From assembly GCA_963726255.1 (NCBI GenBank), contig CAVSBL010000002.1, positions 1,696,001 to 1,760,000 on the forward strand: a DNA stretch of 64,000 nt, in the 5' to 3' direction. How positions within the stretch are numbered: the stretch's first letter is position 1; every line of letters begins with the position of its first letter. Below the pieces are notes generated by a model. The model was not told where the DNA came from, did no database searches, and saw only the letters and a program-made list of their open reading frames with translations. Made by a program: the position numbers and the translations under genes. Positions 1 through 64,000 of the stretch are shown here, in pieces. The DNA is from Candidatus Bathyarchaeota archaeon (lineage in GTDB: Archaea > Thermoproteota > Bathyarchaeia > 40CM-2-53-6).

Positions 1-2511
1 CTCCCATTCAACAAAGAGAAGATTACAAACGCAATCTACAAAGCCATAGTCGCAACGGGCAGTAGAGACCGCGCACTCGCTGACTCCCTGTCAACGCGCG
101 TAGTTGAGATCCTTGATGAGAAATACGGTGGAGAAGCGATTCCTGCCGTTGAGGATGTTCAAGATGTTGTAGAAAGAGCGCTAGTTGAAAATGGCCAAGC
201 GAAGGTCGCTAAGGCATACATAATCTACAGGCAGAAAAGGGCTGAGATTAGGCGTGAAAAGCAGCGAATCCTCGAGAAGGAAACTATCGATGAGGTAGAC
301 AAGGTCTTCGACCTGAACGCCCTGAAAGTTCTCAAGGCTAGGTACCTGAAGAAAGATGAGGCAGGCAAACTCATAGAAACACCGAAGCAACTCTTCACGA
401 GAATCGCAGTCCACGCTGCGCTACCAGACCTATTCTACGACCCTGAGGTCTACGACATAAGCAAGAAACAGAATGCGCATCCGCAAGAAAAGTTTGACCC
501 AATTCAATACCATGAGAAGGTCAGCATCGGAAAGTATGCGCTCAACCAGTATCACCTTGAAGCTTTGAAGCGGATGTATGACCGCTTTGACCGCGAAGGC
601 GCTGCAAAGATTTCCTGGTCACGCTTCTTCGAAATGCTCAAGACAGGACTCTTCAACAAGTATGAGAAGTCCATCAACTCATTTTACGAGCTGATGGTTT
701 CCAAGAAATTCATGCCTAACACACCTGCAATCGCCAATTTCGGAAACGTTCTCGGAATGGGCTCCGCCTGCTTCGTTCTGGGTGTCGATGATTCCATTGA
801 GAGCATAATGGAGACCTTGAAGCAGACCGCAGTGGTCTTCAAAGCGGGGGGAGGGATGGGCTACAACTTTTCGAGACTAAGACCTGAAGGAGATTACGTA
901 AGTTCAACCTCGGGCGTGGCATCGGGCCCCATCAGTTTCATGATGTTGTTCGATACCATGACTGACGTGATAAAGCAAGGGGGAATCCGGCGCGGTGCCA
1001 ACATGGGCATACTCAACAGCAATCATCCAGACATCGAGAAATTCATAACCGCAAAGAAAGGAAACAAAGCGTTAAGGAACTTCAACATTTCAGTTCTCTT
1101 GATGCCTGACTTCTGGGAATGCTACAACAAGAACAAACCATACCCCCTCGTCAACCCCCGGACCGGTCAGGTTGTCCGCGAAGTCAACCCACGCCTATTG
1201 TTCGACATGATAGTCTACCAAGCGTGGGAAAGTGCTGAACCAGGCGTGATCTTTTTCGACCACGTGAACGAGTACAACCCGTTCTTGAAACACCTTGGTC
1301 CAATAATCACAACAAACCCATGCGGCGAAGTCCTGCTCTACCCAAATGAATCCTGTAATCTTGGCAGCGTCAATGTATGGGCGTTTGCGAAACGTGATGA
1401 CAACGGAAAAAACACCTATGATTGGGACGGGTTAAAGGAAGCAGTCTACGTAGGTTCCAGATTCCTTGACAACGTGATTGATGTAAACAACTTCCCACTT
1501 AAGGCAATTGAAGACATGACGCTTGCAACACGGAAGATAGGGCTAGGAGTAATGGGGCTAGCCGACTTACTTTTCGAACTTCGCATGGCATACAACAGCG
1601 ACGAAGGCCGCAAGTTCATGGAGGAGCTTATGGAATTCATCAATTACCACTCAAAGCTTACATCGATCGACCTGGCGAAAGAACGAGGCCCAGTGCCTTA
1701 CTACAACAAAAGCTTCTACCCTGAAGGAAAGCTGCCCTTCGCGGGGTTCGCCAATCGAAAACTGTGGCATTTTGAGTGGGACAAGGTAACTGAAATGATT
1801 AAGCAGCATGGCGTACGGAACGGGTACACAACCGTGATCGCACCCACCGGTAGCATCTCAATGATCGCGGGATGCAGCAGCGGCATGGAACCCGTCTACT
1901 CCCTCGTCTACGAGAAACACGTCAAGGTTGGAAGCTTCTACTATATCGACCCCGTGTTCGAACGCGTCATGACTGACGAAGGCTTGTTTGGCGATGACCT
2001 GCTTAGGGATGTGAACGACCACGGCGGCTCAATCCAGAGAATCAGCTACATACCTGAAGATCTGAAGCGAGTCTACATTACCGCTATGGACATTCGCCCA
2101 GAGGATCACATCCGGGCTCTCGCTGTCTTTCAGAGGTGGACGGACTCCTCGATTTCAAAGACCAACAACTTCCCCGCTAATGCGACGGTCGAAGACATGC
2201 GGGAATCATACCTGCTCGCCTACAAACTCGGCTGCAAGGATGTTACCGTATTTCGGGATACCTCAATCAAAGGCCAAGTCCTAGTAGTGCCGCGCAAGAA
2301 GAATGAGGACACTAAAGAGGGGGAAAGCAAAAATGATGAGGAACAAGCAGTAGTGAAGCCACTCGCACCCAAGCTATTGGCTGTGCCTTTGGTCGGCGCC
2401 TCCCAAGGCATGAGCGAACAGATCAAACTTTGCCCCCAATGCCAGAGCCAAGTAGTGTACCAAGAAGGCTGTTACATATGCCACGAATGCAGCTGGGGCG
2501 CCTGCTCCTAA
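1..2511 (+). CDS. nrdJ: Class II (adenosylcobalamin-dependent) ribonucleotide reductase with N-terminal ATP-cone; 5' end lies before the window
   Basis: Frame is open from base 1 (LPFNKEKITNAIYKA..., ATP-cone) and in frame with the 565 ORF; motifs FMPNTP, SACFV, GGGMG, RRGANMG, TNPCGE, IAPTGSIS; C-terminal CPxC...CxxC. Confidence 0.95.
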   Translation, partial: LPFNKEKITNAIYKAIVATGSRDRALADSLSTRVVEILDEKYGGEAIPAVEDVQDVVERALVENGQAKVAKAYIIYRQKRAEIRREKQRILEKETIDEVDKVFDLNALKVLKARYLKKDEAGKLIETPKQLFTRIAVHAALPDLFYDPEVYDISKKQNAHPQEKFDPIQYHEKVSIGKYALNQYHLEALKRMYDRFDREGAAKISWSRFFEMLKTGLFNKYEKSINSFYELMVSKKFMPNTPAIANFGNVLGMGSACFVLGVDDSIESIMETLKQTAVVFKAGGGMGYNFSRLRPEGDYVSSTSGVASGPISFMMLFDTMTDVIKQGGIRRGANMGILNSNHPDIEKFITAKKGNKALRNFNISVLLMPDFWECYNKNKPYPLVNPRTGQVVREVNPRLLFDMIVYQAWESAEPGVIFFDHVNEYNPFLKHLGPIITTNPCGEVLLYPNESCNLGSVNVWAFAKRDDNGKNTYDWDGLKEAVYVGSRFLDNVIDVNNFPLKAIEDMTLATRKIGLGVMGLADLLFELRMAYNSDEGRKFMEELMEFINYHSKLTSIDLAKERGPVPYYNKSFYPEGKLPFAGFANRKLWHFEWDKVTEMIKQHGVRNGYTTVIAPTGSISMIAGCSSGMEPVYSLVYEKHVKVGSFYYIDPVFERVMTDEGLFGDDLLRDVNDHGGSIQRISYIPEDLKRVYITAMDIRPEDHIRALAVFQRWTDSSISKTNNFPANATVEDMRESYLLAYKLGCKDVTVFRDTSIKGQVLVVPRKKNEDTKEGESKNDEEQAVVKPLAPKLLAVPLVGASQGMSEQIKLCPQCQSQVVYQEGCYICHECSWGACS

Positions 2512-2701
2512 CCAGGGCATAGGTCCCGAGCAGTAGTTAACCCGCTCAACCAACTACCCTTCAAGGCATCCAGACTAGCAGACGACATCACTCCCGGCAT
2601 TCCATGGCTCTACCGAAAACTACCCGGTCCTCTCTACATGAGGTGCGAAGGCAAATGGCCCAACTTTATTTCCCAAGGCACCAAGTGAAACGCTGGTTAC
2701 C

Positions 2702-3394
2702 ATGGACAAACGCTTGCTCAGGCTCGTCAACAAGATCAGAAACAGAAACCTTCGGAAGAAGGTCTATGCCCTCCTTGATAATCCATCGGTCAAGATAGGC
2801 GGTAAGACATTCTCTGGGTTGCCGATTGAAAAATCTCCAGCGAGTATTCGGCATCACCACAACTACCCTGGGGGTTTCATTGAACATACGCTGGCCTTGT
2901 ATGAACTCTGCATGAGCTTGTCCCGAGTGGCACGAATGATCTACGGGTGCAGGGTAAACAATGACCTCGTGATATGTGGTGTTCTGCTTCACGACATCTT
3001 CAAACCAGTTACCTATTTACGGACCGACGATGGCAGGTATCGGCCATCCGCGTTGGCAGAACGAGTTGACCATCTTACCCTAGCTAGCGCGGAGCTAATT
3101 CGACGAGGATTTCCGCTCGACGCTGTTCACGTCGTGGCCGCCAGCCACGGTCGGCAGTACGGGCCTATAGGACCAATGACTGTTGAGGCCTTGATTTGCC
3201 ACCTTGGTGATTCTGCTGAAGCTGATCTTAACGGGGAAGTTCTAAGCGCAGCAAGATTCATGATTCGTGAGGTTACCGGAGAAGAACCCCGCGCACTAAG
3301 CGGCAAAGATGCGTTTGCCATAGTAAAGGCCAAAGCCGACAAGGGGTGGAACGGCGTAAGACAGTACCTCTCCCACACAGGGTACAACAGCTAG
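2702..3394 (+). CDS. HD-domain phosphohydrolase (YhaM-like HD domain)
   Basis: PAS..HHHNYPGG..EHT, LLHDIFK, ASHG motifs. Confidence 0.8.
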   Translation: MDKRLLRLVNKIRNRNLRKKVYALLDNPSVKIGGKTFSGLPIEKSPASIRHHHNYPGGFIEHTLALYELCMSLSRVARMIYGCRVNNDLVICGVLLHDIFKPVTYLRTDDGRYRPSALAERVDHLTLASAELIRRGFPLDAVHVVAASHGRQYGPIGPMTVEALICHLGDSAEADLNGEVLSAARFMIREVTGEEPRALSGKDAFAIVKAKADKGWNGVRQYLSHTGYNS

Positions 3395-3427
3395 TGAGGT
3401 GAAAAGGCCCCAGGGAGTGTCGTTCTA

Positions 3428-4138
3428 GTGAAGAATGACGTTTGGAACGCGGTAATTCATGCAATAGAGACCTCGATCCCTGAATACGACCACGTTAACG
3501 AGAAGGTTTCGTTCGGTAGGGCATTAAAGGCCCGAAAGTACGCAGTAGGCCAGCTTGCACTGAGCGAGGGAATGACGGTTCTCGATGCGGGCATCGGCCC
3601 AGGAACTATGAGCGAAGCCCTCCTTTCAGAATCCGAAGGCCTCACGATTCTAGGGTTGGACGCGTCAGCGACGCTTCTTCGCGCGGCCCGCGAACGCTTC
3701 AAATCATCAAGACGTACGCAACTACATTTCGTACGTGCAGTTTTCGAAGCCGTCCCAATCAGGAATGGCTCTGTAAATCGCATCGTAAGCGCATACGCTT
3801 TCAGAGATGCCAGAGACCGCGAGGAGGCTATTGATGAGTTTCGCAGAGTTTTGACATCCGATGGATCCTTCGCGATAATAGATTTGGGTAAACCCAACGA
3901 GGTTCTCAAGAGAGCCATCGTTACGGTATACATTGAACACCTCATGCCCTTGGTCGCCCGGTTTTCGAAATCAAGCCGAATCCGCGGCAACCCGTGGCGA
4001 ATGATTGTTCCGACTTACCAGCTGCTCTCAACTAACCGAGAGCTAATGCAATCCCTGAAGAAACGATTTGATGACGTAAGAATTTCGGAGTTCTCAATGG
4101 GCGGCCTTATAGTTGTTCTTGCGCGAGTTAGCGGCTAG
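3428..4138 (+). CDS. Class I SAM-dependent methyltransferase, UbiE/MenG-like
   Basis: YDHVN, VLDAGIGPG motif I, AYAFRD, RVLxxxG. Confidence 0.8.
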   Translation: MKNDVWNAVIHAIETSIPEYDHVNEKVSFGRALKARKYAVGQLALSEGMTVLDAGIGPGTMSEALLSESEGLTILGLDASATLLRAARERFKSSRRTQLHFVRAVFEAVPIRNGSVNRIVSAYAFRDARDREEAIDEFRRVLTSDGSFAIIDLGKPNEVLKRAIVTVYIEHLMPLVARFSKSSRIRGNPWRMIVPTYQLLSTNRELMQSLKKRFDDVRISEFSMGGLIVVLARVSG

Positions 4139-5352
4139 CTGCCGACTCTTGAAACGAAATCAGCCATCTTCTTGAACCCTAACTCAATTCGTTCCTCAGA
4201 CTCGCTGACGAACGTCATCCTAACGTGGCCACGGCCGTTGTCACCGAAGAATCGTCCGGGTATAACTGCTACTCCAGTCTCTTTCAGGAGTCTTCCTGCA
4301 AATTCCTCTTCGTTTAGTTTCAGCTTCGAGAGGTATGGGCGCATGTCGACAAAATAGTAGAAGGCCCCGGACGGGGTGACTGTTTTGGCTAAGGGGAGAT
4401 GCGTTTTCAGCATTTTTCCCATGAAATCCCTTTTCTTGAGATAGTGTGGGAGAACTATGTTTCTCAGGTAGGGTTCCTTCATGTTTTCTTTCAGGAATTT
4501 CACCAAACCAAATTGGGCCAAACTATCGGGGGCAAGCGTGCTGTACTGTTGCATTTTCTCCATTGAGTCGATTATTTCCTTTGGAGCAAGCGTGTAGCCT
4601 AGACGGAGGCCGGGTATGCTGGCTTCCTTTGAGAAGCTTGAAACGGTTATAGTGTGCTCCCGTGCACCCGGCAGCCGGCTAATCCAAATGTGTTCTCCTT
4701 CGTAGACAATGTGCTTGTAGACATCATCGCTGATTATCCAGAAATCGTAATCCTGCGCGAGATCCACGAGTGCCTTCACAAAGGCCTGATTCAGGATTCT
4801 CCCCGTAGGATTGTCCGGGGATAGAACTATCACTGCCTTCGTTTTCTTTGAGACCGCCTGGTTGAGGGCTTCAGGGCTAGGCTGATATCCGTCCTCAACG
4901 TTGACCGGGAGCCGCTTCGGTTTTCCCTCAGCCAATTCGATCAATTCCCGGTATCCAAGGTACGTGGGATCAGTGACAATCACGTCGTCTCCTGAATTGA
5001 TTAGCGACATGAGCAGACTGAAGATTGCCTCAGTGCCACCAGTGCTCAGAATTATTTCAGAGCGAGGGTCGTAGTCGACCCTGCCGTACTTCCTTGCGTC
5101 ATCTGCGATGGCTGCCCGTAGTTCCGGGATGCCTCGCGTTCCCGTATATCCGCAGCTCTTCAGCGGGTCCGACGTGAGTAGGCGGCTGAATTCGTCGAGA
5201 AAGCCTTGGGGTGGAGGGACGCTAGGTGCTCCTCCACCGAATGATATTATGTTGCCGCGTCCCCGTGCCTCGTCAAGTAGAGCCGCCACTTTGCGGATCG
5301 GCGATATGTGGATTTTCTCCATGCGCCGAGACAGGTTTCTCATCGACTGCAC
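4135..5352 (-). CDS. PLP-dependent aminotransferase class I/II
   Basis: SPDNPTG, DDVY, SFSKEASIPGLRLG, IPGRFFG. Confidence 0.9.
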   Translation of the reverse strand: MQSMRNLSRRMEKIHISPIRKVAALLDEARGRGNIISFGGGAPSVPPPQGFLDEFSRLLTSDPLKSCGYTGTRGIPELRAAIADDARKYGRVDYDPRSEIILSTGGTEAIFSLLMSLINSGDDVIVTDPTYLGYRELIELAEGKPKRLPVNVEDGYQPSPEALNQAVSKKTKAVIVLSPDNPTGRILNQAFVKALVDLAQDYDFWIISDDVYKHIVYEGEHIWISRLPGAREHTITVSSFSKEASIPGLRLGYTLAPKEIIDSMEKMQQYSTLAPDSLAQFGLVKFLKENMKEPYLRNIVLPHYLKKRDFMGKMLKTHLPLAKTVTPSGAFYYFVDMRPYLSKLKLNEEEFAGRLLKETGVAVIPGRFFGDNGRGHVRMTFVSESEERIELGFKKMADFVSRVGS

Positions 5353-5393
5353 ATTTCATCGTGCAGCCTGCACCGCTTATACCGTTTACTGTG

Positions 5394-6680
5394 CTACGTT
5401 GCAGGTTTGAGTTTGGTCGCTCCACCCATGTAGACTTGTAAAGTTTCTGGGATCGTGATCGAACCGTCTTTGGTTTGGTAGTTCTCCAAGATTGCGACCA
5501 AGGCTCTCTCAGTGGCGACGAGCGTGCTGTTGAGGGTGTGAACCCAACTGGTTGGTTCGTCAGGCCTGTCTCTGAACCTGATTTTCGACCGCACCGCCTG
5601 ATACGTCGTGCAGTTGCTGCACGAGACCACCTCTCTGTACGTGCCCTGCCCTGGAAGCCACGCGTCTAGGTCATATTTCTTCGCGGCGACTGTTCCGAGA
5701 TCCCCTGTACAAACGTTGACGACTCGGTATGGGATTTTCAGCATCTGGAAAAATTCTTCAGCGTTCGCAATGAGTTTCTCATGTTCATCCCACGTCTGTT
5801 CCGGTTTGCAGAAGACGAACTGTTCGACCTTCTCGAATTGGTGCACCCTGAAGATTCCTTTGGTATCCTTCCCGTGCGCGCCAGCTTCCTTTCTGAAGCA
5901 TGGGCTCACTCCTGAATACCTTAGCGGCAGTCTCTTTCCATCTAATATTTCGTTCATGTGTTGCGCGAGGAGTGCGTGTTCAGATGTCGCGAGAAGGTAG
6001 AGGTCTTCTCCTTCCACCTTGTAAATGACGTCTTCAAAGTCTGATAGTGCGACAGCGCCCCCAACTGCTTCACGCCGCAGTAGGTATGGGGGTTGTGTTA
6101 ACTTGTAACCTTTCATGTCGCAGAAGTCCAAAGCGAGTCTAATCAGGGCATGATTGAGTTTCACCAGGTCCCCCCTGAGGTAGTAGAATCTAGCCCCAGC
6201 GACCTTCGCGGCTCTCTCTAGGTCGACAAGCCCAAGTTGTGTGGTTAAGTCGATGTGGTCTTTCGGTTTGAAGTTGAACTCTGGTGGTTTGCCCCACTTC
6301 CTCACTTCAACGTTATCATTCTCATCTTTCCCAACCGGCACGCTCTCGTGCATTATGTTAGGCAGTTGCATGAGCGTGTTCGCAATCTTGCTGTCGAGAT
6401 CTGCGACCTCTTTCTCGAGCGTTTTGATTTGATCTGGAATCTGTTCAGCTTCTTTAACCAATTGCGAGACATCCTGGCCTTGTCTCCGAGCTTGAGCTAT
6501 CTGTTCCGTGATCTTGTTCCTCTTGCTTCGCAGCGTGTCTGCTTGGGTTCGAAGGCTACGCCATTTGCGATCATTTTCTAGCAGTTCGTCTACCCAGGGG
6601 ATTTTTGCATCGTCCCCCCGCCGCGTTAGATTCGCTTTGACTACCTGAGGGTTATCCCGAACAAATTTCATATCAAGCAT
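5394..6680 (-). CDS. serS: Serine--tRNA ligase
   Basis: N-terminal coiled-coil arm, FRKEAG..GIFRVHQFEKVE, EVVSCSNC, HTLNST. Confidence 0.98.
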   Translation of the reverse strand: MLDMKFVRDNPQVVKANLTRRGDDAKIPWVDELLENDRKWRSLRTQADTLRSKRNKITEQIAQARRQGQDVSQLVKEAEQIPDQIKTLEKEVADLDSKIANTLMQLPNIMHESVPVGKDENDNVEVRKWGKPPEFNFKPKDHIDLTTQLGLVDLERAAKVAGARFYYLRGDLVKLNHALIRLALDFCDMKGYKLTQPPYLLRREAVGGAVALSDFEDVIYKVEGEDLYLLATSEHALLAQHMNEILDGKRLPLRYSGVSPCFRKEAGAHGKDTKGIFRVHQFEKVEQFVFCKPEQTWDEHEKLIANAEEFFQMLKIPYRVVNVCTGDLGTVAAKKYDLDAWLPGQGTYREVVSCSNCTTYQAVRSKIRFRDRPDEPTSWVHTLNSTLVATERALVAILENYQTKDGSITIPETLQVYMGGATKLKPAT

Positions 6681-6780
6681 GTTTCTCGCCTACTTTTCGA
6701 GCATTCAAGCGATTGTTTTCACTCGGGTAATTAGGTTGGAAATAGTTTGGCATTGTGTTTTGGGCCGCCTAATTAAAAGC

Positions 6781-7644
6781 TCATCTAAGATTCGTTGCGA
6801 CGAATATCACAGCTAACAGGATCAGTGCATATCCCGCAATTTGAATAGGATTTGGAACTTCATGGAAGAGAGGTATGGCAAAGAGGGATGCCAAGATAGG
6901 CTCCATTAATGGAAAGAGGTTTGCTGTGACGGTCTTTACAGAACCGAGGGAATAGTTGTAAAGTGAATGGCCAACCGCAGTAGGCAACAGCGCCAAGCCA
7001 AGAATGGCGACAATATTTTGCGCATCATATGATTGAAACGTATGCTCTCCCAACGCTCCAACCATAAGTAACGCAACCAATGCGGCAGCTGAGTATACGT
7101 AAGACGTGTAGCAAGATGTGCTAACGCCGCTCGTCCTCAGGTATCTTCCCACTAAGGAGTATTGAGCCACGAAGAAGGCGGCGAGCAAAGCGGAAAGGTC
7201 AGCCAATCCGAACGCATGGAAGCCATTGCCAGCGTTGGCAACAAGTATGACTCCAAACGTAGCAACCAGCACACTCACTATTTCCTTTGAGGTTGTTCGC
7301 TCCCTTATGATGATGGGAGAGAGCACTGCAAGCATGACTGGGCTCGTGTTCACCAAGAATGTTGCGTTTGCGATTGTGGTTTCCTTGACCGCGAAAATGA
7401 AGGCCGCAAAATGCAAACTGAGAAATGCGCCGGAGATCGCGACGAGAACCAAGTCACGCCTCGGTAGGATGTGTAAATTTCGGCTTGCGAATCCAAATAG
7501 AACCATTACCAATGCAGCAATGAAAAGACGGAAAAACGTTAGCGACATCGCGGAAGCTTCAGTTGCAAATCTGATGAAAATTGCGGCTGTGGCAAAGAAG
7601 AATGAAGCAACAAAAAGAATGACTATACCCCTTGATAGTGACAA
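6781..7644 (-). CDS. DMT/EamA family transporter
   Basis: About 10 hydrophobic segments, two EamA-like repeats, GHSLYN..EP. Confidence 0.85.
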   Translation of the reverse strand: MSLSRGIVILFVASFFFATAAIFIRFATEASAMSLTFFRLFIAALVMVLFGFASRNLHILPRRDLVLVAISGAFLSLHFAAFIFAVKETTIANATFLVNTSPVMLAVLSPIIIRERTTSKEIVSVLVATFGVILVANAGNGFHAFGLADLSALLAAFFVAQYSLVGRYLRTSGVSTSCYTSYVYSAAALVALLMVGALGEHTFQSYDAQNIVAILGLALLPTAVGHSLYNYSLGSVKTVTANLFPLMEPILASLFAIPLFHEVPNPIQIAGYALILLAVIFVATNLR

Positions 7645-7767
7645 CCAAAGAACACTCGCAGATTATGACAGAGCAGTGTATTGCCGAACATTGTCCTTTA
7701 ACTATCTGATGGCTATTTAGGATTCGAAAATTAGTGCGCTGACCCAGCGCGCTCGGCGGAAGTACCG

Positions 7768-8652
7768 TTGAACAACCAAACGAGAGGAGCTTTGCTCATA
7801 ATGGCGGCTGCTTTCTTATGGGGAACCACTGGAGTAATCAGCAAGACTGCTTACGCCGAAACTAATGTGGGTCCGATTTCGCTCGCTTTTTATCGACTAA
7901 TATTCGCGATTCCAGTCCTTGCGTTTCTCGTTCGGGTAAAGCGGTACGAAGTTTCACTGACGCTCGGCGAGGTAGGGCTCTTCGCGTGTTTCGGTTTCTG
8001 CAGCTTGTCTGTCTTCGAAACGCTCCTCTTTACCGCATTTCAGTACACTACCGTGCAACACGCGACTGCGCTTCTTTATACTGCGCCTGCTTTCGTTGCC
8101 CTACTTTCGTGGTTGATCCTGAAGGAGCATTTTACCAAGGCCAAGATAGCTGCTGTCGCTCTTTCGATTCTAGGGGCGTTCCTGATTCTCGGTCTAGTGA
8201 CGCGTGAACCGTTGTTTGCGTCAAGAACGCAGATTGGAGACTGGTTGGCAGTGGGTTCAGGGTTGGCTTACTCTTCCTGGTACCTTTTCGGAAAGGTTCT
8301 TGGAAAAAGTAGGGACCCGGCGGTCACAGCTTTGTTGGCTACGTGTTTCGGATCCATTTTCCTATTCCCAATCATGGTGGGACTAGAGGGAATGCGAATC
8401 CCGGGAAGCATGCTTGCTTGGCAGTTAGTGGCGACTATTGGGGTCGTTCCAACCGCGATGGCGTACGTTCTTTACCTAGGCGGATTAAAGCTGATCGAAG
8501 CAACTAAGGCCAGCGTTTTTGCAATAATCGAACCAGTCACCGCGGCGATCCTAGGATTTTGGTTCTTTCATGAAATGTTTACTTACGTTTCGTTCGTCGG
8601 GTTTGCGCTAATAATCGGTAGCATTATTCTAATCTCAACGGATAGAACTTAA
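7768..8652 (+). CDS. DMT/EamA family transporter
   Basis: LWGTTG, LLYTAP, IIEPV motifs; about 10 TM segments; divergent from the other EamA gene. Confidence 0.85.
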   Translation: MNNQTRGALLIMAAAFLWGTTGVISKTAYAETNVGPISLAFYRLIFAIPVLAFLVRVKRYEVSLTLGEVGLFACFGFCSLSVFETLLFTAFQYTTVQHATALLYTAPAFVALLSWLILKEHFTKAKIAAVALSILGAFLILGLVTREPLFASRTQIGDWLAVGSGLAYSSWYLFGKVLGKSRDPAVTALLATCFGSIFLFPIMVGLEGMRIPGSMLAWQLVATIGVVPTAMAYVLYLGGLKLIEATKASVFAIIEPVTAAILGFWFFHEMFTYVSFVGFALIIGSIILISTDRT

Positions 8653-8747
8653 CCGATGCGAAGCGCACTTTGCTTTTCGGAGCTTTTCATACATACCTTC
8701 TTAATCTAACGGTAGGCTATAGTTTCCATGCAGTCAGGTGATAACTT

Positions 8748-9059
8748 ACGTTCAAACTGGTTATTCTCGTGAAGAAGAGAGAGACTCTGAGCGATCAGGA
8801 ATTTGCCAAATACTGGCTGGAAAAGCATGCTCCTCTAGCAAGAAAGATGCCCGGATTGAGGAGGTACGTTGTCAATGTCGTTAGGAGACCACCTAACAGG
8901 GAACCCGATTACCACGGAGTCGTGGAGCTATGGTTCGACGACATTGATAGCATGAAAAAGGGATTCGCTTCTCCAGAAGGATTGAACACACAGAGGGATA
9001 CAGAAGCCTTCGCAAGCAAACTCATAACTCTATACATTGACGAGCATGAGATAGCCTAG
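8748..9059 (+). CDS. EthD-family dimeric alpha/beta-barrel protein (start probably ACG 8748; ORF track uses GTG 8769)
   Basis: FKLVILVKKR..EF..YW...HAPL....PGLRRY..N, DGV-like ELWFD motif. Confidence 0.8.
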   Translation, partial: TFKLVILVKKRETLSDQEFAKYWLEKHAPLARKMPGLRRYVVNVVRRPPNREPDYHGVVELWFDDIDSMKKGFASPEGLNTQRDTEAFASKLITLYIDEHEIA

Positions 9060-9103
9060 CACGATGAAAACTCAGGCAGTTCGTTAAGCCCATTTATCGT
9101 GGT

Positions 9104-9162
9104 GGTTCTGTTTACTGAGCGTCGGACGAAAAAAGAAACGATGACTGTTAACTCGCGTCGGA
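9104..9162 (+). repeat. Left terminal inverted repeat of the large element
   Basis: GGTTCTGTTTACTGAGCGTCGGACGAAAAAAGAAACGATGACTGTTAACTCGCGTCGGA. Confidence 0.9.
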
Positions 9163-9169
9163 TGTGTGC

Positions 9170-9355
9170 TCATTTGGTTTGTTGGATTAGTTTCGCGTTG
9201 ATTTCGTCAAACATTTTTATCTTGGGAAAATACTGTGTCTCACGGTAGCCCGTATCTGTCACATATTGTCCTGCCCTATGCTGGAACTCAAGTTTGGCGT
9301 AATTGAGCGCTTCCTTGAGGAAGGCAATCTCTTCTACAGTGAAATCGATATTCAT
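9170..9355 (-). CDS. Small hypothetical cargo protein (61 aa)
   Basis: ATG start, helical protein-like composition, ends just inside the left TIR. Confidence 0.55.
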   Translation of the reverse strand: MNIDFTVEEIAFLKEALNYAKLEFQHRAGQYVTDTGYRETQYFPKIKMFDEINAKLIQQTK

Positions 9356-9397
9356 GCCTAAGCCCTTCCATGCTCTAATCCTGTCTGCCCACTCATA

Positions 9398-9604
9398 TTA
9401 ATCACCTGTAGGATTTTTGGGCATAGCTCTTGCTCCACGTCTTGGGCTTTTCTTAGGTTCTTTTTGTCTCGAATCGCCCTTGAGCAGATGTTCATCATAT
9501 TTCCTGAGCCGATTTTGAAATTCTTGACTTTTATCAGGTATGTAGTCATCAAACCATCTAGTTAGTGCGCGTGCCATGGCAATTGAAATTGCATACGCTT
9601 GTCC
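9398..9604 (-). pseudogene. 3' remnant of a 5'-truncated cargo gene
   Basis: Open frame with no credible start; abuts the transposase fragment at a probable deletion junction. Confidence 0.4.
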
Positions 9605-9859
9605 CATAACAAAATGGAACGATTCAACGGAGAGTTACGCGACCGAGAAAAAGTAATGCGCTCACTCAAGAAAGAGGATACACCCATCATTTCAGGAGTC
9701 CAAATCTATCACAACTACATAAGACCTCATGTAGGATTAAACGGCGTGACACCCGCAGAAAAGGCTGGTATCGAGGTTAAAGGAGAAGATAAGTGGCTGA
9801 CTCTAATCCAAAACGCTGCCCAAAGCCGACATATATCAAGATACGGATTGCATACTTAA
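9605..9859 (+). pseudogene. C-terminal fragment of an archaeal IS6-like DDE transposase
   Basis: NKMERFNGELRDR (third catalytic E region), YHNYIRPH..LNG.TPAEKAGI, KWLTLIQNA; the N-terminal region with the two catalytic Asp is absent. Confidence 0.85.
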
Positions 9860-9912
9860 TCATACGGATTGCATACTAATCTTTATTACGGTGTCATCCG
9901 TATGAACATACG
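9841..9912 (+). promoter_or_regulatory. Tandem and inverted operator-like repeats around a TATA-like box
   Basis: ATACGGATTGCATAC(T)TAAT x2 (9841-9880), CTTTATTA (9881-9888), inverted copy CATCCGTATG (9895-9904), CATACG (9907-9912). Confidence 0.55.
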
Positions 9913-9944
9913 CTGGGAAACCGCTACGGACGGAGGTGAATCGA

Positions 9945-10628
9945 TTGAAGCTTGGCGAGTATACCATTCCTGACAATCCTAACAGACTTCCATTGCTAGT
10001 CGAAGTAACGAAGAAAATCTATGACACATACAAATCGGACGCTATTCCAAATGCCACAAAGAATGACGCGCTTGCCCAGTTACTTGGGTTCAAGTCATCA
10101 AACAATGGTGCATATTGGAATCGTCTCACGGCATTGCGAACATACGGATTGCTTGAGGGCCGAGGGGACTTGCGAGTCTCGCAGCTAGGAAAGGACCTGA
10201 CATACGGGACAGGTGAAACAAAATCACATGCAGCCTTCAAAGCGTTTCAAAACATCGGGCTTTGGAGGGAACTATACAAAGCGCACAGATTTCAGCTACC
10301 AACTCAGGATTTCTGGGCGAAACTTGCGAAGATTGCGAATTGCGAACCGCCAGTAGCCAAAAGTAATCAACAGTATGTTAGCGAGGCTTTCGCAGAGGAT
10401 TCAAAACTCATTACATCCAGCAAACAAGGTACAGGTGGCGAGGATGAAATGACATCATTGGAGCAACAACCTCAGGGAACCCCTCAATACATCGAAATTA
10501 AGGCAGGACCGTACTTCCATCGGCTTCCCTTCACGACCCAGGGGAAGAAAATCGCGTTGGAAGCCCTACAACTGCTCGAAGTACCAGAAACCAAAGTGAC
10601 TGAGAAAACCGACAAAAGAGAGAGGTAA
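9945..10628 (+). CDS. Hypothetical cargo protein with a predicted winged-helix N-terminal domain
   Basis: RBS GGAGGTGA before TTG 9945; LAQLLG..NNGAY..RLTALRTYGLLEG....VSQLG pattern resembles a wHTH. Confidence 0.65.
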   Translation: MKLGEYTIPDNPNRLPLLVEVTKKIYDTYKSDAIPNATKNDALAQLLGFKSSNNGAYWNRLTALRTYGLLEGRGDLRVSQLGKDLTYGTGETKSHAAFKAFQNIGLWRELYKAHRFQLPTQDFWAKLAKIANCEPPVAKSNQQYVSEAFAEDSKLITSSKQGTGGEDEMTSLEQQPQGTPQYIEIKAGPYFHRLPFTTQGKKIALEALQLLEVPETKVTEKTDKRER

Positions 10629-10686
10629 AGGCGACATGAACCAGTTGAGACGGAATAGGTAACCAAATTGAATTGGAGGTGAAAAA

Positions 10687-10869
10687 ATGGCAACTAAGGG
10701 CGCGGGTGTCAATGTATTCATGCTGATGGGCAAGTTACGAGCACTAGAGAAAAGACTCGACACTATGCAGCATACAATGGAAAACATGAATACCAAAATT
10801 GATGACATCCGCAGCACACTGAACGAGATTAAGCCGCCAGTAGTCAAAGCTTTGGAGAGGTCTGAGTGA
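10687..10869 (+). CDS. Small coiled-coil cargo protein
   Basis: Strong RBS GGAGGTGA; heptad pattern LRALEKRLDTMQHTMENMNTKIDDI. Confidence 0.65.
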   Translation: MATKGAGVNVFMLMGKLRALEKRLDTMQHTMENMNTKIDDIRSTLNEIKPPVVKALERSE

Positions 10870-11177
10870 GAACCACTCGCCTCACTAAAGTGGTCAATCG
10901 CCATGTTCAACGTGGGGTTGACTATGCTACTTCAGACGGTGTCGTCGCGTTGCTTCGCGAGCATTCGAAGAAACGTGACCTTCCACTTTTCCGCATGCTT
11001 GAAATTCTCGCTGAAGGTAAAGTAACTAGCGTCTCTTTCACGAGGGCTTCACCGTATTTCCGGTTCTATGCAAGTGCGACCACTAACGGTGATAAGCTAG
11101 CCATCATAACCATCAATACAGACGAGGGCGAGTATGAAACGACGCTCGATTTATCGCAGTTAGCCGATGAAGAATAA
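10866..11177 (+). CDS. Hypothetical cargo protein
   Basis: GTGA overlap with upstream ORF (translational coupling); acidic C-terminus. Confidence 0.55.
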   Translation: MRTTRLTKVVNRHVQRGVDYATSDGVVALLREHSKKRDLPLFRMLEILAEGKVTSVSFTRASPYFRFYASATTNGDKLAIITINTDEGEYETTLDLSQLADEE

Positions 11178-11332
11178 AAGATAGTCCAAATCAGGCAAAT
11201 GAAGGAAAAACGGTTTGTACAACATTTTCGTGTTCTTAAGGCGTACGACGGCCTCAATACTTTCGACCATGTCAGTGTCTAAACTGTTATATCCTCTCAG
11301 TTTTCAGTAGGACACCGAGTCATACTACCTCG

Positions 11333-11662
11333 GTGCGATTAATGCCAAATGGTTTCGTGAATGGAAACATCGTTTCCATGCCCTGCTTGATTAGTTCCGG
11401 TATGTCATCTTTTGAACGGTACGTTAGGATTGAAGCTGAACCCGAGCGGATTACTGGTTTTGTCAATATTTCGTCGATTGTCGATAGCTCACAAAATAAC
11501 CATGAACCAGTGCGTAAGGGGAATGTCAAAGCCATCATCGTCGCGTTTTCCAAGGCTGATGTGAGATTACTATTTTCAGGTCAAGACCTTCACCCATCCA
11601 ATCCAGCGCCGGTATCTGTAGACTGGTTAGGAAGATGCGCACAACTCGTAGGCAAGAAATAG
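11333..11662 (+). CDS. Small beta-rich hypothetical protein, cotranscribed with the dCTP deaminase
   Basis: 109-aa ORF ending 9 bp before dcd on the same strand. Confidence 0.6.
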   Translation: MRLMPNGFVNGNIVSMPCLISSGMSSFERYVRIEAEPERITGFVNISSIVDSSQNNHEPVRKGNVKAIIVAFSKADVRLLFSGQDLHPSNPAPVSVDWLGRCAQLVGKK

Positions 11663-11671
11663 GTCAGTTCG

Positions 11672-12247
11672 TTGATACTAAGTCATTCTGACTTAGTACG
11701 CGCATGGAAAAAACGACGCATCACCTTCGACCCAGATATTACATTAGACCAGATTACTCTGTCGTCCATAGATTTGCGGTTAGGATGCGAGTTCGCGAAA
11801 CTACAGCCAAAGCAAGGCTTAACCATTAATCCTTCTCTTGACGATTTCGACCCTGAGGGACTCTATACTCGCGAGGACCTAAGTCAGCCCGACAGTCTAG
11901 GAAGGCCACGTCTTTTCAAGCTGGACCCAGGTGAATTTGTCGTGGGCTTCACTTATGAGAAGATTCAACTATCCACCAAGCTGGTGGCAAGCATAGAGGG
12001 ACGAACACGGCTTGCGAGGTACGGCCTTTCTGTCCATACAACTGCACCGCATATTCATCCTGCGTTCGGTGGACCTATCGCCTTAGAACTTCACAATATA
12101 GGACCAATTTCGATTCAATTGCGGCCAAAATTAGACAAGATTTGTCAGTTAATCATACATGAACTAAAATCACCCGTATCACTGAAACTTGCTAGCGCCA
12201 TGGGCACTTTCATGCACCAAAAGACAGCCTACCGGCGGCCGCGGTAG
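11672..12247 (+). CDS. dcd: dCTP deaminase (trimeric dUTPase-fold), divergent, transposon-borne
   Basis: MILS, SSIDLRLG, LDPGEF...T.E, EGRTRLARYGL, IHPAFGG.IALELHN, ICQL. Confidence 0.85.
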   Translation: MILSHSDLVRAWKKRRITFDPDITLDQITLSSIDLRLGCEFAKLQPKQGLTINPSLDDFDPEGLYTREDLSQPDSLGRPRLFKLDPGEFVVGFTYEKIQLSTKLVASIEGRTRLARYGLSVHTTAPHIHPAFGGPIALELHNIGPISIQLRPKLDKICQLIIHELKSPVSLKLASAMGTFMHQKTAYRRPR

Positions 12248-13250
12248 CAAGAAGATTAAGTGACATGCGCTGTTTTATTCGACGCGAGTTACCACCGTGA
12301 TTTTTTTCGTCGTCCGCCACCAAGTAAACAGAGCCATCGTGGTTAACTCGTTTCAAGACAATATCGGCCAGAGCCGATATGAAAGTAGGGCTTGTGTCCA
12401 AGGACTCAGTCCGCTTCAGGTTCAGGCCATGTGTACTTGCAAACTCTTTGGCTTCTACGTCGATATCGTACAAGATTTCAAGGTGGTCGGCGACGAAGCC
12501 TATCGGAACAACGAGAACGTTAGAGTCCTTATCATGTTGACTTAGTTCTTGGAGCGATTCTAGGATATCTGGGCCAAGCCATTTCTCCGCCGTTTGCCCG
12601 GCACTCTGATAGGCGAACGACCAGTGGTCGAGGTGCAGGAGCTCTGCGACGGCTTGGCATGAGCTATGCAATTGTGAAGGGTACGGATCGTGGTGCTCAA
12701 GGATTCGCTCGGGTAGGCTATGTGCTGTGAACAATAATTCGACACTACTCGACTTGGGAAACTGCTCCAAAGCGAGCTTGACCTTTTCGGCGACCGCACG
12801 ATGGAATAGGGGATGGTCGTACCAGCTATCAACGAAGTCCACCCGCATGTCGCGGGTGGCAGCCAGCGCCTTATCGAGGGCTTGCTTGTACCCTCCAATA
12901 CTGATATTGGAATAGTGTGGGGACAGTGCCAACGCGACGATTCGACGAAAACCGTCATTCGCGATTCTCGGAACGACCTCACCAAGGTAGGGATGCCAAT
13001 GTTTCATCCCAACATAAACTCGAGTCTCCACTCCTTGTGCGCCCAGAGACTTCTCTAGGGCTGAGGCTTGTGCATTCGAAATATCGAGGAGTGGAGAACG
13101 GCCACCGATCTTCCTGTATCGGTCTATCAGGTTTTCCACGGCGCTTTGAGTTGGTTTGCGGCCTCTCCTGACATCGGTCAAGTATGCTTCCATATCCTTC
13201 TCTGAGGTTGGAGTACCGTAAGCCATCAGGAGAACGGCGAGGTCCGGCAA
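12210..13250 (-). CDS. hemH: Coproporphyrin ferrochelatase; last 41 aa come from read-through into the transposon end
   Basis: MAYGTP, GGRSPL, MKHWHP, TAHSLP, WLGP, GFVADHLEILYDID (Firmicutes CpfC-like). Confidence 0.93.
   Translation of the reverse strand: MPDLAVLLMAYGTPTSEKDMEAYLTDVRRGRKPTQSAVENLIDRYRKIGGRSPLLDISNAQASALEKSLGAQGVETRVYVGMKHWHPYLGEVVPRIANDGFRRIVALALSPHYSNISIGGYKQALDKALAATRDMRVDFVDSWYDHPLFHRAVAEKVKLALEQFPKSSSVELLFTAHSLPERILEHHDPYPSQLHSSCQAVAELLHLDHWSFAYQSAGQTAEKWLGPDILESLQELSQHDKDSNVLVVPIGFVADHLEILYDIDVEAKEFASTHGLNLKRTESLDTSPTFISALADIVLKRVNHDGSVYLVADDEKNHGGNSRRIKQRMSLNLLATAAAGRLSFGA
12278..12335 (-). repeat. Right terminal inverted repeat of the large element
   Basis: Reverse complement GGCTCTGTTTACTTGGTGGCGGACGACGAAAAAAATCACGGTGGTAACTCGCGTCGAA. 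Confidence 0.9.
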
Positions 13251-13259
13251 ATTTGACGC

Positions 13260-14291
13260 CTAACCAGAATTCTTAGTCGAGTCGTGAACGAATTTCACAA
13301 GTTCAATAACGTTCTGTGGTGATGTTTCGGGCAGCATTCCATGTCCCAAGTTGAAAATATGACCCACTTTTCCCCTGGTTTTCGTCAGGATTTCCGTGGC
13401 GTGCGATCTGATTAGCTCTGGGTTCCCGAGCAAGACGGCCGGGTCTAGATTACCTTGAATTGCAACATCACTTCCAAGCCGTGCCCAAGCAAGGTCGATG
13501 GGAATCCTCCAATCAACTCCGAAGACATCTCCCCCCGCCTGCTTCATTTCTTCGAGTAGGTTTGATGTTCCAGTTCCGAAGTGAATGCGCGGCACGCCGG
13601 TCGCCTCCAACTCTTTGAAGATTCGGCGGGAATAGGGAAGCACGTACTGATGGTAGTCTTGCGGGCTGAGGCAGCCAACCCAACTGTCGAAAAGTTGAAC
13701 GATGTCGACTCCCGCCTTGATTTGCGCTTGTAAGTAACTTGCCATGGCGGTCGATAACCTATCCATCAAGGCATGCCAAGTCTTCGGGTCGCGGTACATT
13801 AGAGCCTTCGTGTTCACGAAATCCCTCGTCGGCCTTCCCTCGATAATGTAACTCGCTAATGTGAATGGCGCCCCGGAGAAACCAATCAAGGGAACATCAA
13901 GCATCTTCTTGGTCTGGGCAATCGCTTCGAGAACAAAGGGCACGTCATTCCTCGGGTCAAGATTCGTTAAGGAATTGGCGGAATCTAAACTCCGGATTGG
14001 TTCTTGAATCAAAGGCCCGAGGCCCTCTTTGATTTCGAACTTTACTCCCATGCCTTGCAGAGGCAGCATGATGTCAGCGAACATTATCCCGGCATCCACG
14101 CCCAGAGTTTCTACGGGCATCGTGGTAACTTTCGCGCATAAGTCAGGATTCTTGCATATGGAAATCACATCATGCTTCTCTCTGACCTTCCTGTACTCTG
14201 GTAGGTACCTGCCCGCTTGTCGCATAAACCAGACAGGAGTGGCGTCGACGGGTTGGCGTCGACAAGCTTTGATGAGGCGGTCATTCAACAT
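13260..14291 (-). CDS. hemE: Uroporphyrinogen decarboxylase
   Basis: PVWFMRQAGRYLPEY, GFSGAPFTLASY, QLFDSW, QGNLDP, FNLGHG. Confidence 0.97.
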   Translation of the reverse strand: MLNDRLIKACRRQPVDATPVWFMRQAGRYLPEYRKVREKHDVISICKNPDLCAKVTTMPVETLGVDAGIMFADIMLPLQGMGVKFEIKEGLGPLIQEPIRSLDSANSLTNLDPRNDVPFVLEAIAQTKKMLDVPLIGFSGAPFTLASYIIEGRPTRDFVNTKALMYRDPKTWHALMDRLSTAMASYLQAQIKAGVDIVQLFDSWVGCLSPQDYHQYVLPYSRRIFKELEATGVPRIHFGTGTSNLLEEMKQAGGDVFGVDWRIPIDLAWARLGSDVAIQGNLDPAVLLGNPELIRSHATEILTKTRGKVGHIFNLGHGMLPETSPQNVIELVKFVHDSTKNSG

Positions 14292-14370
14292 TGGCCGTAA
14301 CCATCCCAACGTCCCTCATCGAAGGCTGAAGATTCATACTCCAAAAGCAAGAAATGAAAGGGTTCGAAAG

Positions 14371-16085
<1,715 letters not shown>

Positions 16086-16105
<20 letters not shown>

Positions 16106-16874
16106 CAACTATTGCCTCTACTAAAGCATCGACCGTGTGAATGCCCGCAACAATGTTCACGCGTATACCCAGTTCCTTGGTTGCTTGGACCGTTACGGGG
16201 CCAATGCAAGCAACCTTGACGTTGCTCAAAATCTGGCGTAATCTATCGTCTCCGAGGACTTGGGCTAGGTTATGGACAGTGGATGGGCTGGTGAAAGTCA
16301 CTAGGTCTATTCCTCTCATGAATATGGAATTGACGCGTTCAGGCGTCAAATCCGGTGGGATGACCGTCTGATATGCAACAACCTCTTCAACCAACGCTCC
16401 ACGTCTTCGCAATAGTTCTGGGAGTTTCTTTGACGCTATGTCCGCGCGTGGGAGAAGGATTCGTTTCCCCCTAACATTGCCTAGTCCATCAGCTATCTTC
16501 TCGGAGAGGAACTCGTTAGGAACAAATTCCGGTTTCTTCGTCGCCCGCTCCAACTCCGACGCTGTGGCAGGCCCGATCGCGGCTACCATGACCTCTCTTA
16601 AGACCGTGGGCGAGATTCCGGTGCTGGCTAGGCGTTTCATCAGGAACCTGACGCCATAAACACTTGTGAATATGATCCAATGATAGTCGCTGAGTCTCCG
16701 TAACGCTTGGTCCAAGGGGTCATTGTCTTGGGCGTGGACTACCTCGATGGTTGGCAGTTCGATTGTCTCTGCTCCGAGGTCACGCAGTTTCTCGGAGAGA
16801 GTTTGAGCCTGTTCAACGGGGCGGGTTACCAAGACCCTGACCCCTGAGAGTGGTCTTAGAGAGGCTGATTGCAT
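16086..16874 (-). CDS. hemD: Uroporphyrinogen-III synthase
   Basis: VLVTRP, IFTS, AIGPAT, AYQT, FTSPST, CIGPVT. Confidence 0.93.
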
Positions 16875-17791
16875 CAGGCGGCCTCCAAAACTATTCCAGC
16901 ACCTTTCTTCAGCAGTGATTCCGCCAGCTCTCGCCCTGCTCTCTCAGCGTTGGGGCTATCCGAAGAAATTCGGCCGCGCAGAACCAGTTTCCCACTGGCC
17001 GCGGCGACCATCCCTTCGATAGTTAACGTCCCATCCGCAAACCTCGCGTAAGCCGCTGTAGGAGTCCGACAATTGGCCCCAAGCCCTCGCGCGAACCCAC
17101 GCTCAGCCTCAATTGCCCGGCGCGTCGGCTCATGATCCAGCTTTGCAACCAGGTCCCGAACCTCAGCATCTTCTTCCCGGCTCTGAACTGCGACCGCTCC
17201 CTGCCCAACCGCAGGCAGCATTACATCGGGCGAAAGAAATTGAGTTACCTTCTTTTCAAGTCCAAGCCTTATCAGCCCAGCAGCCGCAAGCACTATCGCG
17301 TCGCAACCGCCCTTCCCGAGTTTTCCCATGCGCGTGTCAACGTTTCCGCGCATCTCAACGATTTCTAGGTCACCACGCGCGGCTAGAAGCTGCGCTTTCC
17401 GCCTAGCGCTGCTAGTTCCAACTCTTGCCCCGCCGTCGAGCTGCTCAAGTTTCTTCTTGTCTCGTGAGATTAGGACATCACGTGGGTCAACTCGTTTAGG
17501 GACACAGGCGATCACAAGGCCTGGGGACAAATCGGTGGTAAGGTCCTTCATGCTATGGACAGCTAAGTCGACACGACCCCGAATTAGTGAATCCTCGATC
17601 TCCTTCGTGAACACACTCTTACTTTCCAGCGCACCCGTTCCAGCCCCTTCTATAGTGTCTCCCTGAGTCTTGATCGAAACAACTTCGCATCGAACTTGAG
17701 GCGCAACTTTCCTCAGCGAATTAACAACTTCATTTGTTTGCGCCATTGCAAGCGCACTGCCCCTCGTCCCAATCAAGATGCGTTGCTTCAT
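16874..17791 (-). CDS. hemC: Hydroxymethylbilane synthase (start ATG 17791)
   Basis: IGTRGSALA, FTKEIE, AVHSMKD, GTSSARR, RGNVDTR, LAAAGL.RL, cofactor Cys in GANCRTP. Confidence 0.96.
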   Translation of the reverse strand: MKQRILIGTRGSALAMAQTNEVVNSLRKVAPQVRCEVVSIKTQGDTIEGAGTGALESKSVFTKEIEDSLIRGRVDLAVHSMKDLTTDLSPGLVIACVPKRVDPRDVLISRDKKKLEQLDGGARVGTSSARRKAQLLAARGDLEIVEMRGNVDTRMGKLGKGGCDAIVLAAAGLIRLGLEKKVTQFLSPDVMLPAVGQGAVAVQSREEDAEVRDLVAKLDHEPTRRAIEAERGFARGLGANCRTPTAAYARFADGTLTIEGMVAAASGKLVLRGRISSDSPNAERAGRELAESLLKKGAGIVLEAA

Positions 17792-17811
17792 TGTTCGTTG
17801 TCCTGGTGCTT

Positions 17812-18414
17812 TCAAGCCCTGTTGTGTTCGGAGCTCGGCCGCATTGCTTTGAGGAAGAAATCGTAAAGGTAAGCCGCTGCCTCTGACTGTTTGTACCTTC
17901 TCTGGAAATGGATCTGCTGAAAGACGATGCGGTTCATCATACCAAGCAGACATTCGGCCGCCATCTTCGGGTCCGTATCGCGAAATTCTCGTTCAGCGAC
18001 GCCACTTCGAATGATTCCTGTTAACAGAGATTGAATCTGAGTGAGCTCGGCTTGAAGGCTGTTTCGTCCGATGGAATCAAGCTCTGTTGAGTTCCTGACG
18101 TAGAGGCCGACGTTCAAGCGTTCCTTCGGGAAACCGGTGAGGTAAGTGTGAATGAACGCTCGGACCTGTGAGGTGGGATTCTCAGACTTTCCGCATTCGT
18201 CAGTCAGTAGCGTGATGAACCCTTTCATGCTTACGCTTTCGCGCACAACTGCGTCGAACAGGGCCTCCTTATTTCTGAAGTAGTAGTAGAGGGTGGGGGC
18301 AGTGACGTTGGCGGCTCTACATATGTCGCGGATGGCCACGTTAGGAAAACCGCGTTTGGTGAAGAGGCCTTTGGCGACTTCGAGTATTCTGTGCTCTTGG
18401 TTAACGTTCGACAT
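17812..18414 (-). CDS. TetR/AcrR family regulator inside the heme operon
   Basis: ILEVAKGLF..RGF....IRDIC.AANVTAPTLYYYFRNKEALF. Confidence 0.93.
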   Translation of the reverse strand: MSNVNQEHRILEVAKGLFTKRGFPNVAIRDICRAANVTAPTLYYYFRNKEALFDAVVRESVSMKGFITLLTDECGKSENPTSQVRAFIHTYLTGFPKERLNVGLYVRNSTELDSIGRNSLQAELTQIQSLLTGIIRSGVAEREFRDTDPKMAAECLLGMMNRIVFQQIHFQRRYKQSEAAAYLYDFFLKAMRPSSEHNRA

Positions 18415-18423
18415 TTTGCTAGT

Positions 18424-19587
18424 TCAGCTCAGATCTCTGTTTGTCAGAGGCAATGTCTCAGTTAGGTTTCCCTCCGGGAGGTATGGACATGCAGGGTCTT
18501 CTTGGAGCGGGTCGTCGTATTCGGCGAAAGCCCTTGACCTTGAGCCTCCGCAGACTTCCTTGTACTCGCATTTGCCGCACCGCCCCTTCAGGTTTGACGA
18601 ATCCCTTAGTGCGGTGAATAGCGGGCTAGACCTGTAGATTGTTCCTAGGTCGTCTTCCGGCACCTTGCCTGAGCTGAGGGGTAGAAAACCGCTTGGGTAT
18701 ACCTCTCCGTCGTGTGCGACGAACATGATACCTTTCCCGTCCCTTGTTTGGGTTGACTTCAGTACAGCTCCGCTTGTAGGTTGCCCTTCGAGAAGCCGCA
18801 ACCTCGCAACTAAGCTGAGGTACGGTTCTCCATTTGGTGGATTCTTGTTCTTCACTCGCTCTATGCGTACCCTTCTAAAATTCGGTCCTTCAGCAGTCCT
18901 GACGGGGATACCGTAATGCGCGGCATCAAAAAGAAAGTGCATGACTCCCTCGCATTCTGTAGGTTCGAGGGCCTCGAGGGCTGCTCCCCGACCTGTTCGA
19001 ATCAGGAAGAAGACTTCCCAAGCAACCGCTCCGGTTTCCCTGACGATGTGAAAGATATCAGCTAACTCACCGAGGTTACTTCTCATAACCGTCGTGTTGA
19101 TTTGCGCCCGTAATCCTAACCGTCTGGCCAAATTTAGCGACTGTATTGTTTCGTTCCACGTGCCCCGGATTCCGCGGAGCCGGTCATGAGTTTCTGGCGA
19201 CGCCCCATCGAGGCTAACTGACATAATGTCAACCCCAAGCTCCCTCATTCGCGACATTGATGATTCATTTAGCTTGGGCGTCACGCTGGCAGCAACCGCA
19301 ACGTAAATTCCAAGGCTCTTCGCCCGCTCAACCAAGTCGAAGAAGTCGTCTCGCATAAGGGGGTCTCCGCCCGTTAAGAGAAGAGCGGGATACGGTTCCC
19401 CGAATTCTGTAAGTTGATCGATGAGCCTCATGCTCTGCTCGTGGTTGAGCTCACCCGCCATGGGTTTCCTGATGGCTTTGGCTCTACAGTGTTTGCATGC
19501 CAATAAGCAGGCCTTGGTTGTTTCCCAGCAAACAAAGATCGGAGCCTCAGAGAGGTCACTCCTCATCGTCCAAGGCGGTTTCGTCAT
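18424..19587 (-). CDS. Radical SAM/SPASM protein, AhbD/NirJ-related (TIGR04053-like)
   Basis: WETTKACLLACKHCRA, TGGDPL, VSLDG, VYPSGFLP, GRCGKCEY..VCGGSRSRA, DPAC. Confidence 0.85.
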   Translation of the reverse strand: MTKPPWTMRSDLSEAPIFVCWETTKACLLACKHCRAKAIRKPMAGELNHEQSMRLIDQLTEFGEPYPALLLTGGDPLMRDDFFDLVERAKSLGIYVAVAASVTPKLNESSMSRMRELGVDIMSVSLDGASPETHDRLRGIRGTWNETIQSLNLARRLGLRAQINTTVMRSNLGELADIFHIVRETGAVAWEVFFLIRTGRGAALEALEPTECEGVMHFLFDAAHYGIPVRTAEGPNFRRVRIERVKNKNPPNGEPYLSLVARLRLLEGQPTSGAVLKSTQTRDGKGIMFVAHDGEVYPSGFLPLSSGKVPEDDLGTIYRSSPLFTALRDSSNLKGRCGKCEYKEVCGGSRSRAFAEYDDPLQEDPACPYLPEGNLTETLPLTNRDLS

Positions 19588-19641
19588 TTCACCAACTCCG
19601 AGTCCAAAGCCAGTTAGGCTAATCCGCTGGTTCCAATCTTC

Positions 19642-19662
19642 TATTTAACGTTCGTTATATAA
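19642..19662 (-). promoter_or_regulatory. Candidate heme-operon TATA box (TTATATAA) overlapped by an imperfect palindrome
   Basis: TATTTAACGTTCGTTATATA (core TAACG-TT-CGTTA) about 55 bp upstream of the rSAM start. Confidence 0.55.
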
Positions 19663-19760
19663 CCCCGCCAAGCAAATGCACGCACTCCGGCCCGGCCGTG
19701 ATTTTTCTTTACTCTATTTGGCCTTCGGTGAAGCTTAAGTTCCTGAACGTTACGTGGTTG

Positions 19761-20552
19761 ATGGTTCGTGAACAGGGTTTGACGTACCAAAATATTCTGG
19801 TTAGCAAAGATGGAAAGCTTGGCATAGTTCAACTGAACCGTCCCAAGGTTTTGAACGCGCTTAACTTCGATCTCATGGCCGAGCTAGTCAATGCTTTCGA
19901 AGAATTGGATAAGGACCAGAGCGTACATGCGATAATCTTGACTGGGGGCGCTAGTGCCTTCGCTGCGGGAGCAGACTTACGTGAGATGGCCGAGGCCACA
20001 CCGGTTGACCTAGTGCTTGGCCGACGCTTTGAACTCTGGGATCGCATAAGAAAAATCTCGAAACCCATCATAGCTGCAGTGAGCGGTTACTGCTTGGGCG
20101 GAGGAAATGAGTTAGCTATGAACTGCGACATTATCATCGCATCGGAAGCTGCGACTTTCGGTCAACCGGAAGTTAACGTAGGAATCATGCCAGGAGCCGG
20201 TGGCACACAAAGGTTGACGCGGGCTGTTGGTAAGTACAAGGCTATGGAGATGATACTGACGGGCAAACCTATTTCGGCTGAGGAAGCGTTCAGAGTGGGC
20301 CTTGTTAATCGCGTTGTCCCGGCGGAAAGTTTGATGGATGAGGCTAAGAAGATTGCTAGTGAGATTGCGTCCAAACCCACGATATCGGTCAGAGCTGCAA
20401 AAGAAGCGATATTGAGAGCGCAAGATACGACGCTGGAGGTTGGGTTGGAATTCGAGCGTAAAGCGTTCTACATGTTGTTCGCTACCGAGGACGGCAAAGA
20501 AGGCATGAAGGCCTTCTTGGAGAAAAGAAAACCTGCCTTTAAGGGAAAATGA
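19761..20552 (+). CDS. Enoyl-CoA hydratase (PaaF-like crotonase)
   Basis: LNRP..LNAL, AFAAGADL, GGGNELA, FGQPEV..G..PGAGGTQRL; both catalytic Glu present. Confidence 0.92.
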   Translation: MVREQGLTYQNILVSKDGKLGIVQLNRPKVLNALNFDLMAELVNAFEELDKDQSVHAIILTGGASAFAAGADLREMAEATPVDLVLGRRFELWDRIRKISKPIIAAVSGYCLGGGNELAMNCDIIIASEAATFGQPEVNVGIMPGAGGTQRLTRAVGKYKAMEMILTGKPISAEEAFRVGLVNRVVPAESLMDEAKKIASEIASKPTISVRAAKEAILRAQDTTLEVGLEFERKAFYMLFATEDGKEGMKAFLEKRKPAFKGK

Positions 20553-20822
20553 ATGAAACTAACTCGTATCCTAGAGGCCTCATTTTTCTTAACGGCCATC
20601 GTCCTGGTGATTTTGGTGGTCGGATTAAACTGTCTGCAGGGAGCACCGGGCTTGAAGTTAATCGGATTTCTCGAATGCGATTACGGCCTCACGTCTGCTG
20701 ATCTTCTGGTGAAGGTAGGGGCAACCGCCATTTTCGTGCTATTTCTAGTATTGCTCTTTGGCCCCATTCTCGCTTTCCTTGGACGCCTTGGGCATCGTAG
20801 GCACTCAAGACGTTCAGTTTGA
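20553..20822 (+). CDS. Small 2-TM membrane protein with a Cys pair in the loop
   Basis: ATG directly after the upstream TGA; two hydrophobic helices; basic tail. Confidence 0.6.
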   Translation: MKLTRILEASFFLTAIVLVILVVGLNCLQGAPGLKLIGFLECDYGLTSADLLVKVGATAIFVLFLVLLFGPILAFLGRLGHRRHSRRSV

Positions 20823-20843
20823 TTTTGTGCAGAGGAATCGAAA

Positions 20844-21647
20844 ACGTCGACTCAACCTTATCAGACATTGCGCTATGAGAAATCGGATCACATCGCTACT
20901 ATAACCTTGAATCGACCTGACGTGCTTAACGCAGTAAATGAAACGATGGGTAAAGAGCTCCTTGATGCGCTACGTGGCGCCGAACGGGATGATGAGATTC
21001 GATGCGTCATCATGACGGGAAACGGGCGAGCCTTCTGTGCTGGAGAAGATATTCAAGACCTACGCGGGCAGTACGAGAGGGGAGAGAACCCCAAACTCGG
21101 AGAGAGGCTTCTACATAAGTACAATCCAATTGTCCGCCAAATTCGCCGCATGCAGAAACCTGTAATCGCAGCCGTGAACGGCGTGGCGGCAGGAGGAGGA
21201 GCTGGAATAGCATACTCATGCGACATTCGGGTCGCATCCGACAACGCTAAGTTCATACAAGCCTTCATCAGAGTTGGGCTCGCGCCTGATTCAGGAACAA
21301 GTTTCTTCCTCCCAAGACTTGCGGGCTTTGCAAAGGCTTTGGAATTATCCCTCACCGGAGACGAACTCACTAGCCGCGATGCGGAACGTCTAGGGGTAGT
21401 CTCCAAGGTGGTCCCAGAAGAACAGCTGATGGCGACAGCGTGCGAGTTAGGAACGAAGTTGGCACAGGGGCCTTTGAAAGCGATTGGCCTTACAAAGCGG
21501 GCCCTCAACAAGTCAATCTCAAGTGACCTGGAAACAGTTTTGGAATACGAGAGCTATCTGCAGGAGATAGCCGGCGCTACAGCTGACCATATCGAAGCGG
21601 TTAGGGCCTTCTTCGGGAAAAGGAAACCAATCTTCAAGGGAAAGTGA
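20844..21647 (+). CDS. Enoyl-CoA hydratase/isomerase, PaaG-like (start probably ACG 20844; ORF track uses TTG 20868)
   Basis: LNRPD.LNA, AFCAGED, VNGVAAG.G, FIQAF.RVGL.PDSG (Asp-type, PaaG-like). Confidence 0.88.
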   Translation, partial: TSTQPYQTLRYEKSDHIATITLNRPDVLNAVNETMGKELLDALRGAERDDEIRCVIMTGNGRAFCAGEDIQDLRGQYERGENPKLGERLLHKYNPIVRQIRRMQKPVIAAVNGVAAGGGAGIAYSCDIRVASDNAKFIQAFIRVGLAPDSGTSFFLPRLAGFAKALELSLTGDELTSRDAERLGVVSKVVPEEQLMATACELGTKLAQGPLKAIGLTKRALNKSISSDLETVLEYESYLQEIAGATADHIEAVRAFFGKRKPIFKGK

Positions 21648-21655
21648 ATAGGAGC

Positions 21656-22651
21656 CTAGAAGGGCGTAGCAATAGGCTCGTCCGCGCGAACATCGACCTC
21701 TTCTCCTTCCAAGTCTATCTCATGGATGGCGGGGATTGGGATTCCCAATTTTTCCACTTGTTCCCTTCGCCTCTCGATCGCTTTCAACCAACCCTTGGAC
21801 TTCTCTTGCATAGTAGGTACGCCTAACCCCGAGTTTCTAGCCACCCCTTCCATCTCCTGATCAACTTCGTCGAAGTCTTTCGGCAAATGCCAGAAAACAG
21901 GCATTGGCTTGTATAGCAGGGGAGATAGGAAGATGAAACCGTGTTTCATCTGTCTAGTAATCATCAGTTTTTGGTCTTCTTTGAAATCTCTTGCCAAGTT
22001 CTCCAGTAAAGACAGCGTCCCTGCTAGATGGCGTGACTCGTCGACCGTAACGTTCTGGAAGGCTTCCTTGTAGAGTTTGATGTTCGAGAGTTCGCTTACC
22101 GTGTTGAAGATCAATTGCGCGCCTATTTCGGCAAAGAAGAAACTTGAGAAGATTAATTCTAATGGGTATTTATCCCAGGCTTTCATGAAGCCGTTCCAGT
22201 ACCGTCGCCCATTATCATACAACGCTAGAATATTCTTCAGAGCCCTCTTCTCGAAATCTGTCGTGGCATTGTACTTGTATGGAAAGTTCGGGCAGAGCTT
22301 ATTGCAAGCTCGCCGGCAAACTTCGTCGTGCCTGCACTCATCAAACGTCACGGCGGCCAGGAACTTCTTCGTAGGGTCTTCCATGTCGGACATAGCTGCC
22401 TTTAGCATAGCCGTTCCAAATGCTCCGATTCCGGATTTTTCGAAAAGGGCCAATTTGGCCATCCAGTAGGCCTGCGCGACTCGCTCTTTGAGGTCCAGAC
22501 CCGACGGGTCCAATGAATCCCATGCTAATGTGACAGGGCTCCAGTCTTGTACGAAAGATTGCTCGTAGGTACGAAGTAATTGCTGCGTCTTAACGGTCCA
22601 GTTCCCGGGGAATATGTTTGGTTCGCCCGAAGACGTTGACATGCAAACCAT
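21656..22651 (-). CDS. Uncharacterised ferritin-like diiron-carboxylate protein
   Basis: Ligand pattern E(FEKSG)...DECRH...E(AEIG)...DESRH in a helical 331-aa protein. Confidence 0.75.
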   Translation of the reverse strand: MVCMSTSSGEPNIFPGNWTVKTQQLLRTYEQSFVQDWSPVTLAWDSLDPSGLDLKERVAQAYWMAKLALFEKSGIGAFGTAMLKAAMSDMEDPTKKFLAAVTFDECRHDEVCRRACNKLCPNFPYKYNATTDFEKRALKNILALYDNGRRYWNGFMKAWDKYPLELIFSSFFFAEIGAQLIFNTVSELSNIKLYKEAFQNVTVDESRHLAGTLSLLENLARDFKEDQKLMITRQMKHGFIFLSPLLYKPMPVFWHLPKDFDEVDQEMEGVARNSGLGVPTMQEKSKGWLKAIERRREQVEKLGIPIPAIHEIDLEGEEVDVRADEPIATPF

Positions 22652-23042
22652 GCTACGGGAAAACGGGAAGGCCTTTAAGTATTCCGTAGAAAAGTGAGGG
22701 AAATTTCCGTTCAGTTCTGTAGCTCTATCTTCTTCAATGGTATACTTTCTTTTTCACAGAACTCCTTGAGGTTATGCACGATTGAGCTCCGTTCGAGATA
22801 CCAAAAGCTCTCTAGGGCACAGAGTACGAAGCTAAAGGCTAGAAGACCAAAGTGAACTCTGCTCTCACCGGTGTTCGTAGTCAACTTACATTCGATCCTG
22901 CTACATGTGGCATTTGTGTCCTATTGAAAGCTACAGGCTGTTTTGTCGTTCTGTTTAAGCACTATTTGCATTCACCAAACCCAACCTCTTAGTCTCTCGT
23001 TTGATTCGGCCGATAATGCTAATTACAAATGAAGATGAGCGT

Positions 23043-24425
23043 GTGGCTAGGTGCACACAACTGTCTTCTCTCCAAGGGTTAAGCTTCGAAGAAGCCCCTC
23101 GGATGATAGTAAAACCCCCGGGGCCCAAGTCGAAGGAACTCCTAGCGAAACAATCAGCACTCGAGACTAGAGCTGTGATTTACAGCAAGGCATTCCCCTT
23201 TGCCATTGACTCAGCCAAGGGTGCCACGATAAAAGACGTCGACGGGAACGTCTACATCGATTGGGTCAGCGGTATCAGCGTACTCAACCTAGGACACAAC
23301 AACCCGACCATCAGCGCAGCAGTGAAGGCGCAAATGGACCGTATCTGGCACTCGCTCGAGATTCCGACTGAAACCAGGATCGGCTTCTTGGAGAGAATGC
23401 ATTCCCTCCTACCCGGTAACCTTCGCGGACGCGCGAAAATTCTGTTTACCGTTACAGGTGGAGATGCATGTGAAGCAGCAGTGAGTCTCGCTAGGTACGT
23501 TAGTGGGAAGAGAACAGTAGTCGCGTTCGAAGGAGCATACCACGGCGTCCACCAGGGCATCGTGGGGGCAACTGCTAGCCGGCAATACCTCTCTACTTCA
23601 GGTACTGTGAGGTACGGTGTGTTTCACCTTCCGTATCCTTACCCATACCGGTTCCCGCTCCCCGTCGAAAAGAAAGGTGACGAGGCGAAGGTTGTTCTGA
23701 GATACCTTGAACATCTGTTGAGGGACTCCCATTCCGGCCTCGACGATACTGGCGCTATTTTGGTTGAACCCATTCAAGGTGAAGGAGGGTACATTGTTCC
23801 CCCAAACGACTTCCTCCCCGGCCTGAGGGAAATCGCCGATAGGTTCCAGATTCCTTTGATACTTGACGAAGTGCAAACAGGGTTTGGAAGAACTGGACAC
23901 TTTTGGGGATGTGAGCTGACAGACACCTCACCAGACATTATGTGTGTATCCAAATCAGTTGGGGCAGGTATTCCACTCTCGTTAATTGCATATCGTGACG
24001 AATACGACACCAATCTTCCCGAAGCCTTTCACCTCGGAACGTACAGGGGCAACCCGATAGCTTTGGCCGCAGGCTCTGCAAGCATCGATTTCATCCAACA
24101 AACGAATCTACTCAGCAGGGTGCAACAACTGGGAAAGAAGACCATCTCGCGGTTCGAGCAGATTGCAAAGACGAGTGACAATGTAGGAGAAGTGAGGGGG
24201 GTAGGCTTCATGATTGGTAATGAGTTCGTGAATTCAATGGAAACAAAAGTACCTTCGAAAGACTTGGCCGTCAATCTGCGAAAAACGATGTTTGAGAAGG
24301 GGCTTCTAATGCACACGTGTGGTCACTTTGGAAACGTACTTCGTTTCATGGCTCCGTTGATCATCAGCGAACAACTACTCGACAAGGGACTGGAAATATA
24401 CGCCGCGGCCGTAAAGGGAAACTAA
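23043..24425 (+). CDS. Class III PLP aminotransferase (4-aminobutyrate/diamine type); start uncertain (GTG 23043 or CTG 23061)
   Basis: PPGPKS, DVDGN.YID, GAYHG, EPIQGEGG, DEVQTGFGRTG, SKS. Confidence 0.9.
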   Translation: MARCTQLSSLQGLSFEEAPRMIVKPPGPKSKELLAKQSALETRAVIYSKAFPFAIDSAKGATIKDVDGNVYIDWVSGISVLNLGHNNPTISAAVKAQMDRIWHSLEIPTETRIGFLERMHSLLPGNLRGRAKILFTVTGGDACEAAVSLARYVSGKRTVVAFEGAYHGVHQGIVGATASRQYLSTSGTVRYGVFHLPYPYPYRFPLPVEKKGDEAKVVLRYLEHLLRDSHSGLDDTGAILVEPIQGEGGYIVPPNDFLPGLREIADRFQIPLILDEVQTGFGRTGHFWGCELTDTSPDIMCVSKSVGAGIPLSLIAYRDEYDTNLPEAFHLGTYRGNPIALAAGSASIDFIQQTNLLSRVQQLGKKTISRFEQIAKTSDNVGEVRGVGFMIGNEFVNSMETKVPSKDLAVNLRKTMFEKGLLMHTCGHFGNVLRFMAPLIISEQLLDKGLEIYAAAVKGN

Positions 24426-24460
24426 GCTTTCCAGTTTGCCCGGCGAGTGACTTGTTCGCC

Positions 24461-25231
24461 CTAGTGGAGCGTACTACCGCCGTCGAGGACTATGGTCTGC
24501 CCATTTAGGAACGAGGAATCATCCGAACAAAGGAACGCGAGTGTCTTCGCTATTTCTTCAGGCCTTCCGAAACGTTTGACCAGGTTGTCACTCCGTTCCT
24601 TTCTCAACTCTTCCTGGGTTAGTTCGCTCACCCATTCTGTTTCAACGTTTCCTAGGGCGATCGTGTTCACTCGAACGTAGGGCGCGAGTTCGAACGCTAA
24701 GGCTTTTGTTAGGCCTAGGATAGCGGCCTTGGCAACAGTGAAAGCGAAACCTTTGTCGTGGCCGCTCAACGCTGGTGTCGAACTCACATTCACTATGACG
24801 CCGCTTTTCTGCTTTAGAAAATGCTGCGCAACGGCTCGGGCGCAGAGGAAAGAACCGAAAAGATCCACGTTAATCGGCTTATAGAAATCCTCGGGTGTGA
24901 GTTCCATGAACCGTTTGTTCCATTCACCCCTGGCAGGGTAGCCGGCTAAGTTTAGTAGCACGTCAACTTTCCCAAACTCCTTGATGGCTCCGTTTACCAT
25001 GCCTTGAACCTCACCTGGTGCAACTAAGACATTAGTGAAGTCTACGTGTGCAAGGATGGACTTCTTCCCCAAAGCCGCCAGCTTGCTCGCAACCGCTTCC
25101 ACTTCATCTATCCTAGACATGTACTGCAAGACAACGTTCGCACCTTCACTTGCGAATTCAAGTGCCGCCGCCCGTCCGATCCCTCCGCTCGCTCCCGTGA
25201 TGATGGCAACTTTGCCAGACAACCTCGACAT
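24461..25231 (-). CDS. Short-chain dehydrogenase/reductase (FabG-like; FxxxK in place of YxxxK)
   Basis: TGASGGIG, NVSS, FTVAKAA, VRVNTI, GQTIVLDGG. Confidence 0.88.
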   Translation of the reverse strand: MSRLSGKVAIITGASGGIGRAAALEFASEGANVVLQYMSRIDEVEAVASKLAALGKKSILAHVDFTNVLVAPGEVQGMVNGAIKEFGKVDVLLNLAGYPARGEWNKRFMELTPEDFYKPINVDLFGSFLCARAVAQHFLKQKSGVIVNVSSTPALSGHDKGFAFTVAKAAILGLTKALAFELAPYVRVNTIALGNVETEWVSELTQEELRKERSDNLVKRFGRPEEIAKTLAFLCSDDSSFLNGQTIVLDGGSTLH

Positions 25232-25831
25232 TGCTAACGCCTCTAACTGCGCATGAACGCCATAAGACAGCTAAATGTCCCTCGTTCTGATCGACGGCCT
25301 TCTTTTCCGAACGTGTTTGTGCGGTTTCGGCAACAGGCTTATGTGCACGGGATTGGGCAAGTTAAGTTAAGAGAGGCCAAAACCTCGCCCACTATTGAGC
25401 AGCTCACTCGCTCCCACATGAGAATTCCGGTACTGGTCTATGAGCGAGTAAAGACCGCACAGTACTTGCGCTTCATCAAACGGCATAGAGAGAGGCTAGT
25501 TTTTGCTGGGCGATTGGATGTACTTGGAATATTGCTTGTCGGATTCACTGGCTATCTGTACGTCTCGGGGACGAAGTACGGTTCCCTCGTGTTCAATGGG
25601 CTATTGGAAATCTTGACCACCGCGAAATTAGATGACAGACTCTACCGGATAACAGACTGGCGGCAGAAGAAAGGCCAATTGATGGTTTACGTTTCTCGTA
25701 GGTTAGGTCCGTAGTTCCAGACCGGTTCGGAATGCGGAATCGTGTACGATAGGAGCCTGACTGAATTCGGTGAGATAGCCCTCGTTCCCACACGGAATAA
25801 AGGCCGAGAGAGCCTCCTTAGCCCCCGATGC

Positions 25832-26261
25832 AGTTCTGTTAAGTTGACGGGGGTTCAGCATCCTTGTTAACCTTCGGGTGTTGGCTCGCATTCTGAATTA
25901 GAGTCAGCCGCTTGTTTTCGCCTTCAACTTTGATGCCCCCTCTCTTTTCTTATTTCTTACCTTCTTTACCTGCTACATACGCGAGAGCGAAACCGGAAAT
26001 GGTGAGACCGAAAGCGGAAATAGCGCTCAGACCTGCCAGAAACATGAGCGGCTGATATGCCAGGAACATGAGAAGCTTGGATGTGCAGCCAAAGCTGTAT
26101 ATGCAGTCAGATGCGGCGCGTGCTAGGACAATAAGAAGCAAAGGCACAACCAACATGACGAAAAGTCCCACGTATATCAAACCGTGAACCTTCTTGAACG
26201 GCAAAGAACATATCACCCGACGCTTAACAGTCAAACCAATACCCAACAACTTAACAGAACC
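25832..26261. mobile_element. 430-bp non-autonomous IS6-like mini-element carrying one gene
   Basis: TIRs (A/G)GTTCTGTTAAGTTG...TGTTAA...TCGGGTG at 25832-25880 and 26214-26261; perfect 8-bp direct repeat CCCGATGC at 25824-25831 and 26262-26269. Confidence 0.9.
25950..26204 (-). CDS. Small 2-TM membrane protein, cargo of the mini-element (84 aa)
   Basis: TTG 26204 preceded by GGGTGA at the inner end of the right TIR; two hydrophobic helices with a CIYSFGC loop. Confidence 0.65.
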   Translation of the reverse strand: MPFKKVHGLIYVGLFVMLVVPLLLIVLARAASDCIYSFGCTSKLLMFLAYQPLMFLAGLSAISAFGLTISGFALAYVAGKEGKK

Positions 26262-26439
26262 CCCGATGCCAAATGCTTTAAGCAATTAGCGCGGTACCGT
26301 CGAGAGGGTTTCGTGGTAGAAGAAAAACCGGAAGCAAGTAGCGACGAATTGGACGACGAGTATTTGCCAGCTTGCTGCCGCAATGGTCGAGCACACACTC
26401 ACCCGGTATAGACGTTTGGTATCGAACTGGTTATTTCCG

Positions 26440-26883
26440 TTAGACCCGACGCTCGTCTAGCGAAGTAGCGTTCGGTACAATAAGAGCGTAACACAGGTTT
26501 CCGTTCGCCAGTTTCGTAGGATTCAACTTCAGTTTCATTCCAATGTTGATCCGATCTTCAGGCACGGTTTTGTCTATCCAAGCGAAGACCTTCGGGCCCT
26601 CGGGTAATTCTGCTAGTCCTAGGAGGTAGGGTGCTTCCTCTTTGAACATGGAAGGGGTCGCCTCCACCTTGGTGTATGTAATCAGCACGCAGTCTCCAGC
26701 AAGTTCCTTCCATTCAAAACTGCTCGAGAGGCATCTTACGCAGTGTGCTCGCGGAGGGAACTGAACGCAACCACATTCCTTGCATTCGGTCCCGTAGATT
26801 TTTCCTTCCTGCAAATAATCTACGAATTTCGATATCCTAGTCTGACTAGCGTAGGATACCCATCCAAACCTCTCAAAACCCAA
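26440..26883 (-). CDS. DUF35 Zn-ribbon/OB-fold protein (thiolase partner)
   Basis: CKECG..QFPPRAHCVRC, TYT.V, PY..GL.EL; TTG 26883 with GGAGG. Confidence 0.88.
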   Translation of the reverse strand: MGFERFGWVSYASQTRISKFVDYLQEGKIYGTECKECGCVQFPPRAHCVRCLSSSFEWKELAGDCVLITYTKVEATPSMFKEEAPYLLGLAELPEGPKVFAWIDKTVPEDRINIGMKLKLNPTKLANGNLCYALIVPNATSLDERRV

Positions 26884-26908
26884 CTGCTCTAGACCTCCGA
26901 ACGCGAAA

Positions 26909-28060
26909 TCATTTTGCAGTAAGCACAGTGCAAACGGCGTACATTCCGATTCCTCCAATGTTGTGAGCCAACCCTACTTTTGCTTTCGGAACCTGGTTGG
27001 GGCCAGCCTCGTTGCGTAGTTGTCTCACTATCGAGATTATGTGCGAAGCTCCGGTTGCTCCAACGGGGTGGCCTTTCGCCAGCAATCCCCCATCCACATT
27101 TACAGGTATTTTTCCTCCGATGTAGGTTTGGCCGTCTGCGATGAACTTCCCGCCTTCGCCTTTTCTGCAGAATCCTAGGTCTTCGTAGTTGATGATTTCA
27201 GCTGAACTGAAACTATCATGCACTTCGGCAACATCAATATCGCGGGCGGTTACCTTCGCCATCTTGTACGCTTGTTTTACAGCTTGAACACTGCATTCGA
27301 AACTGGCAAATTCATTCCTGTTTGTGAGGGACATTGGGCTCGAGGCTAAGCCTAATCCAGTTATCCAGACGGGTGAATTGGTAATCTTTCGTGCCTTCTC
27401 TCCGCCCGCTAGAATAATGCATGCCGCGCCGTCTGCATTGGCGCAACAGTCATAGAGTTTGAGGGGGCTTGCGACAACGCGAGATTTCAAAACCTCCTCA
27501 ACCGTGAGCTCCTTTTGGAACATAGCGTACGGGTTCTTCACCCCATACTTGTGGTTCTTAACTGAGACCAGAGCGAACTGCTCTTCCGTCGTCCCATACC
27601 TGTTCATGTGGGCCCTCGCGTGCATCGCATAGTACGCCGGCATCGTCGGCCCAAATGGCGACTCCCACATGACATCGCCAGACCTGCTCATCACATCCTG
27701 CACCTCAGCAGCGTCAAGCTCAGTCATCTTCTGAAAGCCGACGACCGCTACAACATCGTGCAAGCCAGCTTGAACCATGGACCAGCCGACCCTTACCCCC
27801 ACGCCCGAAGAAGCACAGGCGGCCTCAACGTGAAACGTCGGAGTTGGGTTCAGACCTACATATTCAGCCATTATTCCAGCAGGAGAGCGTTGCTTGTCGT
27901 AATGCGATCCTGAACAAACTATGAGTGTTGAAATATCCTTCCTAGCTAGGCCGGCGTCGGAGAGGGCTTCCTTGAATGCGTCGGCCACAAGTTCCCGGCT
28001 TGAAGAATCAGAAAGCTTACCGAATTTAGTCTGCCCGATGCCAACTATTCCCACTCTCAT
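26909..28060 (-). CDS. Archaeal-type thiolase (acetyl-CoA C-acyltransferase)
   Basis: EAACAS, DGAA, EVHD.F, GGLLAKGHPVGATG, HNIGG. Confidence 0.93.
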   Translation of the reverse strand: MRVGIVGIGQTKFGKLSDSSSRELVADAFKEALSDAGLARKDISTLIVCSGSHYDKQRSPAGIMAEYVGLNPTPTFHVEAACASSGVGVRVGWSMVQAGLHDVVAVVGFQKMTELDAAEVQDVMSRSGDVMWESPFGPTMPAYYAMHARAHMNRYGTTEEQFALVSVKNHKYGVKNPYAMFQKELTVEEVLKSRVVASPLKLYDCCANADGAACIILAGGEKARKITNSPVWITGLGLASSPMSLTNRNEFASFECSVQAVKQAYKMAKVTARDIDVAEVHDSFSSAEIINYEDLGFCRKGEGGKFIADGQTYIGGKIPVNVDGGLLAKGHPVGATGASHIISIVRQLRNEAGPNQVPKAKVGLAHNIGGIGMYAVCTVLTAK

Positions 28061-28192
28061 TAACTTCGCCTTCTCAAAGCTACTTTAGTCAGGCCTGAGT
28101 AGGTAACTTATTGAGTTATTCTGAGTTAGTCTCAAAAAGGCTAACAACCTCTACATAGCTTACTCTACCGGAAAGCTTGGAATAGGGCACCC

Positions 28193-28552
28193 TTGATAGT
28201 CACGGAAGAACAGGGAAAGCAACGAATCCTTGGAGCTCTAGCAGACGAGTATTCAAGGAAAATTCTCACAGCGACCATTGAGGACCCTATGAGTGCTCTC
28301 GAACTGAGCAAGAAGTATGAGATACCAATTACGACTGTTTATCGACGCATCGAGGAATTAGTCGAAGCTGGGCTTCTGGCTGCGGTCAAGTCAGGCCGCA
28401 CAACCGACGGTAAGTGGTATGACCTGTATAGAAGCCTCCTAAGACGCATAGACGTAAGTTTCGAGAAGGGTGATGTTCGAATAGATGTAATAGTGAATGA
28501 GCACGTGGCGGACAGGTTCACCCGCATGTGGAGTTCGATTCCGCCAATTTAG
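28193..28552 (+). CDS. ArsR-like winged-helix regulator
   Basis: LADEYSRKIL....PMSA.ELS....IP.TTVYRRI.EL...GLL. Confidence 0.85.
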   Translation: MIVTEEQGKQRILGALADEYSRKILTATIEDPMSALELSKKYEIPITTVYRRIEELVEAGLLAAVKSGRTTDGKWYDLYRSLLRRIDVSFEKGDVRIDVIVNEHVADRFTRMWSSIPPI

Positions 28553-28566
28553 CGAAAAGAACGTGC

Positions 28567-28854
28567 TTGCTCGAATTTACACAAGTATTCTGGACCGCAT
28601 CTATTGTGAAGGTTGTCGCCCTCTTTCTGGGAGCGTATATTGTCTATCTAGCCTACAGGGGCTACAGGAGAAATGCGAGCAAACCGTTGCTCTACGTTGC
28701 CCTAGGTTTTGGGCTTATAACGGCAGGCACTCTTCTCGAAGGCATAATGTTCGTGATATTGGGCTCCGATATTCTTGAGGCAATTGCGACAGGGACCGTG
28801 TTGATTGCTGTTGGTTTTGCCGCGATCATCTATTCGGTCCACGCTGTGAAATGA
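28567..28854 (+). CDS. Small 3-TM membrane protein paired with the wHTH
   Basis: YLAYRGYRR...PL..VALGF..I..G; TTG 28567. Confidence 0.7.
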   Translation: MLEFTQVFWTASIVKVVALFLGAYIVYLAYRGYRRNASKPLLYVALGFGLITAGTLLEGIMFVILGSDILEAIATGTVLIAVGFAAIIYSVHAVK

Positions 28855-28961
28855 AGGCTGATTAAATTCGTTCATGTCAGGTCGGAAGCATAACCTATAG
28901 TCGAGGTTGGCACTACGATAGGTATCCAGCATGACGCATACCGAAACGGTGCGATGTGTAC

Positions 28962-29498
28962 TTATTCTTCGCTTGCTAACTGGGTTCTTACGCAGATACA
29001 TTCGTCTTGGTAGCGTCCGCAACTAGGGCATCTTGGCCTACCAGTTAATGCTTCTATGCGGGGATTGGTAATGAGGCCTTGCACTTCCTCGGGTAGATTG
29101 GGTTCGTAGAAGATTCGGAGAACCCAGCGGGTAAGATCTTTCTCGGTGACGATGCCAACCAATCTATCATTCTCAACTACCGCAAGCCGCCTTACCCCTA
29201 GTTTGAGCATGAGTTCGAAAGTACGCCAAATCTCCATGTTCGGTGTAGTCGTTTGCAGAGGCCTCGACATGAGGCTGCGCACCGGAAGCCTAAGCAGGCT
29301 GTCTCCACGTAGTGCAGCCCTAGTTACATCGCGTTCAGTGATGATTCCAACGGGCTTCTGTTTGTCTACAACGACTACGCTTCCAATATCAAATTTGACC
29401 ATGAGCCGCAACGCTTCTTCCACTCGCTCGCTGATATCCACCGTAACGACCTTAGTCGTCATGATTCCAGAAAGAAACGCATGTTCCGGCTTGCTCAT
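28962..29498 (-). CDS. CBS-pair protein with C-terminal Cys cluster
   Basis: IMT..V.TV, GSVVVVD...VGIITERD, LVGIVTEKD; CPSC...CIC. Confidence 0.85.
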   Translation of the reverse strand: MSKPEHAFLSGIMTTKVVTVDISERVEEALRLMVKFDIGSVVVVDKQKPVGIITERDVTRAALRGDSLLRLPVRSLMSRPLQTTTPNMEIWRTFELMLKLGVRRLAVVENDRLVGIVTEKDLTRWVLRIFYEPNLPEEVQGLITNPRIEALTGRPRCPSCGRYQDECICVRTQLASEE

Positions 29499-29646
29499 TG
29501 AAACCGAACAAATTTCGCAGCCGGGCGTATAATAGACGAGCCAACGATTACCAACAATGAGAACTGGCCTCGGTTTGAATAGGCGTTTTACCATTGCATT
29601 CTTCACGATAGTCCAGTCAAGTAGTTGTAAATGCGGGTAGTCTCCG

Positions 29647-30690
29647 TTGGTCCTAAGCCTCTACAAAACGGTGGTCAAACCGGTCCTATTTCTAACACCC
29701 CCTGAAACGGCCCACGGTATTGCGAAATGGTTTTTCAAACGGCCGCTGATCTGGAAAATCTTGAGTTGGCGCATGCGTGTTCGGGACGACCAGTTAAGAG
29801 TGAATGTTGGGAACCTCGCATTACCTAACCCAGTGGGGCTCGCTGCGGGTTTCGATAAGAACTGCGAGATGTTCGAGGCGCTCTTTCACATAGGGTTTGG
29901 GTACCTTACATTGGGCACGGTTACCCTGAAACCTCGGGAGGGTAACCCGAAGCCTAGAATGTGGCGATATCCGGAGAGATCGCTCGTCAACTCAATGGGA
30001 TTACCCAACGAAGGCGTGCATGAGATTGCGGCCAAACTTTCAAAACGCAATCCCGACCTAGGGCCGAGCATTGTTAGCATATCCGGGTTGAGCATTGACG
30101 AGTTTGTTGAATGCTACCGTGAAATTGAACCTTTGGCAGACGGAATCGAGTTGAACATTAGCACTCCGAACACGGTTGGCGTAAGAATCTTCCAGGAACC
30201 TGATGTATTCACGAAACTGCTAAGCGCGATTAGTACGGTAAAGAGTAGCAAGAAACCGGTTTGGGTGAAAATTCCACCCTACTTTGACAATAAACAACGG
30301 GAAAACGTCCACAACCTGATTGACGTGTGTGTGAAGGCTTCTATCGACGGTATCACCGCAACTAACACGAAGCTTATCGATGAACCTCGGGCCAGCATTA
30401 GGACGGGGGGCCTCAGCGGTCCATTAATTCTCGAAGATATGCTCAGAATAGTTGCAGACGTTTACAAGCACACAGGTGGAAAGGTACCCATCAACGCCTG
30501 CGGTGGCATATCATCAGGCCTTGACGCCTGGCGTGCGTTGGAGGCCGGTGCATCTTCAGTCCAACTCCTCACTGGGCTAATCTATGAGGGCCCCGGCGTC
30601 GTCTCAAGGATTAATCGAGACATACTTCGAATGCTTGAGAGCTCGAAGCTGAGCTCGCTCAGTGAAGTAACAGGATCAGGTTTACGCTGA
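29647..30690 (+). CDS. pyrD: Dihydroorotate dehydrogenase, class 2 (quinone-type)
   Basis: PPETAH N-terminal extension, NPVGLAAGFDKN, GNPKPR, NSMGLPN, NISTPNT, GGLSG. Confidence 0.92.
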   Translation: MVLSLYKTVVKPVLFLTPPETAHGIAKWFFKRPLIWKILSWRMRVRDDQLRVNVGNLALPNPVGLAAGFDKNCEMFEALFHIGFGYLTLGTVTLKPREGNPKPRMWRYPERSLVNSMGLPNEGVHEIAAKLSKRNPDLGPSIVSISGLSIDEFVECYREIEPLADGIELNISTPNTVGVRIFQEPDVFTKLLSAISTVKSSKKPVWVKIPPYFDNKQRENVHNLIDVCVKASIDGITATNTKLIDEPRASIRTGGLSGPLILEDMLRIVADVYKHTGGKVPINACGGISSGLDAWRALEAGASSVQLLTGLIYEGPGVVSRINRDILRMLESSKLSSLSEVTGSGLR

Positions 30691-30756
30691 AACTCAAAGA
30701 CAGAAACCATTCGAAGCCTTACTTAATACGGCGGGCCCCCGCTCTCATGACCACCC

Positions 30757-31353
30757 TTGCCGCCCATTGCCCGGTCACGAAGCCCAGAATGGTACTCGGA
30801 AGACTTCATGAAGCAATTGCACCTCGATGATGAAGTAGAGCAGAGATGCGAATGGTCCTGCCTCCTCTGGTCCAAGGACCACTGGGCTGCCGAAGCCCAG
30901 AAGGCTCAGATAATGCTGCAACAATCCAAAGACCGCCTCACAAAGTCTTCAGGGACTGAGGATACCCTGAATTCGCTTTTCTTGGATTCTCAGTTCGCCA
31001 ACACCATAGCGCAGGTCTACGCGAAACTATTTGGCACTGGGCAGTCCTGCGGCGTGAAGATCTTTGCCAATTGTCCTTTCATGAGACAACGCCAAGACTT
31101 GCTCAAGAGAGGCGCCTTGGCCGGGGTTTTTGCTACGATACTTCACAAGGCCGCATCATACGCGATGCTTGATCGGCATCCACTCGATAGCGGCCTCATA
31201 CATGAAGAGTATAGAGACGTTTACGGAATCGACCTAACAAACTTCATGGACTTGGAGAACTCCCTAAACGACGGCAGGTTCGGAAAATTGTATGAGAACG
31301 TGGTGAAGAAAGCTAGAGAGCTGGCGGGAATGGCGCAAGAGCCTGCTCTTTGA
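30757..31353 (+). CDS. Hypothetical protein
   Basis: 198-aa ORF filling the gap, TATA-like CTTAATA upstream, scattered Cys; no family recognised. Confidence 0.6.
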   Translation: MPPIARSRSPEWYSEDFMKQLHLDDEVEQRCEWSCLLWSKDHWAAEAQKAQIMLQQSKDRLTKSSGTEDTLNSLFLDSQFANTIAQVYAKLFGTGQSCGVKIFANCPFMRQRQDLLKRGALAGVFATILHKAASYAMLDRHPLDSGLIHEEYRDVYGIDLTNFMDLENSLNDGRFGKLYENVVKKARELAGMAQEPAL

Positions 31354-31544
31354 TAGTCGCGGCGAACTTATTCTCTAACTCTCCGACACCAACGACACCC
31401 GAGTCAACTCATATGTTGATACTCGTCGCGCGCGAGAATATGCGTTCGAACTTCATAGATGCCAAGTGAACGGCTCGTCTCAAGGGTTCGGCGTCAGGTT
31501 AATACAATAAGAATACTTGGCTTGCTCAAGGTGAGTTATGTTCT

Positions 31545-32015
31545 TTGGCCCAAGGACCGATAGCGGCTGTGGTTATGCAACTGAGTTTGAAATATGTGAA
31601 GGCAAGTCTACTCTACCTGATCGCCGGCGGAACACTACTTGTCCTGACATTCGCTCACATGTTGCCGTTTGATATGACGGCTTTCTATTTCATGCAACTA
31701 TACGGCTTTGTTGCAATGATGATTTTCGGGCTATCGTACCTCTTCGCTCCCTCATTTGCCCATTCCTTCCTGCACAGCTTGCGCATGGCAAAAGCACAAT
31801 TCTGGCTGATGAACCTCGGCATCATCACGATGACCGTTTCATTTTCGGGTTTGATCCCATTCAACCTCAACATAAGATACCTCGTGGTCGGCTCCCTAAT
31901 CGTTCTGGTTCTCGCTTTGTACCTACACGCATACAACCTGTGGCAGACAATGCGAGCCTGGAAAGGCTCGCCCGGTGAAAAACTCGCCCGGGATGTTACC
32001 GCATCGAAACAATAG
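31545..32015 (+). CDS. 4-TM membrane protein resembling heme-copper-oxidase-subunit-I-like/NnrS fragments
   Basis: YVKASLLY, LYGFVAMMIFG.SY...P, QFWLMNLG; RBS AGGTGA. Confidence 0.6.
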   Translation: MAQGPIAAVVMQLSLKYVKASLLYLIAGGTLLVLTFAHMLPFDMTAFYFMQLYGFVAMMIFGLSYLFAPSFAHSFLHSLRMAKAQFWLMNLGIITMTVSFSGLIPFNLNIRYLVVGSLIVLVLALYLHAYNLWQTMRAWKGSPGEKLARDVTASKQ

Positions 32016-32039
32016 CCAAGAAGTAAAGCGGACGAAGGA

Positions 32040-32264
32040 ATGGCAAATCAGTTTGGATGGCCGCTAGACAAATCCTTCATAATTCTTCTTGCAGGTCTCG
32101 CCTCAATTGCATCGTCATTATTCGCAATTCTCTATTTTTCGCCATTGTCCCAGGTCAGCGAGCCAGTGGGCTTGGCGCTATTCATGATAGCTACCTGCCT
32201 GCTAGTCGCGGGGGTACATGCTGGGAATTATAGTCCTCGCCTTCGGGGTTTTCGCTTTGACTGA
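32040..32264 (+). CDS. Small 2-TM membrane protein
   Basis: ATG with GAAGGA upstream; two hydrophobic stretches. Confidence 0.5.
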   Translation: MANQFGWPLDKSFIILLAGLASIASSLFAILYFSPLSQVSEPVGLALFMIATCLLVAGVHAGNYSPRLRGFRFD

Positions 32265-32401
32265 ATATTGGCAAAGAAACAGAAAATAACCTAAGAGCCA
32301 ACCAAGGAGCTTCTGTTAGTCTGTCTTTGAACAGAAGAAAGAAGAAGTGTTCAAATACCGTAGCTTGTTGTAGCGAGGAACAATCTCAGGCCGTGTAAAG
32401 G

Positions 32402-33616
32402 ATGGCTGACGGCTGGTCCCCGCCCAAGAATGCGAAGATTTGGGGCCACTTATTCAACGAAGTGGTCCGCGCAAAGCACTGTATGATGTGCGGCGCCTGC
32501 GTCGCCTCCTGCCCGATCAATGTGCTGAACGTGAATGTGAACGAGGAACCAGTCATCAAAGGGCCTTGTGCTGCTTGCCAAGTCTGCTACTATAGTTGCC
32601 CCAGGCTGGAGTTCCCGTTAGACGAAATCGAGTACTACCTGTTCGGCAGAACCCGGAAGCCCGAAGAAGAGTCACTAGGTATTTACAGGAACATTTACTC
32701 AGCAAGGGCTTTGGACGAGGAGATATGGCATGCAGGCCAAGATGGCGGCACCGTCATAGCACTCATGACCCATGCCCTTCAAATTGGGTTGATTAACTGC
32801 TTTGCAACATCGGACTTTACTAAATCCAACTCAGTCTTCGTTCTTGGTAACGGAATGGCACTCAAGACCGTGCCGGTTGTTGGTGATACTGCAGCCGACC
32901 TAATCCGCACGGCTGGGTCGAAATACACTCACGGCGGAGTGTTAGGAGTTTTGTCAGATGCAGCCGCGTCATACCCCGACGGACGAGTTGGCCTAGTCGG
33001 ACTCCCTTGCGAACTACAAGGGCTTTGGCGAATGTACACATCATTACAGGCTACGGTGAAATTTGGCGGCTCTTGGATCAGAGGTGGACGCCCAGTTCTA
33101 ACAATTGGGCTATTCTGCTCGAAAGTGTACACGCATGATCAACTTGTCACCGAATTCATCCAGAACAAACACGGGATAGACCCTGCGAAAATTACGAGGA
33201 CAGTCGTGAAAAGGAACCGGTTCAAAGTCTACGTTGGAGCAGACTGCGTCCTCGACGTTCAAATCAAAGAACTTGAATCATACATGAGCCAACCGTGCCA
33301 TTATTGCATCGACTACGTAGCGGAACTCGCTGACATTTCAGTGGGGGCGGTTGGTTCACCTGATGGATGGACTACAGTTATCGTACGTTCGGAACTGGGT
33401 CAGAAATTATTCGACAGCGCCATCAAGGCCAGGGTCATCGAAGCTACCCCGGTAGAAACCGCTAAACCTACTGGGCTGCCGTTCGTAGTTAAACTCTCCA
33501 ACAAGAAGAAACGGGAACGTAACGCCTACTACCTGAGGCGTGGGTTACGTGAAGGATTCCTGGAACAGCGGAAACATGAACTGCTTCAGATCGCTCCAGC
33601 GCCGGAAGCCCAATGA
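32402..33616 (+). CDS. Coenzyme F420 hydrogenase/dehydrogenase beta-subunit family (FrhB/FpoF-like) with 2x[4Fe-4S] N-terminus
   Basis: CMMCGACVASCP and CAACQVCYYSCP; GQDGG, AGSKY, VGLPC, IGLFC, CHYCID...ADISVG, GW. Confidence 0.9.
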   Translation: MADGWSPPKNAKIWGHLFNEVVRAKHCMMCGACVASCPINVLNVNVNEEPVIKGPCAACQVCYYSCPRLEFPLDEIEYYLFGRTRKPEEESLGIYRNIYSARALDEEIWHAGQDGGTVIALMTHALQIGLINCFATSDFTKSNSVFVLGNGMALKTVPVVGDTAADLIRTAGSKYTHGGVLGVLSDAAASYPDGRVGLVGLPCELQGLWRMYTSLQATVKFGGSWIRGGRPVLTIGLFCSKVYTHDQLVTEFIQNKHGIDPAKITRTVVKRNRFKVYVGADCVLDVQIKELESYMSQPCHYCIDYVAELADISVGAVGSPDGWTTVIVRSELGQKLFDSAIKARVIEATPVETAKPTGLPFVVKLSNKKKRERNAYYLRRGLREGFLEQRKHELLQIAPAPEAQ

Positions 33617-33668
33617 TTCGCCCCTAGGCTACGATGAGTTCTTTGCCCTTACGCCCGTAACCCAAGAC

Positions 33669-35126
33669 CTACGACGCGTTTACGGTCACGCTCTTTATTC
33701 GCGTGTAGTGGCTGATTGCTTGTAGGCCGCTTTCGTACCCTATTCCGCTATCCTTGTAACCGCCAAACGGGGTCTGGGGGTACGCGACTAAGTAATCGTT
33801 TACTGCTACCACGCCCGTTTGAAGTTGGTTAACCAGCCGTTGGGCGAGTTTCAAGTTATTCGTCCACACGCCCGCGTACAGGCCGAACTGAGTATCGTTC
33901 GCCATCCGAACAACTTCCTCAACCGACTTGAATTTGAACACGGTTAGTACGGGGCCGAATATTTCTTCGCATCCAATCTTCATGTCGGCGTTGACGTCTG
34001 TGAAGATGGTTGGTTTGAGGAAGTAGCCGCTTCGAAGTGCTGATTCTTCTGGGACGGTACCTCCAGTTACTAAGCGGGCCCCCTCCTCTCGCCCAGACTT
34101 GATGTAGGTTAGTACTCGTTCTTGTTGGTCTTTGGAAACTAATGGGCCCAGCTCGGTTTTCTCGTCAAGTCCAGGCCCAATCTTCATGAGCTCCGTTTGC
34201 TTCCTTAGTTCGGCGAGGAATTTTTCGTATATCTCATCCTGAAGGAAAAGGCGAGATCCGGCCCAGCACATTTGTCCTGCGTTTGTGAAAATCGCGTACT
34301 TTGCCATTTGCACGGCCCTCTCGAAGTCCGCGTCATGGAAAACTATGTTCGGGTTCTTACCGCCTAACTCCAATAGCACCGGGGTCACATTTTTCGCAGC
34401 GGTTTCCATGATCTGGCGGCCTGTTTCTGTTGAGCCGGTGAATGTAATGCCGTCTATTCTTGGGTTGGAAACCAACTCCCTTCCGGCTACAGATCCCGAG
34501 CCGGTTATGACGTTCAGAACGCCGTCAGGAAAACCTGATTTCTCTGCGTATTCGGCAATTTTAAGCAGAGTCAATGGCGTTAGTTCCGCAGGTTTTGCCA
34601 CAATCGTATTTCCTGCGGCGAGCGCTGGAGCAATACTCCTTGCGGCCAATGCTAGCGGATAATTCCAGGGTATGATATGCGCTGTCACGCCGAGCGGCTC
34701 TCGGAGCGTGTAGGTTAACCTATTCGGCGTAACGGGAATCGTCTCGCCTTCAATTTTGTCCGCAGCCCCAGCCCAGTACTCGAAGGCCCGGACCGTCCAA
34801 GCTACATCACCCTTCGATTCTCGAATAGGTTTTCCTTGATTGAGGGTCTCAAGTTTGGAGAATTCGTCAAAATTCTGACGCATTAATGCGGCTACTTGCA
34901 TCAGTAGCTTGCCGCGTTTCGTTTGTTCCATGTCCCGCCAGCTAGCGGCCTCGAACGCTTTGCGCGCCGCCTCTACGGCTTCGCGGACATCGTCCTTCGT
35001 AGCTTTCGGCACGTGGCCTATCGCATCCCCCGTCGCAGGGTTTCTTAGCTCAAACGTTTCCGCCGAGTTACCCGCGGTCCATTTTCCGTCCACAAAGAAT
35101 TTTGAAGGTTCAACTTGAATGGTCAA
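33669..35126 (-). CDS. NAD(P)-dependent aldehyde dehydrogenase
   Basis: PWNYP, FTGSTETG, LELGGKNP, GQMC, EEIFGP, PFGGYK.SG. Confidence 0.96.
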   Translation of the reverse strand: MTIQVEPSKFFVDGKWTAGNSAETFELRNPATGDAIGHVPKATKDDVREAVEAARKAFEAASWRDMEQTKRGKLLMQVAALMRQNFDEFSKLETLNQGKPIRESKGDVAWTVRAFEYWAGAADKIEGETIPVTPNRLTYTLREPLGVTAHIIPWNYPLALAARSIAPALAAGNTIVAKPAELTPLTLLKIAEYAEKSGFPDGVLNVITGSGSVAGRELVSNPRIDGITFTGSTETGRQIMETAAKNVTPVLLELGGKNPNIVFHDADFERAVQMAKYAIFTNAGQMCWAGSRLFLQDEIYEKFLAELRKQTELMKIGPGLDEKTELGPLVSKDQQERVLTYIKSGREEGARLVTGGTVPEESALRSGYFLKPTIFTDVNADMKIGCEEIFGPVLTVFKFKSVEEVVRMANDTQFGLYAGVWTNNLKLAQRLVNQLQTGVVAVNDYLVAYPQTPFGGYKDSGIGYESGLQAISHYTRIKSVTVNAS

Positions 35127-35204
35127 TTGCTATACAGACCTGTTACTGCGTGGTCCTGGACCGTAGATAATGCATATGATGTTTGTTAAGAGCCCAAGGA
35201 TTCG

Positions 35205-35876
35205 TTATGCTAGCTTGGAGTTTGCTTGTGCCACCAACTCGGCTAGACTGACCTCTTTGCATAGCTCTGGCGGTAGACCACAAACGCATAACAGCGCCGA
35301 AATTATGTTCGCTTCATCATCTATCGTTTTTCTTATTTCCGATTCAATCTTCTTCAGTTCAGTTTCTGTTTGCCTAAACGTATGGCCTATGAAGATCTTA
35401 GGTGTGAACCCCGGACCGACCTGCATAAACCTGCCCCCAATCAGCAAGAATGGAATTTCCTTGTCTGAGTTGAATTTGCGCACCAGTTTCTCCTCAGTCT
35501 TCAGCAGTTTTTGAAGCGGTTTGAACTCTCTATCCTTGGTCTCGCGGGAGGCGAATTCGATGTGTGGGCTGTTGTACGAGGCTTTCGTGAAATCATAGGT
35601 TGGTAGGTTGAGAAACGGTTCGTCCCTAGCGGCGCTCATTGTCTGTTTGAGCCCGTCCCACTGCCCGAATTTCTGGAGCGCCCTAACTATAGCCCAGCGC
35701 TCAGCGGCACAGTATGGGCAGTATTCGGCGCCCATGAAGAAGACATAGATTTTCCCGCCCCGCCTCATAGTGTCCTTGGAGGCTTCGACAAATTTTCCTA
35801 GAACCTTGACTTGCCTGCTCATTGCTTGCTTGTTCATGGCTCGGCCGCGCCTCCACGGCATATGAATGGTCATCAT
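35205..35876 (-). CDS. DUF929-like thioredoxin-fold protein
   Basis: GAEYCPYCAAERW...AL..FG, IPF, ANII.A.LC. Confidence 0.75.
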   Translation of the reverse strand: MMTIHMPWRRGRAMNKQAMSRQVKVLGKFVEASKDTMRRGGKIYVFFMGAEYCPYCAAERWAIVRALQKFGQWDGLKQTMSAARDEPFLNLPTYDFTKASYNSPHIEFASRETKDREFKPLQKLLKTEEKLVRKFNSDKEIPFLLIGGRFMQVGPGFTPKIFIGHTFRQTETELKKIESEIRKTIDDEANIISALLCVCGLPPELCKEVSLAELVAQANSKLA

Positions 35877-36271
35877 TTATTCCTACCTGTACCTTTCTAC
35901 AAAAACTAGCTAACTCTTTCTCTCTCTATACTTTCAGATAGCTAAAACGCGCTGGAGTAGCGGTTCATCACCCACAAAAGTGTCAAAACCGTTCCCGAAC
36001 CCGGTTGGTTGTATTGAACGGCCCGAAACTCACTCATGTCAAAATCGGATCCGTAGCACAAACTCGTTCGGCCCAGATTCAATGCTAACCTAACGAAGAT
36101 ACACACATACCGTTACTTTGAGCGTAGTCAAGGGTTATGCAATACCAATACTGCAGTCAGTTCAAGTCAGTGCGGGCAAAACAACTTCAGTCACTTACAG
36201 ATACGTCAGGACATAACCTCGTCCCTAAATTTTGATGTTCCAACCTATCCTCCCGAAAAGGAGCAGGGGAG

Positions 36272-37621
36272 CTACTTGAGTTGTGTTGCTACCTCTTTTA
36301 CTACGCCCTCGAATATTTCTAGGCCGGCGTCGATTATTTCATGTGTTATGATTAGCGGCGGGGCAAAACGCATCGTCGACTTGCCCGCGGTTATGATTGC
36401 TAGGCCGCGTTTGAAGCATTTGTTCATGATATCAAGAAGTTCTTGAGCGGCAGGTTCCTTCGTTTCCCGGTCCTTGACGAACTCTACGCCGACCATCAGC
36501 CCCTTGCCCCGAACGTCACCTATGACCTCATACTTCTGTTGCATCTCTTTCAGGCGTTTCATCAGGTAGGTTCCTTGGCGGGTTGCATTTTCCAGCAGTT
36601 TCTCTTCTTTTATGATCTCGATTACCTGCAGCCCAGCCGCGCAGGCTATGGGGTTACCCCCGAACGTGTTCGCGTGTGAACCCCCCTCCCAGTCCATTAT
36701 TTCCTCCTTGGCAATTGTTGCGCCGATTGGGAGGCCTGATCCGACCGCTTTAGCTGCACTCACTATGTCTGGCGTGACACCCCAATGTTCGATAGCGAAC
36801 CATTTGCCTGTCCGCCCCATACCTGACTGGATTTCATCATCCACTAGCAGAATATCGTATTTGTCAAGAATTTTTTTGAGGCGTTGGAAGTAGTCGTCGG
36901 GTGGGACCACGTACCCTCCTTCACCTTGGATGGCCTCAACGAACATGGCAGCCGTGTCTTCGGGAGGATGAAACTTCTTGAGGACCTCCTCTTCGATGAA
37001 GTCTACGCACCACATGTTACATTCAGGATAAGTGAGGCCGAAGGGACAGCGGTAGCAATACGGGTAGGGAACATGGGTAACTTCCTGCCCTAATGGGAAG
37101 AAGTGCCGCCTCTGCACCGGCTTACTTGCAGTGAGGCTCATTGTTGCGAAAGAACGGCCATGGAATGAACCCGTGTACGCTAAGAAGAGCGGTTTCCGGG
37201 TGTGCCACCTTGTCATTTTCATCGCGGCCTCGTTCGCTTCCGCGCCGCTATTCGAAAAGAAGACCTTCTTAGGGAATGTTCCAGGTGTAATCTTGGTAAG
37301 TTGTTCAGCCAGGTCAACGATTGGCTTGTAGTAGAAATCGGTCCACGAATAGTGAATCAGCTTCTCAGCTTGATCCTTAATCGCTTTAACAACTCGCGGA
37401 TGGCAATGGCCGACGTTGAGGACCACCAAACCCGAATTGAAGTCAACATACTCATTCCCGTCCACATCCTTAACGAAACAGCCAGATCCGGATTCTGCGA
37501 CTAGCGGGTACCATCTAACAACCGAATGCGATAGAATATGCGCGTCCTTCTCGAGAAGTTCACGTGCCTTCGGCCCAGGGGGTGTGACTACGATTCTCGG
37601 TTTTTCAAGCTTCGCTACCAA
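36272..37621 (-). CDS. Class III PLP aminotransferase (acetylornithine/4-aminobutyrate family); TTG 37621
   Basis: PPGPKA, NSGAEANEAA, SFHGRS, EAIQGEGG, DEIQSGMGRTG, AKA, TFGGNP. Confidence 0.93.
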   Translation of the reverse strand: MVAKLEKPRIVVTPPGPKARELLEKDAHILSHSVVRWYPLVAESGSGCFVKDVDGNEYVDFNSGLVVLNVGHCHPRVVKAIKDQAEKLIHYSWTDFYYKPIVDLAEQLTKITPGTFPKKVFFSNSGAEANEAAMKMTRWHTRKPLFLAYTGSFHGRSFATMSLTASKPVQRRHFFPLGQEVTHVPYPYCYRCPFGLTYPECNMWCVDFIEEEVLKKFHPPEDTAAMFVEAIQGEGGYVVPPDDYFQRLKKILDKYDILLVDDEIQSGMGRTGKWFAIEHWGVTPDIVSAAKAVGSGLPIGATIAKEEIMDWEGGSHANTFGGNPIACAAGLQVIEIIKEEKLLENATRQGTYLMKRLKEMQQKYEVIGDVRGKGLMVGVEFVKDRETKEPAAQELLDIMNKCFKRGLAIITAGKSTMRFAPPLIITHEIIDAGLEIFEGVVKEVATQLK

Positions 37622-37719
37622 GGTTGATGCCTCGAACTTGACGACGCCTTGCCCCAGAATTGTAAAAGTCTTCCGCCCATGTGTCGCAAGTGCAACCCAC
37701 ACAACGCACCTTCGGAGTA

Positions 37720-38421
37720 CTATGCCTGAAGTGTGACCTCAGAACTCTCAGACATCTTGAGTTCATGCCATCTTCGGTCAAACCGTACTTTTCTCATAGA
37801 TCTGATTCGCATGAAGTCACGTGTTTCCCTGGCGACTTCTTCGACCTTAAAGTCGATGATCCCGTCAACCGCTGCTTCGAGTTGCTTGTACGCCCAGTTA
37901 CTATGAATTCCTGCCATGAAGCCAATTAGTTGGGTTATTTGCCTCGCTTTGCTCATGGGAATTGGCCTGGTTAGGTACAATTCGACCCAGTTCCTTTCAT
38001 CGTTGAACCTATCAAGAACTGAACTGTTATCGGCTATTACGAGGAATTCGGGAGCGGCTGATTCAACCATCGCTTCTCTTGCTATCCAAAGGCTCAGGTC
38101 GGCGACCCTTAACGATTCGAGGGCGAACCTTTCCTTGGATTTCTGTCCCACCGATGCTGCGTAGAAGTCAGTAATCCATAACCGGTCTTTCTGTTCTAGA
38201 TCATCAACAGCAAGCCCGAGTTGCCGGAGTTGAGAACGCACATCTTCCGGTGGCTGGGATTGGGCAATGTAACTAACACTACCACCGGTCCTCAACCATC
38301 CTGCCGCAATTGTGAGGGATGCGTTGTACCATTGTGATGCGGGGTCGAATTCGACGATGATGTTGGTTCCCGGGGGGATGGGTGCTCGTGTCAAATCTTC
38401 AACTAATTCAAGCCGCGGCAA
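37720..38421 (-). CDS. RAD55/KaiC-like protein with a degenerate P-loop
   Basis: IPPGTNIIVEFDPAS replaces GxxGxGKT; VDGIIDF..E......MRIRSMR C-terminal KaiC motif. Confidence 0.75.
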   Translation of the reverse strand: MPRLELVEDLTRAPIPPGTNIIVEFDPASQWYNASLTIAAGWLRTGGSVSYIAQSQPPEDVRSQLRQLGLAVDDLEQKDRLWITDFYAASVGQKSKERFALESLRVADLSLWIAREAMVESAAPEFLVIADNSSVLDRFNDERNWVELYLTRPIPMSKARQITQLIGFMAGIHSNWAYKQLEAAVDGIIDFKVEEVARETRDFMRIRSMRKVRFDRRWHELKMSESSEVTLQA

Positions 38422-38454
38422 CTCAAGTGCCTGCTAGAGTGACTATGCGCTTGA

Positions 38455-39363
38455 TCAGATCATTTTGCGGATTTGTTCGAGGTTTTTCAGGAAGCCTTCC
38501 TCAGTTTGGCTGTCAGCTGAGAACGTTGGGTCAATTATCAATTCGTCGGGTTTAGCGTCCTTTACTGCTCGAATGTCTTCCTTGATCTGGTCTAGGCTGC
38601 CGGAAAAGAAGCTTCGTTCTTTCCCAATGGGTTCGGGTCTAACGTCAATGTTGTATCGAGCCAATATTTTGAAGTGGGCTGGGTCGCGGCCAGCGCTCTT
38701 AACCATGTCCTTGACCTGGGCTGACATCGACTTCAACTGGTCAAGCGGAACTCCAACGGGCATCCACCCGTCGGCGAAGGTTGCTGCACGTTTCATAGCC
38801 AAAGGGGCGAACGCCGCCATGTAAATGGGGGGATGTGGCTTTTGCACCGGCTTGGGTTGGATTATGGATTTGGGAAGCTGGAAGTATTTTCCATAAAATT
38901 CAGCTGGATCCGTTGTCCAAATAGCCTTAAGGACTTTCAAGAATTCGTCTGCGCGTTTCCCCCGCCCTTTCAGCGATGAGCCTATCGCATCATATTCGTC
39001 CTTCGACCAACCGAGGCCGAACCCGACCTTCAGCCTCCCATTCGAGACTTGGTCCAGTGTGGTTAACCGTCGGGCGAGTAAAACTGGATTATAGAATGGA
39101 ATGTCGAGAACGCTCGTGCCTAAGGAGACTCGGTTTGTGTGCGCGGCAGCAAAGGTCAAAGTTTCAATTGGGTCGAAGATTCGTTTGTAGACTTCAGGAA
39201 TCGGCCCCCCGTAGTACGATGTCTGAGGGTTCACAGGCCATAGGAGACGTTCGGTTACCCAGAGCCCATCGTAACCCAATTCCTCTGCACGCTTCGCGAC
39301 TTTGACAATTGTGCGCGGGTCTGCAACAGGCCCAATTTGAGGAAGAAAGAACCCTGTTCTCAT
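38455..39363 (-). CDS. LLM-class (probably F420-dependent) oxidoreductase
   Basis: AEELGYD.LWV.ER, DP..TL..AAA.T.RV.LGTSV, GRL..G.GLGW..DEY, PKPVQ.PHPPI. Confidence 0.9.
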   Translation of the reverse strand: MRTGFFLPQIGPVADPRTIVKVAKRAEELGYDGLWVTERLLWPVNPQTSYYGGPIPEVYKRIFDPIETLTFAAAHTNRVSLGTSVLDIPFYNPVLLARRLTTLDQVSNGRLKVGFGLGWSKDEYDAIGSSLKGRGKRADEFLKVLKAIWTTDPAEFYGKYFQLPKSIIQPKPVQKPHPPIYMAAFAPLAMKRAATFADGWMPVGVPLDQLKSMSAQVKDMVKSAGRDPAHFKILARYNIDVRPEPIGKERSFFSGSLDQIKEDIRAVKDAKPDELIIDPTFSADSQTEEGFLKNLEQIRKMI

Positions 39364-39867
39364 TTGCATTCGTCCCACGCAGAACTCTCAGCCAATCTAT
39401 AAATCGATTGCAACGAAGAGAACCTATGATTCTTGCAACAGGTCGGCTCGTCAGCCATACGGACCCAGCAGGGCTCCAGGTTGTCGGGGTCTTGGAAAAT
39501 AAGGGCGGGTAGGAGCACCAGTGTCATTGTTCAGCTTCTATGGTCGGTAGACGGCCACTGGGGGATGCTCGAACCCGAAAAGGTAGTCCGCCACATGGCA
39601 GTATTCCCTGCCTCCGATATTGCATTCCACTTCAATTCACCTCCTCAAATCAATTACATCATGATTCGGAGCACCGCACACTTGACCATGAGTGGAACGA
39701 ATCTACCGTAGGTGTTGATGTTCCACCTGGTAGAAACCTAGTTCTTTCATCGACGACTGAACCATCCGCGGATTATTTACCCGCTTAAACGAACATTGTG
39801 CTGAACGATTCATCCACAACTGCTTTTATTCCGTAAGGCTTGTCTTCGCGTTTGAGAGGTGTTTGAT

Positions 39868-40026
39868 ATGGCTCCAGTCGGTCTATTGTTCTTCGGCTTG
39901 TTGATTAGAACTGTCTTTGCAGTCGCGATTGTTGTAATAGTCGTTTGGCTTGTACTGAAGGTTGGCAGACTAGCAGACGCCTACACGGAAAAAATCAAAG
40001 CCCAAGGAAGCCGGACAACGAAGTAA
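39868..40026 (+). CDS. 52-aa single-TM membrane protein (below the ORF-track cut-off)
   Basis: RBS GAGAGGTG, ATG 39868, MAPVGLLFFGLLIRTVFAVAIVVIVVWLVLKVGRLADAYTEKIKAQGSRTTK, TAA 40024-40026. Confidence 0.65.
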   Translation: MAPVGLLFFGLLIRTVFAVAIVVIVVWLVLKVGRLADAYTEKIKAQGSRTTK

Positions 40027-40045
40027 ACGGTCCTGTGATCCAAGA

Positions 40046-40687
40046 ATGACGTTCTGTTCCCAATGTGGCAGCGGCATATCCGAAGGAGGGCAAAGGTGCC
40101 CGAACTGCGGTACCGCCATTTCCACAAATTCCGAAAACCCACAGGCTGGGGCTCAAAGCACTGATGAGATTATTGCGGAAACTTCACTGGACGAAGTAAA
40201 ACAGGTTAATTCAGTTATTCCACTTGCTGACGACGAAACCATCCTGTGGCATCGAGAATCCACTCGGGGCCTAATCCACAAAGAGGTTACCGTGGAGGAA
40301 GCAGTAACCAACAAGCGCGCCCTGAAGTATGATGTTGAAAACAAACGGCTTGTTGCCCAAATCGGAATTAACCATTGGCCTGAAGTCGTCGTTATGAACG
40401 TGCACGGGGTTAACGATTCGCTCGGGGGAGGAGTTTTTCTGACGCCACGCATGTTTGGCCTCCCTGGCCTTGGGGGATTCGGCGTATACGGGGGACCGAG
40501 ACGAGGTAACTTGAAGGTTTTCGGCGACGTCTCCTTCATGAACGAAGGAAAAGTTGTGTTGTCATTTGAGAATGTGAAGGATCCACAAGGGGTTAGGCAA
40601 TTGGTTGAGGCCTTGAAACGTGAACAAGGCTTCCGCGGGCCGTGGCCTGTGAGGCCCTGGTTAGGCCGCCGCGTAAGACCGCAATAG
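40046..40687 (+). CDS. Zinc-ribbon domain protein
   Basis: FCSQCG.......RCPNCG N-terminus; C-terminal beta-rich domain with F.NVKDP. Confidence 0.75.
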   Translation: MTFCSQCGSGISEGGQRCPNCGTAISTNSENPQAGAQSTDEIIAETSLDEVKQVNSVIPLADDETILWHRESTRGLIHKEVTVEEAVTNKRALKYDVENKRLVAQIGINHWPEVVVMNVHGVNDSLGGGVFLTPRMFGLPGLGGFGVYGGPRRGNLKVFGDVSFMNEGKVVLSFENVKDPQGVRQLVEALKREQGFRGPWPVRPWLGRRVRPQ

Positions 40688-40818
40688 TCCTAACCCGGCA
40701 CCAAATTGTTATAGTGACTCTCCTCTATTGATAAGGGGCCTTTATTGCGTCGGCTACGTAGTCGACCAGCTGCTTATCCGACCTTTCAACAAAAAACCCT
40801 TTACATATCTCGAAATCA

Positions 40819-41844
40819 TTGAGCGACTGGGTTGACTGGGCGTTGAGTTCGCAGATCCGGTTAGCACCGTTTCAAACCTTCTTCATCGTAGTACTAGTGT
40901 CCATGTTGCTTTTTGTCGCTGTCACCTCTAACGTTACGGCTTTGGCGCAGACTACCCAAACGGCGACTACGAGGAATGTCCTCATTGAATGGACGAAGAA
41001 TCTCAGCGGCCAGGACAGGTTCTATCCAGATTTCATCATCGTGAACCAAGGCGACACAGTTGCCCTCACATTCATCAACAACGACACAGTGGTTCATGAT
41101 TTTGTCATGGGACCACCCTACAACATTGTAGTGAATGCTTCAGTCCCCGGCCTGCATGATGATGTGACAGGCCAACTAATCACAACACCTGCCACACGTA
41201 ACTCCCCAGGTGTCGTGGTTTCAGGCACGCCAGGCAATGTTTCAGCCACTTACTCCTTTGTGGCAAATTACGCTGGTATCTTCGAATACGTGTGTACGTA
41301 CCACGTTCAAGTCGGCATGATTGGTTACTTGGTCGTGCTCGCACCAAATACTTCAAGCATAACCCAACCAACCGCCCCCAACCAAACGGTGCCGCAAAGC
41401 TCCACCACGATCCTCGTGAGCATCGACCCCGGCGCGAGTACAAACGTTAACTCACCAGGCTATACGCCTGCGGATTTGACGGTCGTCATCGGGGTCAATA
41501 ACACGGTGAAGTGGACCAACAACGACGTTATGCCGCACACAGTAACTGCGAGAGATGCTAGTTTTGATTCGGGGAATATGAATCCCGGCGCCACATTTGT
41601 CTACACCTTCACCAGGCCAGGCGTGTACCAGTACACTTGCACATACCATGGTTGGATGCATGGTACCGTGAATGTTGTGACTGAAACGATCGGGCTAGAA
41701 TCTGGGGAACACGGGGAATTCACAGTCGTCTTAACCGCGTACGAGGTCTATGGAATCGTGGGCTTTGGAATAGTCGCCTTGCTAGCCATCATGATGGTTC
41801 TTGGGAGAACGAAACGACCGGGCGAGCAGACCACAGCCGCTTAG
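40819..41844 (+). CDS. Membrane-anchored protein with two cupredoxin (type-1 copper) domains
   Basis: Signal/TM N-terminus; H...CTYH....GM and H...CTYH..M ligand sets; C-terminal TM helix. Confidence 0.88.
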   Translation: MSDWVDWALSSQIRLAPFQTFFIVVLVSMLLFVAVTSNVTALAQTTQTATTRNVLIEWTKNLSGQDRFYPDFIIVNQGDTVALTFINNDTVVHDFVMGPPYNIVVNASVPGLHDDVTGQLITTPATRNSPGVVVSGTPGNVSATYSFVANYAGIFEYVCTYHVQVGMIGYLVVLAPNTSSITQPTAPNQTVPQSSTTILVSIDPGASTNVNSPGYTPADLTVVIGVNNTVKWTNNDVMPHTVTARDASFDSGNMNPGATFVYTFTRPGVYQYTCTYHGWMHGTVNVVTETIGLESGEHGEFTVVLTAYEVYGIVGFGIVALLAIMMVLGRTKRPGEQTTAA

Positions 41845-42473
41845 ATTCGGAATCCTAGCAATATCGCAATTCCCAATCCTATTATCACACAATTTCCGAC
41901 CGCGAATGTTGCTAATTGTAGCTTTGCTGAGAGGTGTTTGTGCGCTACACCGCTAATTGCTGCTAAGAGGCTTTGCCAGGACAAAGAAGCAAGGAACGCT
42001 CCAAAGATGAAGGGGATTGCGCTCAAAGGAGATGGAGAAAAACCCTGCATTCCCAGGATCAAAGTTGTGAAGTAGGTTATTGTGACGGGGTTGAGAAGAG
42101 TCAACCCAAGGACCATGCCGTAGGCTTGTGGACAGCTCGTAGCTCTAAGCCTGGGTTTGTGAGCACGGCCGGACCTATCCCTTCGATGGTACAGCAGCCA
42201 CGCACCCATACCGACTAAGCCTATCCCGCTTCCGATGCGCAAAATGAATGCGAACGGCGCTAGAACTGAGATTATTAGTGTGCCTGCGAGGGCGGCGACC
42301 GTCGCGTAAATCAAATCCGCTGAAGCAGCACCAGCCCCCGCGCTTAACGCAATCCTGAACCCGCGACGGAGGCCTAGCTCAAGGATCAGAACGGCAATTG
42401 GCCCTACTGGAATCGCTATGCCGTAACCTGCGACAACACCATTCAGAAAAGCGTCGAGCGTCGAACCGACCAT
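41841..42473 (-). CDS. LysE-family translocator
   Basis: AIPVGP......GLRRGF, AD..Y, LTLLNP. Confidence 0.88.
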   Translation of the reverse strand: MVGSTLDAFLNGVVAGYGIAIPVGPIAVLILELGLRRGFRIALSAGAGAASADLIYATVAALAGTLIISVLAPFAFILRIGSGIGLVGMGAWLLYHRRDRSGRAHKPRLRATSCPQAYGMVLGLTLLNPVTITYFTTLILGMQGFSPSPLSAIPFIFGAFLASLSWQSLLAAISGVAHKHLSAKLQLATFAVGNCVIIGLGIAILLGFRI

Positions 42474-42501
42474 TGGCTGTTCACAGAAGCAGTGAGAGAG
42501 T

Positions 42502-43029
42502 TCAGCCTAGGTTTTTCCTGTAGAGTTCTTGGCAGTGTTCGATGATTTTCTTGGCTGCTTCGGATTTTTCCCATCCCAAGATTTTCACCTGTTTTCCTTC
42601 CAAGACCTTGTACGTCTCGAATAGGTACGCGATTTCTTTGAGAATGTGCTCTGGCAAGGTGTCCAAATTGTGATATTCAGCGTACCGGGGATCACTGGTA
42701 GGAACAGCTAGGATCTTGTCATCTCTCTTGTTGCCATCTAGCATTCGGAGGAGGCCGACGGGCCTTGCTGACATAATGCATCCTGGAAAGGTAGGGTTCG
42801 TTACCAATACGAGGATGTCAAGCGGGTCTCCATCTTCATCGAGAGTTCGTGGTATGAAACCGTAATCGCCGGGAAAATGCACGGCCGAGAACAATACGCG
42901 GTCGAGCACAATGGCTTTCTTTTTCACATCGTATTCGTATTTGTTCTCAGTTCCTTTCGGGCTTTCTATGACCGCGTACACAACGTTCGGCGGGTCAGGC
43001 CCGGTTTCTAAATCACGAAGAAAATCCAA
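42502..43029 (-). CDS. ppa: Inorganic pyrophosphatase (family I)
   Basis: NKYEYD, LDRVL, YGFIPRT..EDGDPLD, DDKILAV. Confidence 0.97.
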   Translation of the reverse strand: MDFLRDLETGPDPPNVVYAVIESPKGTENKYEYDVKKKAIVLDRVLFSAVHFPGDYGFIPRTLDEDGDPLDILVLVTNPTFPGCIMSARPVGLLRMLDGNKRDDKILAVPTSDPRYAEYHNLDTLPEHILKEIAYLFETYKVLEGKQVKILGWEKSEAAKKIIEHCQELYRKNLG

Positions 43030-43124
43030 TTGCTCACTACCTCCTTGGAATAAGCAAACGCGTCTCTTATGGGGCTTACATGCTTAGGCAGAACTGTACT
43101 TGTAGCGCCAAAACCTGAGCCTGG

Positions 43125-43469
43125 TCAGACTGCCTCTTCCGCAGGGACCGTTTCTTCCTCTTCGTAGTCTTCTTCTTCGTCTTCGCGGGAGAGGGTGATT
43201 TCTATGGTTGAAATGTTTCCTCTGGTGCCGTCGAAGCGGGTGACATCTTCCGACCCCAAGTTTATGCTCACGATTTTAGCGTTCTTGAGGAAGCTGCGCT
43301 TCAGCATTTGTACGGTATCGATGGCCTTCTCTATCGCCTGGCCTCTAGCCCTAACCATAACGTCCCCGTTTCCAGAGTTGAAGAGGGTGACGCATGCGGT
43401 CACGTAGTTCATGATGGGTTTCTTGCCGATTCGGACAAGGTTTGGTTGTTCACTCATCGTTCTTACCAT
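43125..43469 (-). CDS. albA: Chromatin protein Alba with an acidic C-terminal tail
   Basis: IGKKP.MNYV.A, ARG.AI.KAID, S.IEI.L. Confidence 0.9.
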   Translation of the reverse strand: MVRTMSEQPNLVRIGKKPIMNYVTACVTLFNSGNGDVMVRARGQAIEKAIDTVQMLKRSFLKNAKIVSINLGSEDVTRFDGTRGNISTIEITLSREDEEEDYEEEETVPAEEAV

Positions 43470-43586
43470 AGTTTGATTTTGTTGAATTACTTGCGAGGAA
43501 TGTTGGTGTTAAGGGATTTTCAGATGGTGAGGTTGTTCCATCAGTTATTCTATACTTAAATGTCGTGCATCTGCGTCAGGCACTAT

Positions 43587-44576
43587 TCAGCCGCCGATTG
43601 TGTGCATAGGTCTGACATGCTCAAGGTTATGGAACTTCTTGAGCAATGTTTCCACTCCAGGAGCTTTCCGGAGGACAGAGTCGCGCATGAAATTCAAAAT
43701 TGCCTCATCGGAAGCCCCGTTTCTGAGGAGAGGCCTAAGGTCGAAGCCTGCCTTATCGAAGAGGCATGGAACGATTTTCCCATCTGCAGATAGCCGTATC
43801 CTATCGCAGTCCGAGCAAAAGGGTTCAGTTATCGAAGAAATTACGTCAATCTCGCCCGGACCGTCTTTAAACCGGTAGATCTTCGCTGTGCTTCCCGTTT
43901 CTCGCGGAACAGGCTCAAGTTCATAGTGCTCTTGAACGCGTTGGATTATCTCCTTTCCGCTTACAACTTTTTCCAATCCCCAGAGGCGTTGCCCGTCGAA
44001 GGGCATGTATTCGATGAAGCGGACTGTGACGTCGCCAGCCCGAGCCAGCGAGGCTAGGTCGCCTACTTCGTCCTCGTTGCAGCCCCGAATGATTACGGCG
44101 TTTATTTTCAGCGGATTGAACCCGTTCTCCTTAGCCGCACTAATCCCATCTACCACCTTGCGGAAGACTCCGCCGCCTGTGATTTGACTGAATCGTTCGG
44201 GCTTGAGGCTGTGGAGGCTTACGGTCACGCCCTTTAGCCCAGCATTCCTTAGCGCTGCAGCCTTTTCGGCAAGGAGGAACCCGTTGGTCGTCATGCTCAG
44301 CGAGCTGATTCCTGGGACGCGTGCGAGCATTTCAACGAGCTTCTCAATGTCCCGCCGCATCAGTGGCTCCCCGCCGCTAAGGCGGATCTTTTCCACGCCT
44401 AATTCTGCGAAGAGTGACACGACGCGTTCAATCTCCTCGTATCTGAGTATTTCATTCCTAGGCAGCCAGACGGGCGTTTTGGGCATGCAGAATTGGCAGC
44501 GGAAATTGCAGCGATCCGTAACGGATATGCGAAGCTTGCGCGCAACGCGCCCAAAAGAGTCTGTTAGGGGAACCAC
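43587..44576 (-). CDS. moaA: GTP 3',8-cyclase
   Basis: LRISVTDRCNFRCQFCMP, GGEP, RFIEYMP, FCSDCDRIRL...G...PCLF, C-terminal IGG. Confidence 0.96.
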   Translation of the reverse strand: MVPLTDSFGRVARKLRISVTDRCNFRCQFCMPKTPVWLPRNEILRYEEIERVVSLFAELGVEKIRLSGGEPLMRRDIEKLVEMLARVPGISSLSMTTNGFLLAEKAAALRNAGLKGVTVSLHSLKPERFSQITGGGVFRKVVDGISAAKENGFNPLKINAVIIRGCNEDEVGDLASLARAGDVTVRFIEYMPFDGQRLWGLEKVVSGKEIIQRVQEHYELEPVPRETGSTAKIYRFKDGPGEIDVISSITEPFCSDCDRIRLSADGKIVPCLFDKAGFDLRPLLRNGASDEAILNFMRDSVLRKAPGVETLLKKFHNLEHVRPMHTIGG

Positions 44577-44660
44577 GTAACCTACGCCGTCGTTTAATCA
44601 GAATATTGGGAAGGAGTCATTTAAGCGATTTCCATGTTCCACAAAACTGACGGCCCATAA

Positions 44661-45323
44661 CTACTGTTTCTTTCGCCTGTTTAGAACCGCCAAGGTGACT
44701 ATGAATGGAATGGCGACAACTATCACTAACTCGTATGGTAGATCGCTAGATAGAATCAAAGCCGAAACGTTTTCGCTCGAAATCGTCGTTGCGAACAGGG
44801 TTGGAGATGCCCCTGTTGAAGCGAAAGTGGAGGTACTCGTCACAGTTGTTGGTGATGCCACAGTCTGCGAATTAATTTGAACTGCAGAACTATTGGTTGT
44901 CGTGACTTCGGTTGGGGGAACCACGGAGAGCTGGAACCATGACATGTAATGTCCCACTATTTGCCCGCTAATCAAAACCATGTAAGCAGTGGCATAGATG
45001 ATATTCGGGTCGCCAATTTGAGGTGCTGTAATTGTGTTGGTGACGTAGGTCACAGGAGAATTTACCCAGCCATAGCTAGATGATATGAGATTATGGTGAA
45101 AGTCAGAGAGGTCAACACGGGCAACCACCGGACCGACATCACAGGAAAACAATGCAACTGTTGTAGTGACAGAAAATGCCTGGTGCGCCGGGACCGTTTC
45201 GGGGTAATCGAATTTGAGGTAACTGATCTCGCAAAAGTTTATGGCCTGAGCATATGCGGAGGCAGCGTTCCCAAGCACGAGTAGTAAACACAGCAAGAAG
45301 AGGGCGTAGCGTGAATGTGGCAT
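44661..45323 (-). CDS. Secreted/surface protein with Ser/Thr-rich linker and C-terminal membrane anchor
   Basis: Signal peptide, beta-rich domain, T/S-rich stalk, TM followed by RRKK. Confidence 0.7.
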   Translation of the reverse strand: MPHSRYALFLLCLLLVLGNAASAYAQAINFCEISYLKFDYPETVPAHQAFSVTTTVALFSCDVGPVVARVDLSDFHHNLISSSYGWVNSPVTYVTNTITAPQIGDPNIIYATAYMVLISGQIVGHYMSWFQLSVVPPTEVTTTNSSAVQINSQTVASPTTVTSTSTFASTGASPTLFATTISSENVSALILSSDLPYELVIVVAIPFIVTLAVLNRRKKQ

Positions 45324-45401
45324 TGTCGTAGCGACTGTGCAACATCATAATTCGCAATAAAACCGTTTTCTTGGCATGAGGTTTTATCTTTACGAAACGC
45401 A

Positions 45402-46628
45402 GTGGATGGGAGAACTTTGGATAAGGATGATTCGGCTAGGGAACGGTGGAAGAGACTCGGGTTTCGGAACGTTGTTAGGCTTGGGTACGTTAGCCTCTTC
45501 ACTGACATATCCACCGAGATGATTCTAGGCGTCCTGCCAGTCAACTTCATCATTGAGCAGCTCGGCGCAACCCCAGCCATACTAGGTTTGATTGAAGGCT
45601 CCGCTGAGGCCGCCAACAACGTATTCAGAATCCTCGCCGGCGTTCTAACCGACAAAATCGGCAAGCGTAAGCCAATCGTTGTAATCGGTTATGGGCTCTC
45701 CACACTCGCCAAACCGCTCTTCGCAATTGCCAACTCGTGGGGTCAGGCGTCTGCCGTACGAGTTGTTGACAGAGCTGGGAAAGGGACGAGAACAACGCCG
45801 AGAGACGCGCTCATCAGTGACTCGGTTCCTAAGTCACAAGCTGGGAAAGGTTTCGGCCTGCATGGTTCGCTGGACCAAGTGGGAGCGGTCTTGGGGCCTC
45901 TCTTGGCATTCGTGCTGCTTCCTTTGATAGGACTGCGAAATTTGTTTTGGATTTCCTTCATTCCAGGCACCGTTTCCATAATCATTCTTCTGTTCTTTGT
46001 GGCCGATGCGCGGGCACGGCCTAGGCGGTGGAATTTGTTCAAGAATGCTCGGGCTGTTTTGACGCGAGATTTCGTCTTACTGCTCGTGGTCTTAGAAATC
46101 TTCGCAGTAGGCGCCTACAACTTCTCCTTCATTCTGTTGGACGCTCGGGCGCTTGGTGTACAAGGAAATTTCATTGCATTAGTGTACACTCTCCTGAATC
46201 TGGCGACGGTGATAATATCATTTCCCGCCGGGATCCTTGCGGATAAGGTCGGGAAGCTTCCCGTGCTCCTCCTAAGCTTCCTAGTTTTCATGGGCACGTC
46301 GCTGGCCGGCGTGCTCCTTTCCGGATATTGGGCCTTTGGTTTCTTGATCGGCGTCTTCTATGGGAGCTACCTCTCAATCTCTGATACCGTGCAGCGGGCC
46401 ATGATCCCCGACTTTACCCGGCCAGAGCTCAAGGGCACAGCCTATGCCTTCTATTACACAATCATCGCCATCGGCTCCCTCATCGCGAATTCGGTCTTCG
46501 GTGCTTTATGGACGAGTATAGGTTCGGGGGCGGCTTTCAGCTTCAGCATCGCAACCTCCGCGGTCGCCGCTGTCGCATTGGTGATGTTCACTTTTAGAGG
46601 AAGAATACTAGGAAACAAAGGAAGGTGA
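45402..46628 (+). CDS. MFS transporter
   Basis: VS.FTD.STEM, TDKIGKRK, DR.GKG.RT.PRDALI; about 12 TM. Confidence 0.92.
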   Translation: MDGRTLDKDDSARERWKRLGFRNVVRLGYVSLFTDISTEMILGVLPVNFIIEQLGATPAILGLIEGSAEAANNVFRILAGVLTDKIGKRKPIVVIGYGLSTLAKPLFAIANSWGQASAVRVVDRAGKGTRTTPRDALISDSVPKSQAGKGFGLHGSLDQVGAVLGPLLAFVLLPLIGLRNLFWISFIPGTVSIIILLFFVADARARPRRWNLFKNARAVLTRDFVLLLVVLEIFAVGAYNFSFILLDARALGVQGNFIALVYTLLNLATVIISFPAGILADKVGKLPVLLLSFLVFMGTSLAGVLLSGYWAFGFLIGVFYGSYLSISDTVQRAMIPDFTRPELKGTAYAFYYTIIAIGSLIANSVFGALWTSIGSGAAFSFSIATSAVAAVALVMFTFRGRILGNKGR

Positions 46629-46634
46629 CCTTGG

Positions 46635-47063
46635 ATGGGTTCGTCGGACGATAGCATAGTCCTGTTCGTCTGTGTGGAAAACACTTTTCGAAGCGTCATG
46701 AGCGAGGCCCTCTTCAACGCCCGAGCACCCAAAGGTTGGCACGCCGAAAGCGCAGGCGTGCAACCTGCCGAAGCCATCAACCCAATCGTCGCTGAACTTG
46801 TAGGCGAGATAGGGATTGTGGTCGGCCCTAAGAAGCCTAGGCTTGTGTCACCTGAACTGGTCGCTAGCGCTTGGCGCGTTATCACGTTCGGTTGCGTGGA
46901 TCGCTGCCCGATGGGTGCGAAATAGAAATCTGAGGATTGGCCTATTCTTGGATCTACTGGAAAGAGCCCTCAGGAGCTACGTGCGATTCGAGATGAACTA
47001 CAACGACGCATTGCGGGTTTGATTGAAAGAATTGAACGGACACCACGTTCCCTAGGTCGATAA
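46635..47063 (+). pseudogene. ArsC/LMW-PTP family protein interrupted by an in-frame TAG at 46923-46925
   Basis: CVENTFRS P-loop; the same frame resumes after TAG with KSEDWP..GSTGK....RAIRDELQRRI to TAA 47061-47063. Confidence 0.85.
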
Positions 47064-47126
47064 CTCATGATGCGTTTGCTCGCTCAAACAATATATTGAG
47101 CGCGGCTACCGTATCGGTGTAAAGCA

Positions 47127-47378
47127 ATGCCCCGAAAGTTGCCGTCCTCATATTTGCGGAAGTTGAACGAGGAGCAAAAGAGAGCCAAAGAAATCGCTGC
47201 CAAGCAAGCGGCGAAGAAACCTCAGCCAGTGGATCCGGATTCGGGGAAGCTGAAGGGTTTCACGATGGTTTGCCAAACCTGTGGCAGCCGAGCTCGGTTC
47301 ACTGTCGATAAATTCGGGTATGCAACCTGCAGTAACTGCAGGGCCATAGCGAGCTATAGACTCGGTCACCTAGCATAG
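47127..47378 (+). CDS. Small basic Zn-finger protein
   Basis: CQTC...CSNC; TATA-like ATATATT upstream. Confidence 0.6.
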   Translation: MPRKLPSSYLRKLNEEQKRAKEIAAKQAAKKPQPVDPDSGKLKGFTMVCQTCGSRARFTVDKFGYATCSNCRAIASYRLGHLA

Positions 47379-47398
47379 CGTAACCCAGCAAGGAATAA

Positions 47399-48070
47399 TC
47401 AGGAAACTGTCGTAGGTTCCAGGGCTTCCAGTTTTGAATCATTGAGATGAAGGTCAAATACTTCTTCGAATTCGTTTCGTAGTTCCTTCTTGACTAGGTG
47501 GAGGTCGACATCTCCGCCAAGTAACGTTTTCATCGATGTCATTGTTGAGCCGGGGAACCCGCAGGGGGTTATCATCTGGAAGTAGCTAAGATCCGTGTTG
47601 ACATTGAGTGCGAACCCATGAAAGCTCACCCAGTTCCGAACCGCTGCCCCGATTGAAGCAATTTTCTTCTTTCCAACCCAAACGCCTGTTTGTACCCCGC
47701 GCTCTGCGGTTATTCCGAACTTGGCTACGGTTCGGATTAGGGTCTCCTCAAGGTTCCTGAGGAAAACATGAATATCCCGGTGGCTTGCGTTCAAGTCGAG
47801 GATGGGGTATCCGACCAACTGGCCCGGGCCATGGTAAGTCCATTGGCCGCCCCGCTCTATTCTGAAAACTCGGACACCCTCAATGGCGGCCGGAACTTCG
47901 CCTACAACTGCCTTGCCTACCGTGAAAACGTGTGGGTGCTCCACCAATACCAGCGTGTCAGGTATGGATTTCTTTACCCGAAGTTCGTGCAACTTGCGTT
48001 GCAGATTCCAGGTTTCAGCGTAATCCCGCAAACCTAGGTCTAGGAGAGCCGCTTCGGTTGGTTTAGACAT
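47399..48070 (-). CDS. lipB: Octanoyltransferase
   Basis: EHP.VFT.G, RGG..TYHGPGQLVGYPI, KIASIG, HGFALN, PCG. Confidence 0.95.
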   Translation of the reverse strand: MSKPTEAALLDLGLRDYAETWNLQRKLHELRVKKSIPDTLVLVEHPHVFTVGKAVVGEVPAAIEGVRVFRIERGGQWTYHGPGQLVGYPILDLNASHRDIHVFLRNLEETLIRTVAKFGITAERGVQTGVWVGKKKIASIGAAVRNWVSFHGFALNVNTDLSYFQMITPCGFPGSTMTSMKTLLGGDVDLHLVKKELRNEFEEVFDLHLNDSKLEALEPTTVS

Positions 48071-48136
48071 TAGAAGTGAACCAGCCAAGATTGAGTCATG
48101 TCAAGTAGCATATTGAAAGGCGTCGCGTCGAATCAA

Positions 48137-48685
48137 CTAGAGGTACCGTGCCTTTTCCAATATGTCACGATGACCCCGCGCAAGCTTCATCTTACGAATC
48201 TTAGTGGGTGGGAGATAGCGCATCTCCGACCACCAAGGCCTCACCTTGGGTAATTGTCGGGCACTCATCTCGTATACGAAGCAAATATCCCAGTGGTGCA
48301 ATTGCCTCCCGGACCGCTTGTACCCGGGATGCCCGGGCCTCTGCGGCCTAACATGAGATTGCACCATGACGAACCGGGGTTTTCCCTTAAGTCCGGCCCA
48401 TTCGTGGGCGATGCGGCTTGCGGCGTGGTCGGGTGACTCTTCTATCAGAAGATGGGTAGCGGGCAACAACCATGTGCCCTCTTTCTCAATCTCAGCCGCA
48501 TTGCGTTTCGGAAAACCGCCTTTTTCAGGCCAAGCGTCATGCGCCCTCGGTCGGCCGAGAAGTATTGAATCGCCTTTGCGGGCGACGATGAAAACGGAAA
48601 GGCACAAACCTGCTTGAGGAGTATGCGTCATCCAAGACGGATTTCGAGGCCCTATTCGCGCCCATCGCACATCTACAGGCCGCAT
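48137..48685 (-). CDS. NUDIX-fold protein (degenerate Nudix box)
   Basis: W.LPA..L..EESP..AA.RI..E. Confidence 0.6.
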   Translation of the reverse strand: MRPVDVRWARIGPRNPSWMTHTPQAGLCLSVFIVARKGDSILLGRPRAHDAWPEKGGFPKRNAAEIEKEGTWLLPATHLLIEESPDHAASRIAHEWAGLKGKPRFVMVQSHVRPQRPGHPGYKRSGRQLHHWDICFVYEMSARQLPKVRPWWSEMRYLPPTKIRKMKLARGHRDILEKARYL

Positions 48686-48702
48686 ATGAATTCCTTCAGT
48701 GG

Positions 48703-50094
48703 TTATTTCTGTAGAATATGAATTGCTTTTCCTTTTGCGGCCTCTGAGGCTTCCATGATGCTTTCCGGCAAGGTTGGGTGTGGGTGTACAGTAAGCCCGA
48801 TGTCTTCTAAGGTTGCGCCCATCTCAATAGCTAGCGCAGCTTCGCTAATCATATCAGATGCCTCAGCACCAACAATATGAACGCCCAGAACAACGTCTGA
48901 GTTCTTGTCGGCAACTATCTTCACGAAACCTTCCGTCTCTCCGGCGAGCAGGGCTCGTCCGAGGGCTGTGAACGGAAACCTGCCAACGATCGGATCATAC
49001 CCCTTCTCTTTTGCCTGAATCTCCGTAAGCCCAACCGTTGCGATTTCGGGATCACTGAATATTACTCCAGCAATCGCGCGGAAGTCTGCTTCACTGTTCA
49101 TTCCGGCGATGACTTCGGCCGCGACAATGCCCTCTTTCGAAGCTTTGTGCGCGAGCATTGGAGGGCCAACTATGTCGCCAATGGCGTAGATGCCGTGCAC
49201 ATTGGTCTGCATTTTCTTGTCGACCTGAATGAAACCATGGGCATCCGTCTTCACCCCAGTCGCCTCCAATCCGATTTGATCACTGTTAGGGCGTCTTCCG
49301 ACTGTGACGAGGACTTTGTCGGCATCATACGCTGCTTCCTTCCCGTCCTCTAATTCAGCGTAAACCTTTCCGCTTCGAAATTCTTTCGCTTTTGATTTTA
49401 CATGGTAATCTACGCCAAGTTTGCGAAGGGACCGTTCAACGACTCTGACTAGGCTTATGTCGGTGCCCGGCAGAAGTTGCTCCAGCATTTCTATAATCGT
49501 AACCTTGCTTCCCAGTTGAGCGTACATAGTTCCCATCTCTAAACCCGTGACACCCCCGCCGATTATTACGAGGTTTTTTGGAATCTCTTGAAGGGAAAGG
49601 GCTTCGGTTGAACTGATTATATGGGTTCCGTCAAACCTGAAGGTAGGAAGGTCGTAGTACCGTGAACCAGCAGCAATCACGACGTTCTTAGTCTCTATGC
49701 TCTCGGTTCCAGTGGCAGTCTTCACTTCAAGTTGCGTAGGCCCTTTGAAGGTGCCTACTCCCTTCATGATTTTGACGTTGTACCCTTTGCATAGGTATTC
49801 AACGCCCGAGGTTAGCTTGTCGACTACGCTTTGCTTCCAGGCTTGGACCTTAGGAAAATCAACCTTGAGCCCCGACACTTCAAGGCCGATCTGTTTGGCG
49901 GCTTCGATCCTTTTCTTGAGCTTAGCTACGCGGATGAGCGCTTTGGAGGGTATGCAACCTATGTTTACGCAAACCCCGCCAAGCTGATCCTTTTCGATTA
50001 GAACTGTTTCCTTTCCGAGTTGGCCTAGCCTGATAGCGGCCACGTACCCGCCGGGGCCTGCTCCGAGTACTACGGCTTCCGCTTTCTGCACCAT
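48703..50094 (-). CDS. lpdA: Dihydrolipoyl dehydrogenase (E3)
   Basis: GAGPGGY, GGVCVNIGCIPSK, IIGGG..GLE, LAHKA, HPHPTL.E. Confidence 0.97.
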   Translation of the reverse strand: MVQKAEAVVLGAGPGGYVAAIRLGQLGKETVLIEKDQLGGVCVNIGCIPSKALIRVAKLKKRIEAAKQIGLEVSGLKVDFPKVQAWKQSVVDKLTSGVEYLCKGYNVKIMKGVGTFKGPTQLEVKTATGTESIETKNVVIAAGSRYYDLPTFRFDGTHIISSTEALSLQEIPKNLVIIGGGVTGLEMGTMYAQLGSKVTIIEMLEQLLPGTDISLVRVVERSLRKLGVDYHVKSKAKEFRSGKVYAELEDGKEAAYDADKVLVTVGRRPNSDQIGLEATGVKTDAHGFIQVDKKMQTNVHGIYAIGDIVGPPMLAHKASKEGIVAAEVIAGMNSEADFRAIAGVIFSDPEIATVGLTEIQAKEKGYDPIVGRFPFTALGRALLAGETEGFVKIVADKNSDVVLGVHIVGAEASDMISEAALAIEMGATLEDIGLTVHPHPTLPESIMEASEAAKGKAIHILQK

Positions 50095-50173
50095 TTCAAT
50101 TCACAATTCTGTATTTACTTTGCCAAGTCTGTCATGGTATTGAAGTCTCCATATTTAGTTCACCTTCTTCAGA

Positions 50174-51436
50174 TTAGCGCCGGGAAATTCTACTGTAAGC
50201 AAGTCCAACGGCGGCAATCACGAGAGTTACGGATATGAGAACTCCTACAAAGGGGAGGATGGCGAGTGAAATAGCTAGGGAAATCCATGGAAGAATTTTG
50301 CTTCTCCTACCTCCTCGGAGCAGCTTTACACCGGCAACAGAACCGACGACATAAATTACGACCGCAGCCCCGCTCGGAATAAGAAGCGCAGTCTCAAGGT
50401 CCACATTCAGGAAATAGAACGCTGCAATGACGGTGAGTGCAAGTCCCGAGAGGACGGCGAGTGAACGGCTTGGTGCTCCTGTTCTCTTGTCAAGATATAC
50501 CAGAAACTTCGGAAAACCACCATCTCTTGCAACTGAGTAAATGACTCTTGACATGCCGGTCATGTAGGCGTTTACTGTGCCGAATATGATGAAGACTGCA
50601 AGTATGGCCGTACCCGGGGCGCCATAGATTCCAAGGACGTTTGAAAGTATAGCCGCAAATGGCGCCACGCTCCCTCCCGCCTTGTAAGCGAGCGTACCCA
50701 CGGTCATGAACGCGACTGAAACGTATAGGGCGCTGACTATGACTACGCTAAGCAAAATGCTCCGGTGGAAATCCCGGTTCGGGTTCTCAAACTCCTCCGC
50801 CACGTTCGACACGTTCTCGTACCCAAGGTACGACCAGAAAATTAGAGCGGCAGAAACCCCTATCGGGATGAGGCCGTTGGGGAGAAAAGGAGAGAAGTTG
50901 CTGAAGTTCACTGAACGGAACGATGCGACCACGGTCGCTAGTAACAGCGTTACTATCGAAACCAACACTGCCAGCTGAATCTTGTTGCTTACCACTATTC
51001 CCCTGTAATTAATCGAGAAAGCAGTGAAGATTATCAAACCCGCGACTATGAAAATCTCCAGCCTGTTCATGGGAAATGCGAATGCCAAGTAAGAAGCAGC
51101 GATCAGTGTCACGGCAGGGGCGCCGGTTATGTACCACACTGCGAATAACCAGCCGGTCATGGAAGCAATGCTGTGCCCGAGGCTCTCTTTCGCGAATGAA
51201 TAGACTCCGCCTGACTCAGGCCTGCGGGCAGAGAGGGATGCAAAGGTGTAGGCGAAGGGATAGCTGGCTATGGAAAGGATAATCCATGCAACGAGTGAGC
51301 CGGGCCCCGCGATCTTCGCCGCAAGCCCGGGGAGTACGAGAACACCTGAACCCAGGACCGAGGTGACGTACAACGCAACCGCGTACCGGAGCGTAATAGC
51401 CTTGCGAAAGCCTTTACCCGAATCCTGCATGTTCAA
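50174..51436 (-). CDS. APC-family amino acid permease (YjeH-like)
   Basis: VLGSGV..LP, P.SGG.Y, FWSYLGYE....AEEF.NP.RD. Confidence 0.88.
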   Translation of the reverse strand: MNMQDSGKGFRKAITLRYAVALYVTSVLGSGVLVLPGLAAKIAGPGSLVAWIILSIASYPFAYTFASLSARRPESGGVYSFAKESLGHSIASMTGWLFAVWYITGAPAVTLIAASYLAFAFPMNRLEIFIVAGLIIFTAFSINYRGIVVSNKIQLAVLVSIVTLLLATVVASFRSVNFSNFSPFLPNGLIPIGVSAALIFWSYLGYENVSNVAEEFENPNRDFHRSILLSVVIVSALYVSVAFMTVGTLAYKAGGSVAPFAAILSNVLGIYGAPGTAILAVFIIFGTVNAYMTGMSRVIYSVARDGGFPKFLVYLDKRTGAPSRSLAVLSGLALTVIAAFYFLNVDLETALLIPSGAAVVIYVVGSVAGVKLLRGGRRSKILPWISLAISLAILPFVGVLISVTLVIAAVGLAYSRISRR

Positions 51437-51532
51437 ACACTAGCGAAGAGAAAATGTCCTCATTAAAGCGTTGCACAGGCTTGTGACTTCTCCTAGAAAT
51501 CACATGACACAAAGAGCACTCAGGCAAAACTC

Positions 51533-52312
51533 CTATCCCCTGAGAAGGCGACCTATCACGTGAACCGGCTTGGCGCATGCAACCGTTTCGATCTGCCTTA
51601 GACTTTCTTTAGTGACCGCGCAGAGGAGTACGGTAGCGGGCCCGGCTGATTTTTTCAAGTCAACATCTGGTGATTTCTCCAGCCTCACCAATAGTCTAGA
51701 CTCCTTTGCCAAAGCTTGTGCTTCGTGATAGATCCCATGAAACCCTACGGGAATCATTTCATGTACGAACGTTTCCTTTCGAATCTTGTACACATCACGT
51801 GTGTCAGCAAGTTTTCGATTTTTTTCTCCGTCCAGAACCTCTAGTCCCGCATGTGGCTCACCAATTGCAACGATTACATCTCGCGTCCTACATCGACCTA
51901 TCTTTAATGTGGAGGACGAGACGAGGCCGACTGCCGTCACCCCGATACCGGTTTGGCTAACTCGAACGTTCTTCTCGGAACTCCACAAGAATTGTAGGTT
52001 TCTGAGACCGGCATACCGAACCTCATCAAGGACTCCCTTAATGAGTTGGTTGCCGGTTGGCTCGGGCTCCACGCACAACGTCCCGGCCAAACTTATGGGC
52101 TCCGCACCTATGGAAAGGAGCTCCATTAGAGCGACCCGTGCAGTCATCTTGCCAACAATTCGCGGGTGAACTCTCACTATGTCATGTGGCTTTGAGCCAA
52201 TCCCGCCTGCCGCATCGCAACTCACAGCTAGCAATTGTCCTTTTTTCAGTCTAAGCAGTGTCAAGTCTCTCTTGGTATTGATCGGTGTCGACGCCGGGAA
52301 ATGCTTTGTCAC
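51533..52312 (-). CDS. cblS: Alpha-ribazole kinase (CblS-like, PurM/AIR-synthase fold); GTG 52312
   Basis: RDL......LAVSCD..GGIG.K..D, ARVALME....GA.P, SSE.N....QTG.GVT, E..PVG..GI..E, KSAGPAT. Confidence 0.8.
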   Translation of the reverse strand: MTKHFPASTPINTKRDLTLLRLKKGQLLAVSCDAAGGIGSKPHDIVRVHPRIVGKMTARVALMELLSIGAEPISLAGTLCVEPEPTGNQLIKGVLDEVRYAGLRNLQFLWSSEKNVRVSQTGIGVTAVGLVSSSTLKIGRCRTRDVIVAIGEPHAGLEVLDGEKNRKLADTRDVYKIRKETFVHEMIPVGFHGIYHEAQALAKESRLLVRLEKSPDVDLKKSAGPATVLLCAVTKESLRQIETVACAKPVHVIGRLLRG

Positions 52313-52782
52313 ATTCTCAGCCTTCTTTTCACCGCAATGTAGACGAAAGAAGCCAGTATGCCGTTGATACTTGCCGCGAGGAACAGGAATGGGGTGAAGC
52401 TTAGTGTTGCAGCCAACCCCAGCACTGGGATTGCCAATACAACTAGGACCGTGTTTATGGCGACACCTGTAGCAATAGCAGGAATCATGCTCCATTTGCG
52501 GTTAATGAAACCAATTGCCCAACCTGAAAGGGCGAGTCCCAAAGCGATTGGGAAATGCAGAATCCCTAGTGGAAAGCCGTTGATAATTGCCGTCGCCAAG
52601 TGACCCATTCCAGATACGCAGAACCCGTCCAAAGGCCCAAAGTACAAAGCGACGAAAAAGCCGGGGGCCGAATCAAAAGCCACTGTCGGAATTGGACCTG
52701 GAAGATGAATGAATGACCCTACTACCGATAATGCCGTGAACGTGGTGATCCTGGCGAGTTGAAAGGTCTTTGGCTTGTTCAT
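52309..52782 (-). CDS. cblT: ECF S-component, alpha-ribazole transporter (CblT-like)
   Basis: ALS.VG..I..P....TVAFDS.PGF, GHL.TA...GFPL...H; ATGTGA overlap with cblS. Confidence 0.8.
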   Translation of the reverse strand: MNKPKTFQLARITTFTALSVVGSFIHLPGPIPTVAFDSAPGFFVALYFGPLDGFCVSGMGHLATAIINGFPLGILHFPIALGLALSGWAIGFINRKWSMIPAIATGVAINTVLVVLAIPVLGLAATLSFTPFLFLAASINGILASFVYIAVKRRLRM

Positions 52783-52834
52783 TGATTCAGCTCTTCTCCC
52801 TCGTTAGCGCTGAATCTTGATTTGTTATTACGCA

Positions 52835-53470
52835 TCAACATTCCATTTTCGAGCACGCCGCCTCTGTCCGTCTCGGTTCTTTCCTAGCATGTTCCAATTC
52901 CTGAGGCGTGTTAACGTTGAGAACCGCATCACCCGATTCGATGATGAGTACTGCTTGGTCTAGTTCCCGTTCTCCAATGCGGCGTCCATCAATAATGTTA
53001 ATCCCGACTGCAACTAAATCGATGCCGTCAATCTTGAAGACGTATTGGGGTTTGGAACCTAGCTTTTCGTAGACTTCACGTCTTGTCATGACAGCCAGAG
53101 TAGGCTTTCCGGATCTGTAATACTGTTCTACCACCTTCTCAACTAGCTCAGCGGTGATGAAGGGAAGGTCTGCCGAAACAACCAGAACATCCTCGAGCGA
53201 GAGTGCCTTAATCGCAAAACGCATGTCTTCTTCAAAGCCGTCACCCGGCGTGATTACGAGTTCAGCACCCAACCTCTGGGCCTCGAGAGCTGAGGCGGGT
53301 GTGTCGTCGGTCGCGGCTACAACTATTCGGTCTCCAACGGATGATTGCCTGATCACTTCGACTACTCGTTCCAACATGGACTTACCCGCAACTTTCAGCA
53401 ATGCCTTCTCGACGTTGCCTCCCATGCGCGTCGCTTTGCCCCCAGCCATAACAAGAGCAGACAGCGTCAT
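52835..53470 (-). CDS. cobY: Adenosylcobinamide-phosphate guanylyltransferase (CobY-like NTP transferase)
   Basis: ALVMAGGK.TRM...EK, SADLP, GINI, NVNT..EL; coupled to cobS. Confidence 0.85.
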   Translation of the reverse strand: MTLSALVMAGGKATRMGGNVEKALLKVAGKSMLERVVEVIRQSSVGDRIVVAATDDTPASALEAQRLGAELVITPGDGFEEDMRFAIKALSLEDVLVVSADLPFITAELVEKVVEQYYRSGKPTLAVMTRREVYEKLGSKPQYVFKIDGIDLVAVGINIIDGRRIGERELDQAVLIIESGDAVLNVNTPQELEHARKEPRRTEAACSKMEC

Positions 53471-54225
53471 TTCAGGAACACCAAAACAAGCAGGAGCGAA
53501 ATAACTCGAGAGACTTCATTGGTTGCGCCCATTACGTCGCCTGTAATGCCGCCAAAGTGTCGTTTCGAAATTACGACCATCGCTCCGCCAGTGAGCACCG
53601 CACCAATAGTTAGAGCTAAGCCCGATGCTCCTAGAGAAAATATCGAAACGGCGGCAAGAATTACGAATGAAAGGCTTAGTCGGAAACCACGTTGCGCATG
53701 CATAGCTTCGACGAAAGCTGTGTTCATACCTTTGTGCGCGGATTTACTTACCGCCGTGGCGAAGACCATTGAGAATTTAGCGGCTACTTCACAGGCGACC
53801 AGGGCGACCACGATGAGGTGGTGTGGTATTGCAGCGATGGCGAAAGCAGTCGTAGATAGAACGACGAAACCTAAGGAAAGCCCCCCAGCACCAGTCGCAG
53901 GATCACGCATGACTCGCAACTTCTCCTTTGCCGACCCATGGCACATAGCCCCATCCCCAAAATCCAGTAAGCCGTCCACATGTTGTACACCATTAACCAG
54001 AAGAAGACAACCCAAGCCAACCATCCCCGCAACGAGCGGAGGGAAGAACAACTGAAACACCCACACGACCACGCCAACCAAGAAACCAACACCGGCACCG
54101 ATCAGAGGGAAAATCGGCATGTACAAGGCCGCCTGATTGAGCCCATCCTCGTCCATTCCAACGGGAAATATAGTCAAGAAGGCTACGGAATTTTTCAGGC
54201 CACCTAGCACGCTCAAGACGCTCAT
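53467..54225 (-). CDS. cobS: Adenosylcobinamide-GDP ribazoletransferase (cobamide synthase)
   Basis: FLT.FP, G..H.DGL.DFGD, MRD...GA.G, FGG.TGDV.GA..E. Confidence 0.95.
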   Translation of the reverse strand: MSVLSVLGGLKNSVAFLTIFPVGMDEDGLNQAALYMPIFPLIGAGVGFLVGVVVWVFQLFFPPLVAGMVGLGCLLLVNGVQHVDGLLDFGDGAMCHGSAKEKLRVMRDPATGAGGLSLGFVVLSTTAFAIAAIPHHLIVVALVACEVAAKFSMVFATAVSKSAHKGMNTAFVEAMHAQRGFRLSLSFVILAAVSIFSLGASGLALTIGAVLTGGAMVVISKRHFGGITGDVMGATNEVSRVISLLLVLVFLK

Positions 54226-54716
54226 CTTGCACCTTGTCTAAGAGCGTAAGTGTACATATTCGAAGAACACCCAGCTATGAGACCGCCGACAGCGTCATTT
54301 GTTATCGGCCCCAGTTTTGCTAAGATACCTGGCTTATTTTGGTCGAAGCGAACGAACTCGAAGATGCCCTTCGCACCCGCGATGTAGTTCGCAATCGTCA
54401 TCCCTAGAAGTTCATCCGTCACAAGTCCCGGACGACCCATGAACCTCTCCTTTGTGAGGTTCGGAATCAGCCCAGCCTTTGCGTCTTCTTCAGCGCGGTA
54501 GCATGCTACAACCAGCGTAGACACGTTGACATCTACCAGGGCATCCTTGAATTCGTTCAGAATAATCGCAGTCGCTTTTTCTTTATTCTCGACACCTGGG
54601 TGCGGGACAAAGAGCTCCAGCGCTGTTTCGACTAAGTCCACTAATTTTACGCCCCTTTCCTCTAAGTATCGAAGGAGCGGCGGATTCCCGATTCTTTCGG
54701 CACTGATCTCTGGCAT
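54222..54716 (-). CDS. cobZ: Alpha-ribazole phosphatase, PgpA-like archaeal CobZ (ATG 54716)
   Basis: L.D.NV..L, DELLG..IA.YIAG.KG.FEF.RFD..KPGIL..LGP. Confidence 0.85.
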   Translation of the reverse strand: MPEISAERIGNPPLLRYLEERGVKLVDLVETALELFVPHPGVENKEKATAIILNEFKDALVDVNVSTLVVACYRAEEDAKAGLIPNLTKERFMGRPGLVTDELLGMTIANYIAGAKGIFEFVRFDQNKPGILAKLGPITNDAVGGLIAGCSSNMYTYALRQGAR

Positions 54717-54775
54717 TTCGATGCACCGACAGTGCCTTATGCAGTGGTTGGATAATCCAACCAAGGTCCAATCCG

Positions 54776-55369
54776 TTGCTTCAAGGTCTGCGATTCAGCT
54801 CGAAACAAATCGCCCTGATTTCGACATTTATCGCTATTGGTGCCGTCGTCCGGCTTGTTGTGGACGGAGTTGGCGCATTGTTACCGGAGCCAGTGTTTGG
54901 TGCGCTAATCAAGGTTGGTATGAGCGAAACTCTAAGTTTCGTGGGCGGATTCGTTTACGGTCCCATTGTGGGTTTCATCATAGGATTCATGATAATACTC
55001 CTGTCCGACATCGCGGGTCCTTATGGCCCGGGCGCTTGGACGCCTTTCATCGCCGCCATCATTGGTTTCGTTGGAGTATGCGCGGGATTCATACGATATA
55101 TTCGTCCACGACCGACAGCACTTATGATGGGCGTTTCCGCCACAGCGCTAACGTTACTCAGCGAGTTCCTCCAGAACGCATGGGTTTCTGTGTTCTATAA
55201 TGTGCCATTAGCAGTAACTATGATTACTGGACTTCCCAGCATGACCGCCGCTTTGGCAAATAACATAGTTCTCTTTCCAACGGTCGGAATGAAAACGATC
55301 AGATTTATTCAGGAACATGGGCTCAACCTGCCGGAACCGAAACCAGTTCAGAGTAAAGTTGGCGACTGA
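54776..55369 (+). CDS. ECF S-component, CbrT-like (corrinoid uptake candidate)
   Basis: IAL...F.A....R, G...GP..G, G.G.WTPF motif; divergent from cobZ. Confidence 0.7.
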   Translation: MLQGLRFSSKQIALISTFIAIGAVVRLVVDGVGALLPEPVFGALIKVGMSETLSFVGGFVYGPIVGFIIGFMIILLSDIAGPYGPGAWTPFIAAIIGFVGVCAGFIRYIRPRPTALMMGVSATALTLLSEFLQNAWVSVFYNVPLAVTMITGLPSMTAALANNIVLFPTVGMKTIRFIQEHGLNLPEPKPVQSKVGD

Positions 55370-55497
55370 ACAGTGTTGTTAGGCATACGTCATACCCAGA
55401 ATACGACATGAGCGCCACATCATCCCATGCTACAACCTAGGAATTGGGCGCCAATCAACACGCTACCTTTAGCACTTTTCTCAGTGTTCGACGCCGC

Positions 55498-56745
55498 TCA
55501 GTCTGTTTCGAGTAGAAGTAGTTTGGGATCTTCCAAATATTGCTTGATTGCGTTCATGAATTGGGCGGCCATGGCTCCGTCTAGGACGCGGTGGTCGAAT
55601 GAGACTGATAGGTAAGTCATGTCTCGGATTATGATTTGGTTGTCCTTTACGACGGGGCGCTTAGTGATCTTGTGGACTCCTAGAATTGCAACTTCGGGGT
55701 AGTTGATGATTGGTGTGGCGAAGACGCCGCCGATTCCGCCAACATTCGTAACCGTAAACGTGCTTCCTTGAATCTCGTCCAGGGTTAACTGTCCTGCTCG
55801 CGCTTTCTCGCTGAGTTTGGAGATTTCCTCTGCGAGTTGTGTGATCGATTTGTGTTCAGCTCCTTTGACGACTGGGACTACGAGGCCTTGCTCGGTGTCG
55901 GTGGCGATTCCAATATTGTAGTACTTCTTGAGCACAATCTCCTGCTTCTCGTCGTCTAGACTGGCGTTGAGGTACGGGTACTTCTTCAGGGCCGATACGA
56001 GGGCTTTGATGATGAATGGCAGGTAGGTGAGTTTTATTCCCCGTTTCTCAGCTGAAGCCTTAGCCTTCTCCCGCAAGTGGACAACCTCACTCATATCGAC
56101 CTCGTCTACGTGCGTGACTTGTGCGGTGCTGTCCCTCGACTTCACCATGTGCTCGGCAACCTTTCGCCGTATTCCCCGCATTGGGACGCGTTCCTCTACG
56201 CCGCGCGGCCCCGCGACAGTGACGGCTACTGCTGCGACTCCCTTTCCAACAGCCTTGAACCGCCTCACATCGTCGTCTGTGATTCTGCCGCCTGGTCCGG
56301 TTCCTTGAACGGTTGCGAGATCAACCCCTAAATCCCTCGCGAGTTTTCGGGTTGCTGGGGTTGCTAGGATCTCTTGCGCCTTCTTCGGGACCATTGCAAC
56401 GGGTGCAGGCGATGGAATGGGACCGGTCACCTTTGGCGCGACGGCTGCGGTGGTCTTCGCGGCTGTTGGTGTTGGTGCAACGGCCGTGGGGGCGGAACCT
56501 TGCTCTCCCTTTTCACCTATTACGAGAAGAACTTGGCCCACCTTGACCGTTCCGCCCTCCTTGGCCATGAGCTTTAGCACCGTTCCCTTCCTCGGCGATG
56601 GGATTTCGACATTGACTTTATCGGTCATTATTTCGACGAGCGGCTGGTTCTCGTTGACCTCGGCGCCTTCCTTCACGAGCCATTTTACTACTTCGCCCTC
56701 AGCGACCCCTTCGCCTATGTCTGGGAGACGGAATTCAAAGGGCAT
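55498..56745 (-). CDS. 2-oxoacid dehydrogenase E2 (dihydrolipoamide acyltransferase)
   Basis: Lipoyl domain LPDIGEG..EI.TDKV, E3-binding ATPATR.LA..LG, catalytic FDHRVLDG. Confidence 0.96.
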   Translation of the reverse strand: MPFEFRLPDIGEGVAEGEVVKWLVKEGAEVNENQPLVEIMTDKVNVEIPSPRKGTVLKLMAKEGGTVKVGQVLLVIGEKGEQGSAPTAVAPTPTAAKTTAAVAPKVTGPIPSPAPVAMVPKKAQEILATPATRKLARDLGVDLATVQGTGPGGRITDDDVRRFKAVGKGVAAVAVTVAGPRGVEERVPMRGIRRKVAEHMVKSRDSTAQVTHVDEVDMSEVVHLREKAKASAEKRGIKLTYLPFIIKALVSALKKYPYLNASLDDEKQEIVLKKYYNIGIATDTEQGLVVPVVKGAEHKSITQLAEEISKLSEKARAGQLTLDEIQGSTFTVTNVGGIGGVFATPIINYPEVAILGVHKITKRPVVKDNQIIIRDMTYLSVSFDHRVLDGAMAAQFMNAIKQYLEDPKLLLLETD

Positions 56746-56767
56746 CTTACATCAACTTAGGACTTGT

Positions 56768-57742
56768 TTAGAAGTTGTGAACTTTCTCAATCGCGTTCAG
56801 CACGCGGTTAGCGTTCGGCATGTATTCTTCTTCCAAAGCGTACGGAAATGGAACATCGAAACCGGCGACGCGAACAATAGGTGCCTCCAAGTGTAAGAGA
56901 CCCCGCTCAGCAATCTGTGCAGCAACCTCCGCCCCGAACCCACAGGTCTTGCATGCCTCGTGCAAAATGACTACCCGGCCAGTCTTCTTGACGGAGCTCA
57001 GGATTGTTTCAATATCGAATGGCATCAGAGTCCTGATGTCGACAACTTCAACGCCAATCCCCTTGGCTGCGGCCAATTCAGCCGCTTCCATAGCAACGTG
57101 TAACATTGCACCGTAAACGAAGACCACGACGTCATCACCTTCGCGCGTAACGTTCGCTTTGCCTATGGGGATAGTGTAATCTTCGTCGGGAACTTCGCCG
57201 CGGACTGTTCGGTAAATCTTCTTGGGCTCAAGAAAGATGACGGGGTCCGGGTCGCGCAGGGCTGAGGTAAGGAGGCCTTTAGTGTCGTACGGTGTGGCGG
57301 GGATGACTACCTTGAGGCCTGGGGTGTGTGTGAAGAACGCTTCAGTGCTTTGGGAATGGTAGTGGCTGCCCTTTATGCCGCCACCATAAGGTGTCCGGAT
57401 TAAAACGGGCGTCGTGAAATGGCCTCCAGATCGGTACCTAAACTTGGAGAGTTCGCTTTCGATCTGGTCGAACGCTGGGTAAATGAAGTCCATGAATTGA
57501 ATCTCTGGGACGGGCTTAAGCCCGTACAACGCCATGCCGATCGAAACGCCGATAATCCCCGACTCCGCTAGAGGGGTGTCTATGACGCGGTTCGGCCCGA
57601 ACTCTTGGAATAATCCTTCCGTGGCTCGGAAAACGCCTCCGTTGACTCCCACATCCTCGCCTAGTATCACAATCTTGTCGTTCCGCTTCATCTCATCTCG
57701 AAGTGTATGGTTTACAGCCTGAACGATGTTGAGAAGCGCCAT
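56768..57742 (-). CDS. 2-oxoacid dehydrogenase E1 beta (branched-chain-type likely)
   Basis: GEDVG..GGVFRAT, DTPLAE, EIQF.DF, HYHSQS. Confidence 0.96.
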   Translation of the reverse strand: MALLNIVQAVNHTLRDEMKRNDKIVILGEDVGVNGGVFRATEGLFQEFGPNRVIDTPLAESGIIGVSIGMALYGLKPVPEIQFMDFIYPAFDQIESELSKFRYRSGGHFTTPVLIRTPYGGGIKGSHYHSQSTEAFFTHTPGLKVVIPATPYDTKGLLTSALRDPDPVIFLEPKKIYRTVRGEVPDEDYTIPIGKANVTREGDDVVVFVYGAMLHVAMEAAELAAAKGIGVEVVDIRTLMPFDIETILSSVKKTGRVVILHEACKTCGFGAEVAAQIAERGLLHLEAPIVRVAGFDVPFPYALEEEYMPNANRVLNAIEKVHNF

Positions 57743-57745
57743 AAG

Positions 57746-58828
57746 CTACGCCTTCTCCTCCTTCTCTTCGCGAAGTTCACGAAGCTGTTCCTCAAGGTGC
57801 CACGGCATCTCGGCGTATACGTCCGTGAAGAGCGTCTCCAGAGCCGGCCGCGGCAACTTCTCGGCGTAAGCGACCGCTTCGTCTAATTCACGGTTAGCGT
57901 CCTCTTGCGCTTTCTTCTCGTCAGCTTCGCTCCAAATGCGCTTCTTCTCCAAGTACCTTCGGAACCTGACGAGTGGGTCGCGTTTCTGCCATTCCTCCAA
58001 TTCCGCCTGAGCCCGGTAACGTTTCGGGTCGTCAGAGGACGAGTGTGCCCCCATACGGTAGGTGACGGCTTCGATCAAAGTTGGCCCGCCACCCTTCCGC
58101 GCCTTGTCCACAGCTTCCTTCGTGGTTCGATAAACGGCTAGAATATCATTCCCGTCCACGCGTACGCCTTCGAAACCGTACGCTTGCGCTTTGATGGCTA
58201 TGGTTTCAGAGGCTGTCTGTCTTTCAACTGGGACGGAGATTGCCCAATGGTTGTTCTGGCAGAAGAAGACCGTCGGCGTCTTGTAAACGCCGGCAAAGTT
58301 CATGCCGGTGTGGAAATCATTCTCAGAGGTCGCCCCATCACCAAAGTAAGCCATAGTAACAATCGGGTCACCCCTCAGCTTCGCAGCCAAGGCCGCACCC
58401 ACCGCGTGTGGAATCTGAGTTGCTATGGGCGCAGAACCGGAAACGTAATTTGCGGATTTCAGGCCGAACAGGTTCGTGAGCTGTCGCCCTTTCTGAACGT
58501 CTTCCGCGTTGGCGAAATACTGATTCAGGAGTTGCTTGAGGGTAATGCCCCGAAGAAGCATTGAGCCTATCTCCCTGTAAGCTGGGAAAATCCAGTCCTC
58601 AGGGTTCAGCGCGTAAGCGCTTCCAACGTGTGCCGCTTCCTGCCCCATGCCGCCTATGAAGAAACCGATTCTACCTGACCGCTGGAGCTGAAGGCCGCGA
58701 ATATCCAAACTCCTAGCCAGAACCATAGTTCGGTAGAGTCGGCGTAACTCGTCTTTCGAAATTTCCGGCTCCATCTTCTCAACATACTCGCCGGTGGGCT
58801 TGATGACCTGCAGTAGCTCAAGGCTCAA
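57746..58828 (-). CDS. 2-oxoacid dehydrogenase E1 alpha (branched-chain-type likely)
   Basis: GQEA, ThDP motif GDGATSE...QNN, DGND, YR.GAHSSSDD. Confidence 0.96.
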   Translation of the reverse strand: MSLELLQVIKPTGEYVEKMEPEISKDELRRLYRTMVLARSLDIRGLQLQRSGRIGFFIGGMGQEAAHVGSAYALNPEDWIFPAYREIGSMLLRGITLKQLLNQYFANAEDVQKGRQLTNLFGLKSANYVSGSAPIATQIPHAVGAALAAKLRGDPIVTMAYFGDGATSENDFHTGMNFAGVYKTPTVFFCQNNHWAISVPVERQTASETIAIKAQAYGFEGVRVDGNDILAVYRTTKEAVDKARKGGGPTLIEAVTYRMGAHSSSDDPKRYRAQAELEEWQKRDPLVRFRRYLEKKRIWSEADEKKAQEDANRELDEAVAYAEKLPRPALETLFTDVYAEMPWHLEEQLRELREEKEEKA

Positions 58829-58945
58829 ACTCTAACCCTCTTGTGAGGTTGCCGGAAACGAACGAAAAAGCAGGTTTAGCCCTGTTAAATCTTGCCCTTT
58901 AGGCTACGGCGACTTGAAAGCAGATTGCTTCGGCGCTGTCAAGAA

Positions 58946-59878
58946 TCAATTGGAACGTTCCAGTCTCTTCTTGCGAATAAGTGCTTCAACAAAGAATTCC
59001 CCCGCCCTGTACGAGCTGCGAACAAACGGGCCTGAAGCCACGTACAAGAATCCCAGCTCCTCAGCCAAGCCCTTGTAGTAGTCGAATCCTTCCGGGCTCA
59101 CGTATTCATTGACAGGGATATGTCCCTTGGACGGCCGGAGGTATTGGCCCAAAGTCAAGATGTCCACATCTACTTCCCTGAGGTCTCTCATCGTCTTAAC
59201 AAGGTCACCCTCTGCCTCGCCTAGGCCGAGCATGATAGACGATTTCGAGTAGAGTCCCGCATTCAGGTCCTTGATGCCCCTCAGAACCCGCAGGGACTGC
59301 TTGTAGGTTGCTCTAGCATCACGAACCTTGGGTGTCAGCGGCTCAGTCGTCTCTATGTTATGGGCTACGACTTCGGGGCCGGCCCCAACAATTTTCCTCA
59401 CGTTCTCTAGGTTGCCTTGGAAATCTGGAATTAGAACTTCCGTGATTACGTTCGGGTCGTGCTGCTTGATGGCCTTTATTGTTGACGCGAAGTGACTTGC
59501 GCCGCCGTCGGGAAGGTCGTCGCGGTCTACGGAGGTTACCACCACGTACTTCAAGCCAAGGTCGGCGACCGTCTTAGCCACCTTTACAGGCTCGAACACG
59601 TCCAGTACCTCGTGCGGGTTTCCGCTCTTGACCATGCAAAACCTGCAACCCCGCGTGCAAGTGTCACCCATCAGCATGAAGGTCGCTGTCCCGCCGCCCC
59701 AACACTCCGCCATGTTGGGACAGTGTGCCTCTTCACACACTGTGTGAAGATTGTGGGTTCGAAGTTTGTTCTTGATCCTCTCGTAATTCTGCCCCGTCGG
59801 ATACTTCACACGTAACCACTCAGGCTTCGCGGCCACCTGAGTTTCTTGGATTTGCAAAACGTGTGAATACCGAGGCAT
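58946..59878 (-). CDS. lipA: Lipoyl synthase
   Basis: CEEAHCPN..EC, CTRGCRFC, TSVDRDDL, HNIET, VRSSY. Confidence 0.97.
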   Translation of the reverse strand: MPRYSHVLQIQETQVAAKPEWLRVKYPTGQNYERIKNKLRTHNLHTVCEEAHCPNMAECWGGGTATFMLMGDTCTRGCRFCMVKSGNPHEVLDVFEPVKVAKTVADLGLKYVVVTSVDRDDLPDGGASHFASTIKAIKQHDPNVITEVLIPDFQGNLENVRKIVGAGPEVVAHNIETTEPLTPKVRDARATYKQSLRVLRGIKDLNAGLYSKSSIMLGLGEAEGDLVKTMRDLREVDVDILTLGQYLRPSKGHIPVNEYVSPEGFDYYKGLAEELGFLYVASGPFVRSSYRAGEFFVEALIRKKRLERSN

Positions 59879-59987
59879 GACAAACCCAGATAGGAAGCTA
59901 GGGCGAATCCGCCCTTTTGACCTTTACCTTCGATTACTTCCTAGTTCTTAGCGCTCTACGTTGCCTCTCGAGGTCAACTGGCTAAGG

Positions 59988-60395
59988 CTATCGCTTCTTT
60001 CCGTTCAGCATCATGTACGCACCGACGCCGATGAAGACTAGGGAGGCTAGCAGATTGAACACGAAAGTTAGGATAGCTACTGGAACGTACGGATTCGTGC
60101 AGTAGTACGGGTATGGGTATGGGAGCAACTGCTGTTTGCCGAAATTGTTCGGCATTGTGACATTGCTGATTATTGTACTGCTCGTAACAGTTACCGCGTT
60201 CGTAACGGGTGGAGGCGGTGGTATGCCTAACATTCCCGAGACGACTGGAATGTAGCAGTTGTAACTTAGCACGTTAGCTACTAAGTTGGATATTGAAATG
60301 AAGATTGAGACAACGGCGAAAGCCACAACGAACAATCCGACCCAGTAGAGTAGAAACTCCCTTCGGCTCGCTTCACTTCCACTCATAACAAGCAT
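59988..60395 (-). CDS. 2-TM membrane protein with a Pro/Thr-rich, Cys-bracketed loop
   Basis: Two hydrophobic helices; loop YNC...PPPPP...YYC; basic C-terminus. Confidence 0.65.
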   Translation of the reverse strand: MLVMSGSEASRREFLLYWVGLFVVAFAVVSIFISISNLVANVLSYNCYIPVVSGMLGIPPPPPVTNAVTVTSSTIISNVTMPNNFGKQQLLPYPYPYYCTNPYVPVAILTFVFNLLASLVFIGVGAYMMLNGKKR

Positions 60396-60497
60396 CCTTC
60401 AGTAAGATTCTAGGAAGCCCCGTCATAAAAGTCCACAGAATAGAACAAGCCGTTTGGACCAAACTATAAATGAAGACCACCGCGGAACCGCATTCTG

Positions 60498-61409
60498 ATG
60501 AACATGAAATCTCTCACCCCGCATTTCTTGAGTCGTAGACGATTGGTTGGAATTTTCATCGTCGTGTTTGTGTTGGCTGGCGCTCTGGTGGGTTACGCGT
60601 CACAAACTCAAAGCTTCCCCGGCCCGAGTTTAGGCGGTTACGCTGCGGCCAATGGCTCTGCGGTTCCAAGCGTTCCTGGAGCCAATCAGCAAATCACTTT
60701 CGGAACCACGGTGGCAACTGCGACAGCCCCAGCCGGTTCCTACTCAACATCCTTCGGCGGGCGTATGGTTGAGCTTGATGGTTACTTGACGATTCAGGTG
60801 GATGATTTGAAGGCGGCGACTGATCAGGCTGCGCGGTTGGCCGCGTTATTCAACGGTTATGTTGCCGCTTCAGCCTTCGATGACAGCGGGTCTGGCGCAA
60901 GCATTACTCTGCGCATCCCAGAGGGCAACTTCACATCAGCAATGCACAGCCTCTCAAGCCTCGGTGTCGTGAAGGCTCAGTCGATATCGAGCAATGACGT
61001 GACCGAACAGTACGTCAACCTTCAGGCCCAGCTTGAATCATACACGACTGAAGAAGCTGTGTTACTTCGAATATTGAATTCATCAAAAACCGTTACGGAA
61101 GCGTTAGACACTGAGAACGCGATCCAGAACACGCAAGCTCAGATCAATGACCTCGAAGGCCAATTGCAGATAATGCAACGCCTCGTTGCCTTCGGTACGA
61201 TCAATATTCAGCTCATACGTCCGGCCCAGAGTCCAACCTTGGATTTTGGTGACGCGTTGAACTCAGCTCTGCTGGCGTTCTACACGGTTACGAAGGGAAT
61301 GCTGATACTTGGCGCATCACTTGTCCCAATAGCAATAATCGGCGGCATAGTCTACGTTCCATACAGGCGCTTCGCACAGAAGAAGCCGAAGCCCGTTGAG
61401 GCTCACTGA
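60498..61409 (+). CDS. DUF4349-like membrane protein
   Basis: N-terminal TM, GYV, LRIP..F, DVTEQY..L..Q, coiled coil, C-terminal TM. Confidence 0.8.
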   Translation: MNMKSLTPHFLSRRRLVGIFIVVFVLAGALVGYASQTQSFPGPSLGGYAAANGSAVPSVPGANQQITFGTTVATATAPAGSYSTSFGGRMVELDGYLTIQVDDLKAATDQAARLAALFNGYVAASAFDDSGSGASITLRIPEGNFTSAMHSLSSLGVVKAQSISSNDVTEQYVNLQAQLESYTTEEAVLLRILNSSKTVTEALDTENAIQNTQAQINDLEGQLQIMQRLVAFGTINIQLIRPAQSPTLDFGDALNSALLAFYTVTKGMLILGASLVPIAIIGGIVYVPYRRFAQKKPKPVEAH

Positions 61410-62090
61410 TTGCCCTCCGAAAGCGACGAAATTAGAAGGCTACTGAAACAACTCTACTTGCTTAGGTTGACGCTGTACCTGAGCTTCTTAGTCGCCCTAG
61501 GAACTACGGCTTTCATATTTCTCCCCGCATTCTTCCTATTTTCAGGTTATGGGCCTGCCGCGCCCGCCGCCCAGACAACATTCGCAACCACAACAGCAAC
61601 ACTCGCAAGTACCACAGCTACGACGCTGTTCACGAGTACTCCTTCGATTCCTGGACCGTTTGGTGTGGCAGGGCCCCCGTCGCCAAATCTGCTGAGCAAT
61701 TTCGGTTTGACCGCGCTGATTTCTTGGACAGTTTTTGGGGCGGCCCTCATATGGCGTGGGCACGTGCGATCAGTCTGGGGTCAAAGCCGCTTCAGCTATG
61801 ACACCTTCAGGCTTCTGGTGAGAATGCGCGGGGCCCAAACACGCCTCAAGCTCATGCATTCCCTCAACTCACCCAGGAACAAGCTACAGCTTGCAACCGC
61901 CCTACGAATAGACTGGAAAGCCGTAGACAAACATGTTCAGGTACTCGAGAAAAATGGCTTAATCCATGCATCGTCGACCAGTGGAACCGCAACCTTCTAC
62001 GAGGTCACCGAGAAAGGTAAAGACCTGCTTCAAGTTCTCGAACAGTTGGGTACTGAAAGCTCCCCTGACAGCAATCCACATTCCGGTTAA
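61410..62090 (+). CDS. Membrane-tethered winged-helix regulator
   Basis: Two TM helices around a Thr-rich loop, then MRGA.TR..L...L..PRNK.QLA..L.IDWKAVD.H..VL...GLI...YE.T.KG. Confidence 0.8.
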   Translation: MPSESDEIRRLLKQLYLLRLTLYLSFLVALGTTAFIFLPAFFLFSGYGPAAPAAQTTFATTTATLASTTATTLFTSTPSIPGPFGVAGPPSPNLLSNFGLTALISWTVFGAALIWRGHVRSVWGQSRFSYDTFRLLVRMRGAQTRLKLMHSLNSPRNKLQLATALRIDWKAVDKHVQVLEKNGLIHASSTSGTATFYEVTEKGKDLLQVLEQLGTESSPDSNPHSG

Positions 62091-62207
62091 CGTGGACGGT
62101 GAAGAAGTTGGGTTGGTCATGCTTGGACTCCTTAGAGCAGCCGTGATAGCTCCTGTTGTACAAGCACTTTAGGCGACGCCATTCATCTTAACGAAATGTG
62201 AGATACA

Positions 62208-62939
62208 ATGGAGGATCGTCAGGACGCGTATGGCCACCAAATGTACGATTACCTGAGAAAGACCAGGGAGGTTTCGGAGATTGTGGAGCGGGATGACGGT
62301 TTCTTTGGTGTTTCCACGGGTGCAAAGTACTATTTTTCAGAATACAGGAGTTGGCACGACCGCGAAAGGAAAGCCATGCGATACGTGACGGGGAGAGTTC
62401 TTGATGTTGGGTGTGGTGCAGGACGGGTTTCCCTCTACCTGCAGAAGAAAGAGTTCGACGTCTTAGGCCTCGACGTATCCCCGCAGGCGATACGTGTCTG
62501 CAAGATTCGGGGCCTCAAGAACGCTCGCGTCATGCCAATAACGAAAATCAGTTCAAAGCTGGGTAGATTTGATACCGTGATAATGTTCGGAAACAACTTC
62601 GGCCTCTTCGGCAGCTGGAAAAGGGCTAAATGGCTACTCAAACGGTTCCACCGAATGACGACGGAGCATGCAAGAATCATCGCTGAGAGCCTCGATCCAT
62701 ACAATACCAATGACCCCGCTCACTTGCACTACCATAAGCTGAGCAGGCGAAGGGGCAGGATGGCAGGTCAGCTGAGGATACGGGTTCGGTACAGGGAATA
62801 CGCGACGCCTTGGTTCGACTATTTGCTCGTATCCAAACGAGAGATGCGCGACATACTGAAAGGTACAGGGTGGAGATTGAAGCGAACGCTGGATTCATCA
62901 AGGTCTCCAGCATACATTGCCGTTATTGAGAAGAAGTGA
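62208..62939 (+). CDS. Class I SAM-dependent methyltransferase
   Basis: IVERDDG, VLDVGCGAGR, FDT..M.GNN.G. Confidence 0.88.
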   Translation: MEDRQDAYGHQMYDYLRKTREVSEIVERDDGFFGVSTGAKYYFSEYRSWHDRERKAMRYVTGRVLDVGCGAGRVSLYLQKKEFDVLGLDVSPQAIRVCKIRGLKNARVMPITKISSKLGRFDTVIMFGNNFGLFGSWKRAKWLLKRFHRMTTEHARIIAESLDPYNTNDPAHLHYHKLSRRRGRMAGQLRIRVRYREYATPWFDYLLVSKREMRDILKGTGWRLKRTLDSSRSPAYIAVIEKK

Positions 62940-63008
62940 GTAGGTTGGACGGATGTGGGTCGGTGAGGGTAAGAGGTAATTCCTCTCGTCGTGACCTGTG
63001 TGTTATCT

Positions 63009-63947
63009 ATGGATAATTTCGCTGACCGTTTGATTGACGCTGTCAAGAGGAAAGGCAATCCATGTGTCGTCGGGTTGGACCCTCGGGTTGACCAAATGCC
63101 TAATTTCATTACGGATGCCCTCACGGAAAAGTCTCCTGAAAGCGTTCGCCAAGCTATCACGCACTTTCACCGCACAGTCTTAGATGCGGCAGCGCAGTTG
63201 GTACCTGCGGTTAAACCGCAAATCGCCTTCTACGAACAATACGGCCTGGGCGGCATTTTGGCGTTCATGGACACTATTCAGATGGCCAAAGAGCGCGGGT
63301 TGATTGTGATTGTTGATGCGAAGCGGAATGATGTCGCAGCGACAGCGGAGGCTTATGCTAACGCGTTCCTGGGACGCACTCGACTGCCTTGGGGAGATGA
63401 ACCGGCATTCGATGCCGATTGCGTTACCATCTCACCCTTCCTTGGTCGTGACAGCTTGAACCCGTTCCTGAGGGCTTGCAGCAAGTACGGCAAAGGCGTT
63501 TTCATACTTGTTAAGACCTCTAACCCTGGATCACGCGACCTACAAGATGTGAAAGAAGCGGAATCGGGACAGCCAATCTACGTTCGCCTAGCCCGCACTG
63601 TCGCCGAATTGGGTCAGGAAACGATCGGGAAGAATGGTTACAGTTCAGTTGGGGCTGTGGTCGGTGCAACTTTTCCAGAACAGGCCAAAGAACTTAGGCA
63701 GCTAATGCCTCGCTCGATCATTCTGGTCCCAGGGTACGGATCACAGGGAGGAACCGCTCAGGACGCCGCCAAATGCTTCAACCCTGACGGGTTTGGAGCC
63801 ATAGTTAACGCATCCAGAAGCATAACATACACATTTCAAACTCCGAACGTCTCAGAAAAAGAGTATGCACATCTCGTTCGCAACAATGTTGAGAAAATGG
63901 CTGCGGAACTAAACACTGCGATACGTCGCCACGCGGGTATGAAGTAA
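63009..63947 (+). CDS. pyrF: Orotidine-5'-phosphate decarboxylase (subfamily 2)
   Basis: VGLDP, KPQIAFYE, DAKRND...T..AYA, VKTSN, GAVVGAT, LVPGYG.QGG, NASR. Confidence 0.95.
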   Translation: MDNFADRLIDAVKRKGNPCVVGLDPRVDQMPNFITDALTEKSPESVRQAITHFHRTVLDAAAQLVPAVKPQIAFYEQYGLGGILAFMDTIQMAKERGLIVIVDAKRNDVAATAEAYANAFLGRTRLPWGDEPAFDADCVTISPFLGRDSLNPFLRACSKYGKGVFILVKTSNPGSRDLQDVKEAESGQPIYVRLARTVAELGQETIGKNGYSSVGAVVGATFPEQAKELRQLMPRSIILVPGYGSQGGTAQDAAKCFNPDGFGAIVNASRSITYTFQTPNVSEKEYAHLVRNNVEKMAAELNTAIRRHAGMK

Positions 63948-64000
63948 TAGTTCACGAACTCAACAAACGAGGCGTTATCAATTGGGCGAGCTTCTGATTC

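Follow-up and report, generated by a model that had tools for sequence, protein, structure and literature searches.

A defective cargo-bearing transposon, very probably of an archaeal IS6-like family, inserted at the 3′ end of hemH in a Candidatus Bathyarchaeota genome

The criteria for the IS6 family used here are those defined in ISfinder and by Varani et al. (2021). The family traits described in PMC7986276 include 8-bp repeats, GG tips and a cTGTt motif, and the classical members described there are 700–890 bp long, with one open reading frame and repeats of 14–20 bp. The same source notes pseudo-compound structures as a known feature of IS6-type elements, and in its listing ISDsp3 of Dehalococcoides is the only member that carries a passenger gene, a single hypothetical one. 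In the text of Harmer and Hall (2019; PMC6807381), the archaeal ‘IS6’ elements are considered not to belong in the IS6/IS26 family, and it is stated that there are no experimental data on archaeal IS6-like elements. Prokaryotic TnpB is in most cases associated with IS200/IS605 and IS607. Eukaryotic Fanzor/TnpB genes ride in DDE transposons, and mobile insertion cassettes (MICs) and MITEs have inverted ends and no transposase and are mobilised in trans.

The transposon described here lies at positions 9104–12335 of the window (the whole 64-kb stretch of DNA that was analysed), is 3232 bp long and has on either side a perfect direct repeat of 8 bp, ATCGTGGT. Its limits and its target gene are as follows.

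9096–9103, left copy of the target-site duplication, ATCGTGGT; read directly, with a single copy in the empty site of genome G021
9104–9163, plus strand, left inverted end; outer sub-site from 9104 (GGTTCTGTTTACTGAGCGTCGGAC), inner sub-site 9146–9163 (CTGTTAACTCGCGTCGGA)
12277–12335, minus strand, right inverted end; outer sub-site ending at 12335, inner sub-site 12277–12294
12336–12343, right copy of the target-site duplication, ATCGTGGT; read directly and found by pairwise alignment
12210–13250, minus strand, hemH (ferrochelatase), the target gene; Pfam Ferrochelatase, 1.2e-85

The ends are imperfect inverted repeats of about 58–60 nt. The left end begins GGTTCTGTTTACT at 9104, the right end, reverse-complemented from 12335, begins GGCTCTGTTTACT, and a subterminal TAACTCGCGTCG block is present in both. 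Pairwise alignment of the two ends gave identity at 45 of the 60 left-end positions (9104–9163), and a repeat search returned two pairs of arms, 9103–9138/12301–12336 (36 nt, 78%) and 9146–9163/12277–12294 (18 nt, 89%). A preliminary description had proposed exactly the boundaries 9104–12335, at which the inverted ends do align, and had placed the 8-bp duplication at 9096–9103 and 12336–12343, where it was confirmed by direct reading. Within the 64-kb window the 13-mer GGYTCTGTTTACT has zero-mismatch matches solely at the two ends of the element, and no further copy of the 62-nt ends was found in the 2.42-Mb genome. The outer and inner sub-sites of each ~58-nt end are copies of a CTGTTwAC...CGTCGGA-like site, and related ends are laid out in the same way, with two sub-sites each.

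The ends share several features with the IS6 family as described: the target repeats are of 8 bp, ATCGTGGT being found on both sides of the element and once in the empty site, and the tips read GG..CTGTT, here GGTTCTGTTTAC and GGCTCTGTTTAC (motif as given in PMC7986276). The ‘caaa’ part of the described motif is TTAC in the present element and is kept (TGTCAAA) in the sibling element L015. In overall layout, however, the element departs from the compact IS6 form, with its 3232 bp, seven ORFs or fragments and ~58-nt ends with two sub-sites each.

Removal of the element with one copy of the repeat had been predicted to restore hemH to an in-frame stop at 9084–9086, and the corresponding empty site was found, exactly as predicted, in G021, a genome of the same genus. 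There ATCGTGGT occurs once, the junction reads ...GCCCATTT ATCGTGGT TAACTCG..., and hemH ends ...HDKWA*. Window positions 8000–9103 align with G021 L017 3511–2408 at 97.1% identity and positions 12336–13400 with 2415–1351 at 93.3%, and the two flank alignments overlap on L017 by exactly 8 bp. Freed of the element, hemH of the present genome has the terminus ...VNHDKWA and its stop at 9084–9086; with the element in place the hemH ORF extends 41 codons into the right end, which replace the last three codons (KWA). The cargo was absent from the EthD–hemH interval in the four relatives inspected (G021, G015, G004 and G014), so that none of these carried cargo genes at the locus without the inverted ends. 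In the lineage of this genome, after its split from that of G021, the 3232-bp unit was inserted whole into the 3′ end of hemH, and the C-terminus of the host ferrochelatase was rewritten by this insertion.

The composition of the element agrees with its being foreign. Its GC content is 45.8% (0.458), compared with a mean of 51.1% (0.511) over 1461 equally long genome windows, only 0.2% of which were as low, and its tetranucleotide distance falls in the top 2.7% of 366 windows; the AT-rich interior previously judged by eye was thereby borne out. Recombination between the 8-bp repeats could in principle excise the element, which would allow it to be ancestral at the site and to have been precisely deleted in G021, but we regard this as very improbable: G015, G004 and G014 are also without the element and keep the native KWA* terminus, no match to element DNA was found among 40 relatives apart from the conserved transposase segment, and the element is compositionally foreign. 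The least probable of the readings considered is that the structure is an integrative element of a site-specific recombinase or a chimera of the assembly. The estimated contamination of the genome (9.3%) and the repetition of related transposase segments within it would be compatible with this, but none of the ORFs matched an integrase or recombinase family, the ends are inverted rather than direct and are accompanied by an 8-bp duplication, contigs from independent metagenome runs of the same study span the interior and the two junctions, and the element sits inside a 2.36-Mb contig.

Inside the element the following features were recognised.

9170–9355, minus strand, 61-codon ORF of uncertain status, on the same strand as the uS9 fragment and downstream of it
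9398–9607, minus strand, pseudogene fragment that retains the C-terminal half of a divergent uS9, with a cut at residue ~76 and changes in its last residues; Pfam Ribosomal_S9 4e-11, TIGR03627 1.5e-12
9599–9859, plus strand, transposase relic, in which ~75 C-terminal residues of a SWIM + DDE IS6-like protein are left; rve_3 1.7e-4
9838–9905, plus strand, p230 upstream region, in which the ATACGGATTGCATACT box occurs twice in direct and once in inverted orientation; candidate operator
9936–10628, plus strand, p230, a winged-helix protein that fits no described family; AF2 mean pLDDT 83, weak winged-helix matches only in Foldseek
10687–10869, plus strand, p60, a small coiled-coil protein that accompanies p230 and p103 in L073, L103 and L104
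10866–11177, plus strand, p103, an uncharacterised protein whose start overlaps the p60 stop
11333–11662, plus strand, p109, the small-protein partner of the deaminase-like gene; ORF, start uncertain
11672–12247, plus strand, dCTP-deaminase-like gene (trimeric dUTPase fold family); Pfam DCD 1.4e-23

The transposase relic that had been noticed in the element was supported both by the rve_3 match and by 71% identity to residues 302–376 of a 377-aa transposase encoded elsewhere in the same genome (C2:1272038–1273168). This full-length protein matches DDE_Tnp_IS240 (PF13610) at 1e-16 and SWIM at 7e-4, and its score against NF033587 transpos_IS6, 125.2 bits for a cut-off of 125, is a borderline pass by 0.2 bits; its best annotated plasmid relatives are IS6-like ISCpe7 transposases, at ~29% identity. 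The DDE_Tnp_IS240/NF033587 type of transposase is thus shared, at a borderline score, with IS6/IS26 and the long ISCpe7-like clade that has an N-terminal zinc finger, whereas the SWIM finger of the family transposase, the ~29% identity and the want of a working transposase in the present copy set the element apart from bacterial IS6. Taking the best explanation as a whole, to which our high confidence applies jointly, 9104–12335 is very probably one insertion of a terminal-inverted-repeat transposon of an archaeal IS6-like family, the transposase of which combines an N-terminal SWIM zinc finger with DDE_Tnp_IS240.

As an autonomous transposon the element fails, only residues ~302–376 of the transposase being left. 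The relic presumably retains the region of the catalytic E and lies downstream of both catalytic D residues. There is no intact transposase in the element, the plus strand upstream of the relic is occupied by the antisense uS9 fragment, and this copy cannot move itself. The uS9 fragment was rejected as a full-length uS9, as it covers only model positions 69–124 of the 130 in TIGR03627 and scores 48 bits against a cut-off of 162.75. It is 43% identical to the host's own uS9 and 86, 77 and 67% identical to full-length metagenomic S9 proteins of 144–148 aa. For the 61-codon ORF no family was found in Pfam, NCBIfam, PADLOC or PHROGs, and its only match in the genome is itself. Of the passengers previously proposed on both sides of the relic, those on the right stand as cargo, but the left side holds a gene fragment of uS9 and an unsupported ORF.

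A chromosomal-looking uS9 fragment within the element, together with the pseudo-compound structures described for IS6-type elements in PMC7986276, might suggest a compound transposon, in which two decayed IS copies flank captured chromosomal DNA. This is improbable, since there is a single transposase relic, the ~30 bp between the stop of the dCTP-deaminase-like gene and the right end are too short for a second IS, and no internal inverted end was found at 9860–9935 or elsewhere in the element.

For the preferred reading, a single transposon, the transposase would bind both sub-sites of either end and cut with a stagger of 8 bp; on the model of IS26, transposition may proceed through a cointegrate later resolved by homologous recombination. 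No cointegrate or other transposition-intermediate junction was seen in the contigs of the metagenome runs, which cannot show absence. The uS9 fragment abuts the relic head-to-head at a sharp junction (9604–9607), which would follow from a single internal deletion that removed the 5′ parts of both the transposase and a head-to-head uS9-like passenger or captured gene. At this junction, unitigs of two metagenome runs overlap up to 9604/9605, and in run X1 the next unitig resumes from 9576 at equal depth. We lean slightly towards the view that this deletion preceded the insertion, in which case the element would have been moved in trans by a cognate transposase since gone from the genome. The converse, for which we allow a somewhat smaller yet substantial chance, is that an autonomous transposon of ~4.4 kb inserted and later lost the 5′ parts of transposase and uS9 in place, with no need for mobilisation in trans. 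The sharpness of the junction and the 2.9–4.9 kb spanned by intact relatives are in keeping with deletion in place, as is the failure to find a full-length cognate transposase with matching ends in the genome today. Against it, in L077, an unrelated metagenome contig, a relic truncated at almost the same residue is found close to p230, hinting that the truncation predates the insertion, though it is situated outside a putative inverted end, a position for which the preferred reading does not account; and no undeleted variant was found in four metagenome runs, which, being represented by contigs only, provide weak evidence. Whichever the order, the element resembles MICs and MITEs in having inverted ends and a target duplication without a functional transposase, with passenger genes between the ends, and differs from them in keeping a transposase remnant, so that it is a visible deletion derivative; its mobilisation in trans would be by inference.

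Intact relatives of 2.9–4.9 kb, with ends of like kind and passenger genes, occur both elsewhere in this genome and in metagenomes from sediment. L015 (5862–10554; 4693 bp) has the duplication CGCATTAG and encodes a full transposase and four other ORFs, and L086 (360–4780) has the duplication TTGCGTAA, a transposase and p230; the 8-bp repeats seen in relatives include these two, TGGAGGCA and CCCGATGC. Two small transposase-less elements with 8-bp duplications were also found. The relic and p230 are in tandem in the present element, whereas the transposase is divergent from p230 in six intact relatives, and the internal history must therefore have been more complex than one deletion. The element is like ISDsp3, as that is described, in being an IS6-type element with cargo unrelated to transposition, but ISDsp3 is bacterial and has one passenger, whereas here several genes form two modules and the related archaeal elements of 2.9–4.9 kb also bear cargo.

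The two modules of the cargo are p230-p60-p103, which as a module recurs elsewhere with this transposon family, and the pair formed by p109 and the dCTP-deaminase-like gene. Homology to L073, L074 and L094 starts at 9841, and the ATACGGATTGCATACT boxes are conserved upstream of an 87%-identical p230 in L073; p230 is probably self-regulating and the head of its module. None of 53 p230 homologues has a Pfam domain. A divergent transposase lies 210–274 bp upstream of p230 in 6 of 34 loci, and, judged from sequence, p230 recurs within transposons of the SWIM-DDE IS6-like family. Copies of p103 adjoin p60 in L073, L103 and L104 and are 68–70% identical. In the second module, a start of p109 at 11399 is supported by the paralogue, whereas database relatives are 98–106 aa long; the family is represented by only 4 proteins in 5.8 billion. 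A paralogous pair of p109 and deaminase-like gene is present in the same genome at C2:1875737–1876602. The product of 11672–12247 scores 100 bits against TIGR02274, above the cut-off of 92.8 for a dCTP deaminase, and aligns with solved dCTP deaminases at 7e-18. In comparison with 2qxx the Glu of ..LEL.. and the Arg of ..LAR.. are kept and the Ser of GxSS is replaced by Thr; we take the Glu and Arg to have the catalytic roles they have in E. coli Dcd. If we were to guess from these similarities, p109 and the predicted dCTP-deaminase-like protein might serve as an accessory that acts on the nucleotide pool or like a toxin.

The sole end type in 58 other genomes of the family is a related one, TTAACT..CGTCGGAT, and the complete elements with such ends that were inspected encode TnpB and not a DDE gene; that no full-length cognate transposase with matching ends was found in the present genome or in these counts against the preferred reading. 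TnpB-only elements with the same end type and 8-bp duplications were observed in other genomes of the family. It is these side elements, and not the transposon in hemH, that resemble Fanzor in having TnpB-like genes inside inverted ends with target duplications, and they differ from it in their archaeal hosts and IS6-like ends. A tentative extension, which we consider rather doubtful, is that in these uncultured sediment archaea the SWIM-DDE IS6-like system, with its long two-sub-site ends and 8-bp duplications, acts as a general cargo shuttle, moving in trans a range of elements that lack a transposase: MITEs, multi-gene cassettes like the present one, a divergent uS9 gene and TnpB-only elements.

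The locus documents a natural transposition event in an uncultured archaeon, for which the vacant site, the duplication and the two junctions are all available; few archaeal IS6-like elements offer as much. It shows that single-gene insertion sequences of 0.8 kb are not the limit of this branch of the family, which makes transposons of 3–5 kb with long two-sub-site ends, and leaves defective copies that still bear cargo. Defined ends and candidate partner proteins are now available with which the archaeal clade could be tested biochemically for the first time, and p230, the pair of p109 and the dCTP-deaminase-like gene, the foreign uS9 fragment and the TnpB-only elements offer concrete starting points for following accessory genes from one archaeal lineage to another. 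If the shuttle reading is true, the TnpB-only elements would represent a prokaryotic counterpart of Fanzor in eukaryotic DDE transposons.

The 3232-bp element at 9104-12335 is best read as an IS6-like cargo transposon, now defective, that arrived in one DDE-type insertion event. The gene at the insertion site, hemH, was detected in 16 of 40 relatives (16/24 genomes of the family and 0/16 from other families of the order), and the closest copy, 91% identical, belongs to the same-genus genome G021. Window 8000-9103 and window 12336-13400 align with the same G021 locus at 97.1% and 93.3% identity, respectively, and the two alignments overlap on it by exactly 8 bp. The empty-site junction proposed in the preliminary description was borne out, as G021 reads ...GTTCGTTAAGCCCATTT-ATCGTGGT-TAACTCGTTTCAGG..., giving a hemH product that terminates, on the minus strand, in ...RVNHDKWA*. 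The same KWA* terminus was found in G015, G004 and G014. The presence of a native KWA* end in all four genomes indicates that the element was inserted in the lineage of the genome under study, and the converse explanation, in which G021 has lost it, fits the data poorly. In the window, hemH occupies 12210..13250 on the minus strand, with KWA replaced by 41 extra codons out of the right element end. The genes in the same row, named from a reading of their translations, are as follows:

13260-14309, in the hemH row, hemE
14371-15099, in the hemH row, chlorite-dismutase-like/HemQ-type ORF
15096-15596 and 15575-16108, in the hemH row, a hemB-like split pair of ORFs

In the more distant relatives G015, G004 and G014 (loci L018, L019 and L020), a gene of about 140 aa for a PaaI-like hot-dog thioesterase lies between EthD and hemH, which is missing in both G021 and the genome under study.

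The boundaries were examined in a read of 8700-12800, in which the left end begins GGTTCTGTTTACTGAGCGTCGGACGA... at 9104 and the right end, as reverse complement from 12335, begins GGCTCTGTTTACTTGGTGGCGGACGA...; a subterminal TAACTCGCGTCG block is present in both. Pairwise alignment of the ends gave 45 identical positions out of 60 in the left end, and a repeat search returned two pairs of inverted arms, 9103-9138/12301-12336 (36 nt, 78%) and 9146-9163/12277-12294 (18 nt, 89%). An 8-bp repeat, ATCGTGGT, stands on either side of the element at 9096-9103 and 12336-12343. Each end carries the CTGTTwAC...CGTCGGA sub-site, one outer and one inner, arranged as in related ends. Within the 64-kb window the two element ends are the only perfect matches to the tip 13-mer, and no further copy of the 62-nt ends was found in the 2.42-Mb genome. 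Looser hits on the tip motif, at window 24986 and in other places, were judged to be chance, and a match at 26249-26261 proved to mark one terminus of another small element (25832-26261). Scanning 8600-12800 and 7000-14500 with Rfam and for tRNAs gave no hits. A compound transposon, in which the cargo would be carried between separate insertion sequences, fits the data poorly, and so does a site-specific integrative element.

The assembly and the state of the site in the population were assessed with metagenome data, in which three runs of one study each contained 60% or more of the sequence words sampled from the stretch. Contigs of two runs (X1 and X2) cover both filled junctions, and in X1 overlapping unitigs of the same depth span the internal junction at 9605, where the unitig breaks are adapter read-throughs. 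An assembly chimera fits the data poorly. In X1 and in X2 one contig each joins 9095 to 12336 with 8 ambiguous letters, that is, an empty site. Their short side has 22 letters, which together with one variant letter fit the G021-type allele, and we therefore read these contigs as a sister species in the same sediment; excision in this population was considered as their source and set aside, since the variant fits the sister species. No circle or head-to-tail junction was found in contigs of four runs, a kind of data that cannot show absence.

The composition of the element differs from that of the genome. Its GC content is 45.8%, compared to a genome mean of 51.1% (SD 1.6; 1461 windows of the same size), a value as low being found in just 0.2% of those windows, and 2.7% of 366 windows have a greater tetranucleotide distance from the genome. 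GC content is 43-47% in each of the four internal blocks.

The left part of the interior holds the remains of two genes:

9398-9607, minus strand, fragment of uS9, C-terminal half (Pfam 4e-11; positions 69-124 of 130 in the archaeal uS9 model)
9599-9859, plus strand, transposase relic (rve_3, 1.7e-4; C-terminus of integrase-core DDE enzymes)

The relic shares 71% identity with residues 302-376 of a protein of 377 aa encoded elsewhere in the genome (C2:1272038-1273168), which matches DDE_Tnp_IS240 (1e-16) and a SWIM finger (7e-4). This protein barely passes the NCBI IS6 model (125.2 bits, cut-off 125), and among annotated plasmid proteins its best matches are IS6-like ISCpe7 transposases, with identities of about 29%. 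The relic retains the NKMERFNGE region and lies downstream of the stretches that we take to hold both catalytic Asp residues of such enzymes.

The truncated transposase and uS9 genes join head-to-head at 9604-9607. The simplest explanation of this junction is that one deletion would have taken both 5′ gene parts. A similar relic is found in the metagenome locus L077 (717-1150), where the transposase is cut at about residue 299, almost the same residue as in the window, 146 bp before what may be the left end (GGCTCTGTTCG...) of an element carrying p230. This likeness tilts slightly towards the deletion having preceded the insertion.

The uS9 fragment is, by sequence comparison, foreign to the host. 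The host's own uS9 (C2:306295-306681), in the usual rpl13-rps9-rpoN row, is 43% identical to it, and the single uS9 match per genome in 37 of 40 relatives is 41-49% identical (the remaining three gave no match). The nearest relatives of the fragment are three full-length S9 proteins of 144-148 aa from a large protein collection (P0054-P0056), encoded on metagenome contigs of 2.6-3.3 kb. Their identities to it are 86, 77 and 67%, and they have the same six-residue insertion. When the closest of these, P0054, was compared with a sample of 401 genomes from across the phylum, uS9 identity outside the genome under study reached at most 57%, and so the origin of the fragment lies in a lineage not yet sampled or in a mobile paralogue. 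The Atlas places P0054 in an S9 cluster labelled Thermoplasmatota, a weak pointer and to be taken as a lead only, and no match was found in the viral contigs scanned with P0054. The ORF that follows the fragment, at 9170-9355, is not rpoN, which mildly favours a uS9 copy that would have lain outside the operon.

Eleven transposase matches were found in the genome, of which one is intact, one is nearly full-length and split over two frames, and the rest are pieces. The intact copy lies in a 4693-bp element (L015 5862-10554) with ends GGTTCTGTCAAA... and the 8 bp CGCATTAG on both sides, together with four other ORFs. It adjoins a broken-transposase copy (L015 3875-5853, flanks CGCATTAA/CGCATTAG), so that two IS6-like elements lie end to end at L015 3875-10554 (C2:1267874-1274553); L015 3875-3916 is itself a 42-bp pair of ends. 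The intact copy seems to have entered the duplication made by the broken one. Among metagenome loci, L086 360-4780 has ends GGTTCTGTCAAG..., the repeat TTGCGTAA, a transposase and a p230 homologue, and is resembled by L106 (2.9 kb) and L087 (about 4.85 kb). Two transposase-less, MITE-like elements were also found: one of 523 bp at C2:896495-897017, with GGTTCTGTTAAG ends and the 8-bp duplication TGGAGGCA, and one of 430 bp at window 25832-26261, with ends AGTTCTGTTAAGTTGACGG / GGTTCTGTTAAGTTG, the 8-bp duplication CCCGATGC at 25824-25831 and 26262-26269, and, at 25888-25937, faint similarity to the transposase C-terminus. In the related ends that were read, the tip motif (CTGTyAA...CGGGA-like) recurs about 30-40 nt further in. 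A strict two-sub-site pattern found no ends in 18 metagenome loci, and with a looser pattern 5 of 40 loci had ends. An IS6 review (PMC7986276) describes elements of 700-890 bp with GG tips, a cTGTt motif, terminal repeats of 14-20 bp and target repeats of 8 bp, and lists just one member that carries a passenger gene. Harmer and Hall (PMC6807381) question the membership of archaeal elements in the IS6 family and describe experiments as lacking. Our literature search found no paper on such archaeal cargo elements.

When 58 further genomes from the family were searched with the tip pattern, many GGYTCTGTTAACT..CGTCGGAT ends came up, mostly in a sister genus. These ends resemble the inner sub-site of the element at 9104-12335. 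In that sister genus this type (GGYTCTGTTAACT..CGGCGGA/CGTCGGAT) is multi-copy and often lies at contig ends. Two complete elements with IS6-like ends were recovered, one of 1279 bp with a perfect 8-bp repeat CAGGATCT (G015:C2:62149-63427; L151 1050-2328) and one of 1344 bp with a perfect 8-bp repeat GCCTTGAG (G003:C17:3374-4717; L152 1075-2418). The sole product of both is a TnpB-like protein of 408-412 aa (PF07282, Cas12f1-like TNB domain, 2.6e-24), a DDE transposase being absent, and TnpB adjoins the same end type in four more loci (L139, L142, L148 and L149).

To the right of the relic the cargo genes p230, p60, p103, p109 and a dCTP-deaminase-like gene are all on the plus strand. The last (11672-12247) matches TIGR02274 with 100 bits (cut-off 92.8) and was the only cargo protein assigned by PHROGs, as dCTP deaminase; PADLOC found no defence family for any of them. 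None of the 53 homologues of p230 has a Pfam domain. Its structure was predicted with confidence (pLDDT 83), with weak winged-helix matches only and no PDB match by Foldseek at E ≤ 0.001. A tblastn search of plasmids gave no match, Atlas matches were limited to ‘hypothetical protein’ clusters, and a scan of genome contigs with the p230 alignment gave one distant locus alone, in a Chloroflexia MAG and with 33% identity. Within the genus a homologue is present in just 2 of 22 genomes. We fetched 52 p230 loci, of which 41 hold the 5′ end, and 34 of these had sufficient upstream sequence to judge. A divergent DDE transposase lies 210-274 bp from p230 in 6 of the 34, and some transposase of the family is present in 11 of the 41. 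Right-hand ends directly follow p230 in L083, L107 and L108. Homology of the element to the closest p230 loci begins at 9841. Conserved ATACGG boxes lie in this region, upstream of p230, and we read them as a putative operator.

The cargo genes differ in the company they keep. p60 and p103 accompany p230 in L073, L103 and L104, and p109 and the deaminase-like gene never occur in those loci. A paralogous pair of these last two genes lies at C2:1875737-1876602 (49.5% and 56% identity), and close homologues of the pair were found in none of the 40 relatives (E ≤ 1e-25). In the paralogous pair (L138 1172-1941) the small protein has 77 aa and a stop close to the 5′ end seems to interrupt the deaminase-like gene. 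Among 5.8 billion proteins, four belong to the p109 family. With these differing associations, the interior of the element is a mosaic of at least four blocks.

Follow-up and report, generated by a model that had tools for sequence, protein, structure and literature searches.

A short segment in the spacer between two convergent open reading frames (ORFs) of a Candidatus Bathyarchaeota archaeon raises the question of whether a mobile cassette has carried a captured gene into this place and, if so, whether the end of the element also provides the signal from which that gene is translated. Both ideas came from a preliminary description of the window, i.e., the whole 64,000-nt stretch of DNA analyzed here. 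The element occupies positions 25832-26261 of the window and is 430 bp long, with 15-nt terminal repeats, subterminal boxes, and an 8-bp target duplication (Table 1). The terminal box at 25832-25846 (AGTTCTGTTAAGTTG) and the reverse complement of 26247-26261 (GGTTCTGTTAAGTTG) agree at 14 of 15 positions; in a repeat search of the window, the pair extended to 19 nt at 89%. The 14-nt core of this box was found without mismatches only at the two ends of the element in the 64-kb window; when up to two mismatches were allowed, three matches were obtained against 0.31 expected, a number reached by none of 100 shuffles. The inner boxes, 16 nt each, are 88% complementary. Each end spans about 50 nt and combines two boxes, GGTTCTGTTAAG at the terminus and TGTTAAG..CGGGTG in the subterminal position. 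The sequence is GGTTCTGTT at the right end and AGTTCTGTT at the left, where the tip differs by one base. The terminal boxes with their single mismatch, the inner boxes, and the duplication CCCGATGC on both sides had already been noticed, and all of them are confirmed here.

Table 1. Features of the element and its borders (window positions)
Feature	Position	Strand	Basis or remarks
Left target-site duplication CCCGATGC	25824..25831		Sequence; empty-site contigs retain one copy
IRR-type IS end	25832..25880		Terminal box 25832-25846, tip AG not GG; nhmmer profile of ends, E 3e-12
Remnant of the lost transposase, last 32 codons and stop	25839..25937	-	Translation; 33 positions, stop inside the terminal repeat
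IRR subterminal box TGTTAACCTTCGGGTG	25865-25880		Sequence, repeat search
Captured foreign segment, 273 bp	25934..26206	-	Codons 3 (part) to 87, stop, and 16 nt of 3' flank; L054 match
84-codon ORF and stop (P0002)	25950..26204	-	From TTG 26204, the native Leu4
IRL-type IS end	26207..26261		Terminal box 26247-26261 (GGTTCTGTTAAGTTG, minus strand); nhmmer E 4.9e-12
GGGTGAT in the subterminal box	26212..26218	-	Complementary to the 16S 3' end ...GGATCACCTCCT; 7 nt before TTG 26204
IRL subterminal box	26214-26229		Sequence, repeat search
Right target-site duplication CCCGATGC	26262..26269		Sequence and empty-site contigs
TATA-like CTTAAAG, candidate host promoter	26276..26282	-	14 nt outside the IRL tip, reading towards the element

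Contigs from four public runs were aligned to positions 25600-26500. Three of the runs (X1, X2, and X3) belong to the same study, X2 and X3 being freshwater sediment metagenomes. In X2 and in X3, one contig each passes from position 25821 straight to 26260 and leaves out 438 bp; the two sides share 10 letters where they meet. Because 438 bp is the length of the 430-bp element plus one 8-bp repeat, these contigs show the empty site. The filled site was recovered from X1, in which a 1034-nt contig across 25600-26329 contains the left junction, the entire element, and the right junction. A piece from X3 (26030-26270) runs from the interior of the element over the right junction and has the intact-gene allele at position 26077; the site is thus occupied by more than one variant of the element. 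The contigs of the one RNA run (X20) cover only the flanks, at 25600-25712 and 26306-26500. The element is real and has moved recently, and the earlier proposal of a mobile cassette with an 8-bp target duplication is borne out, for a unit without transposase whose site is empty in close strains. A chance inverted repeat was also considered, and is ruled out by the empty site together with the family of relatives sharing these ends that is described below. One of the two convergent neighbors is a 153-aa ORF ending at 25714, without a Pfam family; the other is a gene of the DUF35 type (OB-fold/zinc-ribbon) ending at 26440, which is followed by a thiolase gene.

The ancestry of the ends could be read from the piece of coding sequence kept beside the left one. 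This remnant is identical at 19 of 26 residues to the C-terminus of a 391-aa protein with SWIM and DDE_Tnp_IS240 domains (Pfam PF13610 and SWIM) in a genome of the same genus (L010), in which the stop codon of the transposase likewise lies inside the IS end. From the position of the remnant and the layout in L010, it follows that the left end is the IRR and the right end the IRL, and that the lost transposase gene was on the minus strand, as is the ORF. Element DNA was matched by 14 of 22 genomes, many of them of the same genus, mostly at query positions 53-107, which correspond to the transposase 3' piece. Traits given for the IS6 family are an 8-bp duplication and terminal repeats that have GG at the tip and contain a cTGTt motif (Varani et al., PMC7986276, in the accessible part of that review). 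The element has the 8-bp duplication, GG-tip/CTGTT ends, and descent from an IS6/IS240-type DDE transposase; its ends lack the 'caaa' motif of the bacterial consensus. Very probably, then, it descends from an archaeal IS6-type insertion sequence, of which it has kept the ends and the transposase 3' remnant but not the transposase itself, a judgment made jointly with the explanation of its origin given below. A search for an autonomous parent sharing this IRL, in 61 relatives, 401 genomes of the class, and 19 pattern loci of species-representative genomes, yielded only cassettes, solo ends, and decayed transposase pieces, and no such parent. Nearby SWIM-IS6 genes have different upstream regions. 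The sole intact IS6-like transposase gene in this genome encodes 377 aa, and no repeats of the element's type were found around it.

Most of the interior is a captured piece of another gene. Window positions 26206-25934 correspond to L054:3008-3280 with 98.5% identity over 273 bp. L054 is a 157-kb metagenome contig that contains an intact 87-codon orphan membrane-protein gene, with a GTG start and without inverted repeats. The rest of L054, of which 6.2 kb were compared, gave no DNA match to this genome except for a 77-nt tRNA-like piece, and none of the six neighboring ORFs in L054 had a tblastn match in it. Because of this identity, and because almost nothing else in the compared part of L054 is present in the genome, the interior of the element is, on sequence grounds, a recently acquired foreign fragment. 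The claim of a captured gene is thus upheld by an intact copy without TIRs; homologs, for which a search had been proposed, do exist, and the one in L054 is not TIR-flanked.

The captured segment starts 2 nt ahead of the fourth codon and ends 16 nt past the stop, and its 3' side is joined to the transposase remnant via a 4-nt overlap, GGCA (25934-25937). The first three codons, with the native start, and the upstream region of the gene are absent from the window copy. This copy differs from L054 at four positions, one of them in the 3' flank; the three in coding sequence, of which two are non-synonymous and one is synonymous, are too few to judge selection on the cargo.

The ORF, confirmed as 84 codons plus the stop, is the 3' part of a frame that remains open to TTG 26285, outside the element (111 aa). 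The longer frame was taken as a chance extension, the intact homologs beginning with M/V-K-A. Among the public gene calls, P0069 (84 aa) starts at TTG 26204 and P0070 (76 aa) at a TTG 8 codons further in. Eleven sequences were listed (10 cluster members and P0005), and the start M/V-K-A-L-P-F-K-K is found in eight of them, that is, in seven of the 10 cluster members and in P0005: five have 87 aa, two have 90 or 92 aa with an altered C-terminal tail, and one is a 94-aa call containing this start. The other three are calls of 76-84 aa that start further in, and two of these are the window's own allele. In a hydropathy scan of the native 87-aa form, residues 7-41 and 47-77 were hydrophobic, which fits two to three helices; the preliminary description had given two transmembrane helices. 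The cargo is a putative working gene, predicted to encode a membrane protein. A search of 5.8 billion proteins with the 84-aa ORF returned two clusters, containing only near-identical relatives, and an exhaustive search of 1.84 billion representatives found no homolog of the cargo outside its own cluster (at least ~90%); two of the three matches from the exhaustive search were long repetitive proteins and were taken as spurious. The ORF has no Pfam family, and 58 further genomes of its taxonomic family yielded no homolog (best E 0.0575).

These two negative results and the small size of the element would suit an ordinary non-coding MITE in which the ORF is a chance open frame. Such a reading is virtually untenable, since the interior matches an intact gene at 98.5% identity, and that gene is kept open from its native start in 8 of the 11 listed sequences. 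The preliminary description had reserved it for the case that the ORF lacked homologs or expression and all other copies were non-coding; the intact homologs, the L054 gene among them, contradict this reading.

A profile was built from five ends in this genome, and when the genome was searched with it, exactly five ends were detected at E <= 4e-11, the next match having an E of 0.34. The five are those of the element, those of a second complete cassette (G000:C2:896495-897017, hereafter 896k; 523 bp, target duplication TGGAGGCA), and a solo end at C2:1363392. With relatives and the pattern matches in species-representative genomes included, the set grew to 15 complete cassettes of 402-3338 bp. 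Copies with the same TIRs and different inserts, which the preliminary description had proposed looking for, were thus found: the 14 other complete cassettes share the element's ends and carry other cargo. A perfect 8-bp duplication is present at the called boundaries of 10 of the 15 cassettes, and of an 11th after a 1-nt shift. The IRL end type of the element is also seen in the G014, G015, G011_C4, and L086 cassettes and at the solo end G000:C2:1363392. Of the 30 tips in the set, 28 start with GG, and AG occurs only at the left tip of the element; as GG is a hallmark of the family, it is plausible, judging from this pattern, that AG at the left tip cripples this copy, as had been suggested.

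The cargo of the relatives is varied. Pfam searches identified a SET-domain protein in G014 and G015, a class I methyltransferase in L086, an SRPBCC protein with a weak KaiC-like ATPase and a secreted protein in G011_C4, a MazE/AbrB-like protein with two small membrane proteins in G011_C1, and, below threshold, a MazG-like protein in L081. Membrane-protein cargo related to that of G011_C1 is carried by G026_C27 and G011_C3, and small membrane proteins by L066, L074, and 896k. The 75-aa membrane protein of 896k belongs to a family of 58 proteins, with identity down to 56%. Small membrane-protein cargo of this type is found in five complete cassettes at five different target duplications, so that cargo-bearing units of this cassette family do transpose. 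Pattern matches came mostly from Candidatus Bathyarchaeia MAGs, with single ones in MAGs labeled Methanomicrobiales, Nitrosopumilus, and Nitrososphaerales. As for the element itself, the genome has one copy of its cassette and only five strong end-profile matches, and the cassette with this cargo was found at one site only. MITEs usually occur in many near-identical copies per genome; the element departs from a strict MITE in carrying a gene and in being single copy.

The best explanation for these observations would be a non-autonomous IS6-type derivative that comes closest to a mobile insertion cassette, in other words a MITE with cargo. The rest of the transposase gene would have been replaced by 273 bp of foreign DNA at the 4-nt microhomology, and an IS6-type transposase acting in trans would have inserted the element, duplicating 8 bp. 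We infer two possible routes of capture. Two illegitimate joins, or a template switch in replicative transposition, may have swapped the transposase interior for the fragment; or a pseudo-compound transposon, with two direct IS copies around the gene, may have decayed as each copy lost its inner part, with IRL, cargo, transposase 3' remnant, and IRR remaining in the order seen. As a whole, we hold this explanation with high confidence. Several points sit uneasily with it: the single known site, the lack of a parent IS with the same IRL in the genomes searched, the intact 377-aa transposase gene without such repeats, the AG left tip, a cargo with no homolog outside its own cluster, and a size of 430 bp compared with 0.7-3 kb for mobile insertion cassettes.

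The site is polymorphic, filled or empty, and the cargo is known from this site only, whereas sister cassettes with small membrane proteins are known from five. It could be argued that a full IS6-type element landed here and that its transposase gene was later swapped in place for the 273-bp fragment, in which case the cargo unit would never have transposed. Illegitimate recombination would be in keeping with the 4-nt microhomology at the junction, and the empty site proves only the arrival of something with these ends. However, the sister cassettes occupy several sites with different target duplications (five with the small membrane protein, two with the SET-domain protein), and no full-length IS copy was found at the insertion site among the contigs of the four runs, although these could miss one. 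We consider replacement in place somewhat unlikely, and transposition of a preassembled cassette would be the more probable course.

The second part of the question concerns expression. It had been proposed that the IS end is a portable expression signal, with GGGTGAT acting as a Shine-Dalgarno sequence and TTG 26204 starting a functional 84-aa protein. GGGTGA does lie 8 nt before TTG 26204, at 26213-26218 of the minus strand, but 44-49 nt from the tip, and hence in the subterminal box and not, as had been stated, in the 15-nt terminal repeat. GGGTGAT pairs with the 3' end of the 16S rRNA at a spacing that falls within the 5-10 nt of a Shine-Dalgarno motif, and Shine-Dalgarno-like 5-mers precede the first starts of long ORFs ~2.4 times as often as they precede internal controls (157/1258 compared with 195/3777, under a crude start model). 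The proposal also accords with the retention of 84 of 87 codons and the stop in the old transposase orientation, with four further cassettes in which an ORF starts at or right after the box (G014, G015, L071, and L076a), and with the start of the public gene call P0069.

Other observations speak against it. The box is kept at both ends of all relatives, including the end without a gene start, so that its conservation is explained by transposition rather than by translation, and GGGTGA is not borne out as a purpose-built ribosome-binding site. Occurring twice per end in every relative, the box looks like transposase-binding architecture, as far as its arrangement indicates. Nor did TTG 26204 evolve as a start: the intact homologs begin with M/V-K-A-L-P-F-K-K, which makes it the native fourth codon, Leu. 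An out-of-frame ATG (26209-26211), conceivably the former start of the transposase gene, directly follows GGGTGAT, between the box and TTG, and the P0070 call starts 8 codons further in. Among the 12 cassettes that could be oriented, the cargo, by our reading, starts at the IRL in five and reads in the opposite direction in seven, and the 896k cassette carries its own GGAGGTGA upstream of the cargo. Only 12.5% of first starts are preceded by such a motif, and in the fold of a whole-element transcript, the box pairs with a partner at the other end. This fold is not unusual (z -1.22), and an Rfam search of the element gave no match at E <= 1. If the ORF is translated, it would have to start at TTG 26204 or further in, and GGGTGAT may possibly be an accidental Shine-Dalgarno site created by the junction and not by design. 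A portable expression signal in the proposed sense is unlikely. The overall interpretation of the preliminary description thus stands in part, for the mobile captured-gene cassette and not for the purpose-built expression signal.

Expression might also come from outside. Having landed just downstream of a host CTTAAAG, the element may have captured a promoter from which the cargo would be expressed. A strict TATA-like hexamer at -21 upstream of the IRL was found in two of 11 cassettes, including this one, compared with 1.2% of random 32-mers, an enrichment that is overstated because the background was genome-wide and not intergenic. With a looser definition, a window of at least 7/8 A/T within 32 nt was present on at least one side in seven of the 11, where ~35% would be expected. 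The strict motif is nevertheless absent on the IRL side of nine of the 11 cassettes, and the best A/T window of the element itself reaches only 6/8. The TATA-distance signal in the cassettes is weak, as read from these motif counts, and promoter capture is quite doubtful.

In the accessible text of the 2021 review, only two MITEs and one passenger-carrying IS are listed for the IS6 family (PMC7986276). The MITEs are MITEBth2 and MITEHarch3, and the membership of archaeal 'IS6' elements in the family has been called into question (Harmer and Hall, PMC6807381, as far as the accessible part goes). With IS6/IS26 elements and these MITEs, as they are described there (PMC7986276, PMC6807381), the element shares the 8-bp duplication, short GG-tip/cTGTt repeats, and an IS240-type DDE transposase, here reduced to a remnant. 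It differs from IS6/IS26 in having no transposase gene and in its bipartite ends of ~50 nt, and the related transposases, of ~380-390 aa with a SWIM zinc finger, differ from the bacterial enzymes of 213-254 aa. While the MITEs of the review are described, in the part available, as lacking an intervening ORF (PMC7986276), the element holds 84 of the 87 codons of a gene. ISDsp3, the single IS6-family 'tIS' with a passenger gene in the same text, likewise has cargo unrelated to transposition, but keeps its transposase, which the element does not (PMC7986276). In IS26-type pseudo-compound transposons, passenger DNA lies between two directly repeated IS copies (PMC7986276, same portion); no full IS copies flank the element, and it is the layout that suggests a link.

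Closer still are the mobile insertion cassettes, described in the accessible parts of two papers as inverted repeats without a transposase gene around a passenger coding sequence, as in MIC231 of Bacillus cereus (PMC6199540, PMC6542083). The element has two inverted repeats, no transposase gene, and a coding sequence minus its first three codons. Like MIC231 and its relatives, which derive from IS231, it combines shared ends with a short IS-derived stretch beside one of them, and those cassettes need transposase in trans (PMC6199540, in the portion available). In contrast to MIC231, it is IS6-type and not IS4, archaeal, and, at 430 bp, smaller than the 0.7-3 kb given for those cassettes (PMC6199540, same portion); its passenger has lost three codons at the 5' end, and its mobilization in trans is something we infer. 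The accessible part of a 2026 survey of archaeal IS makes no mention of passengers or of Bathyarchaeia, and in the literature outside subscription journals we found no description of such cassettes in archaea.

The element is genuine mobile DNA, though of a fairly ordinary kind. Its value lies in showing donor gene, captured copy, junction microhomology, and empty target site at once, which is rare for uncultured archaea; the donor gene is intact in an accessory island of another organism (L054). It also adds to the evidence that archaeal IS6-type ends carry passenger genes without a transposase. If it were true that the end drives translation of whatever follows, the cassettes would be small natural expression vectors. 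Taken further, the bipartite IS6-type ends, which occur in Bathyarchaeia as well as in MAGs labeled Methanomicrobiales and Nitrososphaeria, might form a gene-shuttling system that moves single small accessory-island genes within and between archaeal lineages, drawing expression signals from the transposase-proximal end or from a targeted host TATA box, such that even a start-less fragment would still be translated; we regard this extension, built on sequence comparisons, as improbable. Cargoes of such a system would include membrane peptides, methyltransferases (SET proteins among them), and even the gene of a TnpB nuclease.

The ends that bound the 430-bp, transposase-less cassette in the window (the main element) were also found around other genes, in the same genome and in the same genus (see table). 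The cargo of the genome's second complete cassette is the tail of an AbrB/MazE-like gene plus a two-helix membrane protein of 75 aa, which is preceded by a GGAGGTGA of its own. This protein has 58 homologues, with identity down to 56%, and no Pfam family was found for it. In two genomes of the same genus, cassettes with the same ends as the main element lie at two different target sites, and in each the entire interior is filled by a SET-domain gene (PF00856, E 1e-12). Outside the window, the same genome also contains a 1267-bp element whose tips (outer terminal boxes) are related to those of the main element and which is accompanied by a perfect 8-bp repeat, TGCAGTTC. Its sole gene encodes a 393-aa TnpB-type protein (PF07282, E 5e-24). 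IS6-like ends would be an unusual setting for a TnpB passenger gene.

Locations of cassettes, related pieces and donor-type repeats (C2, a contig of the same genome, G000; L, extracted loci or contigs)
Feature	Location	Strand	Size	Details
Second complete cassette	L100:196-718 = G000:C2:896495-897017		523 bp	TSD TGGAGGCA
SET cassette (G014)	L060:201-654		453 bp	ends same as main element
SET cassette (G015)	L061:197-641		445 bp	ends same as main element
TnpB-carrying element	L099:214-1480 = G000:C2:48213-49479		1267 bp	tips GGTTCCGTTAACTTG / GGCTCTGTTAACTTG
IS6-like transposase, C-terminal fragment	window 9599-9859	+	86 aa	rve_3, E 1.7e-4
Tip-like 14-mer GTTGTGTTAACTTG	window 6092-6105		14 nt	2 mismatches; GG directly before
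Micro-element	G000:C2:1055039-1055088		50 bp	perfect left tip and its box, then truncated right tip
Repeats resembling tRNA 3' ends, bounding the module	L054:1282-1312, 2683-2713, 4961-4991		31 nt	

On the donor-type metagenome contig L054, the intact 87-codon form of the captured gene lies in a 2.2-kb module together with the gene for a 379-aa secreted protein. The repeats that bound this module resemble tRNA 3' ends; ARAGORN detected no tRNA.

Many genes of the genus for SWIM-IS6 transposases (IS6-like, with a SWIM zinc finger) lack the GGTTCTGTTAAG ends (L036, L017, L030 and L007, from relatives and from G000:C2:1272035-1273400). Each is preceded by a pair of palindromes and by a small gene in divergent orientation, and these transposase genes look as if they were part of another type of unit, or domesticated. 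A stack of several IS6-like ends, which also includes a transposase gene with a frameshift, occupies G000:C2:1267867-1269880. The stacking is at CGCATTA(A/G) repeats, and an intact 377-aa SWIM-IS6 gene adjoins the stack.

The transposase fragment in the window accounts for the DNA match to the main element at 9767-9816. The tip-like 14-mer may belong to the related TAACTTG subgroup, as one more decayed end. The micro-element is flanked by TAGGCGCT and TAGGCGCG, which are alike at 7 of the 8 positions.
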